Shown: positions 1 to 32,000 of the stretch, in pieces
How the letters are laid out: each line of letters begins with the position of its first letter
Numbering within the stretch: the stretch's first letter is position 1
Origin: Ktedonobacterales bacterium
GTDB lineage: Bacteria > Chloroflexota > Ktedonobacteria > Ktedonobacterales > JADMIN01
Direction of reading: 5' to 3'
DNA length: 32,000 nt
NCBI GenBank assembly: GCA_030167145.1
Contig: CP126532.1
Location: 1,950,001 to 1,982,000 of the forward strand
The notes under the pieces: generated by a model
The model's database searches: none
What the model was told of the DNA's origin: nothing
Seen by the model: the letters and a program-made list of their open reading frames with translations, nothing else
Translations under genes and position numbers: made by a program

Positions 1-117
1 CCTCTTCCCATCCACTCGCGGCGACGGGTCACACTGGTGGCCGATACGAGTCACGAACTCAGACACCGATAGGCGCGCCTCGCTGCTTACAATATCCACC
101 CTCTCAATTATAGCCAT
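1..117 (-). CDS. possible N-terminal part of a small ORF running off the left edge (MAIIERVDIVSSEARLSVSEFVTRIGHQ...)
   Basis: The ATG at 115-117 (minus strand) opens a frame with no stop down to position 1. It lies 73 nt downstream of uvrC. There is no clear SD and no recognisable family. Confidence 0.2.
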   Translation of the reverse strand, partial: MAIIERVDIVSSEARLSVSEFVTRIGHQCDPSPRVDGKR

Positions 118-190
118 ACTTTTAATGGCATCTGTGGCAGGCGGGCGGGTGACAATACTGTGCCACTCCTGTGTCTGGCCAACTCTCTGG

Positions 191-2266
191 CTACTCCGTC
201 TTGATGAGGCCCGCGCCGATGTGCTCTTTGATGCGCTCGGCCAGGTCGGCGCTGATGCCCTCCACCTCTGCTAGCTCTGCCGTGCTCGCCGCCGCGATGC
301 CCCGCGCGGAGCCGAAGCGGCGAATCAGCGCCTTCTTGCGCTTCGGGCCGATGCCGGGGATTTCGTCCAGCAGCGAGCGGAACGTGCGCGTGCTGCGGAC
401 CTGCCGGTGATAGGTGATGGCGAAGCGGTGCGCCTCATCGCGTACCCGCTGCAAGAGATACAGCGCCTGCGACCCACGCGCCATCACCAGCGGCTCCACC
501 TGCTCCACCAGATAGATCTCCTCGTGGGTGCTGATGCTGCCGTGGTCCTCCTTGGCGATGCCGATCACCGGCACACCTACCGCCAGATCGCTCAGCACCG
601 CCAGCGCCGCGTTGAGTTGCGGACGCCCGCCATCCACCATCACCAGATTCGGCAGCAGCGCCCACGGATCGCCCACCGCGTCCGCGCTCGCCCCCTCCTC
701 GTTCGGCATCTCAGAGTCGTCTGGCGGCTGCAACCCATCGCCGCTATCTACGCTTTCCTCTACACCATCACCCTCCGGCTCCACTGCTTCCAGCGCAACG
801 GATTCCTGGGCATCGCCAGCGTCGCCGGTCGTCAGCAGCCGCTTGAAGCGCCGCCGCAGCACTTCTTGCAGGCTCGCCACATCGTTCTGCCCTTCCACCG
901 CCTTGATCTTGAAGCGCCGGTAATCGCTGGTCTTGGGCTTGCCGCCCTCGAAGACCACCATCGAGCCGACCGCGCTGGTGCCCTGGATGTTCGAGATGTC
1001 GTAGCATTCGATGCGCTGCGGCGGCGACGGCAGGTTCAGCGTCTCGCCCAGCTCTTCCAGCGCCATCGCCGTCTTCTGCGAATCCGAAAGCCACTTGATG
1101 CGCTGCTGCTCCAGCACCTCGCTGGCGTTCTGCGCCACCATCTCCACCAACCGCAGCTTGTCGCCCCGCTGCGGTAAGGTCAGCGTCACCACCGCTCCGC
1201 GCTTCTGCCGCAGCCACTGGCGCAGCGCCTCGCCGTTCTCCGGCTCGTGCTGCACGACCACCTCAGCCGGAATGTGCGGCGCGGAATCGTAGAACTGCTG
1301 CAAAAACGACGCCATAATCTCGCCCGGCTCGGTATCGCGCGTGCCCTGCAAGAGGAAGTATTCGCGCCCAGCCAGCTTGCCGCCCCGGAAGAAGAACACT
1401 TGCGCGCAGGTCTCGTCATCCGCGCCCGCCAGCGCCACCACGTCCTGATCGCCCGGCCCAGTGGTGTTGATGATCTTCTGCTTCTCCAGCACCTGCTCTA
1501 CGGCGCGCACGCGGTCGCGCAGCGCCGCCGCTCGCTCGAACTCCAGGTTCTCCGCCGCCTCGGCCATCTGCGCCTTCAGATCGGCCAGCGCCTCATCATG
1601 CTTGCCTTCTAGGAAGAGCATCACCTGGCGGATCACCGCGTCGTACTGCTCGCGGGTGGCGTTGCCCACGCACGGCGCGTTGCAGCGGTGGATGTAGTAC
1701 TGTGTGCAGGGGCGCGGCAGATACTTCTGCTTCCACTCCGCTGGTGGGTGCTCCTCCTGCCCGCGCGGCGGCGCCCAGGGCGAGCCATCATAGCGGCAGG
1801 TGCGATAGGGAAACAGTTTGTTCATCAGGTCCAGCGTCGCGTCCACGGCGCCTGAATTGGTGTAGGGTCCGAAGTAGCGGTTGCCGTCGCGCCGGAAGCT
1901 GCGTACGCGGTAGACACGCGGGAAATCTTCGGTGAGCGCGACTTTGATGTAGGGGTAGTTTTTGTCATCGCGCAGCCGCACATTGTATTTGGGCTGATAC
2001 TGCTTGATGTATTCGTTTTCGAGGATCAGCGCCTCGATCTCGCTGGCGACGACGATGAATTCGATGTCGGCGATCTTCGCCACCAGCGCGCGATTCTTCG
2101 GACTCAGTTCGCTGGGGTCCACGAAATACTGGCGCACGCGCTGGTGCAGCGAGGTCGCCTTGCCGACATAGAGCACGTGCCCATCCGCATCCTTGTGCAG
2201 ATAGATGCCCGGCTTGTGCGGCAGCGAGTTGAGCACCGCTTGCAGTTTTTCCGAGAGTTCGCGCAT
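191..2266 (-). CDS. uvrC: excinuclease ABC subunit C (UvrC)
   Basis: N-terminal GIY-YIG region (GIYLHKDADGHVLYVGKA...ENEYIKQYQPKYN), UvrBC-type central region, and C-terminal endonuclease plus HhH motifs (IPGIGPKRKKALIRRFGS). I chose the ATG at 2264-2266 (MRELSEKL...) over the longer track ORF start at 2401. Confidence 0.95.
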   Translation of the reverse strand: MRELSEKLQAVLNSLPHKPGIYLHKDADGHVLYVGKATSLHQRVRQYFVDPSELSPKNRALVAKIADIEFIVVASEIEALILENEYIKQYQPKYNVRLRDDKNYPYIKVALTEDFPRVYRVRSFRRDGNRYFGPYTNSGAVDATLDLMNKLFPYRTCRYDGSPWAPPRGQEEHPPAEWKQKYLPRPCTQYYIHRCNAPCVGNATREQYDAVIRQVMLFLEGKHDEALADLKAQMAEAAENLEFERAAALRDRVRAVEQVLEKQKIINTTGPGDQDVVALAGADDETCAQVFFFRGGKLAGREYFLLQGTRDTEPGEIMASFLQQFYDSAPHIPAEVVVQHEPENGEALRQWLRQKRGAVVTLTLPQRGDKLRLVEMVAQNASEVLEQQRIKWLSDSQKTAMALEELGETLNLPSPPQRIECYDISNIQGTSAVGSMVVFEGGKPKTSDYRRFKIKAVEGQNDVASLQEVLRRRFKRLLTTGDAGDAQESVALEAVEPEGDGVEESVDSGDGLQPPDDSEMPNEEGASADAVGDPWALLPNLVMVDGGRPQLNAALAVLSDLAVGVPVIGIAKEDHGSISTHEEIYLVEQVEPLVMARGSQALYLLQRVRDEAHRFAITYHRQVRSTRTFRSLLDEIPGIGPKRKKALIRRFGSARGIAAASTAELAEVEGISADLAERIKEHIGAGLIKTE

Positions 2267-2497
2267 CGTGTTTCCCACCACATCACGGTTGAGAGTGTGT
2301 CCGCAGAGGGCAGTCAGGCGTCTATATGGCAGAGTACGCGCCGCCGCCACGCCCGTCGCGCGACCGCGCCGCCGAAAGTGCATGATGATTGACCGGCACA
2401 CACCACCAGCGTATTATACGCTGAGATGTGTACGCGCGGCGCAGGCGACAAGCGACGCGCCTACCACCAAGACCATACCAGAGGGAGCACGCAGGGG

Positions 2498-3343
2498 ATG
2501 CCCAAGACAGCAAATAAGCGAGCCGATGCCCGCCGGGTGGCGCGGGTGCAGCAGGCCCACCAGATGGCCCCGGAGCCAGTCATTTCGCGGCGAATACCCG
2601 CTGCGGCGCACCAGAATGAGCCACGTGGACCACTGGCTGTCATTCGCGACTATCCCTGGGCTTCGACGCTCTTCGTCGCGCTGGTCATCGCCGTGATCCT
2701 GCTGGTGCTGCATGGCGAGCGGCTGGGACCGTGGGCGCCCGCCGCCGCGCAGCCCGCCGCTTCGTGCAACCTCAAAACACACGTCTGCAACCACGCGCCC
2801 AAGATGACGATTGACCTCAATAAGGTCTATACCGCCACCATCAAGACAGCGAAGGGCGACATCGTGATGGAACTGGATACAGCGAACGCCGCCAACAACG
2901 TTAACAACTTCGTGTGGCTGGCGGATCAGCACTTCTACGATGGACTGCCCTTCTGGCGGGTGGAGACGGTGAATCAGGTCAGCGCCGTGACAGGCGTGCC
3001 GTCCAGCATTGGCATCGTGCAGGGCGGCGCGGGCGGCAAGAATGGCGGTCCCGGCTACACCATCGCCAACGAGCCGCCTCCGGCTGGCTACGTGGAGGGG
3101 ACGGTGGCGATGGCCAATGGCTCGCAGTTCTTCATCTCCACGGTGGATAATACGCAGGCGATTGCCAACAGCCCTTACCCGGTCATCGGCAAGATCACCT
3201 CGGGCCTGGATGTCGCGAAGAGTCTGACAGTGGGTGATGTGATTCAGACGATCACCATCACCGTCAGCAACCCCACGCCGACACCCGCGCCGTCGCCGAC
3301 CAGCACGGCGCTGCCAACCGCCGTCCCCACCAACACACCGTAG
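2498..3343 (+). CDS. cyclophilin-type peptidyl-prolyl cis-trans isomerase with a basic N-terminus, one TM helix and a Pro/Thr-rich tail
   Basis: Cyclophilin core (GDIVMELD...NFVWLADQHFYDGLPFWRVE...GGPGYTIANE...GTVAMANGSQFFIS). TM segment ASTLFVALVIAVILLVL. ATG at 2498 preceded by GAGGGAG at 2481-2487. Confidence 0.9.
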   Translation: MPKTANKRADARRVARVQQAHQMAPEPVISRRIPAAAHQNEPRGPLAVIRDYPWASTLFVALVIAVILLVLHGERLGPWAPAAAQPAASCNLKTHVCNHAPKMTIDLNKVYTATIKTAKGDIVMELDTANAANNVNNFVWLADQHFYDGLPFWRVETVNQVSAVTGVPSSIGIVQGGAGGKNGGPGYTIANEPPPAGYVEGTVAMANGSQFFISTVDNTQAIANSPYPVIGKITSGLDVAKSLTVGDVIQTITITVSNPTPTPAPSPTSTALPTAVPTNTP

Positions 3344-3378
3344 GCAGCGGGACGGGGCGCAAGTCACGATAACACGCG

Positions 3379-3412
3379 AACGGGCGGGAGCTTCGGTTCC
3401 TGCCCGTTTTCT
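3379..3412 (+). terminator. rho-independent terminator after the PPIase gene
   Basis: 12-bp stem AACGGGCGGGAG / TTCCTGCCCGTT (two G-U pairs), loop CTTCGG, followed by TTCTC. Confidence 0.6.
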
Positions 3413-3484
3413 CATTGTGCGCCTATTAACCAAATGTGATAGTATGAAATGCGTCCGAGGGACACTATATGGGGAGAAATCGCA

Positions 3485-3709
3485 ATGGCAAAGATGCTGG
3501 AGCATCAGACGAACAACAAACGGAAGGCCACAAAGCATAGCGCCAGATTTGCCGCAAAGCGCGTGTCCATTCCTGCCCCCCGTCGTCTCCGCGCCACAAT
3601 AACTCCAGAGCAGTACCCCACTATGACCGCCTCTGGCCGGGCATTCCTTGCGCGTATGGCGGCGAACCCCGATATCCATGTCGTTATGCGTGACCTTGCT
3701 GACAAATAG
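3485..3709 (+). CDS. small basic protein, putative antitoxin partner of the downstream Doc toxin
   Basis: 74-aa ORF (MAKMLEHQTNNKRK...). GGGGAG SD lies 7 nt upstream of the ATG at 3485. It ends 19 nt before the doc start. I recognise no Phd-like sequence, so the role is inferred from position only. Confidence 0.5.
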   Translation: MAKMLEHQTNNKRKATKHSARFAAKRVSIPAPRRLRATITPEQYPTMTASGRAFLARMAANPDIHVVMRDLADK

Positions 3710-3728
3710 GTAAGGATTGCCTCGGATT

Positions 3729-4316
3729 ATGAACAGACGCCATTTGCTTCCGCATGTGGCGCCTTATCCTTTTCCTCCCAATGTTTCCGTTGAAGATGGC
3801 TATGGGATTGTCATTACAGACCTCTACGGAGATGTGCGCGGCTTCCATGAGTATGTTCTTGGACGCTATGGCGGCTCATCCGGCATCCGGTCCGAAGCAT
3901 TGCTCCGCTCGGCTATTGAACGACCGTTTTCCAGTCTTGGCGCTGATCTGGCTTATCCAACGGGTTTGGAACAGGCAGCAGCATTACTGCATTCGCTCGT
4001 CAATAATCATCCCTTTGTAGACGCGAATAAACGCACTGCATTTCTGGCATGTTTGTACTTCCTGGAACGATGTAGATACTGGCATGAAGACGTGTTTCTG
4101 AATCGTGCGGAAGCGTTTGCATTGGAGCGACTGGTTATTGACCTTGCACGAGAAAGCGAAGATCTTACTCATCGTAGACTTCAGACTCCTTATACCATAG
4201 AGGATATTGCGCGCCAGCTTGACCGCATACTACATGGATCGCGAAACCGCCGCCTGACACAGAGGCGGTTTCGCTCAGGGGTATTTCGTCGGTTGGGTAA
4301 TCTATTCGAACGCTAA
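3729..4316 (+). CDS. doc: Fic/Doc family toxin (death-on-curing type)
   Basis: Doc-type Fic motif HPFVDANKRTAF, preceded by RYGGSSGIRSEALLRSAIERP. AAGGA SD before the ATG at 3729 (the alternative TTG at 3717 is the track start). GC content is visibly lower than in the flanks. Confidence 0.85.
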   Translation: MNRRHLLPHVAPYPFPPNVSVEDGYGIVITDLYGDVRGFHEYVLGRYGGSSGIRSEALLRSAIERPFSSLGADLAYPTGLEQAAALLHSLVNNHPFVDANKRTAFLACLYFLERCRYWHEDVFLNRAEAFALERLVIDLARESEDLTHRRLQTPYTIEDIARQLDRILHGSRNRRLTQRRFRSGVFRRLGNLFER

Positions 4317-4454
4317 CATTTCACTGTTTCCACCGCGCCATGCGCTAGCGGTGATATGTGGTGGATGTGCCATAATGCGCGCAGATGACAAGCCAGAGTT
4401 CAGGCGCGCGCATGACTCTACGCGGGCGGCGTGCGCCAAGGGAGGGTCGCGCAC

Positions 4455-6104
4455 ATGCATGGTCTGATGCAAGAATACCCACTGACCATCCAGCACTTGT
4501 TTACTCGTGGCACACGGCTCTTTCCAAGGAAGGAAATCGTCACCCGCACGGACGACGGCTATCACCGCTACACCTACGCCGACTTCGCCGAGCGCGTGCA
4601 ACGGCTGGCGAACGCGCTCACCACGATGGGCATCCGGCCGGGCGACCGCGTGGCGACCTTTGGCTGGAACACCTACCGGCATCTCGAACTCTACTTCGCG
4701 ATCCCCTGCATGGGCGCGGTGCTGCACACGCTCAACATCCGCCTGTTCACCGAGCAGATCGAGTATGTCATCGCCGATGCCGAGGACCAGGTAATCTTCG
4801 TAGACGCTGACCTCGTGCCGCTGCTGGAGAAGCTCGCGGGGCGCATGCCCACAGTGCGCGCCTACGTCATCATGGGCAAGCCCGCCGCCGAGACGACACT
4901 CGCGCCCGCCTATGATTACGAAGACCTGCTCGCCTCAGCCTCCGCGCACTACGACTGGCCGATGGTGGACGAGAACAGCGCCGCCGCGATGTGCTACACC
5001 TCTGGCACCACCGGCAACCCCAAGGGCGTCGTCTACAGCCATCGCTCGGTCTACCTGCACTCCTTCGGGGTGTGCATGGCGGATAGCCTGGGGCTGAGCG
5101 AGCGCGATGTGGTGCTGCCCGTGGTGCCGATGTTCCATGCCAACGCCTGGGGTCTGGCGCATGCCGCGATCATGACTGGCTCGAAGCTGATGCTGCCGGG
5201 GCGCAACCTGGGTGGGGCGCAGTTGGTGGAGATGATCGAGCAGGAGCGCGTGACCGTGCCCGCGGGCGTGCCGAGCATCTGGATTGGGCTGCTGGCCTAT
5301 CTGGAACGACTCTCGGTCGAGAAGCCGATCATGCCTGATCTCTCGTCGGTCCGCGCGGTTCCGTGCGGCGGCTCGGCGATTCCACCGGCGCTGATGCGCG
5401 GCTTCGACCGCTTCGGCCTGCCGCTGCTGCACGCCTGGGGGATGACCGAAACGTCGCCGCTGGCGTCGGTCAGCCGGGTGAATAGCGGGGCGCTGGATGG
5501 GACATACGAAGAGAAGCTGGCGATTCGCTCGAAGCAGGGCCAGCCAGTGCCGGGTGTAGATTGCCGCGTGGTGAACCTCGACACGGGTGAGGAGGTTCCG
5601 CGCGATAGCACGAGCGTTGGCGAGATACAGGTGCGCGGCCCGTGGATTGCCCGCGCGTATTACCACGATGAGGGCAACACCGAGAAGTTCATGGACGGCT
5701 GGCTGCGTACCGGCGATGTGGCGACGGTGGACGCCGACGGCTATTTGCAGATCGTGGATCGCACCAAAGATTTGGTGAAGTCCGGCGGCGAGTGGATCTC
5801 GTCGGTGGAGCTTGAGAACTTGATTATGGCGTATCCGAAGGTGTTGGAAGCCGCCGTGATCGGCGTGCCACATGCGGTGCTGCAAGAGCGGCCCGTCGCC
5901 TATGTGGTGCCCAAGCCGGAGTACACGGACCAACTCACTGCCGATGAGATTCTGGAGTACCTGCGGCCGCAGGTGGCGAAGTGGTGGCTGCCAGATCAGG
6001 TGCTCTTCATTGACGCCATCCCGAAGACCAGCGTTGGCAAGTTCAGCAAGCGCGAGCTGCGCGACCGCTATGCCGTGGAGGGCGCTGCCACGGCAGCAGA
6101 CTGA
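4455..6104 (+). CDS. fadD: AMP-dependent synthetase, long-chain fatty-acid--CoA ligase family
   Basis: AMP-binding motif YTSGTTGNPKGVVYSH, GWLRTGD, and the C-terminal PKTSVGKFSKRELR lysine motif. GGGAGG SD before the ATG at 4455. Confidence 0.9.
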   Translation: MHGLMQEYPLTIQHLFTRGTRLFPRKEIVTRTDDGYHRYTYADFAERVQRLANALTTMGIRPGDRVATFGWNTYRHLELYFAIPCMGAVLHTLNIRLFTEQIEYVIADAEDQVIFVDADLVPLLEKLAGRMPTVRAYVIMGKPAAETTLAPAYDYEDLLASASAHYDWPMVDENSAAAMCYTSGTTGNPKGVVYSHRSVYLHSFGVCMADSLGLSERDVVLPVVPMFHANAWGLAHAAIMTGSKLMLPGRNLGGAQLVEMIEQERVTVPAGVPSIWIGLLAYLERLSVEKPIMPDLSSVRAVPCGGSAIPPALMRGFDRFGLPLLHAWGMTETSPLASVSRVNSGALDGTYEEKLAIRSKQGQPVPGVDCRVVNLDTGEEVPRDSTSVGEIQVRGPWIARAYYHDEGNTEKFMDGWLRTGDVATVDADGYLQIVDRTKDLVKSGGEWISSVELENLIMAYPKVLEAAVIGVPHAVLQERPVAYVVPKPEYTDQLTADEILEYLRPQVAKWWLPDQVLFIDAIPKTSVGKFSKRELRDRYAVEGAATAAD

Positions 6105-6109
6105 GCCTC

Positions 6110-6133
6110 TCGCTGGCATGTGAGGCGTATCAC
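6110..6133. repeat. left copy of a perfect 24-bp direct repeat flanking the higBA cassette
   Basis: TCGCTGGCATGTGAGGCGTATCAC is identical to 7059-7082. It starts 6 nt after the fadD stop codon. Confidence 0.9.
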
Positions 6134-6158
6134 CCTTATTCCTGCTTCATGAGCAGGA

Positions 6159-6195
6159 GCGGCACGTCCCGCAATAGCGACGACGTGCCGCTTTT
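6159..6195 (+). terminator. rho-independent terminator
   Basis: GCGGCACGTC ... GACGTGCCGC 10-bp stem followed by TTTT. It lies between the convergent fadD and higA genes. Confidence 0.7.
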
Positions 6196-6219
6196 CCATC
6201 GTCGGTAAGCATTGGCATT

Positions 6220-6630
6220 CTAGCCGATGAACACATCCGCTGGCACGCCAAAGTGCTCAGCCAATCGCGTGATGTGGGCGAGCGCCAGGCGGCGCTTGCC
6301 AGAGAGCACCTCCGATACAATGGACGGCGTACCCAGCAGCGACACAAGATCGGCCTGCGTCAGCCCGTTCTCTGCCATCAGGTAGCGCAGCGCCGCGACA
6401 CCGCTCACCGGCGGGATGGTCACGTGGGCGCTCTCATACGTCTCGATCAGATCGGTCAGCGCGCCCAGATACGCCTCTTCGGCGACGGAACGCTTAGACA
6501 TATCGAGCAGACTATCTGTCACGTTCAGCGCCTCGGCCAAATGAGCGTCGTCGCGGATGGAGACGAGCGGGAAGGCGCGCACGAGCGCGAGATACTCCTT
6601 TGCGGTCGTTTTGTCCAGGATCGCTGCCAT
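6220..6630 (-). CDS. higA: HigA-type antitoxin (XRE-family HTH)
   Basis: C-terminal HTH LTQADLVSLLGTPSIVSEVLSGKRRLALAHITRLAEHFGV. It lies 38 nt downstream of higB on the same strand, in the toxin-first order typical of HigBA. Confidence 0.85.
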   Translation of the reverse strand: MAAILDKTTAKEYLALVRAFPLVSIRDDAHLAEALNVTDSLLDMSKRSVAEEAYLGALTDLIETYESAHVTIPPVSGVAALRYLMAENGLTQADLVSLLGTPSIVSEVLSGKRRLALAHITRLAEHFGVPADVFIG

Positions 6631-6668
6631 CGCGCTACCCTCCGCTCTCTCGTTCCTATTCCGTCGCT

Positions 6669-6956
6669 TCAGGACTTCCAGGCGCCTTTGTCGTATTCGG
6701 CATGTGTGAGCAGATAGCGAATATAGATAATGCCCACATTGTAATGGATCTGTACGATCAGCCGATAATCATTGCCCTTGATGTTGAAGACAGTCTTGTC
6801 ACCAACTATGTCCGCGTGGCGAAAGGTTTGGCGCACCTCGCTAAGATTGTGCCAGGTGGCCTTGCGCGCAACGTTGTACCATGCCTTCACCTGTTCGACA
6901 CAGTCGCCGTGCGCGGCAGCCAATGCCATCAGGCGACTTTTCGCGATGATACGCAT
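6669..6956 (-). CDS. higB: HigB-type toxin (mRNA interferase family)
   Basis: 95-aa protein MRIIAKSRL...WYNVARKATWHNLSEVRQTFRHADIVGDKTVFNIKGNDYRLIVQIHYN...IYIRYLLTHAEYDK, which matches the HigB toxin pattern. GGGGAG SD. Confidence 0.85.
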   Translation of the reverse strand: MRIIAKSRLMALAAAHGDCVEQVKAWYNVARKATWHNLSEVRQTFRHADIVGDKTVFNIKGNDYRLIVQIHYNVGIIYIRYLLTHAEYDKGAWKS

Positions 6957-6984
6957 CCCACGCTCCCCTCACCTCAGCACAATA

Positions 6985-7010
6985 TTCGCATATTGCGAAC
7001 ATCTTGTCAA
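6985..7010 (-). promoter_or_regulatory. putative higBA promoter -35 with a palindromic operator
   Basis: TTGACA on the minus strand (7005-7010), followed by the perfect inverted repeat TTCGCA-TAT-TGCGAA (6985-6999), about 30 nt upstream of the higB start. This is a typical layout for an autoregulated TA operator. Confidence 0.5.
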
Positions 7011-7058
7011 TCAGTAGCGTGGCCGCAGAGCCGAAGTCGCTGAGGCAACCATCTGGTT

Positions 7059-7082
7059 TCGCTGGCATGTGAGGCGTATCAC
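7059..7082. repeat. right copy of the 24-bp direct repeat flanking higBA
   Basis: 24/24 identical to 6110-6133, spaced 949 bp apart. Confidence 0.9.
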
Positions 7083-7177
7083 ACCCATTCTCGCTTCTCG
7101 CTTCGTCAGTATACAGTAAGGGCTGCTACCTGCTATGCTGCCCTCAGCATGTGCAATGAGCGAGAAGAAGAGGATGG

Positions 7178-8539
7178 GTGTACAGGATGGATCACAGGCG
7201 ACGCGGCACGGCTCACCGTATCCCCGGCACATACTTTGCCAGCATCGCGCTGGCGTTGTTGGCGCTGCTGCTGGCGGCGTGTGGGGGCACGACGACGGGG
7301 ACTGGCGGCGGGCTGAATATCACCAAGGGCACGCCGATGACTACGCCGCGCAAGACGGCGACACCCGCGCCACCAACACCTGTGCCGCCGCCGTATACGT
7401 TCCCCTACTCGTGGCAGCCGGCGACCGTCGGCGCGGGGACGCTCGCCAACCTTGCTTTCGCGCCGTCTGATCCGCGCACGGGCTATCTTTGCACTGTCCA
7501 GTCGCCCGCTGGTGGTGGCGGACCGTTGCTCTATCGGACCAGTGACGGCGGCCAGAACTGGACCAGCCTGCCCTTGCCCAACACGTCCACAGCGGCCTAT
7601 CCGACATGCAGCCTGTTCATAGATCCGCTGAACGCCAGCGACGTGTTCTACGCTACGAGCGGGCTGTGGCGGAGCCAGAACGGCGGCGCGAGTTGGAGCG
7701 CACTGACGCAGCCAAGTGTGCAGGGGTATCCAAGTCTCACATTGATTTTGCTGACGGTGACGCAGGGCCGCATTGTCGTCGAGATGGGCATCAACGGCGA
7801 GGGACGGCTGCCCAATCCGCTGTTCGCCAGCGATGACGGCGGCAAGACTTGGAAGAACATCCCCCAAAATCTAAGCTCTAATGGGCAGAAATTGCTGAGC
7901 GGCGATCTGGTGGGAACGATGGGAGCGACGCTGGTGATCTACGCTATGGCTCCTAGCTCTGGCGGCAGTGGGAACTATGTGCCACCGGCTATGCCCGGCG
8001 GCAGTCAGCAGCCGTCAGGCGCATACTTCACGTCTACCGATGGCGGGGCTACCTGGAATCTGCTCAGTGTACCCGACCCCACGGCGACGATCCTCGCGTT
8101 CGCGCCGTCGGCGGATGGCACGACCTACAATATCTTGCTCACGGTGCTGCGCAGAATCCAGGGCGCGTCGGTGGCGGTACCGTACTTCTCGAAGGATGGA
8201 GGCCAGACGTGGCAGCAACTGCCGACGTTGCAAGGTATGGCGGGCGGCTTTCCTGATCCGGGGTCGCTGGGAAGGCTGGGAGCTGGAATCGCGCCCGATA
8301 GCTCGATTCTGGCCGACGCGCGGCATACCTATGCCGAAGAGGACAGCGACGCGGGCATCTTCCAGTTGAATCCCGCAGACGCGGCTCCGGCTTGGCGGGC
8401 GGTGGCGCTGTCGTCCATAGGCACATCCGGGGCTACTGGCTGGCAGATCACGCCCGGTCCATCGGGCACGCGCATGTGGACTATCGCTTTCGCGCAGGGG
8501 CAGTCTGGCGGGACGCTGGGCTATCTGGACCTGCCGTAG
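7178..8539 (+). CDS. BNR/Asp-box repeat lipoprotein (beta-propeller, Ycf48/sialidase-like)
   Basis: Lipobox LLALLLAACGG. Five Asp-box motifs (SDGGQNW, SQNGGASW, SDDGGKTW, STDGGATW, SKDGGQTW). The start is either GTG 7178 or ATG 7187. Confidence 0.8.
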   Translation: MYRMDHRRRGTAHRIPGTYFASIALALLALLLAACGGTTTGTGGGLNITKGTPMTTPRKTATPAPPTPVPPPYTFPYSWQPATVGAGTLANLAFAPSDPRTGYLCTVQSPAGGGGPLLYRTSDGGQNWTSLPLPNTSTAAYPTCSLFIDPLNASDVFYATSGLWRSQNGGASWSALTQPSVQGYPSLTLILLTVTQGRIVVEMGINGEGRLPNPLFASDDGGKTWKNIPQNLSSNGQKLLSGDLVGTMGATLVIYAMAPSSGGSGNYVPPAMPGGSQQPSGAYFTSTDGGATWNLLSVPDPTATILAFAPSADGTTYNILLTVLRRIQGASVAVPYFSKDGGQTWQQLPTLQGMAGGFPDPGSLGRLGAGIAPDSSILADARHTYAEEDSDAGIFQLNPADAAPAWRAVALSSIGTSGATGWQITPGPSGTRMWTIAFAQGQSGGTLGYLDLP

Positions 8540-8550
8540 GCAAGACCTCT

Positions 8551-8580
8551 CCCCCGGCCCCTCTCCTTGTTGGAGAGGGG
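8551..8580. repeat. hairpin repeat CCCCCGGCCCCTCTCC-TTGTT-GGAGAGGGG (REP-like, may also act as a terminator)
   Basis: 9-bp perfect stem directly after the BNR gene stop, with no T-tract. It is the same family as 11278-11307. Confidence 0.6.
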
Positions 8581-8748
8581 TGAATGTTAGCGGTGGCTGT
8601 GGTTGGGGGTGGGGTGCGATACTGAGCCACACGGCGGCATACGCGGCATACGCGACAGGGGCATGGCTCATGCGGAGACGCTGAGATGGATGGGGCAGGC
8701 TGTGGTGGCGAGTGGGCGCGATGAGGGACGAAGGACGAGGGAACGCAT

Positions 8749-10005
8749 ATGGCGAAGAGCGTCTGGCGGCGCCAACCGGATAGGGATCTCGACGGTGAGC
8801 ATGGCGAGCAGGATGCGCGGGATGAGCGCGCGGAGGCCCGGCCGGTGATCTCGACGCGCCGAATCGTGGTCACGATTGCGCCGCGCACGCTCTGGCTGAT
8901 CGCGGGGATTGTGACGCTGTTCATCGTGACGTGGATTCTGCTGACACATGCGCTGGATGTGCTCTTTCTGGTCTTCATCAGCGTGATCCTGGCTGAGGGG
9001 GTGCGCCCGGTGGTGGAGCGGCTGCGGCGGGTGGGTGTGCCGCGACCGGTGTCGGTGTTGCTGGTGTATTTGGGGGCGCTGGTGGTGGTGGCGGGGTTGG
9101 CGTGGTTGCTGTTGCAGCCGCTGATTCAGCAGGCGACGGAGTTTGCTGGGGCGTTGCCGCAGTATGTGCAGGAGGGGCAGGGGCTGCTGAACCGGTTGCA
9201 GGAGCAGATTGGCAGTAATCAGCAGTTGATGCAGGGGGTGCAGTTTCTGGAGGAGCGACTGGGGGCGCTGCTGGGGGCGATTGTGCCGGCGGTGTTTGGG
9301 GTGCCGCTGACGGTTGGCAATATTATCTTTAGCGCGATTGTGATCCTGGTGATTACGTTCTTCTGGCTGACGGGAGTGGACCAGCTCAAGCCGTTCACGG
9401 TGGGGCTGTTCCCGACGCACACGCAATTGATGGCGCAGGAGATTCTGAACGAGATTGGGCGGAAGCTGGGTGGGTATCTGCGCGGTGTGCTGGTGAATAT
9501 GTTTGCTATCGGTATTTTGAGCTGGTTGGGGTTGTTGATTCTGGGGGTGCCGTATCCGGGGCTGCTGGGCATTCTGGCGGGGTTGACGGAGTTCATTCCG
9601 TATTTGGGGCCGTGGATTTCGGGGAGTGTGGCGGTGTTGGTGGCGCTGCTGGCGGTGGATCCGCTGAAGGCGGCGGAGGTGGCGCTGCTGTTTGTGATCA
9701 TCCAGCAGGTGGAGGGCAATACGCTGGTGCCGCTGGTGATGAACCGGGCAGTGGAGTTGCATCCGCTGCTGATCGTGATTGCGGTGCTGCTGGGCGGGGC
9801 GCTGTTTGGGCTGATTGGCAGTGTGCTGGCGGTGCCGCTGACGGCGGTGATTGATGTGCTGGTGCGGCGGGTGCTGGTGCCGATGATTCACCGGGCGTCG
9901 GCGAGCGTGTCGGTGGTGGAGGCAGGGGAGGCCGTGCCGCCGGAACCAGAGCCGGAGCCGGAGTCGCCGCTGGCTGGCAAGGAGCAGGCGCCTAAGGCGC
10001 AGTAG
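8749..10005 (+). CDS. AI-2E family transporter (PerM/UPF0118)
   Basis: Multi-TM protein with the family signature GLTEFIPYLGPWISG ... IIQQVEGNTLVPLVM. GAGGGA SD before the ATG at 8749. Confidence 0.85.
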   Translation: MAKSVWRRQPDRDLDGEHGEQDARDERAEARPVISTRRIVVTIAPRTLWLIAGIVTLFIVTWILLTHALDVLFLVFISVILAEGVRPVVERLRRVGVPRPVSVLLVYLGALVVVAGLAWLLLQPLIQQATEFAGALPQYVQEGQGLLNRLQEQIGSNQQLMQGVQFLEERLGALLGAIVPAVFGVPLTVGNIIFSAIVILVITFFWLTGVDQLKPFTVGLFPTHTQLMAQEILNEIGRKLGGYLRGVLVNMFAIGILSWLGLLILGVPYPGLLGILAGLTEFIPYLGPWISGSVAVLVALLAVDPLKAAEVALLFVIIQQVEGNTLVPLVMNRAVELHPLLIVIAVLLGGALFGLIGSVLAVPLTAVIDVLVRRVLVPMIHRASASVSVVEAGEAVPPEPEPEPESPLAGKEQAPKAQ

Positions 10006-10044
10006 ACACAATCTGGACGATTTTCGCGACAATTTCCTGTGTCT

Positions 10045-10248
10045 TTACAAATCGGCCCATGCAGCGTCTTCCTCAGGGCGGTCCCAGTCTTTGCGGAGGC
10101 TAGACTCGGCGACTAGCATCGTTGCCAATACGGAGGCATCGTGCTCGCGCGTGGCAAGGTAGGAGACGAAGTCGAAGACAACCGCTAGCTTGTCTGCTGG
10201 GAGTCGCCGTAATTGTTCTTCGATGCGCTCAACGGTAACTGGTTCCAT
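10045..10248 (-). CDS. small DUF2281-like / antitoxin-like protein with no adjacent toxin
   Basis: 67-aa acidic protein (MEPVTVERIEEQLRRLPADKLAVVFDFVSYLA...). AGGAG SD. It lies 27 nt downstream of lipA. Confidence 0.55.
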   Translation of the reverse strand: MEPVTVERIEEQLRRLPADKLAVVFDFVSYLATREHDASVLATMLVAESSLRKDWDRPEEDAAWADL

Positions 10249-10275
10249 GCTGCGCTCCTATTTCTACTCCATGTC

Positions 10276-11196
10276 TTATTTCGTCTCAGCTTCGGTGGCG
10301 AGTTCGGCGGATTTGTCTATGCCGGCGGCTTTGACTTGATCCCAGGCGTGGTAGGAGCTGCGCACGAGGGGACCACTTTCGACGTGCTTGAAGCCCATGG
10401 CGAGGCCGGCGGCTTTGTATTCGCGGAACTCGTCGGGGGTGACGTAGCGCTCGATGGGCAGGTGGTCGGGGGTGGGTTGGAGGTATTGGCCGATGTTGAG
10501 GATGTCTACATCGGCAGAGCGGATGTCGCGCATGAGGTCGAGGATTTCGTCGTGGGTTTCGCCGAGGCCGAGCATGAAGCCGGTTTTGGTGGGGATGTCT
10601 GGGTACATTTCTTTGGACCAGCGCAAGACCTGGAGCGAGCGGTCATAGGCGGCCTGGGGGCGGACGGTGTGCTGGAGGCGGGCGACGGTTTCGAGGTTGT
10701 GGCTGTAGACGTTGGGGCGGGCGTCGAGGAGGATTTTGAGGGCGTGGCGGTCGCCTTTGAAGTCTGGGGTGAGGACTTCGACGGCGCATTCGGGGTTGAG
10801 GCGGCGGACCCAGCGGATGGTGGCGGCGAAGATGGTGGCGCCGCCGTCATGGAGTTCGTCGCGGTTGACGGAGGTAAGGACAGCGTGGCGCAGGCCCATC
10901 TGGGTGATGGCTTCGGCGACACGGCGGGGTTCTTCCCAGTCGAGGGCCATGGGGCGGCCGGTGGCGATGGCGCAGAAGCCGCAACTGCGGGTGCAGACGC
11001 TGCCGAGGATCATGAAGGTGGCGGTGCGGTGGCTCCAGCATTCGCCGATGTTGGGGCAGCGGGCTTCTTCGCAGACGGTGTGGAGGGATTTGCTGTTGAT
11101 GAGGCGTTTGAGTTCTTCGTAGTTTTCGCCGGTGGGCACACGAACACGAAGCCAGTCGGGCCGACGGGTGGGCATGATCGCCATGGCTTGGGTCAT
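10276..11196 (-). CDS. lipA: lipoyl synthase
   Basis: Both cysteine clusters are present: [12 protein letters not shown] and the radical-SAM [10 protein letters not shown]. The start is uncertain among the in-frame ATGs at 11196, 11184 and 11175. Confidence 0.95.
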
Positions 11197-11236
11197 CCTC
11201 TCGCAGTGGTGACGCTTCCAGCGGAGCGCGTCTTGT

Positions 11237-11245
11237 ATTGTAGCA
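11237..11245 (-). promoter_or_regulatory. possible extended -10 (TGCTACAAT) for lipA
   Basis: The minus strand reads TGCTACAAT about 40 nt upstream of the lipA start. There is no good -35. Confidence 0.35.
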
Positions 11246-11257
11246 CAGCCGCAGGGA

Positions 11258-12310
11258 TTATTCGCTGAGAGACCTAACCCCCGGCCCCTTCCCTACGAGG
11301 GAAGGGGAGCGCAGAGAGCGCTCGGCGGGCTTCACGGTGCTTGCCCTACGAGGGAAGGGGAGCGCAGAAGCGTGGTGTTGCGCCTTGGAATGGCTCGGAG
11401 GGGCCGCTGCGCGGCGCTGGCGGTGGGTGAGGGCGGGCGCTTTTTTCGCCGTTTTCGCCGCTGCTTTTGTGGCGATTTTCGCCGTTTTCGCCGCTGCTGC
11501 GGATTCAGCAGGAGTAGCAGACGCGGCGGAAGGTGGGGTCGGAGGCGTAGGCGCTTCGGGGGTGGTGGAGGCGGCGCGGGGTTGGCGGTCGTAGAGGCCA
11601 AGCAGGCGGGCCATTTCGCGGTTGGCGCTGAGGGCGAGCCGCAGGTATTGGACGGGGTGGGTGGTGTCGCGCGGGCGGGCGTAGCGCTCGTCGAGGATCT
11701 GGGCAGGAGCGGCGGGAGCGGCGGGAGCGGCGGGAGCGGCGGGAGCGGCGGGAGCGGCGGGAGCGGCGGGAGATGCGGGGATAGTAGTCGCCGTTTTCGC
11801 CGCTGATGCGCTTCGCACGCTGGGGGCGGAGGCGGGGGCGGGGCGGGTGGTGCGGCGGGTGAGGTGGTCGTAGGCGCCCTGGTAGAGCTGCTCTTGGCGC
11901 TCGCGGTCGGTGTGGAAACCCTCCCAGGCGGCGGCGAGGACACTGCGCTGCCGCTCGACGGCGAGGGACTGTTGCTCGGCGCGCTGCTGCTGGGAGACGG
12001 GGGCGAGCTGGGTGCGGATGGCGCGCAGCCAGTCGCGGACGGTGCGGGCGGGGACGCCGAGTTCGGCGGCGATGGTGGGGGAACGTTCGCCCTGGCAGTA
12101 CAGTTCCCAGGCGCGGTCTTGCAGGAGTTGGCGCTGCTGGGCGGCGGGGGTGAGGAGATGCGGGAGGTCGGCGCGGATGGGCGTGGGGGTGGGATCGGTG
12201 GGGGGAGTAGGATCGGCGGGAGACGGTTTCGCCGTTTTCGCCGTTTTCGCCGCTGTGTGGGCATCGGCGGAGATGGGGTCGGTGGTGGGGTGGGCGAGGG
12301 CGGTGGCCAT
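11258..12310 (-). CDS. repetitive Ala/Lys/Pro-rich protein with one helix-turn-helix
   Basis: ATG at 12308-12310 with an AAGGAG SD ([10 protein letters not shown]...). [30 protein letters not shown]-type repeats, a (PAA)n tract and a conserved-looking segment [21 protein letters not shown]. The upstream 94 codons of the track ORF lie in repeat DNA and are not included. Confidence 0.6.
11278..11368. repeat. hairpin repeat CCCCCGGCCCCTTCCC-TACGA-GGGAAGGGG plus a second 25-bp copy
   Basis: CCCTACGAGGGAAGGGGAGCGCAGA occurs at 11291-11315 and again at 11344-11368. Both copies lie inside the last ~35 codons of the HTH ORF. Confidence 0.8.
11446..12254. repeat. exact 18-nt motif TCGCCGTTTTCGCCGCTG present four times
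   Basis: Copies at 11446-11463, 11479-11496, 11788-11805 and 12237-12254, plus an overlapping half-unit at 12228-12242. They encode the AAKTAK peptide units on the minus strand. Confidence 0.9.
11702..11773. repeat. 9-bp in-frame microsatellite (GGCGGGAGC)n
   Basis: Six perfect units at 11711-11764, flanked by one imperfect unit on each side. They encode (PAA)n. Confidence 0.95.
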
Positions 12311-12337
12311 GGGGGTTACTCCTTGCTGTGTGCTGGT

Positions 12338-12573
12338 GATGGTGGAACGGGCCGCCGAAATGGCGGTGGGTAAACGGCGGGCAGACAGGAATGTCCGCCC
12401 CACTGCTGAGATGGCGGCGCTACGAAGGACGGGCGTCCGCCGGACGCCTCGACACAGGTGGGCGGTGGTGGTACGCGGAACGGGCCGCCGAGATGGCGGC
12501 GCTACGAAGGACGGGCGTCCGCCGGACGCCCCTACGATGGTGGGTGGTTGAGATGACGGTGGTACGCGGGACG
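12338..12573. repeat. intergenic mosaic of short hairpin repeats
   Basis: GAGATGGCGGCGCTACGAAGGACGGGCGTCCGCCGGACGCC occurs at 12408-12448 and 12490-12530. GGGCAGACAGGAATGTCCGCCCCAC (12379-12403) is related to 24462-24489 and 31681-31704. Confidence 0.85.
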
Positions 12574-12589
12574 ACAATCGGGCGGGGAG

Positions 12590-12657
12590 CAACGAGAAAG
12601 CGCCGCGCGGTCGCCTGGGGCATGGGAGTGGATGGCCCAGGGCGGGTGCGCGGCGCT
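12590..12657 (-). terminator. long stem-loop terminator after the DUF4236 gene
   Basis: AGCGCCGCGC (12599-12608) pairs with GCGCGGCGCT (12648-12657), with an inner CCTGGG/CCCAGG stem. On the minus strand it is followed by TTTCTCGTT. Confidence 0.55.
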
Positions 12658-12727
12658 TTACTCAAGCTCACCGTGGTTGGTAAGAAGTATAGAATATTTG
12701 TTCGAGATATGCAAGGGGCGGGGATGG

Positions 12728-13693
12728 TCAGGTGGTGGCGGGGTCGGTGGTGGGTGGGAGGGCGGCGCCGCAGGCGGAGCACCAGTTGGCGTCGGGTAGG
12801 ACGGTGGCGGCGCAGGCGGGGCAGATGCGGGGGCGGGCGACGACGGGGGTGCGGCAGTAGGCGCAGAATTCTGCGCCGACCTGGAGGGGTTTGCCGCAGT
12901 GGCGGCAGATGCCGTCGGTTTGGGGCATGATGCCAAGCTGCGATTCGAGTTGGGCGGTTCGCAGCCGTGTCTGCATGGGGGCCAGTGCGCGCTGCTGGCG
13001 ATAGTCTATGATGGCGACGACGAGATAGATGGGAACCATGACCTCGAAGACGAAGATGTAGGCGCAGACCAGCCAGAACTTTTGCGCGCTCGATAGTCGC
13101 CACCAGGGAATGCGTCCGCGCAGACTGATGAAGCCATGCCAGTCTACGACGGCAGCAGGGATGAGTGAGCCAAGCCAGAGCAGCATGCCGATCGTGCCCG
13201 CAGGGCCGAAAGACGATGTGCCAGCGGCGACTTGCGCACTGTTCGCGGATGCGCTATCAGCAAACATCAGCAGCCAGCCAAGGGCCTGGGCGCTGACCAG
13301 TCCGGCGAGCGAGATCCAGTGATAGGAATGGTAGGTGCGCGGGGGTGGCGGGGTGAGGATGCGCTGGGGATAGCCAGGGATGACGGGGCCGGGGCCAGGG
13401 ATGAATGGTTGCTGTGGCATGGTGGGGTGCGCTCCTGGTGATGGGATGGGTGAGGGTGTGCGAGTGGCGGTGGAGATGGGCGGGGAGATGGGTGAGCGAG
13501 CGCGACGCTTGGGGGCGGCGGGGCCAAGCTTTTGCCGGAAGTAGAGGCCGCCGCGCCCTCCCGCGACGTAGGGGCCGCGTGGGCCAGCGCCGACACGGAG
13601 GCCTTTGATGCCGGTGGAGACGCCGACGCCGCGCTTGGAGAAATTGATACGGACCGGCCCCATTTTGACGGATTTGCGAAGATACCAACCCAT
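12728..13693 (-). CDS. DUF4236-domain membrane protein with a C-terminal double zinc ribbon
   Basis: N-terminus MGWYLRKSVKMGPVRINFSKRGVGVSTGIKGLRVG (DUF4236 pattern), a Pro-rich linker, about 4 TM helices, and C-terminal CRHCGKPL..CAYC...CPACAA..CSACG. GGAGGTGG SD. Confidence 0.75.
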   Translation of the reverse strand: MGWYLRKSVKMGPVRINFSKRGVGVSTGIKGLRVGAGPRGPYVAGGRGGLYFRQKLGPAAPKRRARSPISPPISTATRTPSPIPSPGAHPTMPQQPFIPGPGPVIPGYPQRILTPPPPRTYHSYHWISLAGLVSAQALGWLLMFADSASANSAQVAAGTSSFGPAGTIGMLLWLGSLIPAAVVDWHGFISLRGRIPWWRLSSAQKFWLVCAYIFVFEVMVPIYLVVAIIDYRQQRALAPMQTRLRTAQLESQLGIMPQTDGICRHCGKPLQVGAEFCAYCRTPVVARPRICPACAATVLPDANWCSACGAALPPTTDPATT

Positions 13694-13817
13694 GTTCCAC
13701 CTCCACGCTCGCTGGTGACGACAATGCGGTGCAGTTTAGCTATACGTCGAGACGAGCGAAAAGCGGAAAATAGCACACTGCGATGCTTTGCATTGGTGAG
13801 ATGGTGGGCAATAGGAT

Positions 13818-13855
13818 GGGCCGGATGGGAGCGTCGTTGCCCCAACATCCGGCCC
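13818..13855 (-). terminator. terminator hairpin of the S53 peptidase gene
   Basis: GGGCCGGATG / CATCCGGCCC 10-bp stem. The loop and stem are homologous to 17300-17333. The U-tail is weak. Confidence 0.5.
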
Positions 13856-13926
13856 GGATAGTGAAACGCGCTACGAAGAACAGACTACGAGAGACGCGCT
13901 ACAGTCGCTTTCGTCGTACACGTCGC

Positions 13927-16743
13927 CTAGTAGTTCACCGTGAACGTGACGTCGTCCACGAAGAAATCGCTTGGCAGAGATGAGTCGGTCGTGCCCTTGA
14001 AGTAGATCTGCACTTGCTGGCCCTTATAGCTGGTCAGCGAAGACGTGACGTCATAGGTGAACTGCTGCCACCCATGGGCGTTGGCGTTGCACTGCGTCAG
14101 CACGGTCTTGATGGTGGCGCCGCCGCTGGTGCGGATGCGCGCGTAGAGGTAGTCGTAGCAGGTGCTGCCGGACTCATAGGTGTCAATGTAGGCCCAGAAG
14201 CTGAAGGTGGCCTTGGTCATCGTGCTGGGAATGGTCACGGTCTGCCAGATCTGGTCGGTGCAGCTATTGTAGCCGCAGAGGTAGGCGCTGTCGCTGCCGG
14301 TGTGCGGATTGGTTGGGTCTACGATCTGGTAGCCGCCGCTGGATGACTCGGACCACGGGGACTGGCCACTCTCGAAGCCGCCGTTCTGGATGAGTTGCGC
14401 GGTGTTGCCGCCGCTGCTGGCGGTGACGGTGACGGTGACGGTGGCGCTATGCGTGGCGCTGCCCTCCGTGCCCGTGACGGTGACGGTGTAGCTGCCGGTG
14501 GCAACCGATGCGCCGACACTGACGGTGAGCGTGGAGGCGGAGCCAGCAGTGACCGAGGTGGGGCTGAGCGAGGCTGTGGGGCCGCTGGGCGAGACGCTGG
14601 CGGTGAGGCTCACGGTGCCCGCGGAGCCGCTGGTGACAGCGGTGCTGATGGTAGATGTGCCATTCGCGCCCTGGGCGATGCTCAGGCTGGTCGGGCTGGC
14701 GCTGATCGAGAAGTCGTTGGCTGGCGGAGCTGTCACGGTGAAGCTGGACGATGAGGTGGCCGTGCCGTTGGGGGTGGTCACGCTGATCGTGCCGGTGGTC
14801 GCGCCAGAAGGCACGGTGGCCGTGATGCTGGTGCTGCTGCCAACGGAGAAGCTAGCCGACGTGCCGTTGAACTTGACGGCGGTGGCGCCGGTGAAGTTGG
14901 TACCGGAGATGGTGACGCTGCTGCCCACGGCGCCGGAGGTCGGGCTGAAGCTGGTGATGGTGGGCGCGCTACCGCCACTGGATCCGCCAGCGGCGTCACG
15001 GGCGAGGTTCCATACGTCGGGAGTGCCGATGCCGGAAGCCTGGTCGTAGCCGGAGGTGGCGGGGTAGAAGAGGTTGTTGCCGCTGGTCACGTCGTGATAG
15101 GCGGTGTAGGTTTGTGTGGTGTTGAAGAGAGTATAGAGTGTGGCGTGGGCGTTGCCCAGGACGGGCTTGCTGTTCGCCGCGAGATACTGGTTGGTGTCTG
15201 CCGCGACGCCTGCCCAGAGGGGAGCCGCCGCGCTGGTGCCGCCGACTTCGATCCACGGGCTGGAGCTTGAGCAGCCAGCAGCGGTGACGGAGCAGTAGAC
15301 GGAGTAGCCGGAATTGGGGTCAGCATCGGCTGAGACATCGGGCACCTGGCGCATGCCGTTGGAGTAGGAGTTGGTTGTGCCAGGGCCAGTCTGATAGCTG
15401 GGCTTGGAGAAGTAGGTGCTGAGGCCGCCGCCGCCGCCCGCGCCCTTGGGGCTGCGCGAGGTGTCACTGGGGTTGGACCAGACGGACTCAGAGGTGTAGG
15501 AACCGCCGGTGCCGGTCTGGAGGTTGGTGCCGCCGACGCCGACGACGTTGGGGTCGTCAGCGGGGGAGTCAACGGCAAGGTTGGTGTCGTTGCAATCGTA
15601 GGCGCCGGAGTCGCCGGCTGCGGCGAAGATGGCCTGGCCCTGAGAGGCGGCCTGGGTGAAGATGTTGTTGAGGGCTTGCAACTCGGTGTTGCCGGAACTG
15701 GCTTCGCAGAGGCCCCAACTGGTGCTAGCGACCTTGGCGATGTTGTCGGTGACGATCTTGTTGTAGGTGTCGTTGACGCCCTGGGTTGAGTTCGGGCCGA
15801 TGTAGATTTTTTGTGTGGCGCCAGGCGCGGTGGCTGAGACGACTTCCATGTCGAGTTCGACTTCGATGGCGCCAGCGCCAGCGGCGTTGGTCGCGCCGTC
15901 CACGAGGACGTTGGAATACTTGGCTGAGCCAAGGCTGTAGTTGCTGAGGTAGGCGTTGACGTCGCTGGACTTGTAACCGTCGAGTTCGAAGATGGCGACG
16001 GTCTGGCCGGTGCCGTCGGCGCTGCTGATGAGGGAGTTCATGTCGTAGGCGGTGCGCAGTTCGCTGGGGGTGTAGCCGCCACCAGGGCCGGTGCGCGGGG
16101 CCAGTGGACTGGCGGGCCGGTAGACGGCGACGTTATCGAGGCCGCCGATGTTGAGGATCAGTCCGGCGAGCGTGGAGGGCACCGATGGCTCTTTGGTCGG
16201 CGCGTAGACGCTGCGGCCATGGTAGGAGTAGTCGCCGATCTGGACATTGAAGGCGCGCTCGACCGCCGAGGCGGAGCCGGAGGCGTCAATCAGTGTGCGA
16301 TTGGACGAGACGGAACTGACGAGAATGCCCTGGCCGCGCAGGTAGGCCACCACGGCGTTGACGTTCGCCGTTGTGGGGGCGAACATGGAGTTGAATTGGG
16401 TGGTGGTCAGGAAGTGATGGTAGAGGCCGGAACGTGGGTCGTTCTGCGCGGCGATGAGCGCATTGAGCGCGTCGGTGTTGCGCAGATTGAGGGCGATGGA
16501 GAGCGTGAGCGCGCGATCACCAGCGGTGGCGCGCAGCGCTTTCGTATGCTTGAGACCGGGGATGAGATGGCCCGGAATGGTATACCAGCCGCTGCCCTGC
16601 CGCCCAAAGTGTTGGGATGTGGGGGCGGATTGCTGGGGTGTGGCGGAGTGGGCCGAGACGAATGCGGGGGTGATGAGCAGAACGCTCAGCGCCATCAATG
16701 CGCTGGCAATGAGTAGGGAGACACGTAGAGTCTTGCGCTTCAT
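13927..16743 (-). CDS. secreted S53 (sedolisin/kumamolisin-type) peptidase with pro-domain, IPT/TIG, Ig-like and beta-sandwich C-terminal domains
   Basis: Signal peptide [31 protein letters not shown]. Pro-kumamolisin-like activation region. Catalytic serine motif [15 protein letters not shown]-like [24 protein letters not shown]. Ig-like [14 protein letters not shown]...[14 protein letters not shown]-terminal [11 protein letters not shown]...FFVDDVTF. Confidence 0.9.
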
Positions 16744-17079
16744 TCCTCACCTCAAACTCGCGTTGCACGGCAACACCGTCGTCGCCGTGTCAGGGGTCGC
16801 CATCCTTCCAGGGGGAGTGGCACACCGGTGTGCCAGCGGCCCGTGGCAAGAGATTTCCATGCGCCAGGGGTTTGGGTCTATGCCGAGGGAATGCGCGAGG
16901 GTGTGTTGAGTGGCCGCTCCTCCTCTCCACTTGAGCGAGAGCCGATCTGCCGGTTCACCTGCCGGCGGCTCTCCGCGTGGCTGCGCCTGTCTGGCCGCGC
17001 GTATGCGCGGATGTTCACCTGCCGCCATTAGCCAAAATGCCGAAGCGGCAATACGCACTATTGACAGGCGACAGAAGAA
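16744..17079 (-). promoter_or_regulatory. long 5' leader of the S53 gene; the 3' 187 nt (16744-16930) are conserved with 20559-20747
   Basis: This is the region between the predicted -10 and the start codon. The conserved part has 5 substitutions and 2 single-nt indels relative to the paralogous leader. It contains the hairpins GGCACA-CCGG-UGUGCC (16819-16834) and CACGGC-N12-GCCGUG (16766-16789). Confidence 0.6.
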
Positions 17080-17107
17080 AGTATACTGATGTGGTGGAGT
17101 TTGTCAA
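17080..17107 (-). promoter_or_regulatory. sigma70-type promoter TTGACA-16 nt-TATACT for the S53 gene
   Basis: On the minus strand the -35 TTGACA is at 17102-17107 and the -10 TATACT at 17080-17085. The same hexamers and spacing occur at 20894-20921. Confidence 0.65.
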
Positions 17108-17290
17108 GGAGGCAAAATAAGGTGACATAAGCCCTCGGCCCTCAAGGACTGGAGCACGGCGGCGGGAGGGCGATTCCGCCTCGGCCATCAATGGTTGGAG
17201 CACGGCCGTGGAAAGGTACATTGTGCTGTCGTATGGGAAGGGGAGGAAGGCCAGCGATAGGTGAGGCGCTGTGGAGCGCGCGAGAGAGGG

Positions 17291-17333
17291 TAGATAGAAA
17301 GCCGGATAGGAGCGTGATTGCCCCTATCCGGCT
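17291..17333 (-). terminator. rho-independent terminator of the 1051-aa gene
   Basis: AGCCGGATAGG / CCTATCCGGCT stem (17300-17333), followed on the minus strand by TTTCTATCT. Confidence 0.65.
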
Positions 17334-17402
17334 CTGTTGTCGCACGCGCTATGAAGAACACACTACGTAGAACGCACTTTATTCCTCATCGCCGTGTTCA
17401 GA

Positions 17403-20400
17403 TTAGCTGACGGCCACATCGTCGTAGAGGGTGTAGGTGGCGTCGCCAGCGTAGTTGTCGTCGTGGCTGGTGAGGGTGAGTGTCACCGAATGCCCCGCCG
17501 TCACACTGCCTGAGACTTTGACCCACGTGCCAGTGTTGGTGCAGGTCTTGGCGAGCAGTGTCGTGGTGGTGTTGGATGTGTTGTCCTTGAGCGTCACGGT
17601 CGCCCAGTCATAGGTGACGGTGTCGGGGCAGACGACCTTGTACCAGAACGAGATAGAGCTTGCCCCACTCGGAATGGTGAAGGTCTGGCTGATCGAGCTA
17701 TCGCCGTTGGTCGGCGAGGTGCTGCCCGCCTGCCCAGCATAGCTGCCCGAATGGCTGCTGGTGCTGATGCTGGTGGCCGCGCCCGAAGTCGTCCAGCCGC
17801 TGAAGGCGCCTGTCTCGAAGCCAGGATTGGTGACCGGGTTCGTAATCGGCGCGCTCAGGGCCACATCGTCGTAGAGGGTGTAGGTGGCGTCGCCAGCGTA
17901 GTTGTCGTCGTGGCTGGTGAGGGTGAGTGTCACCGAATGCCCCGCCGTCACACTGCCTGAGACTTTGACCCACGTGCCAGTGTTGGTGCAGGTCTTGGCG
18001 AGCAGTGTCGTGGTGGTGTTGGATGTGTTGTCCTTGAGCGTCACGGTCGCCCAGTCATAGGTGACGGTGTCGGGGCAAACAACCTTGTACCAGAAGGTCA
18101 GCGTGCCGCTGCCACTCGGAATGGTGAAGGTCTGGCTGATCGAGCTATCGCCGTTGGTCGGCGAGGTGCTGCCCGCCTGCCCAGCATAGCTGCCCGAATG
18201 GCTGCTGGTGCTGATGCTGGTGGCCGCGCCCGAAGTCGTCCAGCCGCTGAAGGCGCCTGTCTCGAAGCCGCCGTTGGTGATACCGCCGCCACTGCTCGTA
18301 ACCGTCACACTGACGGTGGCGCTATGGGTCGCGCTGCCCTCTGTGCCGGTGACAGTGACGGTATAGGCTCCGGTGGCGACCGAAGATCCGACGGAGACCG
18401 TCAAGGTTGAGGAGTTGCCTGCCGTTACCGAGGTTGGGCTAAGCGACGCCGTTGGGCCGCTGGGCGAGACGCTCGCCGTCAGGCTGACCGTACCCGCCGA
18501 GCCGCTGGTGACAGCGGTGCTAATCGTAGACGTGCCACTGCTCCCCTGTGCGATTGACAGGCTGGTTGGGCTGGAACTAATCGAGAAGTCGTTGGTTGGC
18601 GGCGCGGTCACGGTTACCGCAACCGTGGTGTTGTGCGTCGCGCTGCCCTCCGTGCCGGTGACCGTGACGGTGTAGCTGCCGGTAGCAACCGAAGAGCCGA
18701 CGTTCACCGTAAGTGTGGACGAGTTTCCTGCCGTCACCGAGGTTGGATTCAGTGTCGCTGTTGGGCCGCTGGGCGAGACGCTCGCCGTTAGGCTAACGGT
18801 TCCGGCTGAGCCGCTGGTGACAGCGGTGCTGATGGTGGACGTGCCGCTCCCGCCCTGCTGAATCGAGAGGCTGGTCGGGCTGGAGCTGATCGAGAAGTCG
18901 TTGGTCGTTGTTCCACCACAATTGGGAAACTTGAACGAGCCGATGCGCGTCTTCCAGTTGAAGCTGCCGTTGGATGGGATATATTCGTTGGTGTACCAGA
19001 AGGTGCAGTCGTCTGCGGGATCCACCGTCATGGCGCTGTAGTCACCCCAGCGGGTGAGGGTGCCGGTCTGGGATCCAGCACCGACGATGAGGCTGGTTTC
19101 ACCCTGCGACATTTGGCCGAGCGGATCACTCGCCAGTCTTCCGGTATAGCTGATGCCCGGATGCACCGAACTGCTGGAGAGGCTGAAGCCCATCGCCATA
19201 TCGCCGGATTGGTCCTGGGCGATGCTGCCCATCCAGCGATAGCCAGAGTCAGGGGCATAGGTGCCAGACTGGTAGACGGTGGGTGTGCCGCCGGGGCTGC
19301 GAATCTCGTACCAGCGCATGCCGACCGAACTGCCTGCCGTCACCGCGTGGTCAACGACGAGGGATTCGTAGCTGCCGAAGTTGCGATAGGAGAGACGATA
19401 CATGAGGCGGTCGGCGAGCGAATCGAGCTGGTTGGTGGTGCCAGACTGCGGGATGCAGGTGCCGCCGCCGCAGGCCTGGGCGTAGGAAGTCACCGCGATG
19501 CTCGATGGGCCGGTGAAGGTGGTGTTGGCTGGCGTGGTCCAGTCTACGTGGAACTTCCAGAACGCGAGCGAGGTGGTGGTACCCAGCGCCAGAACGTAGT
19601 TCGGCGCACCCGTTGGCGGGAGGGTTGAGCCGTCCAGGTTGGAGGCCAGCAAACCGCCGTAGCTGGTGCTGGTGGTGAAGCACTGCTGGGTGGCAGCGGC
19701 GCCGCTCAGCATTTGCGAGCGGTTGAAGGCGCAGTCTTGGGCGCCGAGGAAGCTGGTGCCAGCAGCGTTGAAGAGGTTGTAGGTTTCGTAGTAGGCGTCT
19801 GGCCAGACAGCCATCTTGGGGTAGTCGGGGAAGTTGGAATAGGAGAACGAGTAGCGGTAGTAGGAGCCAGTTGGGTCACTGGTAGTGGAGACCGCTACGC
19901 ACTGATAGAAGTTGGGGTCGGGGTTGGTGACGGCGAACTGGCTGATGATCCAGCGATTTGCGATGCCGTCATAGACGACGGTAGGATCGCCGTCGTTGTC
20001 GGTCTGGCAGAGGCCGCCGAAGCCACTCCAGAGGGTGTTGATCGCAACCGGGCCGTAGCGCACAGAGCCGACCGCGCCACGTGAGGCGTCTTTGTTGAAG
20101 ACTGCGAAGTCGGTGTTGACGGTCTGTACGTAGTCTTGTGGGCCAACCGCGCCGTTGGTGTCGGGCGGGGCGGATGCGACAGTGAAGGTGCCGTTGGGGC
20201 CAGAGAAGCCGTTGCCGACGCCGTCGAAGTTATTTGAGGCTGTGGGCGCGGCTAGAGTGCCGATGTGGGTTTGGAGATACGACTTGATGTGGTTGGGCTT
20301 GCCGCGATGGACAGGCGCCAGCGTGGGGAAGTCGTCGGCGTTGTGGCCGTCGCCCTTCCAGGGCTTGCCGGGAATGGTTCGCAATGCTGGCGAGAGATCA

Positions 20401-20558
20401 TTCTTGACGGACTTGCTGACGACAGGGTGTGAGTGCTTCGGAGCCGATGTTGTTGCCGGGCGCCCGAAGACGAGTGCGGGGGTAATGAGCAGAACGCTCA
20501 GCGCCATCAATGCGCTGGCGACAATCAAAGAAATGCGTAGTGAAGTTCGTCGCTTCAT
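17403..20558 (-). CDS. secreted multidomain protein: unrecognised ~520-aa N-terminal domain, 2 Ig-like repeats, 2 tandem beta-sandwich (CBM-like) modules
   Basis: Signal peptide [32 protein letters not shown]. The N-terminal domain has DP-V-YD---RW and WGDYS motifs suggestive of a beta-propeller. There are two NDFSISSSPTSLSI...[13 protein letters not shown] repeats and two ~149-aa NGGFETGAFSGW...YTLYDDVA repeats. Confidence 0.85.
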   Translation of the reverse strand: MKRRTSLRISLIVASALMALSVLLITPALVFGRPATTSAPKHSHPVVSKSVKNDLSPALRTIPGKPWKGDGHNADDFPTLAPVHRGKPNHIKSYLQTHIGTLAAPTASNNFDGVGNGFSGPNGTFTVASAPPDTNGAVGPQDYVQTVNTDFAVFNKDASRGAVGSVRYGPVAINTLWSGFGGLCQTDNDGDPTVVYDGIANRWIISQFAVTNPDPNFYQCVAVSTTSDPTGSYYRYSFSYSNFPDYPKMAVWPDAYYETYNLFNAAGTSFLGAQDCAFNRSQMLSGAAATQQCFTTSTSYGGLLASNLDGSTLPPTGAPNYVLALGTTTSLAFWKFHVDWTTPANTTFTGPSSIAVTSYAQACGGGTCIPQSGTTNQLDSLADRLMYRLSYRNFGSYESLVVDHAVTAGSSVGMRWYEIRSPGGTPTVYQSGTYAPDSGYRWMGSIAQDQSGDMAMGFSLSSSSVHPGISYTGRLASDPLGQMSQGETSLIVGAGSQTGTLTRWGDYSAMTVDPADDCTFWYTNEYIPSNGSFNWKTRIGSFKFPNCGGTTTNDFSISSSPTSLSIQQGGSGTSTISTAVTSGSAGTVSLTASVSPSGPTATLNPTSVTAGNSSTLTVNVGSSVATGSYTVTVTGTEGSATHNTTVAVTVTAPPTNDFSISSSPTSLSIAQGSSGTSTISTAVTSGSAGTVSLTASVSPSGPTASLSPTSVTAGNSSTLTVSVGSSVATGAYTVTVTGTEGSATHSATVSVTVTSSGGGITNGGFETGAFSGWTTSGAATSISTSSHSGSYAGQAGSTSPTNGDSSISQTFTIPSGSGTLTFWYKVVCPDTVTYDWATVTLKDNTSNTTTTLLAKTCTNTGTWVKVSGSVTAGHSVTLTLTSHDDNYAGDATYTLYDDVALSAPITNPVTNPGFETGAFSGWTTSGAATSISTSSHSGSYAGQAGSTSPTNGDSSISQTFTIPSGASSISFWYKVVCPDTVTYDWATVTLKDNTSNTTTTLLAKTCTNTGTWVKVSGSVTAGHSVTLTLTSHDDNYAGDATYTLYDDVAVS
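17412..18269. repeat. 447-bp-period tandem duplication inside the 1051-aa gene
   Basis: 17412-17822 and 17859-18269 are identical by eye, apart from two single substitutions and one ~22-nt patch (17647-17668 versus 18094-18115). Confidence 0.9.
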
Positions 20559-20893
20559 TCCTCACCTCAAACTCGCGTTGCACGGCAACACCGTCGTCGC
20601 CGTGTCAGGGGCCGCCATCCTTCCAGGGGGGAGTGGCACACCGATGTGCCAACCCGCCCGTGGCAAGAGATTTCCATGCGCCAGGGGTTTGGGTCTATGC
20701 CGAGGGAATGCGCGAGGGTGTGTTGAGTGGCCGCCCCTCCTCTCCACCTGCCCACCAGCCGTCCCGACCCACCCGCGGGACGCGCTCAGTACTCGTCGCG
20801 TCTGCCGTGCCCGCAAACATACGCGGATGCGCAGCTTCTATTGGCCAGAATGCCGAAAGAGTGCTACGTATTCTTGTACAGACGACACAAGAA
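20559..20893 (-). promoter_or_regulatory. long 5' leader of the 1051-aa gene; the 3' 189 nt (20559-20747) are conserved with 16744-16930
   Basis: See 16744-17079. The upstream ~145 nt of the leader are only loosely similar between the two copies. Confidence 0.6.
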
Positions 20894-20921
20894 AGTATAC
20901 TGATGGAGTGCAGATTGTCAA
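20894..20921 (-). promoter_or_regulatory. sigma70-type promoter TTGACA-16 nt-TATACT for the 1051-aa gene
   Basis: On the minus strand the -35 is at 20916-20921 and the -10 at 20894-20899. Confidence 0.65.
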
Positions 20922-20950
20922 GGAGTCGTAAATACGTGACATAATCGCGA

Positions 20951-21095
20951 GCGGGCGATTGAAACCGCGCAGAGGGCGAGGCCAGCCTCGCCCCTACGAT
21001 GGCATGCCGCCGCGAGAGCACCGGCTGCGCGAGCTGAAAATGAAGCGGGTGTGTGCGGCAATTGGCAAAAGTGCATTATGGCCGCAGCACGGCGG
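20951..21095. repeat. mosaic of dispersed short repeats
   Basis: GCGGGCGATTGAAACCGCGC (20951-20970) matches 29856-29875 at 19/20. The GGGCGAGGC-CA-GCCTCGCCC hairpin is related to 24421-24456. GCAATTGGCAAAAGTGCATTATGGCCGCAGCAC is related to 29935-29970. Confidence 0.8.
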
Positions 21096-21105
21096 TGGGT
21101 GTGGC

Positions 21106-21134
21106 TTGACGGTGGGGGGCGCAGGTGCTACACT
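21106..21134 (+). promoter_or_regulatory. putative tRNA-Val promoter TTGACG-17 nt-TACACT
   Basis: -35 at 21106-21111 and -10 at 21129-21134, 15 nt before the mature tRNA 5' end. Confidence 0.5.
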
Positions 21135-21148
21135 GTTTCTTGCATTGA

Positions 21149-21225
21149 GGGCGATTAGCTCAGTTGGTTAGAGCGCCACGTTGACATCGTGGAGGTCGGG
21201 GATTCGAGCTCCTCATCGCCCACCA
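21149..21225 (+). tRNA. tRNA-Val: tRNA-Val (anticodon GAC) with encoded CCA
   Basis: Cloverleaf: acceptor GGGCGAT/ATCGCCC, D-arm GCTC-AGTTGGTTA-GAGC, anticodon stem CCACG/CGTGG with loop TTGACAT, T-arm GGGGA-TTCGAGC-TCCTC, then ACCA. Confidence 0.95.
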
Positions 21226-21236
21226 GAAATCTTGAG

Positions 21237-21268
21237 AGCCGCCGGGGAAGCACCCTGGCGGCTTTGTG
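21237..21268 (+). terminator. terminator hairpin after tRNA-Val
   Basis: AGCCGCCGGGG-AAGCA-CCCTGGCGGCT followed by TTGTGG. Confidence 0.55.
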
Positions 21269-21335
21269 GTATGCTGAGGTCACGCTCGGTGATCACTACG
21301 GTTGCGGCACGACTGACGAGATGGGAGGCACGAAC

Positions 21336-21617
21336 ATGAGCCATACAGTTCAGGTGCCTGACGAGCTATATGACAAACTCGCCAGCTATGCGAGAGAGCA
21401 GGGTTCGACACCTGACGATATGCTGATTGCCTGGGTAGCTGAGATTGTGCGGCGGACGGAAGAGCGTCAAGCGCGCCAGGAGGAAGCGGAAGAAGTGGCG
21501 GACGATCCCATCGCGCCGTTCATTGGCGCATTCACGTTTGGTGTGGGCGACCTGGCCGAGCGGCATGATAGCTATCTGGCGGAGGGTTATGCGAACACAC
21601 GTGAGCCTGGAGAGTAG
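21336..21617 (+). CDS. VapB-like antitoxin
   Basis: 93-aa ORF MSHTVQVPDELYDKLASYAREQGSTPDDMLIAWV... with a GGGAGG SD. It overlaps the start of the downstream PIN gene. Confidence 0.65.
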   Translation: MSHTVQVPDELYDKLASYAREQGSTPDDMLIAWVAEIVRRTEERQARQEEAEEVADDPIAPFIGAFTFGVGDLAERHDSYLAEGYANTREPGE

Positions 21618-22029
21618 TATCTTCGTTGATACGTCAGGATGGGTGAGTCTCATCGGCGAAGATGAGACATTTCACGATGAGATTACGGCTATCTATCAGG
21701 AAGCGATGCGGCAGAGATGCCGTTTGATCACCACCAACTATATCGTGACCGAAGTGGTGGCGCTGCTGACCAATCGCCCAATTGTTCCGCGTCAACGCAT
21801 GATTGCCTTTGTGGACGCGCTGAAAGCCGCGCCGCATGTGCAGATCGAGTTTGTTGATCGCGCCATAGATGATGTTGCCTGGGTGCGTATCAAGGAACGA
21901 TCAGAACGAGATTGGTCGTTGGTGGATGCGAGCAGCTTCATTTTGATGGAGCAGTTCAACGTCATCCAGGCATTGACGCTGGACCACCATTTTGAGCAGG
22001 CTGGATTCATTCGATTGCCCACTCCATAG
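21589..22029 (+). CDS. vapC: PIN-domain toxin (VapC family)
   Basis: The acidic PIN residues are in the expected order: IFVDTSGW, VTEVV, LVDASSF, TLDHHF. The start is ATG 21589 or GTG 21601, overlapping the antitoxin stop. Confidence 0.8.
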   Translation: MRTHVSLESSIFVDTSGWVSLIGEDETFHDEITAIYQEAMRQRCRLITTNYIVTEVVALLTNRPIVPRQRMIAFVDALKAAPHVQIEFVDRAIDDVAWVRIKERSERDWSLVDASSFILMEQFNVIQALTLDHHFEQAGFIRLPTP

Positions 22030-22062
22030 AGACCGATTAATTTTCAGTGCTATTGACCGCGC

Positions 22063-22091
22063 TTGACATAGCGGCGGCAATGGCCTATAAC
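22063..22091 (+). promoter_or_regulatory. near-consensus promoter TTGACA-17 nt-TATAAC
   Basis: -35 at 22063-22068 and -10 at 22086-22091, about 240 nt upstream of the beta-ureidopropionase gene. Confidence 0.5.
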
Positions 22092-22110
22092 GAGGGATAT
22101 TCCGCTGTAT

Positions 22111-22135
22111 CGCCAGCCAGGTAGCTGGCGGTTTT
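22111..22135 (+). terminator. hairpin plus T-tract, either the vapC terminator or a leader attenuator
   Basis: CGCCAGC-CAGGTA-GCTGGCG followed by GTTTT. It lies about 20 nt downstream of the predicted -10. Confidence 0.45.
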
Positions 22136-22328
22136 CCATTTGTTGCCCACCAGAGACGACGGACTGTTGCCGTTGGTTCCTCTAGATTTTCCTCAGAGCT
22201 ATACCGTTTCGCGTGGTAGTCCGGTATTGGGTTTCTGCGATGTGACTCGCCGGGGTGCCGCCGCTGATGACGTTTTGCGTATGGTCGTCAGGTGATTGCT
22301 TGTTGGCAATCGCGGGAGGAGAAGCTTT

Positions 22329-23165
22329 ATGACGGTGGTACGAAGCGCGCTGATCCAGACGTATGGCAGCATGAGCATGGCAGAGAATGTGGAGCGGCAG
22401 ATCGGGCTGATCGAGCAGGCCGCTGAGCGGGGGGCGCAGATTACTTGTCTGCAAGAACTGGCGACGGGGCCATATTTCTGCCAAGTGCAGGACGCGAAGT
22501 TTTACGAGTTTGCGGAGCCCGTGCCGGATGGGCCGACGATTACACGGCTGCGCGAAGTGGCGAAGAAGCATGAGATGGTGCTGGTCGCGCCGGTGTATGA
22601 GATGGAGCAGGAGGGGGTGTATTACAACACCGCCGCGGTAATAGACGCGGATGGCAGCTACCTGGGCAAGTATCGCAAGACGCACATTCCGCAGGTGCAG
22701 GGGTTTTGGGAGAAGTTTTACTTCCGGCCGGGGAATCTGGGCTATCCGGTGTTCCAGACGCGATACGCGAAGGTCGGGGTGTATATCTGCTATGACCGGC
22801 ATTTCCCGGAGGGTGCGCGGTGCCTGGGACTGAACGGGGCGGAGATTGTGTACATTCCGTCGGCGACCTCGCGCGGGCTTTCGATGCACCTGTGGAAGAT
22901 CGAGCAGGTGTCGCACGCGATTGCCAATGGCTATTGGGTGGGGACGATCAATCGCGTGGGCGTGGAGCCGCTGGGGGAGAACGATTTTTACGGCACGAGC
23001 TATTTTGTCAACGCGCGGGGCGAGATCGTGGCGGAGGCGAGCGACAAGGAAGAGGAAGTGCTGGTGGCGGACCTGGACCTGGAGAAGAACCGCGAAGTGC
23101 GGCATACCTGGCAGTTTTATCGCGACCGCAGGCCGGATCAATATGGTCCGATTGTGGCGAGCTAA
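22329..23165 (+). CDS. CN-hydrolase: beta-ureidopropionase / N-carbamoyl-amino-acid amidohydrolase
   Basis: Glu-Lys-Cys triad contexts CLQELATGPYF, YRKTHIP and VYICYDRHFPE. GGGAGGAG SD before the ATG at 22329. Confidence 0.85.
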   Translation: MTVVRSALIQTYGSMSMAENVERQIGLIEQAAERGAQITCLQELATGPYFCQVQDAKFYEFAEPVPDGPTITRLREVAKKHEMVLVAPVYEMEQEGVYYNTAAVIDADGSYLGKYRKTHIPQVQGFWEKFYFRPGNLGYPVFQTRYAKVGVYICYDRHFPEGARCLGLNGAEIVYIPSATSRGLSMHLWKIEQVSHAIANGYWVGTINRVGVEPLGENDFYGTSYFVNARGEIVAEASDKEEEVLVADLDLEKNREVRHTWQFYRDRRPDQYGPIVAS

Positions 23166-23258
23166 CTGACGGGTGATCGGTCACCGTCCGCCAGCGTGTA
23201 AGCGCGGGTTGGTGGGCGGATGGGTCGTCGTTCGAGAGAGAAGGCGGGAGCGTGTGCC

Positions 23259-24323
23259 ATGCTTCGCTTCGGAATCACGATCAAACCAGATATGACGCCC
23301 GCGCGGGTGGCGGCGCTGGCGCGGCAGGCGGAGGGGGTGGGGTTCGACTACGGCTGGGTCTTCGATTCGCATGTGCTGTGGATGGAGCCGTATCCGCTGC
23401 TGACGATGATGGCGCTGAATACGAAGCGGATGCGGCTGGGCACGTGCGTGACGAATCCAGCGGTGCGCGATACGACGGTGACGGCGAGCGCGCTGGCGAC
23501 ACTGAATCTGATCTCCGGCGGGCGGATGATGCTGGGCATCGGGCGGGGTGATAGCTCGCGGCGGGTGCTGGGCAAGAAGCCGACAACGCTGGTGGATCTG
23601 GAAGCGGCGGTGACGCGGATTCGCACGCTGACGAGCGGGCAGCCGGCGGACTATGACGGCGAGGCGGTGCAACTGGAATGGGCGCACGGAGAGTTGCCGG
23701 TGTGGATGGCCGGATATGGCCCGAAGGCGCTGCATTTGACGGGGCGTATCGCCGATGGGGTGATTCTCCAGTTCGCGGACCCGCATCTGATCAAGTGGTG
23801 CCTGGGATTCGTACATGAGGGCGCGCGGGCGGCGGGGCGCGACCCGGCGGAGATTGCGGTGATGGCGGCGGCGCCGGTGTGGGTGTCGGATGATCTGGCG
23901 GCAGCGCGCGAGCATGTGCGCTGGTTCCCGGCGCTGGTGTCGAATCATGTGATGGATCTGGTGGCGCGCTATGATCCGTCGGAGTTGCCAGCGGAACTGA
24001 CGGCGTATGTGCGGAACCGCGACGGGTACGATTACCACCACCATGCCGAGGTGGGCAGCGACAACGCGGAGTTTGTATCGGATGATGTGGTTGATCGCTT
24101 CTGCATCGTCGGGCCGGTGGAGGAGCATAGGCGCAAGCTGCGCGAACTGGCGGGGCTGGGCGTGGGACAGTTCAATATTTATCTGATGAGCGGCGATGAA
24201 GAGGCGACACTCGATATCTATGGGCGCGAGGTGCTGCCGGAGTTCGCGGCGGCGCGGCAGGGGTCCGCGAAGCCGAAGGCGCGGAACGGGAAACGTGCGA
24301 CGGCGACAAGCTCCCGGACATGA
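23259..24323 (+). CDS. LLM-class (luciferase-like, Mer-like) flavin/F420-dependent oxidoreductase
   Basis: MLRFGITIKPD...GFDYGWVFDSHVLW...RLGTCVTNPAVRDTTVTASALATLNLISGGRMMLGIGRGDS is typical of the LLM family. ATG at 23259. Confidence 0.8.
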   Translation: MLRFGITIKPDMTPARVAALARQAEGVGFDYGWVFDSHVLWMEPYPLLTMMALNTKRMRLGTCVTNPAVRDTTVTASALATLNLISGGRMMLGIGRGDSSRRVLGKKPTTLVDLEAAVTRIRTLTSGQPADYDGEAVQLEWAHGELPVWMAGYGPKALHLTGRIADGVILQFADPHLIKWCLGFVHEGARAAGRDPAEIAVMAAAPVWVSDDLAAAREHVRWFPALVSNHVMDLVARYDPSELPAELTAYVRNRDGYDYHHHAEVGSDNAEFVSDDVVDRFCIVGPVEEHRRKLRELAGLGVGQFNIYLMSGDEEATLDIYGREVLPEFAAARQGSAKPKARNGKRATATSSRT

Positions 24324-24489
24324 ATGGCCGGAGCACAACCGAGGGTGGCCCGCCTCGGCCATAAATTGCCGGAGCACACCCGATGGGCATAAATGCCGCA
24401 GAGCGGGCGGGCGGATGAAGCCCCGCAGGGGCGAGGCCTGCCTCGCCCCTGCGGGGGATGTGGCAGGCAGACAAGAATGTCCGCCCCAC
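24324..24489. repeat. dispersed-repeat mosaic inside the operon gap
   Basis: ATGGCCGGAGCACAACCG (24324-24341) matches 29957-29974 at 18/18. A perfect 17-bp inverted repeat CCCCGCAGGGGCGAGGC-CT-GCCTCGCCCCTGCGGGG lies at 24421-24456. GGCAGGCAGACAAGAATGTCCGCCCCAC lies at 24462-24489. Confidence 0.85.
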
Positions 24490-24597
24490 TCGTGGCCACG
24501 AAACCTACTATCGCGGGTTTGTCGAGCGAAGAGGATACGAGAAGACGTTAGGTGATGTACGTGTTGCGGGTCATGTAGGCTCGATGGAGGTGTAGCC

Positions 24598-26046
24598 ATG
24601 CGGACGCTGATTGCGGGCGGGACGATTGTAACGGCGAGTGATACGTATCAGGCGGATGTGTTGATCGAGGATGAGCAGATCGTGAGCGTCGGCCACGGGC
24701 TGGCGGCGGATACGACGATTGACGCGAGCGGGAAGTATGTGATTCCGGGCGGGATTGATGTGCATACGCATCTGGATATGCCGTTCGGGGGGACGGTGTC
24801 ATCGGATGATTTCTTCACGGGGCATCGCGCGGCGGCGTTTGGGGGGACAACGACGCACATAGATTTCGCGATTCAGCCGAAGGGGGCGACGCTGCGCGAG
24901 ACGCTGGACATGTGGCAGGCGAAGGCGAAGGGCAAGGCGGCGATAGATTACGGCTTCCACCTGGCGATTACCGATCTGCCGGAGCGCGTGATGAAGGAGA
25001 TTGCCCAGGCGCCGGAGTGGGGTGTGACGAGCCTGAAGCTGTTCATGGCGTACAAGGGCGCGCTGATGATTGATGATGCGACGCTCTTCAGCGCGCTGGA
25101 GCAGGCGGCGGCGCATGGGCTGCTGACGATGGTGCATGCGGAGAACGGCGACGCGATTGATATTCTGGTGAAGCAGGCGCTGGACGCGGGGCATACAGAG
25201 CCGAAGTATCACGCGCTGACGCGACCGGCGGAGTTGGAGGCGGAGGCGACGAACCGGGCGATCCGGCTGGCGGAGGTGGCGGGCGCGCCGCTCTACGTGG
25301 TGCATGTGACGAACGCGGGGGCGGTGGAGGCGATCCGGCTGGCGCGCGGGCGTGGCAAGCCAATCTATGGTGAGACCTGCGTGCAGTACTTCTTCTTCAC
25401 CAAGGATGATCTGGCGCGGCCTGGATTCGAGGGGGCGAAGTGGGTCTGCTCGCCGCCGTACCGCGAGAAGAGCGACCAGGAGGCGCTATGGCAGGCGGTG
25501 GGGATTAATGATTTGCAGGTGATCTCGACAGACCACTGCCCATTCTGGTATGAGGGCGGGCAGGATGGGCGTCCGGCGGGGAAGGAACTGGGCAAGGGCA
25601 ATTTCGCGAAGATTCCGAATGGCTGTCCTGGCATCGAGGACCGGATGATGGTGCTCTATACGCATGGCGTCGGCGGCGGGCGGTTCTCGCTGAATCGCTG
25701 GGTGGAGTTGTGCTGCACGAATCCGGCGAAGCTCTTCGGCATCTATCCGCAGAAGGGTGTGATTGCGCCGGGGAGTGACGCGGATGTGGTGGTGTGGGAT
25801 CCGAAGGCAACGCATACGATCAGCGCGAAGACGCATCACCAGCGGACGGACTATAACCTGTACGAGGGGATGAAGATGACGGGGATGCCGGTGGTGGTGC
25901 TCTCGCGCGGGCGGGCGCTGGTGCGCGACGGGCAGTGGCAGGGCGAGCCGGGCGCGGGGAAGTTCCTGAAGCGGCAGCGGTTTGGCGGCAAGCGCGAGGC
26001 GGCGCCACCCAAGGCAGCGGCGGCTGCGGGTTCGCGGAAGCAGTAG
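24598..26046 (+). CDS. hydA: dihydropyrimidinase / D-hydantoinase
   Basis: Metal-binding GGIDVHTHLDMPF, the carboxylated-lysine context SLKLFMAYKG, VHAENGD and STDHCPF. Confidence 0.9.
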   Translation: MRTLIAGGTIVTASDTYQADVLIEDEQIVSVGHGLAADTTIDASGKYVIPGGIDVHTHLDMPFGGTVSSDDFFTGHRAAAFGGTTTHIDFAIQPKGATLRETLDMWQAKAKGKAAIDYGFHLAITDLPERVMKEIAQAPEWGVTSLKLFMAYKGALMIDDATLFSALEQAAAHGLLTMVHAENGDAIDILVKQALDAGHTEPKYHALTRPAELEAEATNRAIRLAEVAGAPLYVVHVTNAGAVEAIRLARGRGKPIYGETCVQYFFFTKDDLARPGFEGAKWVCSPPYREKSDQEALWQAVGINDLQVISTDHCPFWYEGGQDGRPAGKELGKGNFAKIPNGCPGIEDRMMVLYTHGVGGGRFSLNRWVELCCTNPAKLFGIYPQKGVIAPGSDADVVVWDPKATHTISAKTHHQRTDYNLYEGMKMTGMPVVVLSRGRALVRDGQWQGEPGAGKFLKRQRFGGKREAAPPKAAAAAGSRKQ

Positions 26047-26065
26047 CGAAGAGAACAAGTACAAT

Positions 26066-26097
26066 GAGGTCGCGTGGGAGGCGCGGCCTCGTTTTTC
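26066..26097 (+). terminator. rho-independent terminator
   Basis: GAGGTCGCG-TGGGAGG-CGCGGCCTC followed by GTTTTT. Confidence 0.7.
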
Positions 26098-26121
26098 TTG
26101 TTGTAACGAGGGGAAGGGCGT

Positions 26122-26331
26122 ATGGCGACTCGCGTAATTCTGGTCATCGCTGGGGTGTTTGCTTTCATCGGTATGGCATACATGCTGCTTGCGCTCTTCG
26201 CAGTGCGTTCCGTTGAAAACGGGGTATCCCGTCATATCATTGACGGAACTGGGATCACGCGGGGTGCGTCTCTCATAATCCTGGCAGTGGTACTCGCGGT
26301 GATCGCTTTTGTAGTGCGATCTGGCCGCTAA
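26122..26331 (+). CDS. small two-TM membrane protein
   Basis: 69-aa ORF with two hydrophobic helices, a GAGGGGA SD, and its own terminator at 26366-26401. Confidence 0.45.
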   Translation: MATRVILVIAGVFAFIGMAYMLLALFAVRSVENGVSRHIIDGTGITRGASLIILAVVLAVIAFVVRSGR

Positions 26332-26365
26332 AAGTATCCCCCACTCCAAAAATGCACAGGATACG

Positions 26366-26401
26366 AAGCCCTTGGCTGGGAGTGCCAGGGGCTTTCTCGT
26401 T
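26366..26401 (+). terminator. rho-independent terminator
   Basis: AGCCCTTGGC-TGGGAGT-GCCAGGGGCT followed by TTCTCGTT. Confidence 0.6.
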
Positions 26402-26416
26402 GCGTTGACCCATTTC

Positions 26417-26466
26417 ACGGCTCGCCGGTGAAGAAGTGACGGACGTCGGCGAGTTCGATGCTGCGG
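26417..26466. repeat. displaced copy of the helicase gene 3' end (left direct repeat of the DinD island)
   Basis: 47/50 identical to 27844-27893. On the minus strand it still reads RSIELADVRHFFTGEP followed by a stop codon at the same position as in the live gene. Confidence 0.9.
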
Positions 26467-26516
26467 AATCTTGCCCGGACAGGGATTATGAGATAGTGTA
26501 TAATGTATTATAGACA

Positions 26517-26525
26517 TGTTATAAT
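26517..26525 (+). promoter_or_regulatory. extended -10 TGTTATAAT at the left end of the island
   Basis: Perfect TGnTATAAT, preceded by a second TATAAT that lies within the palindrome TATAAT-GT-ATTATA (26499-26512). Confidence 0.5.
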
Positions 26526-26612
26526 GGAATATAAAACCCTGTGGGCTATGTTGTCCCTGAGTGCGGGTGGTTGCAATTTCTTCGTGCAGACGTAGCGGAA
26601 GAAGGCAGAGTC

Positions 26613-26849
26613 ATGGGCGACAATGTTCCAGCGACAAGCGAGGCGAGCGGTCGGTGGGTCAACTTCGGCGCCTTTCAGAAGGCGGTTGGTCGTCCGCAAC
26701 TCAATGTGCGCTTTGCGGTCAAGGCCCTCGGCAAAATGCCACGTCGTAAGCCAGATGACCAGCGTTTCACGCAGTACAATCTTGACTGGGCTGATGAGGT
26801 ACGCGAGTACCTTGATAGTCTGGGGAACCCAGTCTCTCCAAATGCCTGA
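26613..26849 (+). CDS. hypothetical 78-aa protein
   Basis: ATG at 26613 after GAAGAAGG. It lies directly upstream of the dinD-like gene. I recognise no family. Confidence 0.45.
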   Translation: MGDNVPATSEASGRWVNFGAFQKAVGRPQLNVRFAVKALGKMPRRKPDDQRFTQYNLDWADEVREYLDSLGNPVSPNA

Positions 26850-26899
26850 GAAGTTGCATCTTTGCGTAGCGTAGCCGCGCGCGGCTTGGAGGCTCCAGC

Positions 26900-27820
26900 T
26901 TGAGCGATTCGGAGAACACGAACACCACTGATAGTGATGACTCCCAGGATGACGCTAAGGCAGGGTTTGATTCCATCCGCCAGATCAGCCCCTATGGCGC
27001 GGAGTATTGGAGTGCACGGGATCTGTATCTCTTGCTCGGCTACGACACTTGGCGACGGTTTGAAACAGCCATCGAGCGCGCAAAAATAGCCTGTGCGAAC
27101 ATGGGCGAAGAGGTCGCCGATCATTTTGCCGGAGCCGTCAAGATGATCGAGGTCGGCAAAGGCGCGCAGCGAGAAGCCAGTGACTATGCGCTCTCGCGCT
27201 TCGGCTGCTACCTCACGGCCATGAACGGCGACCCACGCAAGCCAGAGATCGCGAATGCCCAGGGATACTTCGCAGTCCAGACGCGCCGAATGGAGCAATG
27301 GGACGAACTGCGCGAGTCGCTTGCTGAGCGTGCCGAGCGGCGGCAGCAACTTACGGAAGCTAACAAGCACTTGAATGCGACTGCGCAGGTACATGGACTG
27401 GAGCGCCACTCGTTCGGGCGTCTCCACGACGCTGGGACAAAGGGCCTTTATGGTGGTCGGTCAGTTCATGACCTGAAGACAATCAAAGGGATTGCGGGGA
27501 AAGAGGACTTCGCCGACCGCATGGGACTGGAGGAGTTGGCCGCGAACCTTTTTGTACGCACGCAAACCGAGGCCAAGGTGCGCAATGAACAGATACGGGG
27601 CAGCGATGCAATCGTGGGCGCGCACTACGAGGTGGGCGCAGAAACGCGGACGGTCATCGAGCGAATCGGCGGCACCAAGCCAGAGGAACTGCCAGCAGAG
27701 CCATCCATTCGTCCGCTACTTGCCCAACGTGAGCGCCAGAGCAAGAAGCAACTTCCGCAGCAAGATGGACCGACGCTCTTTGATGATCTTGGGCCATCCG
27801 ATGACGATAAGCCCCAATAG
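26900..27820 (+). CDS. dinD: DNA-damage-inducible protein D (DinD) family
   Basis: FDSIRQISPYGAEYWSARDLYLLLGYDTWRRFETAIERAK...YALSRFGCYLTAMNGDPRKPEIANAQGYFA...RLHDAGTKGLYGG matches my recollection of DinD proteins. TTG start with a GGAGG SD 6 nt upstream. Confidence 0.7.
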   Translation: MSDSENTNTTDSDDSQDDAKAGFDSIRQISPYGAEYWSARDLYLLLGYDTWRRFETAIERAKIACANMGEEVADHFAGAVKMIEVGKGAQREASDYALSRFGCYLTAMNGDPRKPEIANAQGYFAVQTRRMEQWDELRESLAERAERRQQLTEANKHLNATAQVHGLERHSFGRLHDAGTKGLYGGRSVHDLKTIKGIAGKEDFADRMGLEELAANLFVRTQTEAKVRNEQIRGSDAIVGAHYEVGAETRTVIERIGGTKPEELPAEPSIRPLLAQRERQSKKQLPQQDGPTLFDDLGPSDDDKPQ

Positions 27821-27841
27821 CTTGCGCATGACGGTCGGACA

Positions 27842-29827
27842 CTACGGTTCGCTGGTGAAGAAGTGGCGGACGTCGGCGAGTTCGATGCTGCGGCGGGCAG
27901 GGGGCAGCGCGGCGAGCACCTGGCGCCCGTAGCTCTTGGTGTGGAGGCGTTTGTCGAGGATGGCCATGACGCCACGGTCGTCGTGGGTGCGCAGCAGGCG
28001 CCCGATGCCTTGCTTGAGGCGCAGGATGGCGAGCGGCAGGGTATACTCGCCGAACCAGTTTTGGCCGGCGTCTTTCATGCGGGTGACGCGGGCTTCGTTG
28101 ACGGGGTCGTCGGGGGGATCGAAGGGGAGTTTGTCTATGACGACGAGCGAGAGCGCTTCGCCGACGATGTCTACGCCTTCCCAAAAGCTTTTGAGGCCAA
28201 AGAGGACGGCGCTGGGTAGCTCGCGGAACTGGCGCAGCATTTCGATGCGGGCAAGGTCGCGGCCCTGGACGATGAGTGAGTAGCCGTCGGCGGTGAGGTC
28301 ATCGGCGAGGCGCTCATGCACGCCGCGCAGGGCGGCATTGCTGCTGAAGAGGAGGAATGCGCGGCCTGCGGAGGCTTCGACCAGGGCGCGCATCTGTTCG
28401 GCCAGCTCGTCCAGATAGGGGCCGCTGGCAGCGCCATACGCTGGCTCCAGCCGCATGCGGGGGACGTAGAGCAGGGCGTGGGCGCGGTAGTCGAAGGCGA
28501 GGGGCAGCACGACCTCTTTGGCGGCATCTAGCCCGACGCGCGAGCGGAAGAAGCGGAAGTCGCCGCCGACGGCGAGGGTGGCGGAGGTGGCGATGGTGGG
28601 AATCTTGTCGAAGAGCTTTTCACGCAGCAGCGTGGTGACATCCAACGGCGCGGCGGAGACGCTGGGCTGGGGTCCGCGACGGCCCCGCTCGCCGGTCTGC
28701 TCGACGTAGTAGACGCGCTCTTCGGGCTGCTTGACGCCGAAGACGATGCGCAGGTCGGAGGCGAGGGAGCGAGTGCGTTTTACTAACTTTTCGTAGAGTT
28801 GCTCTTCTTTGGGGTCCATCTCTGGGGGGCGATGGAAAACGAGGTCGTTGGTTAGCTCGTCTATGGCGGAGGCGAGGCGCAGTCCTTCTTGTAGCGGCTC
28901 GGCAAGCAACTGGCGACCACGGGCGTCGGGGCGGGTGACGCGGGCGAGGGCGCCCCAGAGCATGGTGTCGGCGTCGGCGGCGTCTTGCAGTTTTTGCGCG
29001 TCTACGTTGCCCCGAAGACGGCGCTGGGCGAGGAGGGTTTGCACACGGCTAGGGGTGACGGTGACGGTGAAGGCGCGGGTAGCTTCTTCTTCGAGGTGGT
29101 GGGCTTCGTCAATAACGATGGTATCGCGTTCGGGCAGCAGCCAGCCATCCATGGCGGCGTCTATGAGCAGCAGGGTGTGGTTGACGACGATGACCTGGGC
29201 ATCCTCGGAGCGTTCGCGCATCTTGCGGACGTAGCAATCGTGATAGAAGGAGCAGGCGCGCCAGGCGCAGTTATCGCTATCGGTGGAGAGACGCCCGCGC
29301 ACGTCGGGTGGCAGCGCGCGGGGAAGCTGGTCGAAGTCGCCGTCCCAGTCGTCATCTTCGAGCGACTTCATCATGTCGTCGAAGGCGGGGGTATGGACGA
29401 ACTGCTGGAAGCTTTGCTCTTCTTGAAGGCGGTCGAGACATAGGTAGTTGCCCATGCCTTTGACGAGGGCGGCGCGGAAGTTGGTGACGTTTTGGCGGAT
29501 GAAGGGGATGTCTTTATAGAAGAGTTGCTCTTGCAGGTTTTTGTTGGCGGTGCTGATGAGGGCGACTTTGCCGGAGCGGACGATGGGAAGTAAGTAGGCC
29601 AAACTCTTCCCGGTGCCGGTCGCAGCCTCGATCACGAGAGGATGCCCGTTTTCCAGAGAGGCAGCGACGTGGCGGGCCATTTCGATTTGGGGAGGGCGCT
29701 CTTCGTAGCCGGGGAGGGCGCGTGAGAGGACGCCGCCCGCGCGGAGGTCCGTCTCGACCTGCTCGCGCAGGGGTTTCTCGTCGCCGTTGTCGTTCGCCAC
29801 TGCCGTCCCGCCTCCTACTCGTCTCAT
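27842..29827 (-). CDS. dinG: DinG/XPD-family ATP-dependent DNA helicase with Fe-S cysteines
   Basis: Walker A AATGTGKSLAYL, DEAH box VIDEAHHLEE, the cysteine cluster YLCLD...DNCAWRACSFYHDC, and C-terminal helicase motifs. Confidence 0.85.
   Translation of the reverse strand: MRRVGGGTAVANDNGDEKPLREQVETDLRAGGVLSRALPGYEERPPQIEMARHVAASLENGHPLVIEAATGTGKSLAYLLPIVRSGKVALISTANKNLQEQLFYKDIPFIRQNVTNFRAALVKGMGNYLCLDRLQEEQSFQQFVHTPAFDDMMKSLEDDDWDGDFDQLPRALPPDVRGRLSTDSDNCAWRACSFYHDCYVRKMRERSEDAQVIVVNHTLLLIDAAMDGWLLPERDTIVIDEAHHLEEEATRAFTVTVTPSRVQTLLAQRRLRGNVDAQKLQDAADADTMLWGALARVTRPDARGRQLLAEPLQEGLRLASAIDELTNDLVFHRPPEMDPKEEQLYEKLVKRTRSLASDLRIVFGVKQPEERVYYVEQTGERGRRGPQPSVSAAPLDVTTLLREKLFDKIPTIATSATLAVGGDFRFFRSRVGLDAAKEVVLPLAFDYRAHALLYVPRMRLEPAYGAASGPYLDELAEQMRALVEASAGRAFLLFSSNAALRGVHERLADDLTADGYSLIVQGRDLARIEMLRQFRELPSAVLFGLKSFWEGVDIVGEALSLVVIDKLPFDPPDDPVNEARVTRMKDAGQNWFGEYTLPLAILRLKQGIGRLLRTHDDRGVMAILDKRLHTKSYGRQVLAALPPARRSIELADVRHFFTSEP
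27844..27893. repeat. right direct repeat of the DinD island (the functional 3' end of the helicase gene)
   Basis: See 26417-26466. Confidence 0.9.
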
Positions 29828-29850
29828 TGCCTCGCCAGTGTATCATATGG

Positions 29851-29990
29851 CCGGAGCGGGCGGTTGAAACCGCGCCTGTATGGCGTGCCGCCGCAAAGCC
29901 CGCCTGCGCGGGCTGGAGATGGAGTGGATGTCCGCAGCAATTGGTAAGAGTGCATCATGGCCGGAGCACAACCGCGAGGACATAAATGCC
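29851..29990. repeat. dispersed-repeat mosaic
   Basis: It shares modules with 20951-21095 and 24324-24400: GCGGGCGGTTGAAACCGCGC, GCAATTGGTAAGAGTGCATCATGGCCGGAGCACAACCG and CATAAATGCC. Confidence 0.8.
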
Positions 29991-30025
29991 AGGGAACTCC
30001 GTGCGGAGGATCCTAGCAGGGGGCA

Positions 30026-30195
30026 GGATGGGTGATACAGGAAGCTCGCGGCATGAATGCCGCGGGTAATCCCGATTGGCAAGCTTGCCGCATAAATACA
30101 GCGACTCGTCTCGTGGCGAGAGAACAGCGGGTGGTGGGATGGGTGATACAGGAAGCTCGCGGCATGAATGCCGCGGGTAATCCCAATTGGCAAGC
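30026..30195. repeat. two copies of a 59-nt unit, 111 nt apart
   Basis: 30026-30084 and 30137-30195 are 58/59 identical. Each contains the hairpin CGCGGCAT-GA-ATGCCGCG. Confidence 0.9.
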
Positions 30196-30299
30196 AGAAA
30201 CACAGGCGAATATGTCGTGCTGATGTGAATCTCGCCTGTGAACCAGGGTTGCGCCGCATATGGGGCAAAACATGGTTCCTCCACAGCACAACTACTATG

Positions 30300-31556
30300 C
30301 TAGAACGCGGTGAGGCACATGGGCGGCTCATCAGTGAGAAATATCCGGTTAACGGTGGCGAGGTGGGATGGGTCGGAGATTTCGGCTAGCCCATAGGTGT
30401 GGAGGGTTTTGAAGGGGACGACGCCCAGCAGCAGCGAGGAGAATGCGGCGACATCGAGGCGTATCTCTGCGTCGTGCGCGGCGGCGTCGGTGAGTTTGGC
30501 GTGCCCGCGATCAAAGGCGATGATGAGGCTGCCGTCGTTGGATGGGAAGAAGCTGTCGGCAATGGTGAGCTTGAGGCGGAGGGTCTGGCCGCCGAAGTCG
30601 TGGTCGGCGAGGGCACGGAAGGCGGCGGGGGTATCGAGCACGCGATACATCAGCCCGACGCCAGCCGTGTTGGTGATATGCGCGAACGTGCCAGCGCGGA
30701 TGATCTCGCCGCTATTGTTGCGTGGGTCGGGGAAGAGGTAGTGGAAATGCTCATCCTGCGAGCGCAGCACGACATAGCTGATCTGGTCGGCCTGGCTGCG
30801 CAGGAAGGCGAACAGCGCCGCAAGGGCGTCGCGCGAGGTGTAGACCAGCTCGGCGACGTAGATGTCGTTGGAGAGGAAGTTATCGGGATTGCCGGGCTTG
30901 AAGGTGAAGACGAGATAGCCGTCAAGCTGGCCGTCGCGCCAGCAACCGACGGCGCGATTCTCGGCGTTGCTGAAGCGGCGAGTGAAGTCGCTTTCGGCGC
31001 GGCGCATCATGCCGTGGGTATGCTGCTGGTAGCGGTCGTAGCAATCCAGCACGGCGGGGATGTCGGTGTTGGTGAGGAAGGCGACGCCGCGTTTGTCGCC
31101 CGCTGGCAGGTCGGCGGGACGCAGGCGATATTCGCTCATCTTGGTTCCATAGCCGAAGCCCATCTGCCGGTAGAAGTCGGGGCGGAAGGGATAGAGCGCG
31201 GCGAAGGGATAGCCGCGGGTATGGTAGTGGTCGAGATAGAAGGTGACGATATCTTTGGCGATGTGCTCTTTTTTGTGGAGCAGGTCTACGGCGACGAGGG
31301 CAAGTCCGCCGGTGGGGACCTGCGCGCCGAAGGTGTTCATGATGAAGTCGAAAAGGCGCATGCCGCCGGTCAGGACGCCATCGTCGAAGGCGCCATAAAT
31401 AAGGGTCGTCGGGTCGGCGGCGGCTTCGGCGAGCCAGCGGTCGGCGGCCTGGCGCAATTCGTCTTCGGTATGGACGGGGAAGGCGGGGTAGGCATTGTAG
31501 ACGATGCGGGCGAAGGGCAGGTGTTCTTCTTCGGTAAGCGGGCGAATCTGGCGCAT
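30300..31556 (-). CDS. Eis-like GNAT N-acetyltransferase (GNAT plus SCP2-like C-terminus)
   Basis: MRQIRPLTEEE...GGLALVAVDLLHKKEHIAKDIV...ALYPFRPDFYRQMGFGY matches the Eis family pattern at about 418 aa. AAGGAG SD before the ATG at 31554-31556. Confidence 0.75.
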   Translation of the reverse strand: MRQIRPLTEEEHLPFARIVYNAYPAFPVHTEDELRQAADRWLAEAAADPTTLIYGAFDDGVLTGGMRLFDFIMNTFGAQVPTGGLALVAVDLLHKKEHIAKDIVTFYLDHYHTRGYPFAALYPFRPDFYRQMGFGYGTKMSEYRLRPADLPAGDKRGVAFLTNTDIPAVLDCYDRYQQHTHGMMRRAESDFTRRFSNAENRAVGCWRDGQLDGYLVFTFKPGNPDNFLSNDIYVAELVYTSRDALAALFAFLRSQADQISYVVLRSQDEHFHYLFPDPRNNSGEIIRAGTFAHITNTAGVGLMYRVLDTPAAFRALADHDFGGQTLRLKLTIADSFFPSNDGSLIIAFDRGHAKLTDAAAHDAEIRLDVAAFSSLLLGVVPFKTLHTYGLAEISDPSHLATVNRIFLTDEPPMCLTAF

Positions 31557-31680
31557 AAAGGTGGCGCTCCTTGGGCGGTAGCTCGATGGGCTTGGGAAGA
31601 TACCCACCGAGTGTACCACCGGGAACGCCACACATGCCGCTTAGACCGGGGTGAGCGTATGCCTGAGCACGTACAGGTAG

Positions 31681-31704
31681 GACAGACAAGAATATCCGTC
31701 CCAC
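31681..31704. repeat. copy of the GACAGACAAGAAT(G/A)TCCG(C/T)CCCAC dispersed hairpin
   Basis: Related to 24462-24489 and 12379-12403. Confidence 0.7.
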
Positions 31705-31720
31705 CGCGCAGGCAACACAC

Positions 31721-32000
31721 TTACGGCGCGGGGTGCTGGGGCAGGAGAATGGCGAGCAGGAAGGGTAGCAGTACGATCACTGCCGAGGTGGCGAGGGTCC
31801 AGAGGGCGCCCGCCGCAAGCGGGGTGTCGGCTACGTAGCGCTGCCAGACGGCGATACGGCGCAAGAGGCGCACGCAGGAGACGATATAGACGGCGATGCC
31901 CAGAAGCAGCCCAACGCTGAAGACGAGGACGGAGACCTGTTGCTGGGCGAAGAAGCCGAGGCTGGCGGTGACGGTGCGGGCGATGGCCGTCAGCACCAGT
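31721..32000 (-). CDS. C-terminal part of a hydrophobic membrane protein; the frame stays open to the window edge
   Basis: The frame is open from the right edge to the stop at 31721 and encodes 2-3 hydrophobic helices. No family is recognised. Confidence 0.35.
   Translation of the reverse strand, partial: LVLTAIARTVTASLGFFAQQQVSVLVFSVGLLLGIAVYIVSCVRLLRRIAVWQRYVADTPLAAGALWTLATSAVIVLLPFLLAILLPQHPAP

Follow-up and report, generated by a model that had tools for sequence, protein, structure and literature searches.

Two neighbouring genes of a Ktedonobacterales soil bacterium raise the question of how coding sequences with unrelated heads came to stand behind near-identical signals for expression and export, and whether these signals form a conserved cassette with exchangeable payloads, as a first-pass annotation of the locus had proposed. 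The genes, here called A and B, lie in tandem 3.8 kb apart and in direct orientation, both on the minus strand, within the 32,000-nt stretch that was analysed (the window), which sits on a 5.07-Mb metagenome-assembled contig (the source being a MAG).

Domain architecture of genes A and B

Gene A encodes, in order, a signal peptide, a pro-kumamolisin activation domain, an S53 catalytic domain, an IPT/TIG domain, an Ig-like module and a MAM/InhA-like beta-sandwich (Table 1). Pfam places Pro-kuma_activ (PF09286) at residues 69–204 (E 4.7e-32), and the alignment with pro-kumamolisin 1t1e (E 2.8e-47) sets the motifs IEVELD, AAAGDSG and GGTSAAAP opposite the matching kumamolisin motifs; in the S53 family these motifs provide the catalytic Ser-Glu-Asp and the oxyanion Asp. 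Gene A thus has both the pro-kumamolisin domain and the active-site motifs of sedolisin/kumamolisin (MEROPS S53), whereas the long C-terminal extension of TIG, Ig-like and MAM-like domains distinguishes gene A from characterised S53 enzymes.

Gene B encodes a signal peptide, a beta-propeller head of about 500 aa, two Ig-like modules and two CBM_4_9-like beta-sandwiches. The head, unrelated to that of gene A, has no Pfam or NCBIfam match and no PDB sequence match at E up to 10; a head-only AlphaFold model (pLDDT 91, pTM 0.92) has a beta-propeller fold and resembles only generic, assorted beta-propellers in the PDB (TM 0.2–0.4). When the full-length model was used, the top Foldseek match was the large (68-kDa) sialidase of Micromonospora viridifaciens, in which the order of folds (beta-propeller, Ig-like linker, carbohydrate-binding module) is that of gene B, although the two show no sequence similarity. 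A sialidase/GH33-like assignment of the head is not claimed, given the lack of a PDB sequence match, the low TM scores and the absence of assignable catalytic residues. The locus had been described as encoding two secreted enzymes; gene A stands as an S53 peptidase, but gene B is at most a putative enzyme. The CBM_4_9 score of the gene B tail is 24.9 bits against a Pfam gathering cut-off of 25.9, and several homologues carry PF02018 in precomputed annotation. Gene B has more than 7,900 homologues, and for this very large family, whose head has no Pfam model, a confident beta-propeller model of the head now exists.

Table 1. Coordinates of features of genes A and B in the window
Feature	Position	Strand	Remark
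Gene A	13927..16743	-	938 aa, S53 sedolisin-type peptidase
Promoter block, A	17064..17130	-	-35 TTGACA, -10 TATACT at 17107-17080
Leader, A	16744..17072	-	Predicted, ~330 nt; start placed from the -10 box only
Near-identical tract, A	16736..16934	-	Last ~190 nt of leader, Shine-Dalgarno, first 2-3 codons
Signal-peptide h-region tract, A	16656..16707	-	Codons 13-29
IPT/TIG, A	14737-14964	-	Pfam TIG; missing from the first-pass annotation
Ig-like module, A	14419-14718	-	Single copy
MAM/InhA-like beta-sandwich, A	13930-14409	-	Pfam InhA-like_MAM
3' UTR motif and terminator hairpin, A	13818..13900	-	Hairpin 13818-13855
Gene B	17403..20558	-	1051 aa
Promoter block, B	20878..20944	-	-35 TTGACA, -10 TATACT at 20921-20894
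Leader, B	20559..20886	-	Predicted, ~330 nt; start placed from the -10 box only
Near-identical tract, B	20551..20751	-	~97% identical to 16736-16934
Signal-peptide h-region tract, B	20468..20519	-	Codons 13-29
Ig-like modules, B	18603-18902, 18294-18593	-	Two copies
CBM_4_9-like beta-sandwiches, B	17853-18280, 17406-17833	-	Two copies
3' UTR motif and terminator hairpin, B	17298..17378	-	Hairpin 17298-17335

Both full architectures occur independently across the Ktedonobacterales, where the S53-head and beta-propeller-head families of modular, presumably Sec-exported proteins are widespread. The nearest orthologues share 77–84% protein identity with gene A and 80% with gene B, and the databases held no relative at more than 90% identity that could date the recombination events discussed below.

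Sequences shared by the two genes

The 5' blocks (16656–17130 and 20468–20944) are homologous far beyond chance (81% identity over 483 nt, E 5e-124) and form a mosaic, in which the promoter portion (about 82–83% over 67 nt, with 11 of 12 consensus matches in the TTGACA-16-TATACT of each gene) is followed by an early leader at only about 60% (16935–17072 in gene A) and then by the last ~200 nt of the leader at about 97%. The latter tract contains 80 nt at 99% and 106 nt at 93%, with two 1-nt indels, and holds hairpins such as GGCACACCGGTGTGCC. Both signal peptides, through which the two proteins are presumed to be exported, start with MKR(K/R); codons 13–29 are 96% identical over 52 nt, silent sites included, in contrast to codons 3–12, where DNA identity is only about 60%. 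Downstream of the genes, the 3' UTR blocks 13820–13900 and 17301–17378 are 78% identical over 82 nt and end in strong hairpins (-29.7 kcal/mol, z -4.3 for gene A; -29.8 kcal/mol, z -6.0 for gene B) that differ by one compensatory change, G:C to A:U. The motif CGTAGTSTGTTCTTCRTAGCGCG was found in these two 3' UTRs only, across the window and 84 related loci.

The Ig-like modules of the two genes are 87–91% identical in protein sequence and 79–80% in DNA, and their third-codon identity (53–58% within the window, 40–60% between genomes) shows that the synonymous sites are saturated. The shared parts thus differ in age, the Ig-like modules having saturated silent sites against ~97% identity in the late leader and 96% in codons 13–29. 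Within gene B the two CBM modules are 95.4% identical over 432 nt; more generally, two such modules of one gene are 79–95% identical in five genomes and 63–77% identical between most genomes, from which it follows that gene conversion is common in this gene family.

Of six elements said to be common to both genes, the promoter, the late leader, the signal peptide with its near-identical DNA, the Ig-like modules in one and two copies, and the 3' UTR with its homologous hairpins were all recovered where they had been placed. The sixth, a common C-terminal beta-sandwich, holds for the NGGFE motif and fails as a module type, since the A module is MAM/InhA-like and the B modules are CBM_4_9-like, and beyond the motif there is hardly any alignable sequence (BLASTP E 0.008).

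Comparison with relatives

The proposal of a conserved non-coding cassette fared poorly. Neither the leader, nor the signal-peptide h-region, nor the 3' UTR of the window has a counterpart in 84 S53 and B loci of relatives, the leader showing no detectable homologue in either family, and the suggested search of relatives for leader and 3' UTR thus yielded no carriers there. Genome and metagenome collections, among which the source contig is not included, were likewise without a counterpart to the three elements, and a degenerate DNA pattern for the h-region motif had no match in JGI metagenome contigs. Among 240 homologues, the motif occurs in the two window proteins and in none of the other 238, and the nearest B orthologues have a common, different signal peptide (MSRxVxxKVSIG..VGFP..SAASPS); the h-region of window B is therefore not native to the B family.

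Strong TTGAC-N17-TATACT promoters and long 5' leaders are a property of both families in relatives. The leaders measure about 225–335 nt in S53 orthologues and about 600 nt in B orthologues with the same promoter type, so that the ~330 nt leader of window B is like that of window A and within the S53 range. Between the relatives' loci L006 and L007 the leaders are 64% identical and third positions 65%, and between L004 and L005 the values are 68% and 57%; orthologous leaders therefore change at roughly the pace of synonymous positions and are not strongly constrained. The leader of window A is 45–51% identical to those of L006 and L007 (shuffled mean 43%, maximum 48%).

Heads and tails, on the other hand, have been exchanged among relatives, and to this extent the idea of payload swapping is supported, though not that of a conserved shell. 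In L004 the syntenic slot between an Ada/MGMT gene and a 185-aa gene is filled by the beta-propeller gene, whereas L006 and L007 have an S53 gene there; the Ig+2xCBM tail and ~80 nt of 3' UTR found in L004 are nevertheless retained in L006. The tail of the L005 beta-propeller gene is 85% identical to S53 tails (L006, L013) and 74% to the tail of its head orthologue in L004, and the tail phylogeny disagrees with the head phylogeny. Similarly, the L005 B promoter region scores 0.77–0.79 against the L007 S53 promoter, compared with 0.61–0.71 against its orthologue, L004 B.

Origin of the near-identical tracts

Taken together, the sequence comparisons favour, with a probability of roughly 0.7, lineage-specific flank replacement combined with short-tract interlocus gene conversion between the neighbours, and not a conserved cassette. 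Under this reading the S53 and beta-propeller families would take their C-terminal Ig-like and beta-sandwich modules from one pool; lineage-specific recombination would have made the tandem genes homologous in their non-coding flanks and in the n/h part of their signal peptides, the beta-propeller coding body most likely ending up inside S53-type flanks; and parts of these flanks would later have been re-homogenised by short-tract conversion, leaving unrelated heads behind a near-identical promoter, ribosome-binding region, signal-peptide core and terminator. Genes A and B would then probably be co-expressed and exported alike, the transplanted signals coupling their expression. Copying by recombination is a well-known process, and no new mechanism or kind of system is required.

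Recent copying is indicated by the silent-site identity of the signal-peptide tract, the absence of the shared sequences in relatives and the drift of orthologous leaders, and we interpret 16736–16934 and 20551–20751 as a recent gene-conversion tract. These copies are about 97% identical to one another and at shuffled level against orthologous leaders; codons 13–29 of the signal peptide are 96% identical with third positions included, compared with 53–58% at third positions of the Ig-like modules, and the boundaries are abrupt, with adjacent sequence at about 60%. Because 35 divergent nucleotides (codons 3–12) separate near-identical tracts, conversion would have to be patchy or repeated. The promoter (83%) and the 3' UTR (78%) also exceed silent-site similarity, which could reflect selection instead of age. 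Copying may have run from A to B, for which there are two indications: how long the leaders are and, weakly, a similarity in the n-region (MKRxxLR).

The classical bacterial example of interlocus gene conversion and concerted evolution is tufA/tufB. As expected of this process, the tract copies here resemble each other more closely than their orthologous counterparts, their silent sites are homogenised, the tracts have abrupt mosaic boundaries, and the copies are nearby and in direct orientation; the process acts likewise on tandem CBM modules inside genes of the A and B types. Conversion of the tufA/tufB type, however, involves whole paralogous coding regions, unlike the present tracts, which are mainly non-coding signals and a signal-peptide core beside unrelated catalytic heads. 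Another parallel is xynB/xynC of Pseudomonas fluorescens subsp. cellulosa, which reportedly have identical 5' regions for a signal peptide and a cellulose-binding domain: these too are neighbours with different catalytic domains, in which signal peptide and binding modules were copied at the DNA level. In A and B, by contrast, the shared binding modules lie at the C-terminus and diverged long ago, recent copying has affected promoter, leader, signal-peptide core and 3' UTR instead, and the host is a Chloroflexota soil bacterium.

Alternative explanations

The ~200-nt leader tract could instead be a functional cis-regulatory RNA (for example one that acts as a sensor, is bound by an sRNA or a protein, or controls translation) kept identical by purifying selection so that both genes answer one signal. 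No other part of the shell is as well conserved as this tract, which ends at the Shine-Dalgarno and start codon and contains hairpins, and in relatives of both families a long leader following a strong promoter is a conserved feature. We nevertheless regard this as unlikely: the window gave no Rfam match at the gathering threshold, nor did 16650–17450 give one at E up to 5, the two nearly identical copies fold no more stably than shuffled sequence (MFE z -0.55 and +0.95), the tract is interrupted by two 1-nt indels, and relatives' leaders diverge like silent sites and have nothing in common with those of the window. Nor would selection on protein or leader RNA explain the equal silent-site identity of the signal-peptide tract. 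Of similarly low probability is the broader proposal that secreted-protein genes of the Ktedonobacterales form a combinatorial set in which the highly conserved Ig module and homogenised flanks serve as recombination scaffolds, so that catalytic heads and binding tails reassort often, and the leader is kept for one regulatory input; if it were true, the shell would be the signature of a regulon that extends across the genome and comprises exchangeable secreted proteins, not a local accident.

A simple scenario, named as a refutation in the first-pass annotation itself, is that one gene was recently duplicated in tandem and one copy then received a new catalytic head; this would account for both flanks by one event and suits adjacent genes of the same orientation that share 5' and 3' flanks. 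It is nonetheless rather improbable, given identity that ranges from 97% in the late leader through 78% in the 3' UTR to ~60% in the early leader, the saturation of silent sites in the Ig modules, and the different types of C-terminal beta-sandwich; moreover, the independent occurrence of both architectures across the Ktedonobacterales implies that neither gene arose recently from the other.

Programmed cassette exchange or phase variation, with the 5' region as recombination site (vsp/vpma- or shufflon-like), is very improbable. A conserved 5' UTR and signal-peptide region before otherwise unrelated bodies is the hallmark of the Mycoplasma vpma/vsp clusters (PMC2268961), and it recurs in A and B together with the swapping of heads and tails among relatives. 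The vpma/vsp clusters, however, have an adjoining Xer-type recombinase, express from one active site and switch at high frequency, and nothing of this kind was found at the present locus: each gene has a complete promoter and start codon, the orientation is direct and not inverted, no gene of the 32-kb window encodes a recombinase, integrase or transposase domain, inverted repeats in the window are weak, and it contains two copies only, neither silent nor promoterless. A collapsed or chimeric repeat in the metagenome-assembled contig is hardly credible as the source of the similarity, since the copies are separated by substitutions and indels, lie inside different, intact ORFs with intact reading frames, and share identical stretches of 80 nt or less with graded similarity on both sides.

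Implications

Flank replacement with gene conversion, as favoured above, would mean that recombination can carry everything that directs expression and export, from the promoter and 5' leader through the ribosome-binding region and signal-peptide core to the terminator, from one gene to another whose catalytic head is unrelated. The replacement of S53 and beta-propeller heads by each other, together with the trading of tails, gives a concrete picture of how secretomes diversify in the Ktedonobacteria. Secretomes in this class are large and rich in paralogues.

Two tandem genes with near-identical flanks

The window, with a G+C content of 62.6%, is part of a metagenome-assembled Ktedonobacterales genome and lies on a contig of 5.07 Mb (JGI 3300045419 Ga0494333_323). 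Direct-repeat search, pairwise alignment and blastn bore out the common promoter and 5′ leader that the first-pass annotation had described for genes A and B: the block 16656-17130 aligned with 20468-20944 at 81% identity over 483 nt (E 5e-124), and the promoter hexamers of both genes were found exactly where they had been placed. The common 3′ UTR (13820-13900 and 17301-17378; 78% identity over 82 nt) and the homologous terminator hairpins (both about -30 kcal/mol; z -4.3 and -6.0, one compensatory pair differing) were likewise recovered, and the Ig-like modules are real, with one in gene A and two in gene B. The proposed common C-terminal beta-sandwich held only in part, since the NGGFE start is common to both genes but the rest is barely alignable (E 0.008).

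Coordinates of the genes in the window and of the conserved slot in loci from related genomes (L numbers)
Feature	Location	Strand	Description
Gene A	13927-16743	minus	938 aa, sedolisin-type S53 peptidase
Gene B	17403-20558	minus	1051 aa; ~500-aa head, then two Ig-like and two CBM_4_9-like modules
tRNA-Val(GAC) gene	21149-21225	plus	~230 nt upstream of the gene B promoter, opposite strand
117-aa gene	21264-21617	plus	directly after tRNA-Val(GAC)
PIN-domain gene	21601-22029	plus	
Bro-N protein gene	26900-27820		
Conserved slot, L004	8487-13973		Ada/MGMT gene to 185-187-aa gene
Conserved slot, L006	1781-6677		as for L004
Conserved slot, L007	1683-6366		as for L004
Conserved slot, L005	1-6937		partial S53 gene and B gene, upstream of 185-aa gene

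Identity of the encoded proteins

The genes had been described as encoding two secreted enzymes; domain and motif matches support a peptidase for gene A, whereas gene B is not a demonstrated enzyme. The gene A protein matched the Pro-kumamolisin activation domain in Pfam (E 4.7e-32) and aligned with pro-kumamolisin 1t1e (E 2.8e-47) across the EVELD, AAAGDSG and GGTSAAAP motifs; its catalytic domain is followed by IPT/TIG, the single Ig-like module and a MAM/InhA-like beta-sandwich. It is named ‘Chitinase’ by NCBI and ‘kumamolisin’ by JGI, the latter fitting the evidence, and gene B is an ‘Na-Ca exchanger/integrin-beta4’ in NCBI; both NCBI names seem to reflect the tails (Ig-like or beta-sandwich) and not the N-terminal heads.

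The head of gene B had no match in Pfam, NCBIfam or PDB sequences, and a head-only AlphaFold model (71 sequences; pLDDT 91, pTM 0.92) folded as a beta-propeller that matched assorted propellers only (TM 0.2-0.4), which suggests a propeller protein that probably binds a glycan or substrate. The head family is very large: 7,941 proteins matched full-length gene B at E <= 0.001, with the head present in all of the best 120, and these top 120 displayed 35 tail arrangements. Invariant motifs of the head (18900-20450) include RWGDYS and CTFWYTNEY.

Uneven identity along the shared flanks

When identity between genes A and B was profiled in 30-column alignment blocks, the promoter was ~83% identical, the early leader (first ~140 nt) ~60%, the late leader (last ~200 nt, through the start codon) ~97%, codons 3-12 ~60% and codons 13-29 96%, third positions included, while past codon 29 the two proteins show no relationship. 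Protein identity of the Ig modules was 87-91%, but their third-codon identity in the window (53-58%) was close to that seen between genomes (35-61%), unlike the leader and signal-peptide tracts; this argues for Ig modules that are old and kept by protein-level selection, and for young tracts in the leader and signal peptide.

Distribution of the flanks in relatives

The comparison set consisted of three loci with gene B orthologues and 80 S53 loci from GTDB genomes, and the window’s leader, signal-peptide DNA and 3′ UTR occurred in none of them. Local alignments of the window leaders with the S53 and B leaders of relatives were no better than shuffles; only the two window proteins, among 240 homologous proteins, carried the signal-peptide core; and a degenerate DNA pattern for this core had no matches in JGI metagenome contigs. 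A profile search with both signal peptides was uninformative (31 word-sharing candidates, none at E <= 10), and an exact 22-nt leader pattern was absent from the metagenome and genome contig collections, which therefore lack the source contig. Among the top 120 protein matches the query alone came from the 5.07-Mb contig, which is weak negative evidence regarding same-genome paralogues of either gene. As for the 3′ UTRs, L004, L005 and L006 have their own common UTR and terminator, and the two in the window resemble each other only.

Orthologous leaders diverge at roughly the silent-site rate (L006 and L007: leader 64%, third positions 65%). The leaders of the B orthologues in L004 (9410-10000) and L005 (2438-3044) are ~600 nt long and can still be aligned across species, with their final ~510 nt inside a ~78% blastn alignment that runs on into the coding region; the global identity of the leaders (68%) is somewhat above that of third codon positions (57%). 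On the gene strand, the pattern TTGAC-N17-TATACT precedes the nearest S53 orthologues (L006, L007, L008, L011 and L015) by ~225-335 nt and the B orthologues in L004 and L005 by ~600 nt; across the 672 kb searched, an estimated ~0.1 matches would be expected by chance from base composition. What relatives have in common is the type of expression signal and not its sequence.

Exchange of heads and tails

The suggestion of a modular system survives in altered form: heads and tails have been exchangeable over evolutionary time in relatives, but the near-identical flanks are not a conserved cassette. A slot flanked by an Ada/MGMT gene (opposite strand) and a downstream 185-187-aa gene is common to L004, L006 and L007, and contains a beta-propeller gene in L004 and an S53 gene in L006 and L007. 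L005, whose flanks are 91.5% identical to those of L007, has a partial S53 gene followed by a B gene in the slot, upstream of the 185-aa gene. L006 and L004 have in common an Ig and double-CBM tail with ~80 nt of 3′ UTR (75% over 1287 nt), and L006 and L007 have 81% identity over the stretch that begins at the promoter and includes the Ig module, after which their tails are of different types. Four tail layouts were found on S53 heads: Ig+2xCBM (L006, L011, L013), TIG+2xCBM (L008), Ig+MAM-like (L007) and TIG+Ig+MAM-like (window). In L004 and L005 the heads of the B genes have 82% identity; the CBM-pair tail of the L005 gene is closer to S53 tails (85% for L006 and L013) than to the tail of its L004 head-orthologue (74%). 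The promoter region of the L005 B gene is nearer to that of the L007 S53 gene than to that of the L004 orthologue, which makes it another instance of 5′ exchange between the families.

CBM copies within one gene were 79-95% identical in five genomes (window, 17406-17833 and 17853-18280; L004, L005, L006 and L002), compared with 63-77% for CBM modules between most genomes. This greater likeness within genes indicates intragenic concerted evolution of the tandem pair, and gene conversion is thus routine in the family.

Gene B in the window departs from its orthologues at the 5′ end. Its leader (~330 nt) is of the length seen in S53 genes, and its signal-peptide n/h region differs from the B-orthologue consensus (MSRxVxxKVSIG..VGFP..SAASPS), while the c-region and mature N-terminus match the B family. 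The signal-peptide c-regions of the two window genes are distinct, with cleavage sites predicted by eye (..FVSA|HSA and ..LVFG|RPA). Together these features point, short of proof, to a B coding body placed between S53-type flanks; leader length and the n-region are the only features that hint at an S53 origin of the copied sequence.

Probable recent gene conversion and its alternatives

The best-supported account of the flank identity is ordinary homologous recombination with short-tract gene conversion, which would act on a tandem pair with modules already in common; the near-identical flanks would accordingly be a local and recent conversion product. For the late leader in particular, recent copying is a better explanation than an RNA element under lasting constraint: the sequence is absent from the relatives compared, orthologous leaders drift at about the silent-site rate, and the window leader gave neither an Rfam match nor fold-stability z-scores significant against shuffled sequences. 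On the last two results a riboswitch or structured RNA was rejected.

The mycoplasma vpma/vsp genes (PMC2268961) are likewise conserved in 5′ UTR and signal peptide, a likeness that would favour a programmed switching system of that type. This reading is not supported, as genes A and B each have a full promoter and lie in direct orientation, the window contains no recombinase and the inverted repeats are not meaningful. The uneven identities across the flanks speak against one simple duplication event, and graded similarity with indels inside intact reading frames speaks against an assembly artefact. Insertion of a MITE or other mobile element was rejected as the source of the tract because it continues through the Shine-Dalgarno sequence and start codon into the signal peptide of both genes and lacks terminal repeats.

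With gene conversion as the preferred reading, the locus would offer a clear and thoroughly documented case of an evolutionary process that is already known, in a phylum that has received little study. The two genes probably share regulation; their transcription starts, co-regulation and secretion are predictions from sequence. Upstream ORFs spanning the leaders (16747-17058 and 20562-20816) were rejected as coding because the copies differ by two frame-shifting 1-nt indels.

Neighbouring elements

The early leader of gene A contains a terminator-like hairpin with a T-run (TGCCGCTTCGGCA TTTTGG; 17038-17050, minus strand) ~25-35 nt past the predicted transcription start, the 5′ arm being altered in the gene B counterpart; it could be an attenuator or due to chance. 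Between the gene B terminator and the gene A promoter lies a tandem 38-nt unit (17133-17170 and 17179-17216; copies 79% identical). Upstream of the gene B promoter are short intergenic repeats that may be REP-like elements: 20999-21090 resembles 29880-29969 (80% over 92 nt) and 20947-20998 resembles 24403-24456 (85% over 52 nt), the latter being palindromic since it matches in both orientations. The 117-aa and PIN-domain genes look like a VapBC-type toxin-antitoxin pair, and the region, as it adjoins a tRNA gene, may have been acquired or rearranged.

Follow-up and report, generated by a model that had tools for sequence, protein, structure and literature searches.

A near-identical tract in the long 5' leaders of two tandem secreted-protein genes of a Ktedonobacterales bacterium appears better explained by copying between the genes than by a folded regulatory RNA

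Two tandem genes for secreted proteins in an uncultured Ktedonobacterales bacterium of soil type share a long mRNA leader whose start-codon-proximal half is nearly identical in the two copies (7 differences in 195 to 197 nt), and copying between the two genes would explain this sameness better than a folded regulatory RNA does. The reading that we prefer, with a probability of about one-half, is that the long leader is functional and that gene conversion between the tandem copies keeps its proximal half uniform. By our folding models, the strongest structural signal lies upstream of the near-identical tract, in the half of the leader that a preliminary description of this locus had passed over as loosely similar; as modeled, this upstream half is a better candidate for a structured RNA than the tract that had been flagged.

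All coordinates refer to the window, that is, the whole 32,000-nt stretch of DNA that was analyzed; its GC content is 62.6%, and the homologs of its proteins are from Ktedonobacterales (Chloroflexota). Genes A and B lie in tandem on the same strand, and the two tract copies are 3.8 kb apart (Table 1). The gene A product carries an N-terminal signal peptide, a pro-kumamolisin activation domain, and TIG/Ig-like domains; that of gene B carries an N-terminal signal peptide, Ig-like repeats, and a CBM_4_9 domain. The Ig-like repeats are common to both proteins, and the catalytic parts are unrelated.

Among the neighbors of these genes is a tRNA-Val (GAC) gene (21149-21225, plus strand) divergent to the gene B promoter, with a promoter-like site at 21106-21134. 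The region is flanked by two toxin-antitoxin pairs, at 21264-22029 (plus strand) and at ~6670-7360 (minus strand; 5311-6047 of contig L107); in one of them the toxin is a PIN-domain protein and its partner has 117 aa, the other consists of HigB and an HTH protein, and both genes of the PIN pair have non-ATG starts (TTG and GTG). Farther away, an intergenic 70-nt direct repeat (30015-30084 and 30126-30195, plus strand; 93% identical, spacing 111 nt) has the hairpin CGCGGCAU-GAAU-GCCGCG in both copies, and it is there that one short-read contig (L110) of the Logan assembly SRR22113990 stops. This contig and a second one (L108) are 100% identical to the window across 10.3 kb and 11.1 kb, respectively; the same organism was therefore sequenced twice, and the assembly adds no new sequence information.

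Table 1. Features of genes A and B and of their shared 5' region; paired coordinates are for equivalent features of the two genes
Feature	Gene A	Gene B	Strand	A vs B identity	Remarks
Gene A	13927-16743		minus		938 aa, secreted S53 sedolisin
Gene B		17403-20558	minus		1051 aa, secreted Ig-like/CBM_4_9 protein
Promoter, sigma-70 type, TTGACA-16-TATACT (11/12)	17080-17107	20894-20921	minus	~85%	equivalent positions; gene A site conserved in B, 83-87% identity around it
First ~95 nt of transcript				~65-70%	
Three-way-junction domain (predicted)	16980-17074	20795-20888	minus		P1 closes P2 and P3; same fold in B as in A
Following ~45 nt				~55-60%	
Hairpin P4 (single-sequence fold)	16935-16976	20753-20791	minus		loop CAGGUGAA in A, GGGUGG in B
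Tract	16736-16930	20551-20747	minus	~96%	start-proximal half of 5' UTR plus first 8 nt of CDS
Orphan SD-like purine run GGAGAGGAGGAG	16917-16928	20734-20745	minus		5' edge of tract
79-nt block (from alignment)	16839-16917		minus	100%	identical in both copies
Hairpin P6 (predicted fold)	16802-16854	20617-20671	minus		long, irregular; cap in A, GGCACA-CCGG-UGUGCC
Hairpin P7 (predicted), CACGGCGAC / GUUGCCGUG	16763-16791	20578-20606	minus		9-11 bp; 10 nt 5' of SD
SD GAGGUGAGG and ATG	16741-16753 (SD 16753-16745, ATG 16743-16741)	20556-20568	minus		
Signal-peptide codons 3-13				~50%	of 7 conserved residues, 4 with synonymous changes
Signal-peptide codons 14-28, second identity island	16660-16704	20472-20516	minus	44/45 nt	14/15 codons
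Terminator-like 16-bp perfect hairpin, then UUUCUAUCU		17300-17335	minus		3' of gene B

That the tract belongs to an mRNA leader, as the preliminary description had it, was confirmed as far as sequence can tell: it makes up the start-codon-proximal part of a predicted 5' UTR of about 330 nt in both genes. Conserved promoters lie ~330 nt upstream of the start codons, and no other site in the 7.9 kb scanned matches the sigma-70 type as well; for gene A the predicted transcription start site (TSS) is near 17072, giving a predicted 5' UTR of ~329 nt. Since a terminator is predicted after gene B and before the gene A promoter, gene A is probably transcribed from a promoter of its own. The hairpin of this terminator, which a simple consensus scan missed, lies in a region (17270-17402) whose folding z score is −6.89. 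Between the promoter and the start codon we found no intrinsic terminator conserved in both copies that could act as a transcription attenuator; the sole terminator-like site in the leaders, at 17050-17038, is a weak one with a 5-bp stem, is confined to A, and falls outside the tract.

Homology between the two 5' regions runs from ~20 nt upstream of the −35 box through codon 28 of the signal peptide, and divergence over this distance is very uneven (Table 1). The tract and a second identity island within the signal-peptide codons are separated by ~32 nt of diverged sequence, and the cassette outside the tract and this 45-nt island has diverged by 35 to 50%. Codon identity in the island exceeds the same-codon baseline of the Ig repeats (0.54 to 0.62; binomial P ~0.003). 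The island also contains a local hairpin, CAGCGC-AUUGAUG-GCGCUG.

The promoter, leader, and signal peptide appear, from the sequences compared, to be a lineage-specific 5' cassette found in these two genes only. Signal peptides are unrelated in the homologs of A and the orthologs of B, and the upstream regions of three B-ortholog lineages (75 to 79% amino acid identity) are unrelated to the leader; with the cassette missing from both sets, it would be lineage specific and transplanted between genes. Shuffling of domains and modules seems to be common among these secreted proteins: in a related metagenome-assembled genome (MAG; L044, 1-2729), the catalytic part of a sedolisin resembling A is followed, in one fusion, by a C terminus resembling that of B.

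Within the cassette, alignment of the minus strand with MAFFT reproduced the earlier count of 5 substitutions and 2 single-nucleotide indels between 16744-16930 and 20559-20747. The substitutions are at A coordinates 16918, 16838, 16836, 16828, and 16797, and both 1-nt insertions are in copy B. The tract extends beyond those limits, however, to position +8 of the CDS, and so takes in the SD, the ATG, and ATGAAGCG. Identity drops sharply at either edge: scored over 30 columns at a time, it is 53 to 77% just 5' of 16930 and 53 to 60% just 3' of 16736. As described earlier, the copies share no long ORF, and the two +1 indels do not restore frame; the tract is therefore noncoding. It is also far better conserved than the coding DNA that the genes share under protein-level selection, in agreement with the former impression that the Ig-like coding repeats are more diverged: these repeats have 79 to 81% nucleotide identity, a longest identical run of 23 to 29 nt, and the same codon at 54 to 62% of identical residues.

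Two invariant runs, of 79 and 61 nt, make up much of the tract. The homologous 5' module spans 437 columns; in 20,000 permutations of its variable sites, the longest run averaged 21 nt and never exceeded 55 nt (P < 5e-5 for the observed 79 nt), so that identical runs here are longer than the divergence allows, as is looked for in gene conversion. Interlocus gene conversion typically yields mosaics with sharp edges. We propose that interlocus gene conversion (concerted evolution) between copies 3.8 kb apart would have homogenized both the tract and the 45-nt island, and that conversion probably persists on segments that are also functionally constrained and similar enough to recombine. This proposal draws on two copies in one genome. 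Secondary structure alone is not enough to account for ~96% identity, because the structured 5' half of the leader is only ~65% identical and because much of the tract is predicted to be unpaired.

Further copies of the leader were sought widely, and only the two in the window were found. The tract has no third copy in the window plus 10 kb past each end (52 kb). Neither copy of the leader resembles any riboswitch class that the preliminary description could recognize, and a scan with Rfam agreed: at the gathering threshold, Rfam 15 matched only tRNA-Val in the whole window, and with both leaders at E ≤ 10 it returned only noise (P33 at 12.6 bits, where the gathering score is 45, and H19_2 at 10.7, where it is 50). 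Exact 18-mers gave 16 matches in JGI metagenome contigs (a collection without the source sample), all limited to the seed and therefore attributed to chance; exact 22-mers gave none in GTDB genomes. Searches with blastn, nhmmer, and covariance models of the whole leader (R1) and of the three-way junction (R2) covered 1.3 Mb from 79 sedolisin loci of Ktedonobacterales together with the DNA upstream of the B orthologs from three lineages; they matched the two window copies and nothing else. Nor did the tract match plasmids or phages by blastn, or the 45-aa signal peptide any of 1.84 billion representatives by phmmer. Exact-protein look-ups for close strains returned only the 5.07-Mb source contig (JGI metagenome 3300045419, Ga0494333_323) for LipA, and the source contig plus Logan assembly SRR22113990 for UvrC and an acetyltransferase. 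The preliminary description had named a lack of further homologs with compensatory changes as the outcome that would count against its structured RNA; this is what we found in all reachable data.

Could the tract nonetheless be a riboswitch- or thermosensor-like cis-regulatory RNA, held constant by purifying selection, in which CAUUCC(CUC) pairs with the SD and start region? The tract lies where a leader element of this kind would be expected, and it contains two local hairpins that look real in the folding models. The shape of P6 does not change between the copies, its energy being −22.9 kcal/mol in A (z = −1.24) and −29.1 kcal/mol in B (z = −2.90, 0 of 200 shuffles), and P7, at −16.6 kcal/mol, has a z score of −2.21 (8 of 200 shuffles). 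Differences between A and B are concentrated in loops: 5 of the 7 fall in the apical and internal loops of P6, a mildly significant clustering (P = 0.034). The indels are complementary, since the G that is inserted on one arm of P6 has an inserted C opposite it; in B, the extra G together with a C>G change (5' arm) and the extra C (3' arm) close the internal loop of A as added G-C pairs. In addition, the 3' identity edge at +8 coincides with the end of a predicted long-range helix.

Taken as a whole, however, the tract gives no sign of excess folding stability. Its consensus fold has z = +0.20 against column shuffles, in a test that ~96% identity leaves without power; whole-UTR folding gives z scores of −1.05 (A) and +0.81 (B); and the MFE folds of the two copies disagree despite their near-identity, that of copy A lacking the GGCACA/UGUGCC register. 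The first 74 nt (16930-16857) are predicted to be unstructured (z = +1.10). The most conserved part, the 79-nt block, is mostly in such sequence: its first ~60 nt are C/A rich and predicted to be unstructured, and its last 16 nt (16854-16839) lie in the 5' arm of P6. Of the claim of a structured cis-regulatory leader RNA, then, the leader position, the noncoding nature, and the conservation above that of the coding repeats stand, the local P6 and P7 hairpins lend residual support, and excess folding stability of the tract as a whole is not supported.

Sequestration of initiation fared less well. The elements cited for it, CAUUCC (plus strand 16888-16893) and GGAAUG (16741-16746), are present, as is CACGGC-N12-GCCGUG, but occlusion of the SD and AUG is the same as in leaders whose upstream part was dinucleotide shuffled: the mean unpaired probability from SD to AUG is 0.305 in A (shuffles, 0.320 ± 0.077) and 0.441 in B (shuffles, 0.362 ± 0.077). 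The CAUUCC:GGAAUG pairing is therefore not above chance. With no terminator or antiterminator conserved in both copies, no Rfam match, no homolog and hence no covariation, and identity far above that of the structured 5' half, a riboswitch-like mechanism is unsupported, and we regard this reading of the tract as unlikely.

The upstream half of the leader presents another picture. Although A and B are only ~65 to 70% identical there, single-sequence folds independently give the same architecture, a three-way junction in which P3 forms the third arm. The consensus fold of this domain has z = −4.25, and 1 of 200 shuffles was as good. Twelve of its 27 base pairs vary between the copies and all 12 stay paired, 3 through double changes and 9 through one-sided ones; in slid-alignment controls, only 33 to 47% of cells pair. 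The apex of P2 is conserved as UUCGGCAUUYUGGCYAAU. Between the junction and the tract, hairpin P4 keeps its shape, and its inner stem has two double (compensatory) changes between A and B when compared by hand. The junction and P4 have no Rfam match. A shared upstream fold kept by compensatory changes makes it very likely that the entire leader functions as a structured RNA and that its two copies are old.

Several observations sit poorly with the simplest form of gene conversion. Against a single event, the 32-nt diverged gap between the identity islands requires either two events or patchy repair. Against conversion acting alone, the tract edges fall at plausible functional boundaries (the base of P4, the orphan SD-like run, and CDS position +8), a pattern that fits selection as well as conversion. 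Against a single recent neutral event, the residual differences cluster in loops. Together with the complementary indels of P6, the gap, the edges, and the loop clustering suggest that the homogenized segments are also functionally constrained. In our preferred reading, that of a functional leader homogenized by conversion, the tract brings to the leader the orphan SD-like run, the invariant block with its first ~60 nt C/A rich and predicted to be single stranded, P6, P7, and the real SD and start. The likeliest role would be posttranscriptional coregulation of both secreted proteins, acting on the stability of the mRNA, on translation initiation, or on both; we give less weight to ligand sensing and to SD sequestration.

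A trans-acting factor (RNA-binding protein, sRNA, or 30S subunit) that reads the primary sequence of the C/A block and the SD-like run is a reading compatible with gene conversion, although we consider it doubtful. It would account for a 79-nt block that is 100% identical and mostly predicted to be unstructured, and for GGAGAGGAGGAG, which in each copy sits exactly where the tract begins on its 5' side and is followed by 16 nt that contain neither ATG nor GTG nor TTG. In one variant, the run bound by 30S would serve as a STAB-SD-like 5' stabilizer, the mRNA having been processed to a 5' end near 16930. The genome encodes an RNase Y homolog nearby (L107, 19362-20915), which makes mRNA decay of the Gram-positive type plausible, and cry3A, as described in the review PMC4113751, offers a precedent for a long primary transcript trimmed to an SD-like stabilizer. 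The motif AGGAGG, however, is not overrepresented (15 found versus 21 expected from composition), so the orphan run is only a lead, and 195 contiguous conserved nucleotides are more than any single binding site needs.

A broader possibility, to which we give similarly low odds, is that the entire ~330-nt leader represents an undescribed, lineage-restricted Ktedonobacterales class of cis-regulatory RNA whose near-identity came from selection rather than conversion. The three-way junction, P4, an invariant single-stranded platform, P6, and P7 would together form the leader, which would coregulate secreted hydrolases and surface proteins via a sequence-specific trans-acting factor or a ligand.

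Constraint at the level of DNA strikes us as distinctly improbable. It would require operators and/or a second regulated promoter near the genes, and the stretch from −187 to +8 is a typical location for regulatory DNA. The GGCACA-YCGG-UGUGCC element reported earlier is present and, as DNA, forms a perfect 6-4-6 palindrome of 16 bp (GGCACA-N4-TGTGCC) in A, of which B keeps the half-sites with a changed spacer. On the other hand, no promoter-like site was found inside the tract, the spacing of TGGCAC-N5-TGTGC is wrong for a sigma-54 site when inspected by hand, and short operators should leave islands of conservation rather than invariant runs of 79 and 61 nt.

A leader peptide or upstream ORF that ends in the SD and couples its translation to the main gene is one that we judge very improbable: the minus-strand ORFs 16747-17058 and 20562-20816 do share a stop at the UGA in GAGGUGAGG, but B carries two +1 insertions, ~24 nt apart, that displace its frame by 2 and make the peptides differ, no in-tract AUG has an SD at a workable distance, no gene is called there, and at 63% GC chance alone should produce long open frames. 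Least probable of all, in our estimation, is that both leaders received a mobile or repetitive element or that the tract is an assembly artifact, for although the identity edges are sharp, the tract takes in the SD, the ATG, and the first codons in the same register in both genes, lacks terminal inverted repeats, has no further copies in 52 kb or matches among plasmids and phages, and differs between copies at 7 sites, so that it is not a collapsed repeat. Readings as an antisense ORF, a sigma-54 promoter, or a MITE were rejected on grounds of frame, spacing, and boundaries.

Ktedonobacteria are a filamentous, spore-forming lineage of Chloroflexota, in which, to our knowledge, almost no RNA biology is known. 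If the leader is regulatory, it would give a first handle on posttranscriptional control of secreted proteases in this group. The locus shows a whole promoter-leader-signal-peptide cassette common to genes whose catalytic parts are unrelated, and it shows tandem copies that diverge very unevenly. Such uneven divergence calls for caution in scans that equate "better conserved than coding" with structured RNA.

Among known systems, the Bacillus subtilis aprE leader and the Escherichia coli ompA 5' UTR are structured 5' stabilizers, of ~60 to 130 nt, of mRNAs for secreted or envelope proteins. The leader described here may resemble them in that a secreted-protease mRNA starts with a stable stem-loop structure, here the three-way junction, which begins within a few nucleotides of the predicted TSS; it is much longer, though, and unrelated in sequence. 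Like riboswitches and SD-sequestering RNA thermometers, it is long, contains hairpins, and includes a C/U-rich stretch complementary to the SD, but it differs from them in that it matches no Rfam family, that its expression platform does not exceed chance, and that the tract shows no covariation. The 5' mRNA stabilizer STAB-SD of Bacillus thuringiensis cry3A (Agaisse and Lereclus 1996, reviewed in PMC4113751) is a possible analog in two respects, a long primary 5' UTR, in cry3A that of a highly expressed protein gene, and an SD-like run >100 nt upstream of the start that serves no initiation. Like a STAB-SD, GGAGAGGAGGAG is an SD-like sequence within a 5' UTR, complementary to the 3' end of 16S rRNA and with no start codon after it; here, though, the candidate motif is statistically usual and would explain only 12 of 195 nt. 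Gene conversion between tandem paralogs has been modeled for the tandem HMA4 copies in a preprint on interlocus gene conversion and concerted evolution (bioRxiv 10.1101/2025.10.29.685298). As in that system, the copies studied here lie a few kilobases apart and form sharp-edged, near-identical mosaics in diverged sequence; unlike HMA4, the homogenized part is a noncoding leader plus a piece of signal peptide and not the gene body. On present sequence comparisons, the leader is an orphan in one uncultured genome that matches no described family, and it belongs to known kinds of phenomena, namely the long structured 5' UTR and the concerted evolution of tandem copies.

Follow-up and report, generated by a model that had tools for sequence, protein, structure and literature searches.

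The locus raises the question of how a small operon with a DNA damage-inducible gene came to stand between a DNA helicase gene and a second, displaced copy of that gene's own end. In this study, we analysed the locus within a 32-kb stretch of a Ktedonobacterales genome (the window, whose positions serve as coordinates throughout) and compared it with related loci and with known mobile-element kinds. We find that the island is a genuine insertion, specific to this lineage and of a generally known type, namely an integrase-less islet with att-like repeats (Table 1).

Table 1. Coordinates of the features of the island and its surroundings in the window
Feature	Position	Strand	Description
69-aa small membrane-like ORF, left neighbour	26122..26331	+	convergent with the presumed original helicase end
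Terminator-like hairpin	26365..26395		12-bp stem, GAAGCCCUUGGC / GCCAGGGGCUUU; folds on both strands
Left repeat copy (attL-like)	26417..26466	-	displaced last 16 helicase codons, in frame, ...RSIELADVRHFFTGEP*
Identical 27-nt core, left copy	26440..26466		candidate crossover region; CGGACGTCGGCGAGTTCGATGCTGCGG
Insert	26467..27843	+	orf78-dinD operon with own promoter; 1377 bp, GC 0.570
Extended -10 promoter element	26517..26525	+	TGTTATAAT; core of AT-rich promoter region ~26488-26540
orf78	26613..26849	+	78-aa protein, MGDNVPATSE...NPVSPNA; family not recognised
dinD, DNA damage-inducible protein D	26900..27820	+	306 aa; N-terminal Bro-N and C-terminal helical domain
Junction, dinD stop to right repeat	27821..27843		23 nt; similarity to other cassettes fades by ~27836
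DinG/YoaA-like superfamily-2 DNA helicase, target gene	27842..29827	-	Helicase_C_2 and DEAD domains
Right repeat copy (attR-like)	27844..27893	-	functional last 16 helicase codons, ...RSIELADVRHFFTSEP*

The duplicated helicase end and the DNA between its copies

The last 16 codons of the helicase gene are present twice as a direct repeat, with 47 of 50 positions identical as the original prediction had stated, and the match could not be extended further even with gaps allowed. This 50-bp repeat is real and far beyond chance. Its identical inner 27 nt occur exactly twice in the window versus 0 expected (100 shuffles, up to 3 mismatches), and the local score of the helicase tail against the 8 kb downstream was 44 here versus 7-20 at ~85 related helicase loci taken as control. 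The displaced copy was said to keep the reading frame and to stop at the same position; it does both, with a different stop codon (TGA at 26415-26417 on the left, where the attachment to the gene is lost, and TAG at 27842-27844 on the right). Two of the three left/right differences (GAG/GAA and CGT/CGC) are synonymous, again as claimed, and the third (GGC/AGC) exchanges Gly for Ser. All three, or five when the stop codon is counted, lie in the outer 23-26 nt, a clustering with a chance of 0.09 (C(23,3)/C(50,3)) or 0.023 (C(26,5)/C(53,5)) if differences were scattered at random. In addition, where the two copies differ, the right one (GAA, AGC, TAG) has a lower GC content than the left one (GAG, GGC, TGA), in line with the lower GC and GC3 of the insert.

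The DNA between the repeats holds a promoter, orf78 and dinD and no other genes; the two genes had been foreseen, and only the position given for the 78-aa ORF needed correction. The lower GC claimed for the insert was borne out (0.570 versus 0.626 in the window), and GC3 is 0.60 in orf78 and 0.66 in dinD versus 0.79-0.84 in host genes. An AT-rich promoter was found at the insert start, where it had been expected, and a scan of 26000-28000 gave 5 promoter-like sites versus 0.7 expected. Nucleotide homology to the cassettes at other loci (L082, L083-86, L087-88, L091 and L096) runs only from ~26488/26502 to 27821-27836, leaving unmatched ends of ~20 nt (left) and 7-22 nt (right). The AT-rich promoter region is conserved in all six cassettes, with TGTTAT..TGGA invariant in the alignments; no LexA box was recognised at the dinD operon, the conserved promoter being the only feature seen. 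The right junction includes the first two bases of the helicase stop codon. It harbours no terminator, and dinD and the helicase gene converge without one between them.

Neither the island nor the scanned ORFs of the window contained a recombinase gene. Profile searches with orf78 and dinD detected no recombinase or transposase domain between the repeats, nor the IS or integrase remnant that had been named as counting against the prediction, and the inverted-repeat test of the insert ends was likewise negative, with a score (7) equal to the shuffled mean (7.1), so that the predicted lack of integrase, transposase and inverted repeats held. An insertion sequence or transposon was rejected on the same two absences and on a duplication of 50 bp versus the typical 2-15 bp. 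An integron gene cassette was also rejected, as the island has its own promoter, the repeat shows no GTTRRRY core on inspection, and no intI was present in the scanned window ORFs.

The helicase gene is conserved across Ktedonobacterales, and a protein search returned 6805 homologues, the nearest 79% identical. Its scores fall below the equivalog cutoffs (YoaA, 545.9 versus 680; DinG, 389.5 versus 598), and by its profile matches the protein is classed in the broader Rad3/DinG-like SF2 group and not as a DinG/YoaA equivalog. The 69-aa ORF on its left is also called in the Logan and JGI assemblies, has an atypically low GC3 (0.57) and was assigned to no family by profile searches. Downstream of this gene, the left repeat copy abuts a hairpin (-28.9 kcal/mol on the + strand, z = -2.0; the same hairpin on the - strand), which agrees with the predicted neighbouring terminator. 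This hairpin presumably served both the 69-aa gene and the helicase gene as terminator before the insertion, and a left copy beside a bidirectional hairpin supports an original helicase end at this place.

Related helicase loci and other copies of the operon

Neither dinD nor a duplicated gene end was present at any of ~58 Ktedonobacterales helicase loci, and the arrangement was absent as well at the two closest helicase homologues from the protein search; the island is thus a lineage-specific insertion. No other public genome encoded proteins at least 90% identical to those of the flanking genes, so that the public data offer no empty site for comparison. An arrangement shared by all relatives had been named as the outcome that would point to an ancient fixed duplication, and it was not what we saw. 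Such a duplication in the clade, or an assembly artefact, is scarcely credible: the non-identity of the repeats is all that speaks for either, whereas the sampled relatives all lack the arrangement, and an independent Logan assembly (SRR22113990) and the JGI assembly have the same structure as the window, the Logan contig with 0 mismatches over 8695 bp, which excludes an artefact.

Elsewhere in Ktedonobacterales, the orf78-dinD operon occupies at least four other contexts. None of the five other copies had flanking direct repeats or helicase-end-like sequence, which means that the operon is no mobile element dedicated to the helicase and equipped with an attP for this site. The predicted insertion with att-like junctions stands as the most likely reading of a structure that the relatives lack, and the notion of an element devoted to the helicase does not. 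Of the families represented by more than one of 119 ORFs downstream of related helicase genes, the 25 matched by the most ORFs included no integrase, so the helicase end is not a recurrent integration hot spot. Synonymous divergence from the nearest relatives was 0.86-1.26 for the operon and 0.62-1.29 for the helicase; the operon is as deeply diverged as its target and gives no sign of recent horizontal spread. The orf78 protein, which occurs upstream of the closest dinD clade only, shares 77-86% amino acid identity across five other contexts, and a dN/dS of 0.12-0.21 indicates that the gene is under purifying selection. It had no match in Pfam, NCBIfam, PHROGs, PADLOC or PDB.

Origin of the insertion

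Direct repeats of some tens of base pairs that duplicate the 3' end of a gene are a classic mark of site-specific integration. Our preferred reading, to which we give a probability of roughly 0.4, is that the operon was inserted by reciprocal recombination over the last ~50 bp of the helicase gene through a circular intermediate, of either att type or Campbell type. A self-contained operon (AT-rich promoter, orf78 and dinD) would have entered between the helicase stop codon and the former terminator, the incoming circle bringing a near-copy of the helicase end, and the crossover would have fallen within the 27-nt stretch that both copies now share. As a consequence, the left repeat would be the resident gene end, stranded beside the old terminator, and the right repeat would be the helicase C-terminus rebuilt with incoming codons, with Ser for Gly, GAA for GAG and TAG for TGA. 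The recombinase, absent from the island, would have acted in trans or since been lost, which would make the island a CIME-like islet incapable of moving by itself. Outer differences around an identical inner 27 nt are the pattern expected from crossover of two similar, non-identical sites, and this pattern weakly favours crossover within the core over a simple target-site duplication. The clustering could alternatively come from relaxed constraint on the variable C-terminal tail, and the statistics lend a crossover boundary weak support (p = 0.02-0.09).

Target-site duplication is itself a rather doubtful origin, taken over its two variants: a linear operon fragment from the same genome or a foreign one may have been captured at a ~50-nt staggered break, or replicative template switching may have re-primed 50 nt behind. 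Fill-in would in both cases make two identical copies, with 3-5 substitutions since. The insert would then be expected to be the operon alone with arbitrary-looking breakpoints, as it is, with a start ~20 nt before the conserved promoter and an end 16-22 nt past the dinD stop, before the hairpin that is seen after dinD in L087. The absence of a recombinase, and of an attP-like mimic at the other operon copies, also fits, and weak constraint on the variable TSEP tail would explain the clustering, the C-termini of relatives differing after the FF motif. However, no bacterial mechanism, transposition included, is known to make 50-bp target duplications, and a freely decaying left copy should have changed in the inner 27 nt, where there are 0 changes. 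A duplication beginning with the stop-codon A would require the insert end to have supplied AG by luck (~3 in 16) to restore a stop, and one including the whole stop codon requires two more substitutions. A possible 3-nt microhomology (CGG|AATCT) with L091 at the left junction is too short for significance, and the longer similarity reaches only the 95th percentile of background.

The same mosaic, with a divergent outer part and identical inner 27 nt, is predicted if a sister lineage already had the operon just downstream of the helicase and a donor fragment, linear or circularised, with the operon and the donor's helicase end recombined via host RecA, by a single crossover or homology-facilitated illegitimate recombination, leaving the resident end duplicated. 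An identity of 27 nt comes close to the minimum for RecA-dependent exchange; a dedicated recombinase would be unnecessary, in keeping with the absence of one. The incoming end, differing by 3-5 nt, would have to come from a very close relative, the sampled relatives being far more divergent there. We regard this route as unlikely, since the operon stands beside the helicase in no sampled genome besides this one and an extra unobserved step is needed, namely prior insertion in the donor and then circularisation exactly 50 nt into the gene.

It is more unlikely still that a larger element, whether prophage, satellite, ICE or IME, entered at the helicase 3' end with its own integrase and was later trimmed by deletion to one useful operon. 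Such a history would agree with the typical place of dinD as cargo of satellites and phages, beside the integrase or an att end. Both att sites would have been kept because attR encodes the helicase C-terminus, and under selection on dinD and on the helicase end the observed structure would be the maximal deletion compatible with both. The definition of a CIME, an element without its integration genes that keeps attL and attR (PMC5704250), fits as well. Yet no other element gene is left beside the short unmatched ends, no adjoining element sequence is common to the other operon copies, and the deletions required, one or two, would have to be very precise. Of the decayed larger island suggested originally there is thus no trace: the insert is almost exactly one conserved operon, and the want of remnants in it, of a related larger element at the other copies, and of an integrase among the 25 families matched by the most ORFs downstream of related helicase genes, speaks against a decay product of an ICE or IME.

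Among known kinds, the island resembles a CIME in being bounded by direct repeats that copy the target gene 3' end and are candidate att sites by their sequence, in leaving the target gene intact, and in carrying cargo only, without integrase or transfer genes. It differs in its size (1.4 kb, exactly one operon, no decayed element genes), in a site without a known cognate ICE, IME or integrase, in a cargo whose other copies lack att-like flanking repeats, and in its host, a member of the Ktedonobacterales (Chloroflexota). Insertion by the tyrosine integrase of a phage or satellite, whose attP mimics the gene 3' end, likewise rebuilds the gene end with few substitutions and leaves an identical core with a diverged outer part, and dinD is common in lysogeny modules (cI-dinD-int in Streptococcus Javan satellites); in contrast, the island has no integrase, phage genes or arm-type site region, and its 27-nt core had no match in the viral or metagenome contig collections. 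IMEX (CTXphi and GGI, which use host XerCD at dif) also lack a recombinase, are flanked by direct repeats and rely on a host enzyme in trans, as the island would, whereas its repeat is GC-rich coding sequence at a gene end and not at the replication terminus. The island was rejected as an IMEX, since on inspection the repeat shows no dif-like AT-rich core (no ATAA-N6-TTAT).

DinD, DdrC and the significance of the islet

With the island, the genome would gain a DNA-damage-response protein of the DinD/DdrC type under the operon's own conserved promoter. The encoded DinD scored 293.6 bits against NF008573 (cutoff 242; residues 16-286 on model positions 6-282 of 288) and also matched PADLOC PDC-S13. 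When its AlphaFold2 model (pLDDT 88) was searched with Foldseek, the best matches were DdrC (E = 1e-7, probability 1.0, ~240 columns, full-length DdrC), and at the sequence level a DinD profile matched the C-terminal domain of DdrC (E = 5e-4). The two proteins share no more than 20-22% identity, and a different domain orientation keeps the TM scores low (0.3-0.47). The modelled fold is like that of Deinococcus DdrC and phage antirepressors and unlike a recombinase, and DinD appears to be homologous to DdrC, a protein described earlier as lacking homologues beyond Deinococcus. DdrC of Deinococcus radiodurans is a damage-induced protein that binds DNA breaks. Published work reports that DdrC circularises and compacts DNA, and by analogy orf78-dinD might be a minimal integrase-free mobile cassette promoting its own insertion, with DinD holding staggered nicks ~50 nt apart or circularising the cassette and host repair duplicating the target. 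We consider both the cassette and this route very improbable; if true, they would constitute a new insertion mechanism making long target duplications at gene ends.

Homologues of dinD turned up in 255 phage records and in no fewer than 287 IMG/VR stretches, and in Streptococcus satellite prophages (Javan) cI-dinD-int lies at the element end, so they are frequent cargo of integrated elements. E. coli DinD (PcsA) belongs to the same family (NF008573 above cutoff), and the island protein is 41% identical to it; E. coli DinD is LexA-regulated and inhibits RecA filaments (Uranga et al., 2011, cited in PMC4457935). The E. coli gene differs from that of the island in its fixed chromosomal place between yicC and yicG, with a match in 5425 of 5426 complete genomes, and in having neither an orf78 partner nor flanking repeats.

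If the repeats are functional att sites, the island, being no more than one operon, would rank with the smallest CIME-like islets on record and would be the first in Chloroflexota to occupy the 3' end of a DinG-like helicase gene, and a damage-response gene could be parked at a repair gene without harm to the latter. As a single unreplicated event whose enzyme is not identified, it is of limited general importance, and we see it as a modest, mostly ordinary islet. Two by-products may outweigh it. First, the apparent DinD-DdrC homology, the most interesting of all, concerns a widespread, poorly understood SOS protein and candidate defence gene (PDC-S13). Second, the dinD gene of Ktedonobacterales is accompanied on its travels by a conserved promoter and a conserved partner gene of 78 codons' product length (78 aa). 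The original prediction also found it curious that a damage-inducible gene should land in a repair helicase gene; this remains an anecdote, to which may be added that one other operon copy sits between RecD2-like and RecQ genes.

The insert and the duplicated helicase gene end

The end of the DinG/YoaA-like helicase gene is present twice in the window, on both sides of a 1377-bp insert. Alignment and translation confirmed the 50-nt direct repeat of the original prediction: 47 of 50 bases are identical, the displaced left copy keeps the reading frame (...RSIELADVRHFFTGEP vs. ...FFTSEP in the right copy) and only one of the three substitutions changes the amino acid. The stop codon had been described as unmoved; its position is indeed the same in both copies, but the codons themselves differ (TGA on the left, TAG on the right). 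The repeat does not extend beyond 50 nt on either side, even with gaps permitted. Its 27-nt inner part, CGGACGTCGGCGAGTTCGATGCTGCGG, is identical in both copies and occurs exactly twice in the window, with a chance expectation of 0 (100 shuffles, up to 3 mismatches permitted), and had no match in viral or metagenome contigs. As a natural control, the final 63 nt of each helicase gene were compared with the 8 kb downstream at about 85 related loci, which gave best local scores of 7-20 against 44 at the window locus. The displaced copy had also been placed beside a terminator, and a hairpin was found adjoining it (see table). The locus structure is not an assembly artefact, because the Logan assembly is identical to the window region over 8695 bp and the JGI assembly has the same gene order.

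The predicted content of the insert was recovered as well, namely lower GC (0.570 vs. 0.626 for the window), an AT-rich promoter and only a 78-aa ORF (orf78) and a DinD-family gene. GC3 is 0.60 in orf78 and 0.66 in dinD, compared with 0.79-0.84 in host genes. The dinD product falls in a candidate defence family, PDC-S13, of which no mention was found in the literature. In line with the original prediction, domain scans detected no integrase or transposase domains in the island or in the scanned window ORFs, and the inverted-repeat test found no terminal inverted repeats of the island. A profile search for remnants of an IS or integrase inside the island, which would have spoken against the original prediction, returned none, and no Rfam family was found there.

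Judged from its sequence, the structure would work like a candidate CIME, an integrase-less element keeping attL and attR, or like another integrase-less islet with att-like repeats. The island resembles a CIME in its flanking gene-end repeats and in carrying no integration genes, but differs in that nothing in it points to an origin from an ICE or IME. Classification as an IS was rejected, as there is neither a transposase domain nor terminal inverted repeats; IMEX and integron cassette were rejected too. Although real and tidy, the island represents a single event.

Our tentative preference, at a probability of roughly 40%, is att-type or Campbell-type integration of circular DNA at the helicase end. 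A circle bearing a near-copy of the helicase gene end would integrate at the resident end, with the crossover falling inside the identical 27 nt. The arrangement is what integration into the 3' ends of genes classically leaves behind, it agrees with the CIME definition, and the left copy sits beside the old terminator. In addition, the copies differ in their outer 23-26 nt alone (p = 0.09; 0.023 when the stop codon is counted; own calculation), and where they differ, the right copy is less GC-rich, as is the insert. Against such integration, no recombinase was found.

Features of the window and of the loci compared with it
Feature	Position	Strand	Remarks
Fic/DOC protein gene	3717-4316		Accessory-looking
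ORF of 444 aa	11258-12592		Accessory-looking; only HTH_23 and weak Terminase_5 matches
tRNA-Val, then small ORF and PIN-domain protein	21149-22029		Accessory-looking; toxin-antitoxin-like
69-aa gene	26122-26331	+	Left neighbour of the island
Hairpin	26365-26395		12-bp stem; folds on both strands; adjoins left repeat copy
Left repeat copy	26417-26466		Displaced helicase end
Insert	26467-27843		1377 bp
AT-rich promoter	26517-26525		Position of its extended -10, TGTTATAAT; promoter scan and sequence
orf78	26613-26849		78 aa
dinD	26900-27820		306 aa; NCBIfam DinD model 293.6 bits (cutoff 242); Bro-N domain; PADLOC PDC-S13
Right repeat copy	27844-27893		Real end of the helicase ORF
Helicase ORF	27842-29827	-	661 aa
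Sub-threshold CRISPR-DR28 match	29892-29915		GC-rich hairpin upstream of helicase gene
70-nt intergenic repeat, two copies	30015-30084; 30126-30195		93% identical; between helicase start and GNAT gene
Region of operon copy, L082	4354-12227		Between RecD2-like helicase gene and recQ; orf78 at 7722-7958
Operon copies, L083-86, L087-88, L091			Contexts partly related, differing on one or other side; orf78 at 7674-7910 (L083), 3312-3548 (L087), about 314-526 (L091)
Operon copy, L096 (metagenomic contig)			Directly after IS with transposase (HTH_28, HTH_32, rve; 2316-3182), before P-type ATPase gene; orf78 at 3479-3715
Region with dinD, Streptococcus satellite phage Javan622 (L101)	2096-5042		
dinD, Akkermansia phage Chantilly (L100)			

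The helicase locus in related genomes

The source organism is a member of Ktedonobacterales. Its helicase is an SF2 protein scoring under the equivalog cutoffs, and the nearest helicase protein among 5.8 billion clusters shares 79% identity with it. We compared 80 genome loci (about 58 from Ktedonobacterales) together with the contigs that carry the two homologues closest to it in the protein search. At none of these is the helicase gene end duplicated, and dinD, the amidohydrolase gene and the 69-aa gene are each missing downstream of it in every case. Downstream synteny with the window is absent at all compared helicase loci, and the upstream GNAT gene is shared by only one. Because these relatives have neither dinD nor the duplicated gene end, the insertion is, by sequence comparison, lineage-specific. 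An ancient shared duplication, which would have refuted the original prediction, was thus seen in none of them; with the Logan assembly in agreement, both ancient duplication and artefact are excluded. No other genome yielded a protein with 90% or more identity to the 69-aa protein, the orf78 product, the amidohydrolase or the helicase, and no empty site was found in public data.

RecA could also have brought in the operon from a very close relative in which it already adjoined the helicase gene. Such acquisition would explain the mosaic of the repeat copies without a dedicated enzyme, but it requires a donor arrangement that was not observed, and we regard it as improbable. We rejected the helicase end as a hot spot of repeated integration: a survey of 119 ORFs within 4.5 kb downstream of related helicase genes contained no recombinase or integrase among the best 25 families by ORF number, which were glycosyltransferases, acetyltransferases and similar. 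That repeated use of the helicase end as a site was not seen in this survey also counts against the att-type or Campbell-type integration that we prefer.

In five Ktedonobacterales homologues of the helicase (P0061, P0101, P0109, P0114, and P0118), a length of about 1070-1100 aa together with PF14528 (LAGLIDADG_3) suggests an intein, so that in relatives the helicase gene would be targeted by another kind of selfish element.

Within the window, the dinD stop (27818-27820) and the helicase stop (27842-27844) are convergent with 21 nt between them. No terminator was found between the two genes, folds of 27800-27900 being no better than those of shuffles, and the former terminator of the helicase gene is now 1.4 kb off. 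Antisense read-through between dinD and the helicase gene is predicted in both directions.

The orf78-dinD operon in other settings

Other Ktedonobacterales contigs also carry the orf78-dinD pair, in a variety of settings (see table). Two of the five contexts adjoin DNA helicase genes; in contig L082, two family-less ORFs (268 and 230 aa) separate the operon from the RecD2-like gene and recQ. The orf78 protein shares 77-86% identity with those encoded at the other loci, and dN/dS of 0.12-0.21 indicates a real gene. It had no family match in Pfam, NCBIfam, PHROGs, PADLOC or, by profile search, PDB sequences, the NCBIfam and PHROGs scans having used a 102-aa version. The gene always lies just upstream of dinD in the closest dinD clade and is absent upstream of dinD copies at most 76% identical (L092, L093, and L097); its product is likely a functional partner of DinD.

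The promoter region of the operon (26488-26540) is conserved in every context (also L082, L083, L087, L091, and L096), with TGTTAT..TGGA invariant, ATTAT upstream and a near-consensus -35 in some copies (TTAACA in L083). The short palindromes ACATGT and GTTAAC within the AT-rich stretch could be a candidate operator; no LexA box was recognised in the region. Nucleotide similarity to the window (73-80%) runs from about 26488-26502, in the promoter, to 27821-27836, just past the dinD stop, and the other copies diverge from one another at these same boundaries. Unmatched island DNA amounts to only about 20 nt at the left end and 7-22 nt at the right. Since the limits of similarity coincide with the operon, the island is almost exactly the orf78-dinD operon.

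No flanking direct repeats were found at the other operon copies (best scores 8-15 vs. 42.5 at the window), nor any helicase-end-like sequence (downstream flanks p = 0.24-0.99). One upstream likeness to the repeat in L091, translated as 'DIADV', was dismissed as chance, its score of 12 being the 95th percentile of background. The lack of a gene-end mimic at these copies counts against integration of a circle. It fits duplication of the target site at a staggered break or via template switching, and so do breakpoints that look arbitrary. Such a duplication nevertheless seems unlikely to us, as the inner half of the free left copy is unchanged. To our knowledge, moreover, no bacterial mechanism produces 50-bp duplications.

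Temperate phages and satellites often carry homologues of dinD (35-48% identity), which occur in 255 phage records and in 287 or more IMG/VR stretches; at the element end of Streptococcus Javan satellites, a cI-like repressor gene, dinD and the integrase gene follow in that order. Because dinD is typical cargo beside integrases in these elements, a larger element might have decayed down to the operon, but no remnant remains and no larger element is common to the copies, which makes decay quite improbable. The dinD gene of E. coli was rejected as a mobile islet, since in 5425 of the 5426 complete genomes it matches at one locus fixed in the chromosome (yicC-dinD-yicG). Some E. coli strains (L183) have a DEAD/DEAH helicase family gene or an ISL3-like insertion in place of its upstream neighbour.

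Recent horizontal transfer of the operon was rejected as unproven, because dS to the nearest relatives is as deep for dinD (0.86-1.26) as for the helicase gene (0.62-1.29). The higher identity of the DinD protein reflects constraint, not recent transfer. Operon GC stays at 0.57-0.60 across hosts whose flanks span 0.56 to 0.64, and this persisting difference from host composition is ambiguous.

Apparent kinship of DinD to DdrC and minor features

Members of the DinD family appear to be homologues of DdrC from Deinococcus radiodurans, a kinship that seems more noteworthy than the island itself. The six best PDB matches of the confident DinD AlphaFold2 model (pLDDT 88) are all Deinococcus DdrC (E 1e-7 to 3e-5, probability 1.0, about 240 columns), with 20-22% identity over the structural matches (PDB 7udi, 8u0g, and 7qvb). 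Furthermore, a DinD profile built from 43 proteins matches the C-terminal domain of DdrC (residues 117-226, E = 5e-4). A 2024 NAR paper described ddrC as having no identifiable sequence homologues outside Deinococcus (PMC11347143), and in the open literature we found the two proteins named together only in a 2013 review. The viral structural matches of the model are Bro-N/KilA-N antirepressor-like proteins. As the model resembles no recombinase or nuclease, it is very improbable that DinD itself would drive insertion of the cassette.

Several minor features were also noted in the window. The 69-aa neighbour gene is as atypical as the island (GC3 0.57 vs. 0.79-0.84 in surrounding genes) and its protein belongs to no family; it may itself have been acquired, or may not be a genuine gene. 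The 70-nt intergenic repeat has an internal hairpin, GCTCGCGGCAT-GAA-TGCCGCGGGT; the pair is REP/MITE-like, and TRF does not report it as a tandem array. The single Rfam match to CRISPR-DR28 (34.1 bits, cutoff 35, E = 0.0017) is probably chance, because no CRISPR array lies nearby. The 444-aa ORF is possibly transposase-like.
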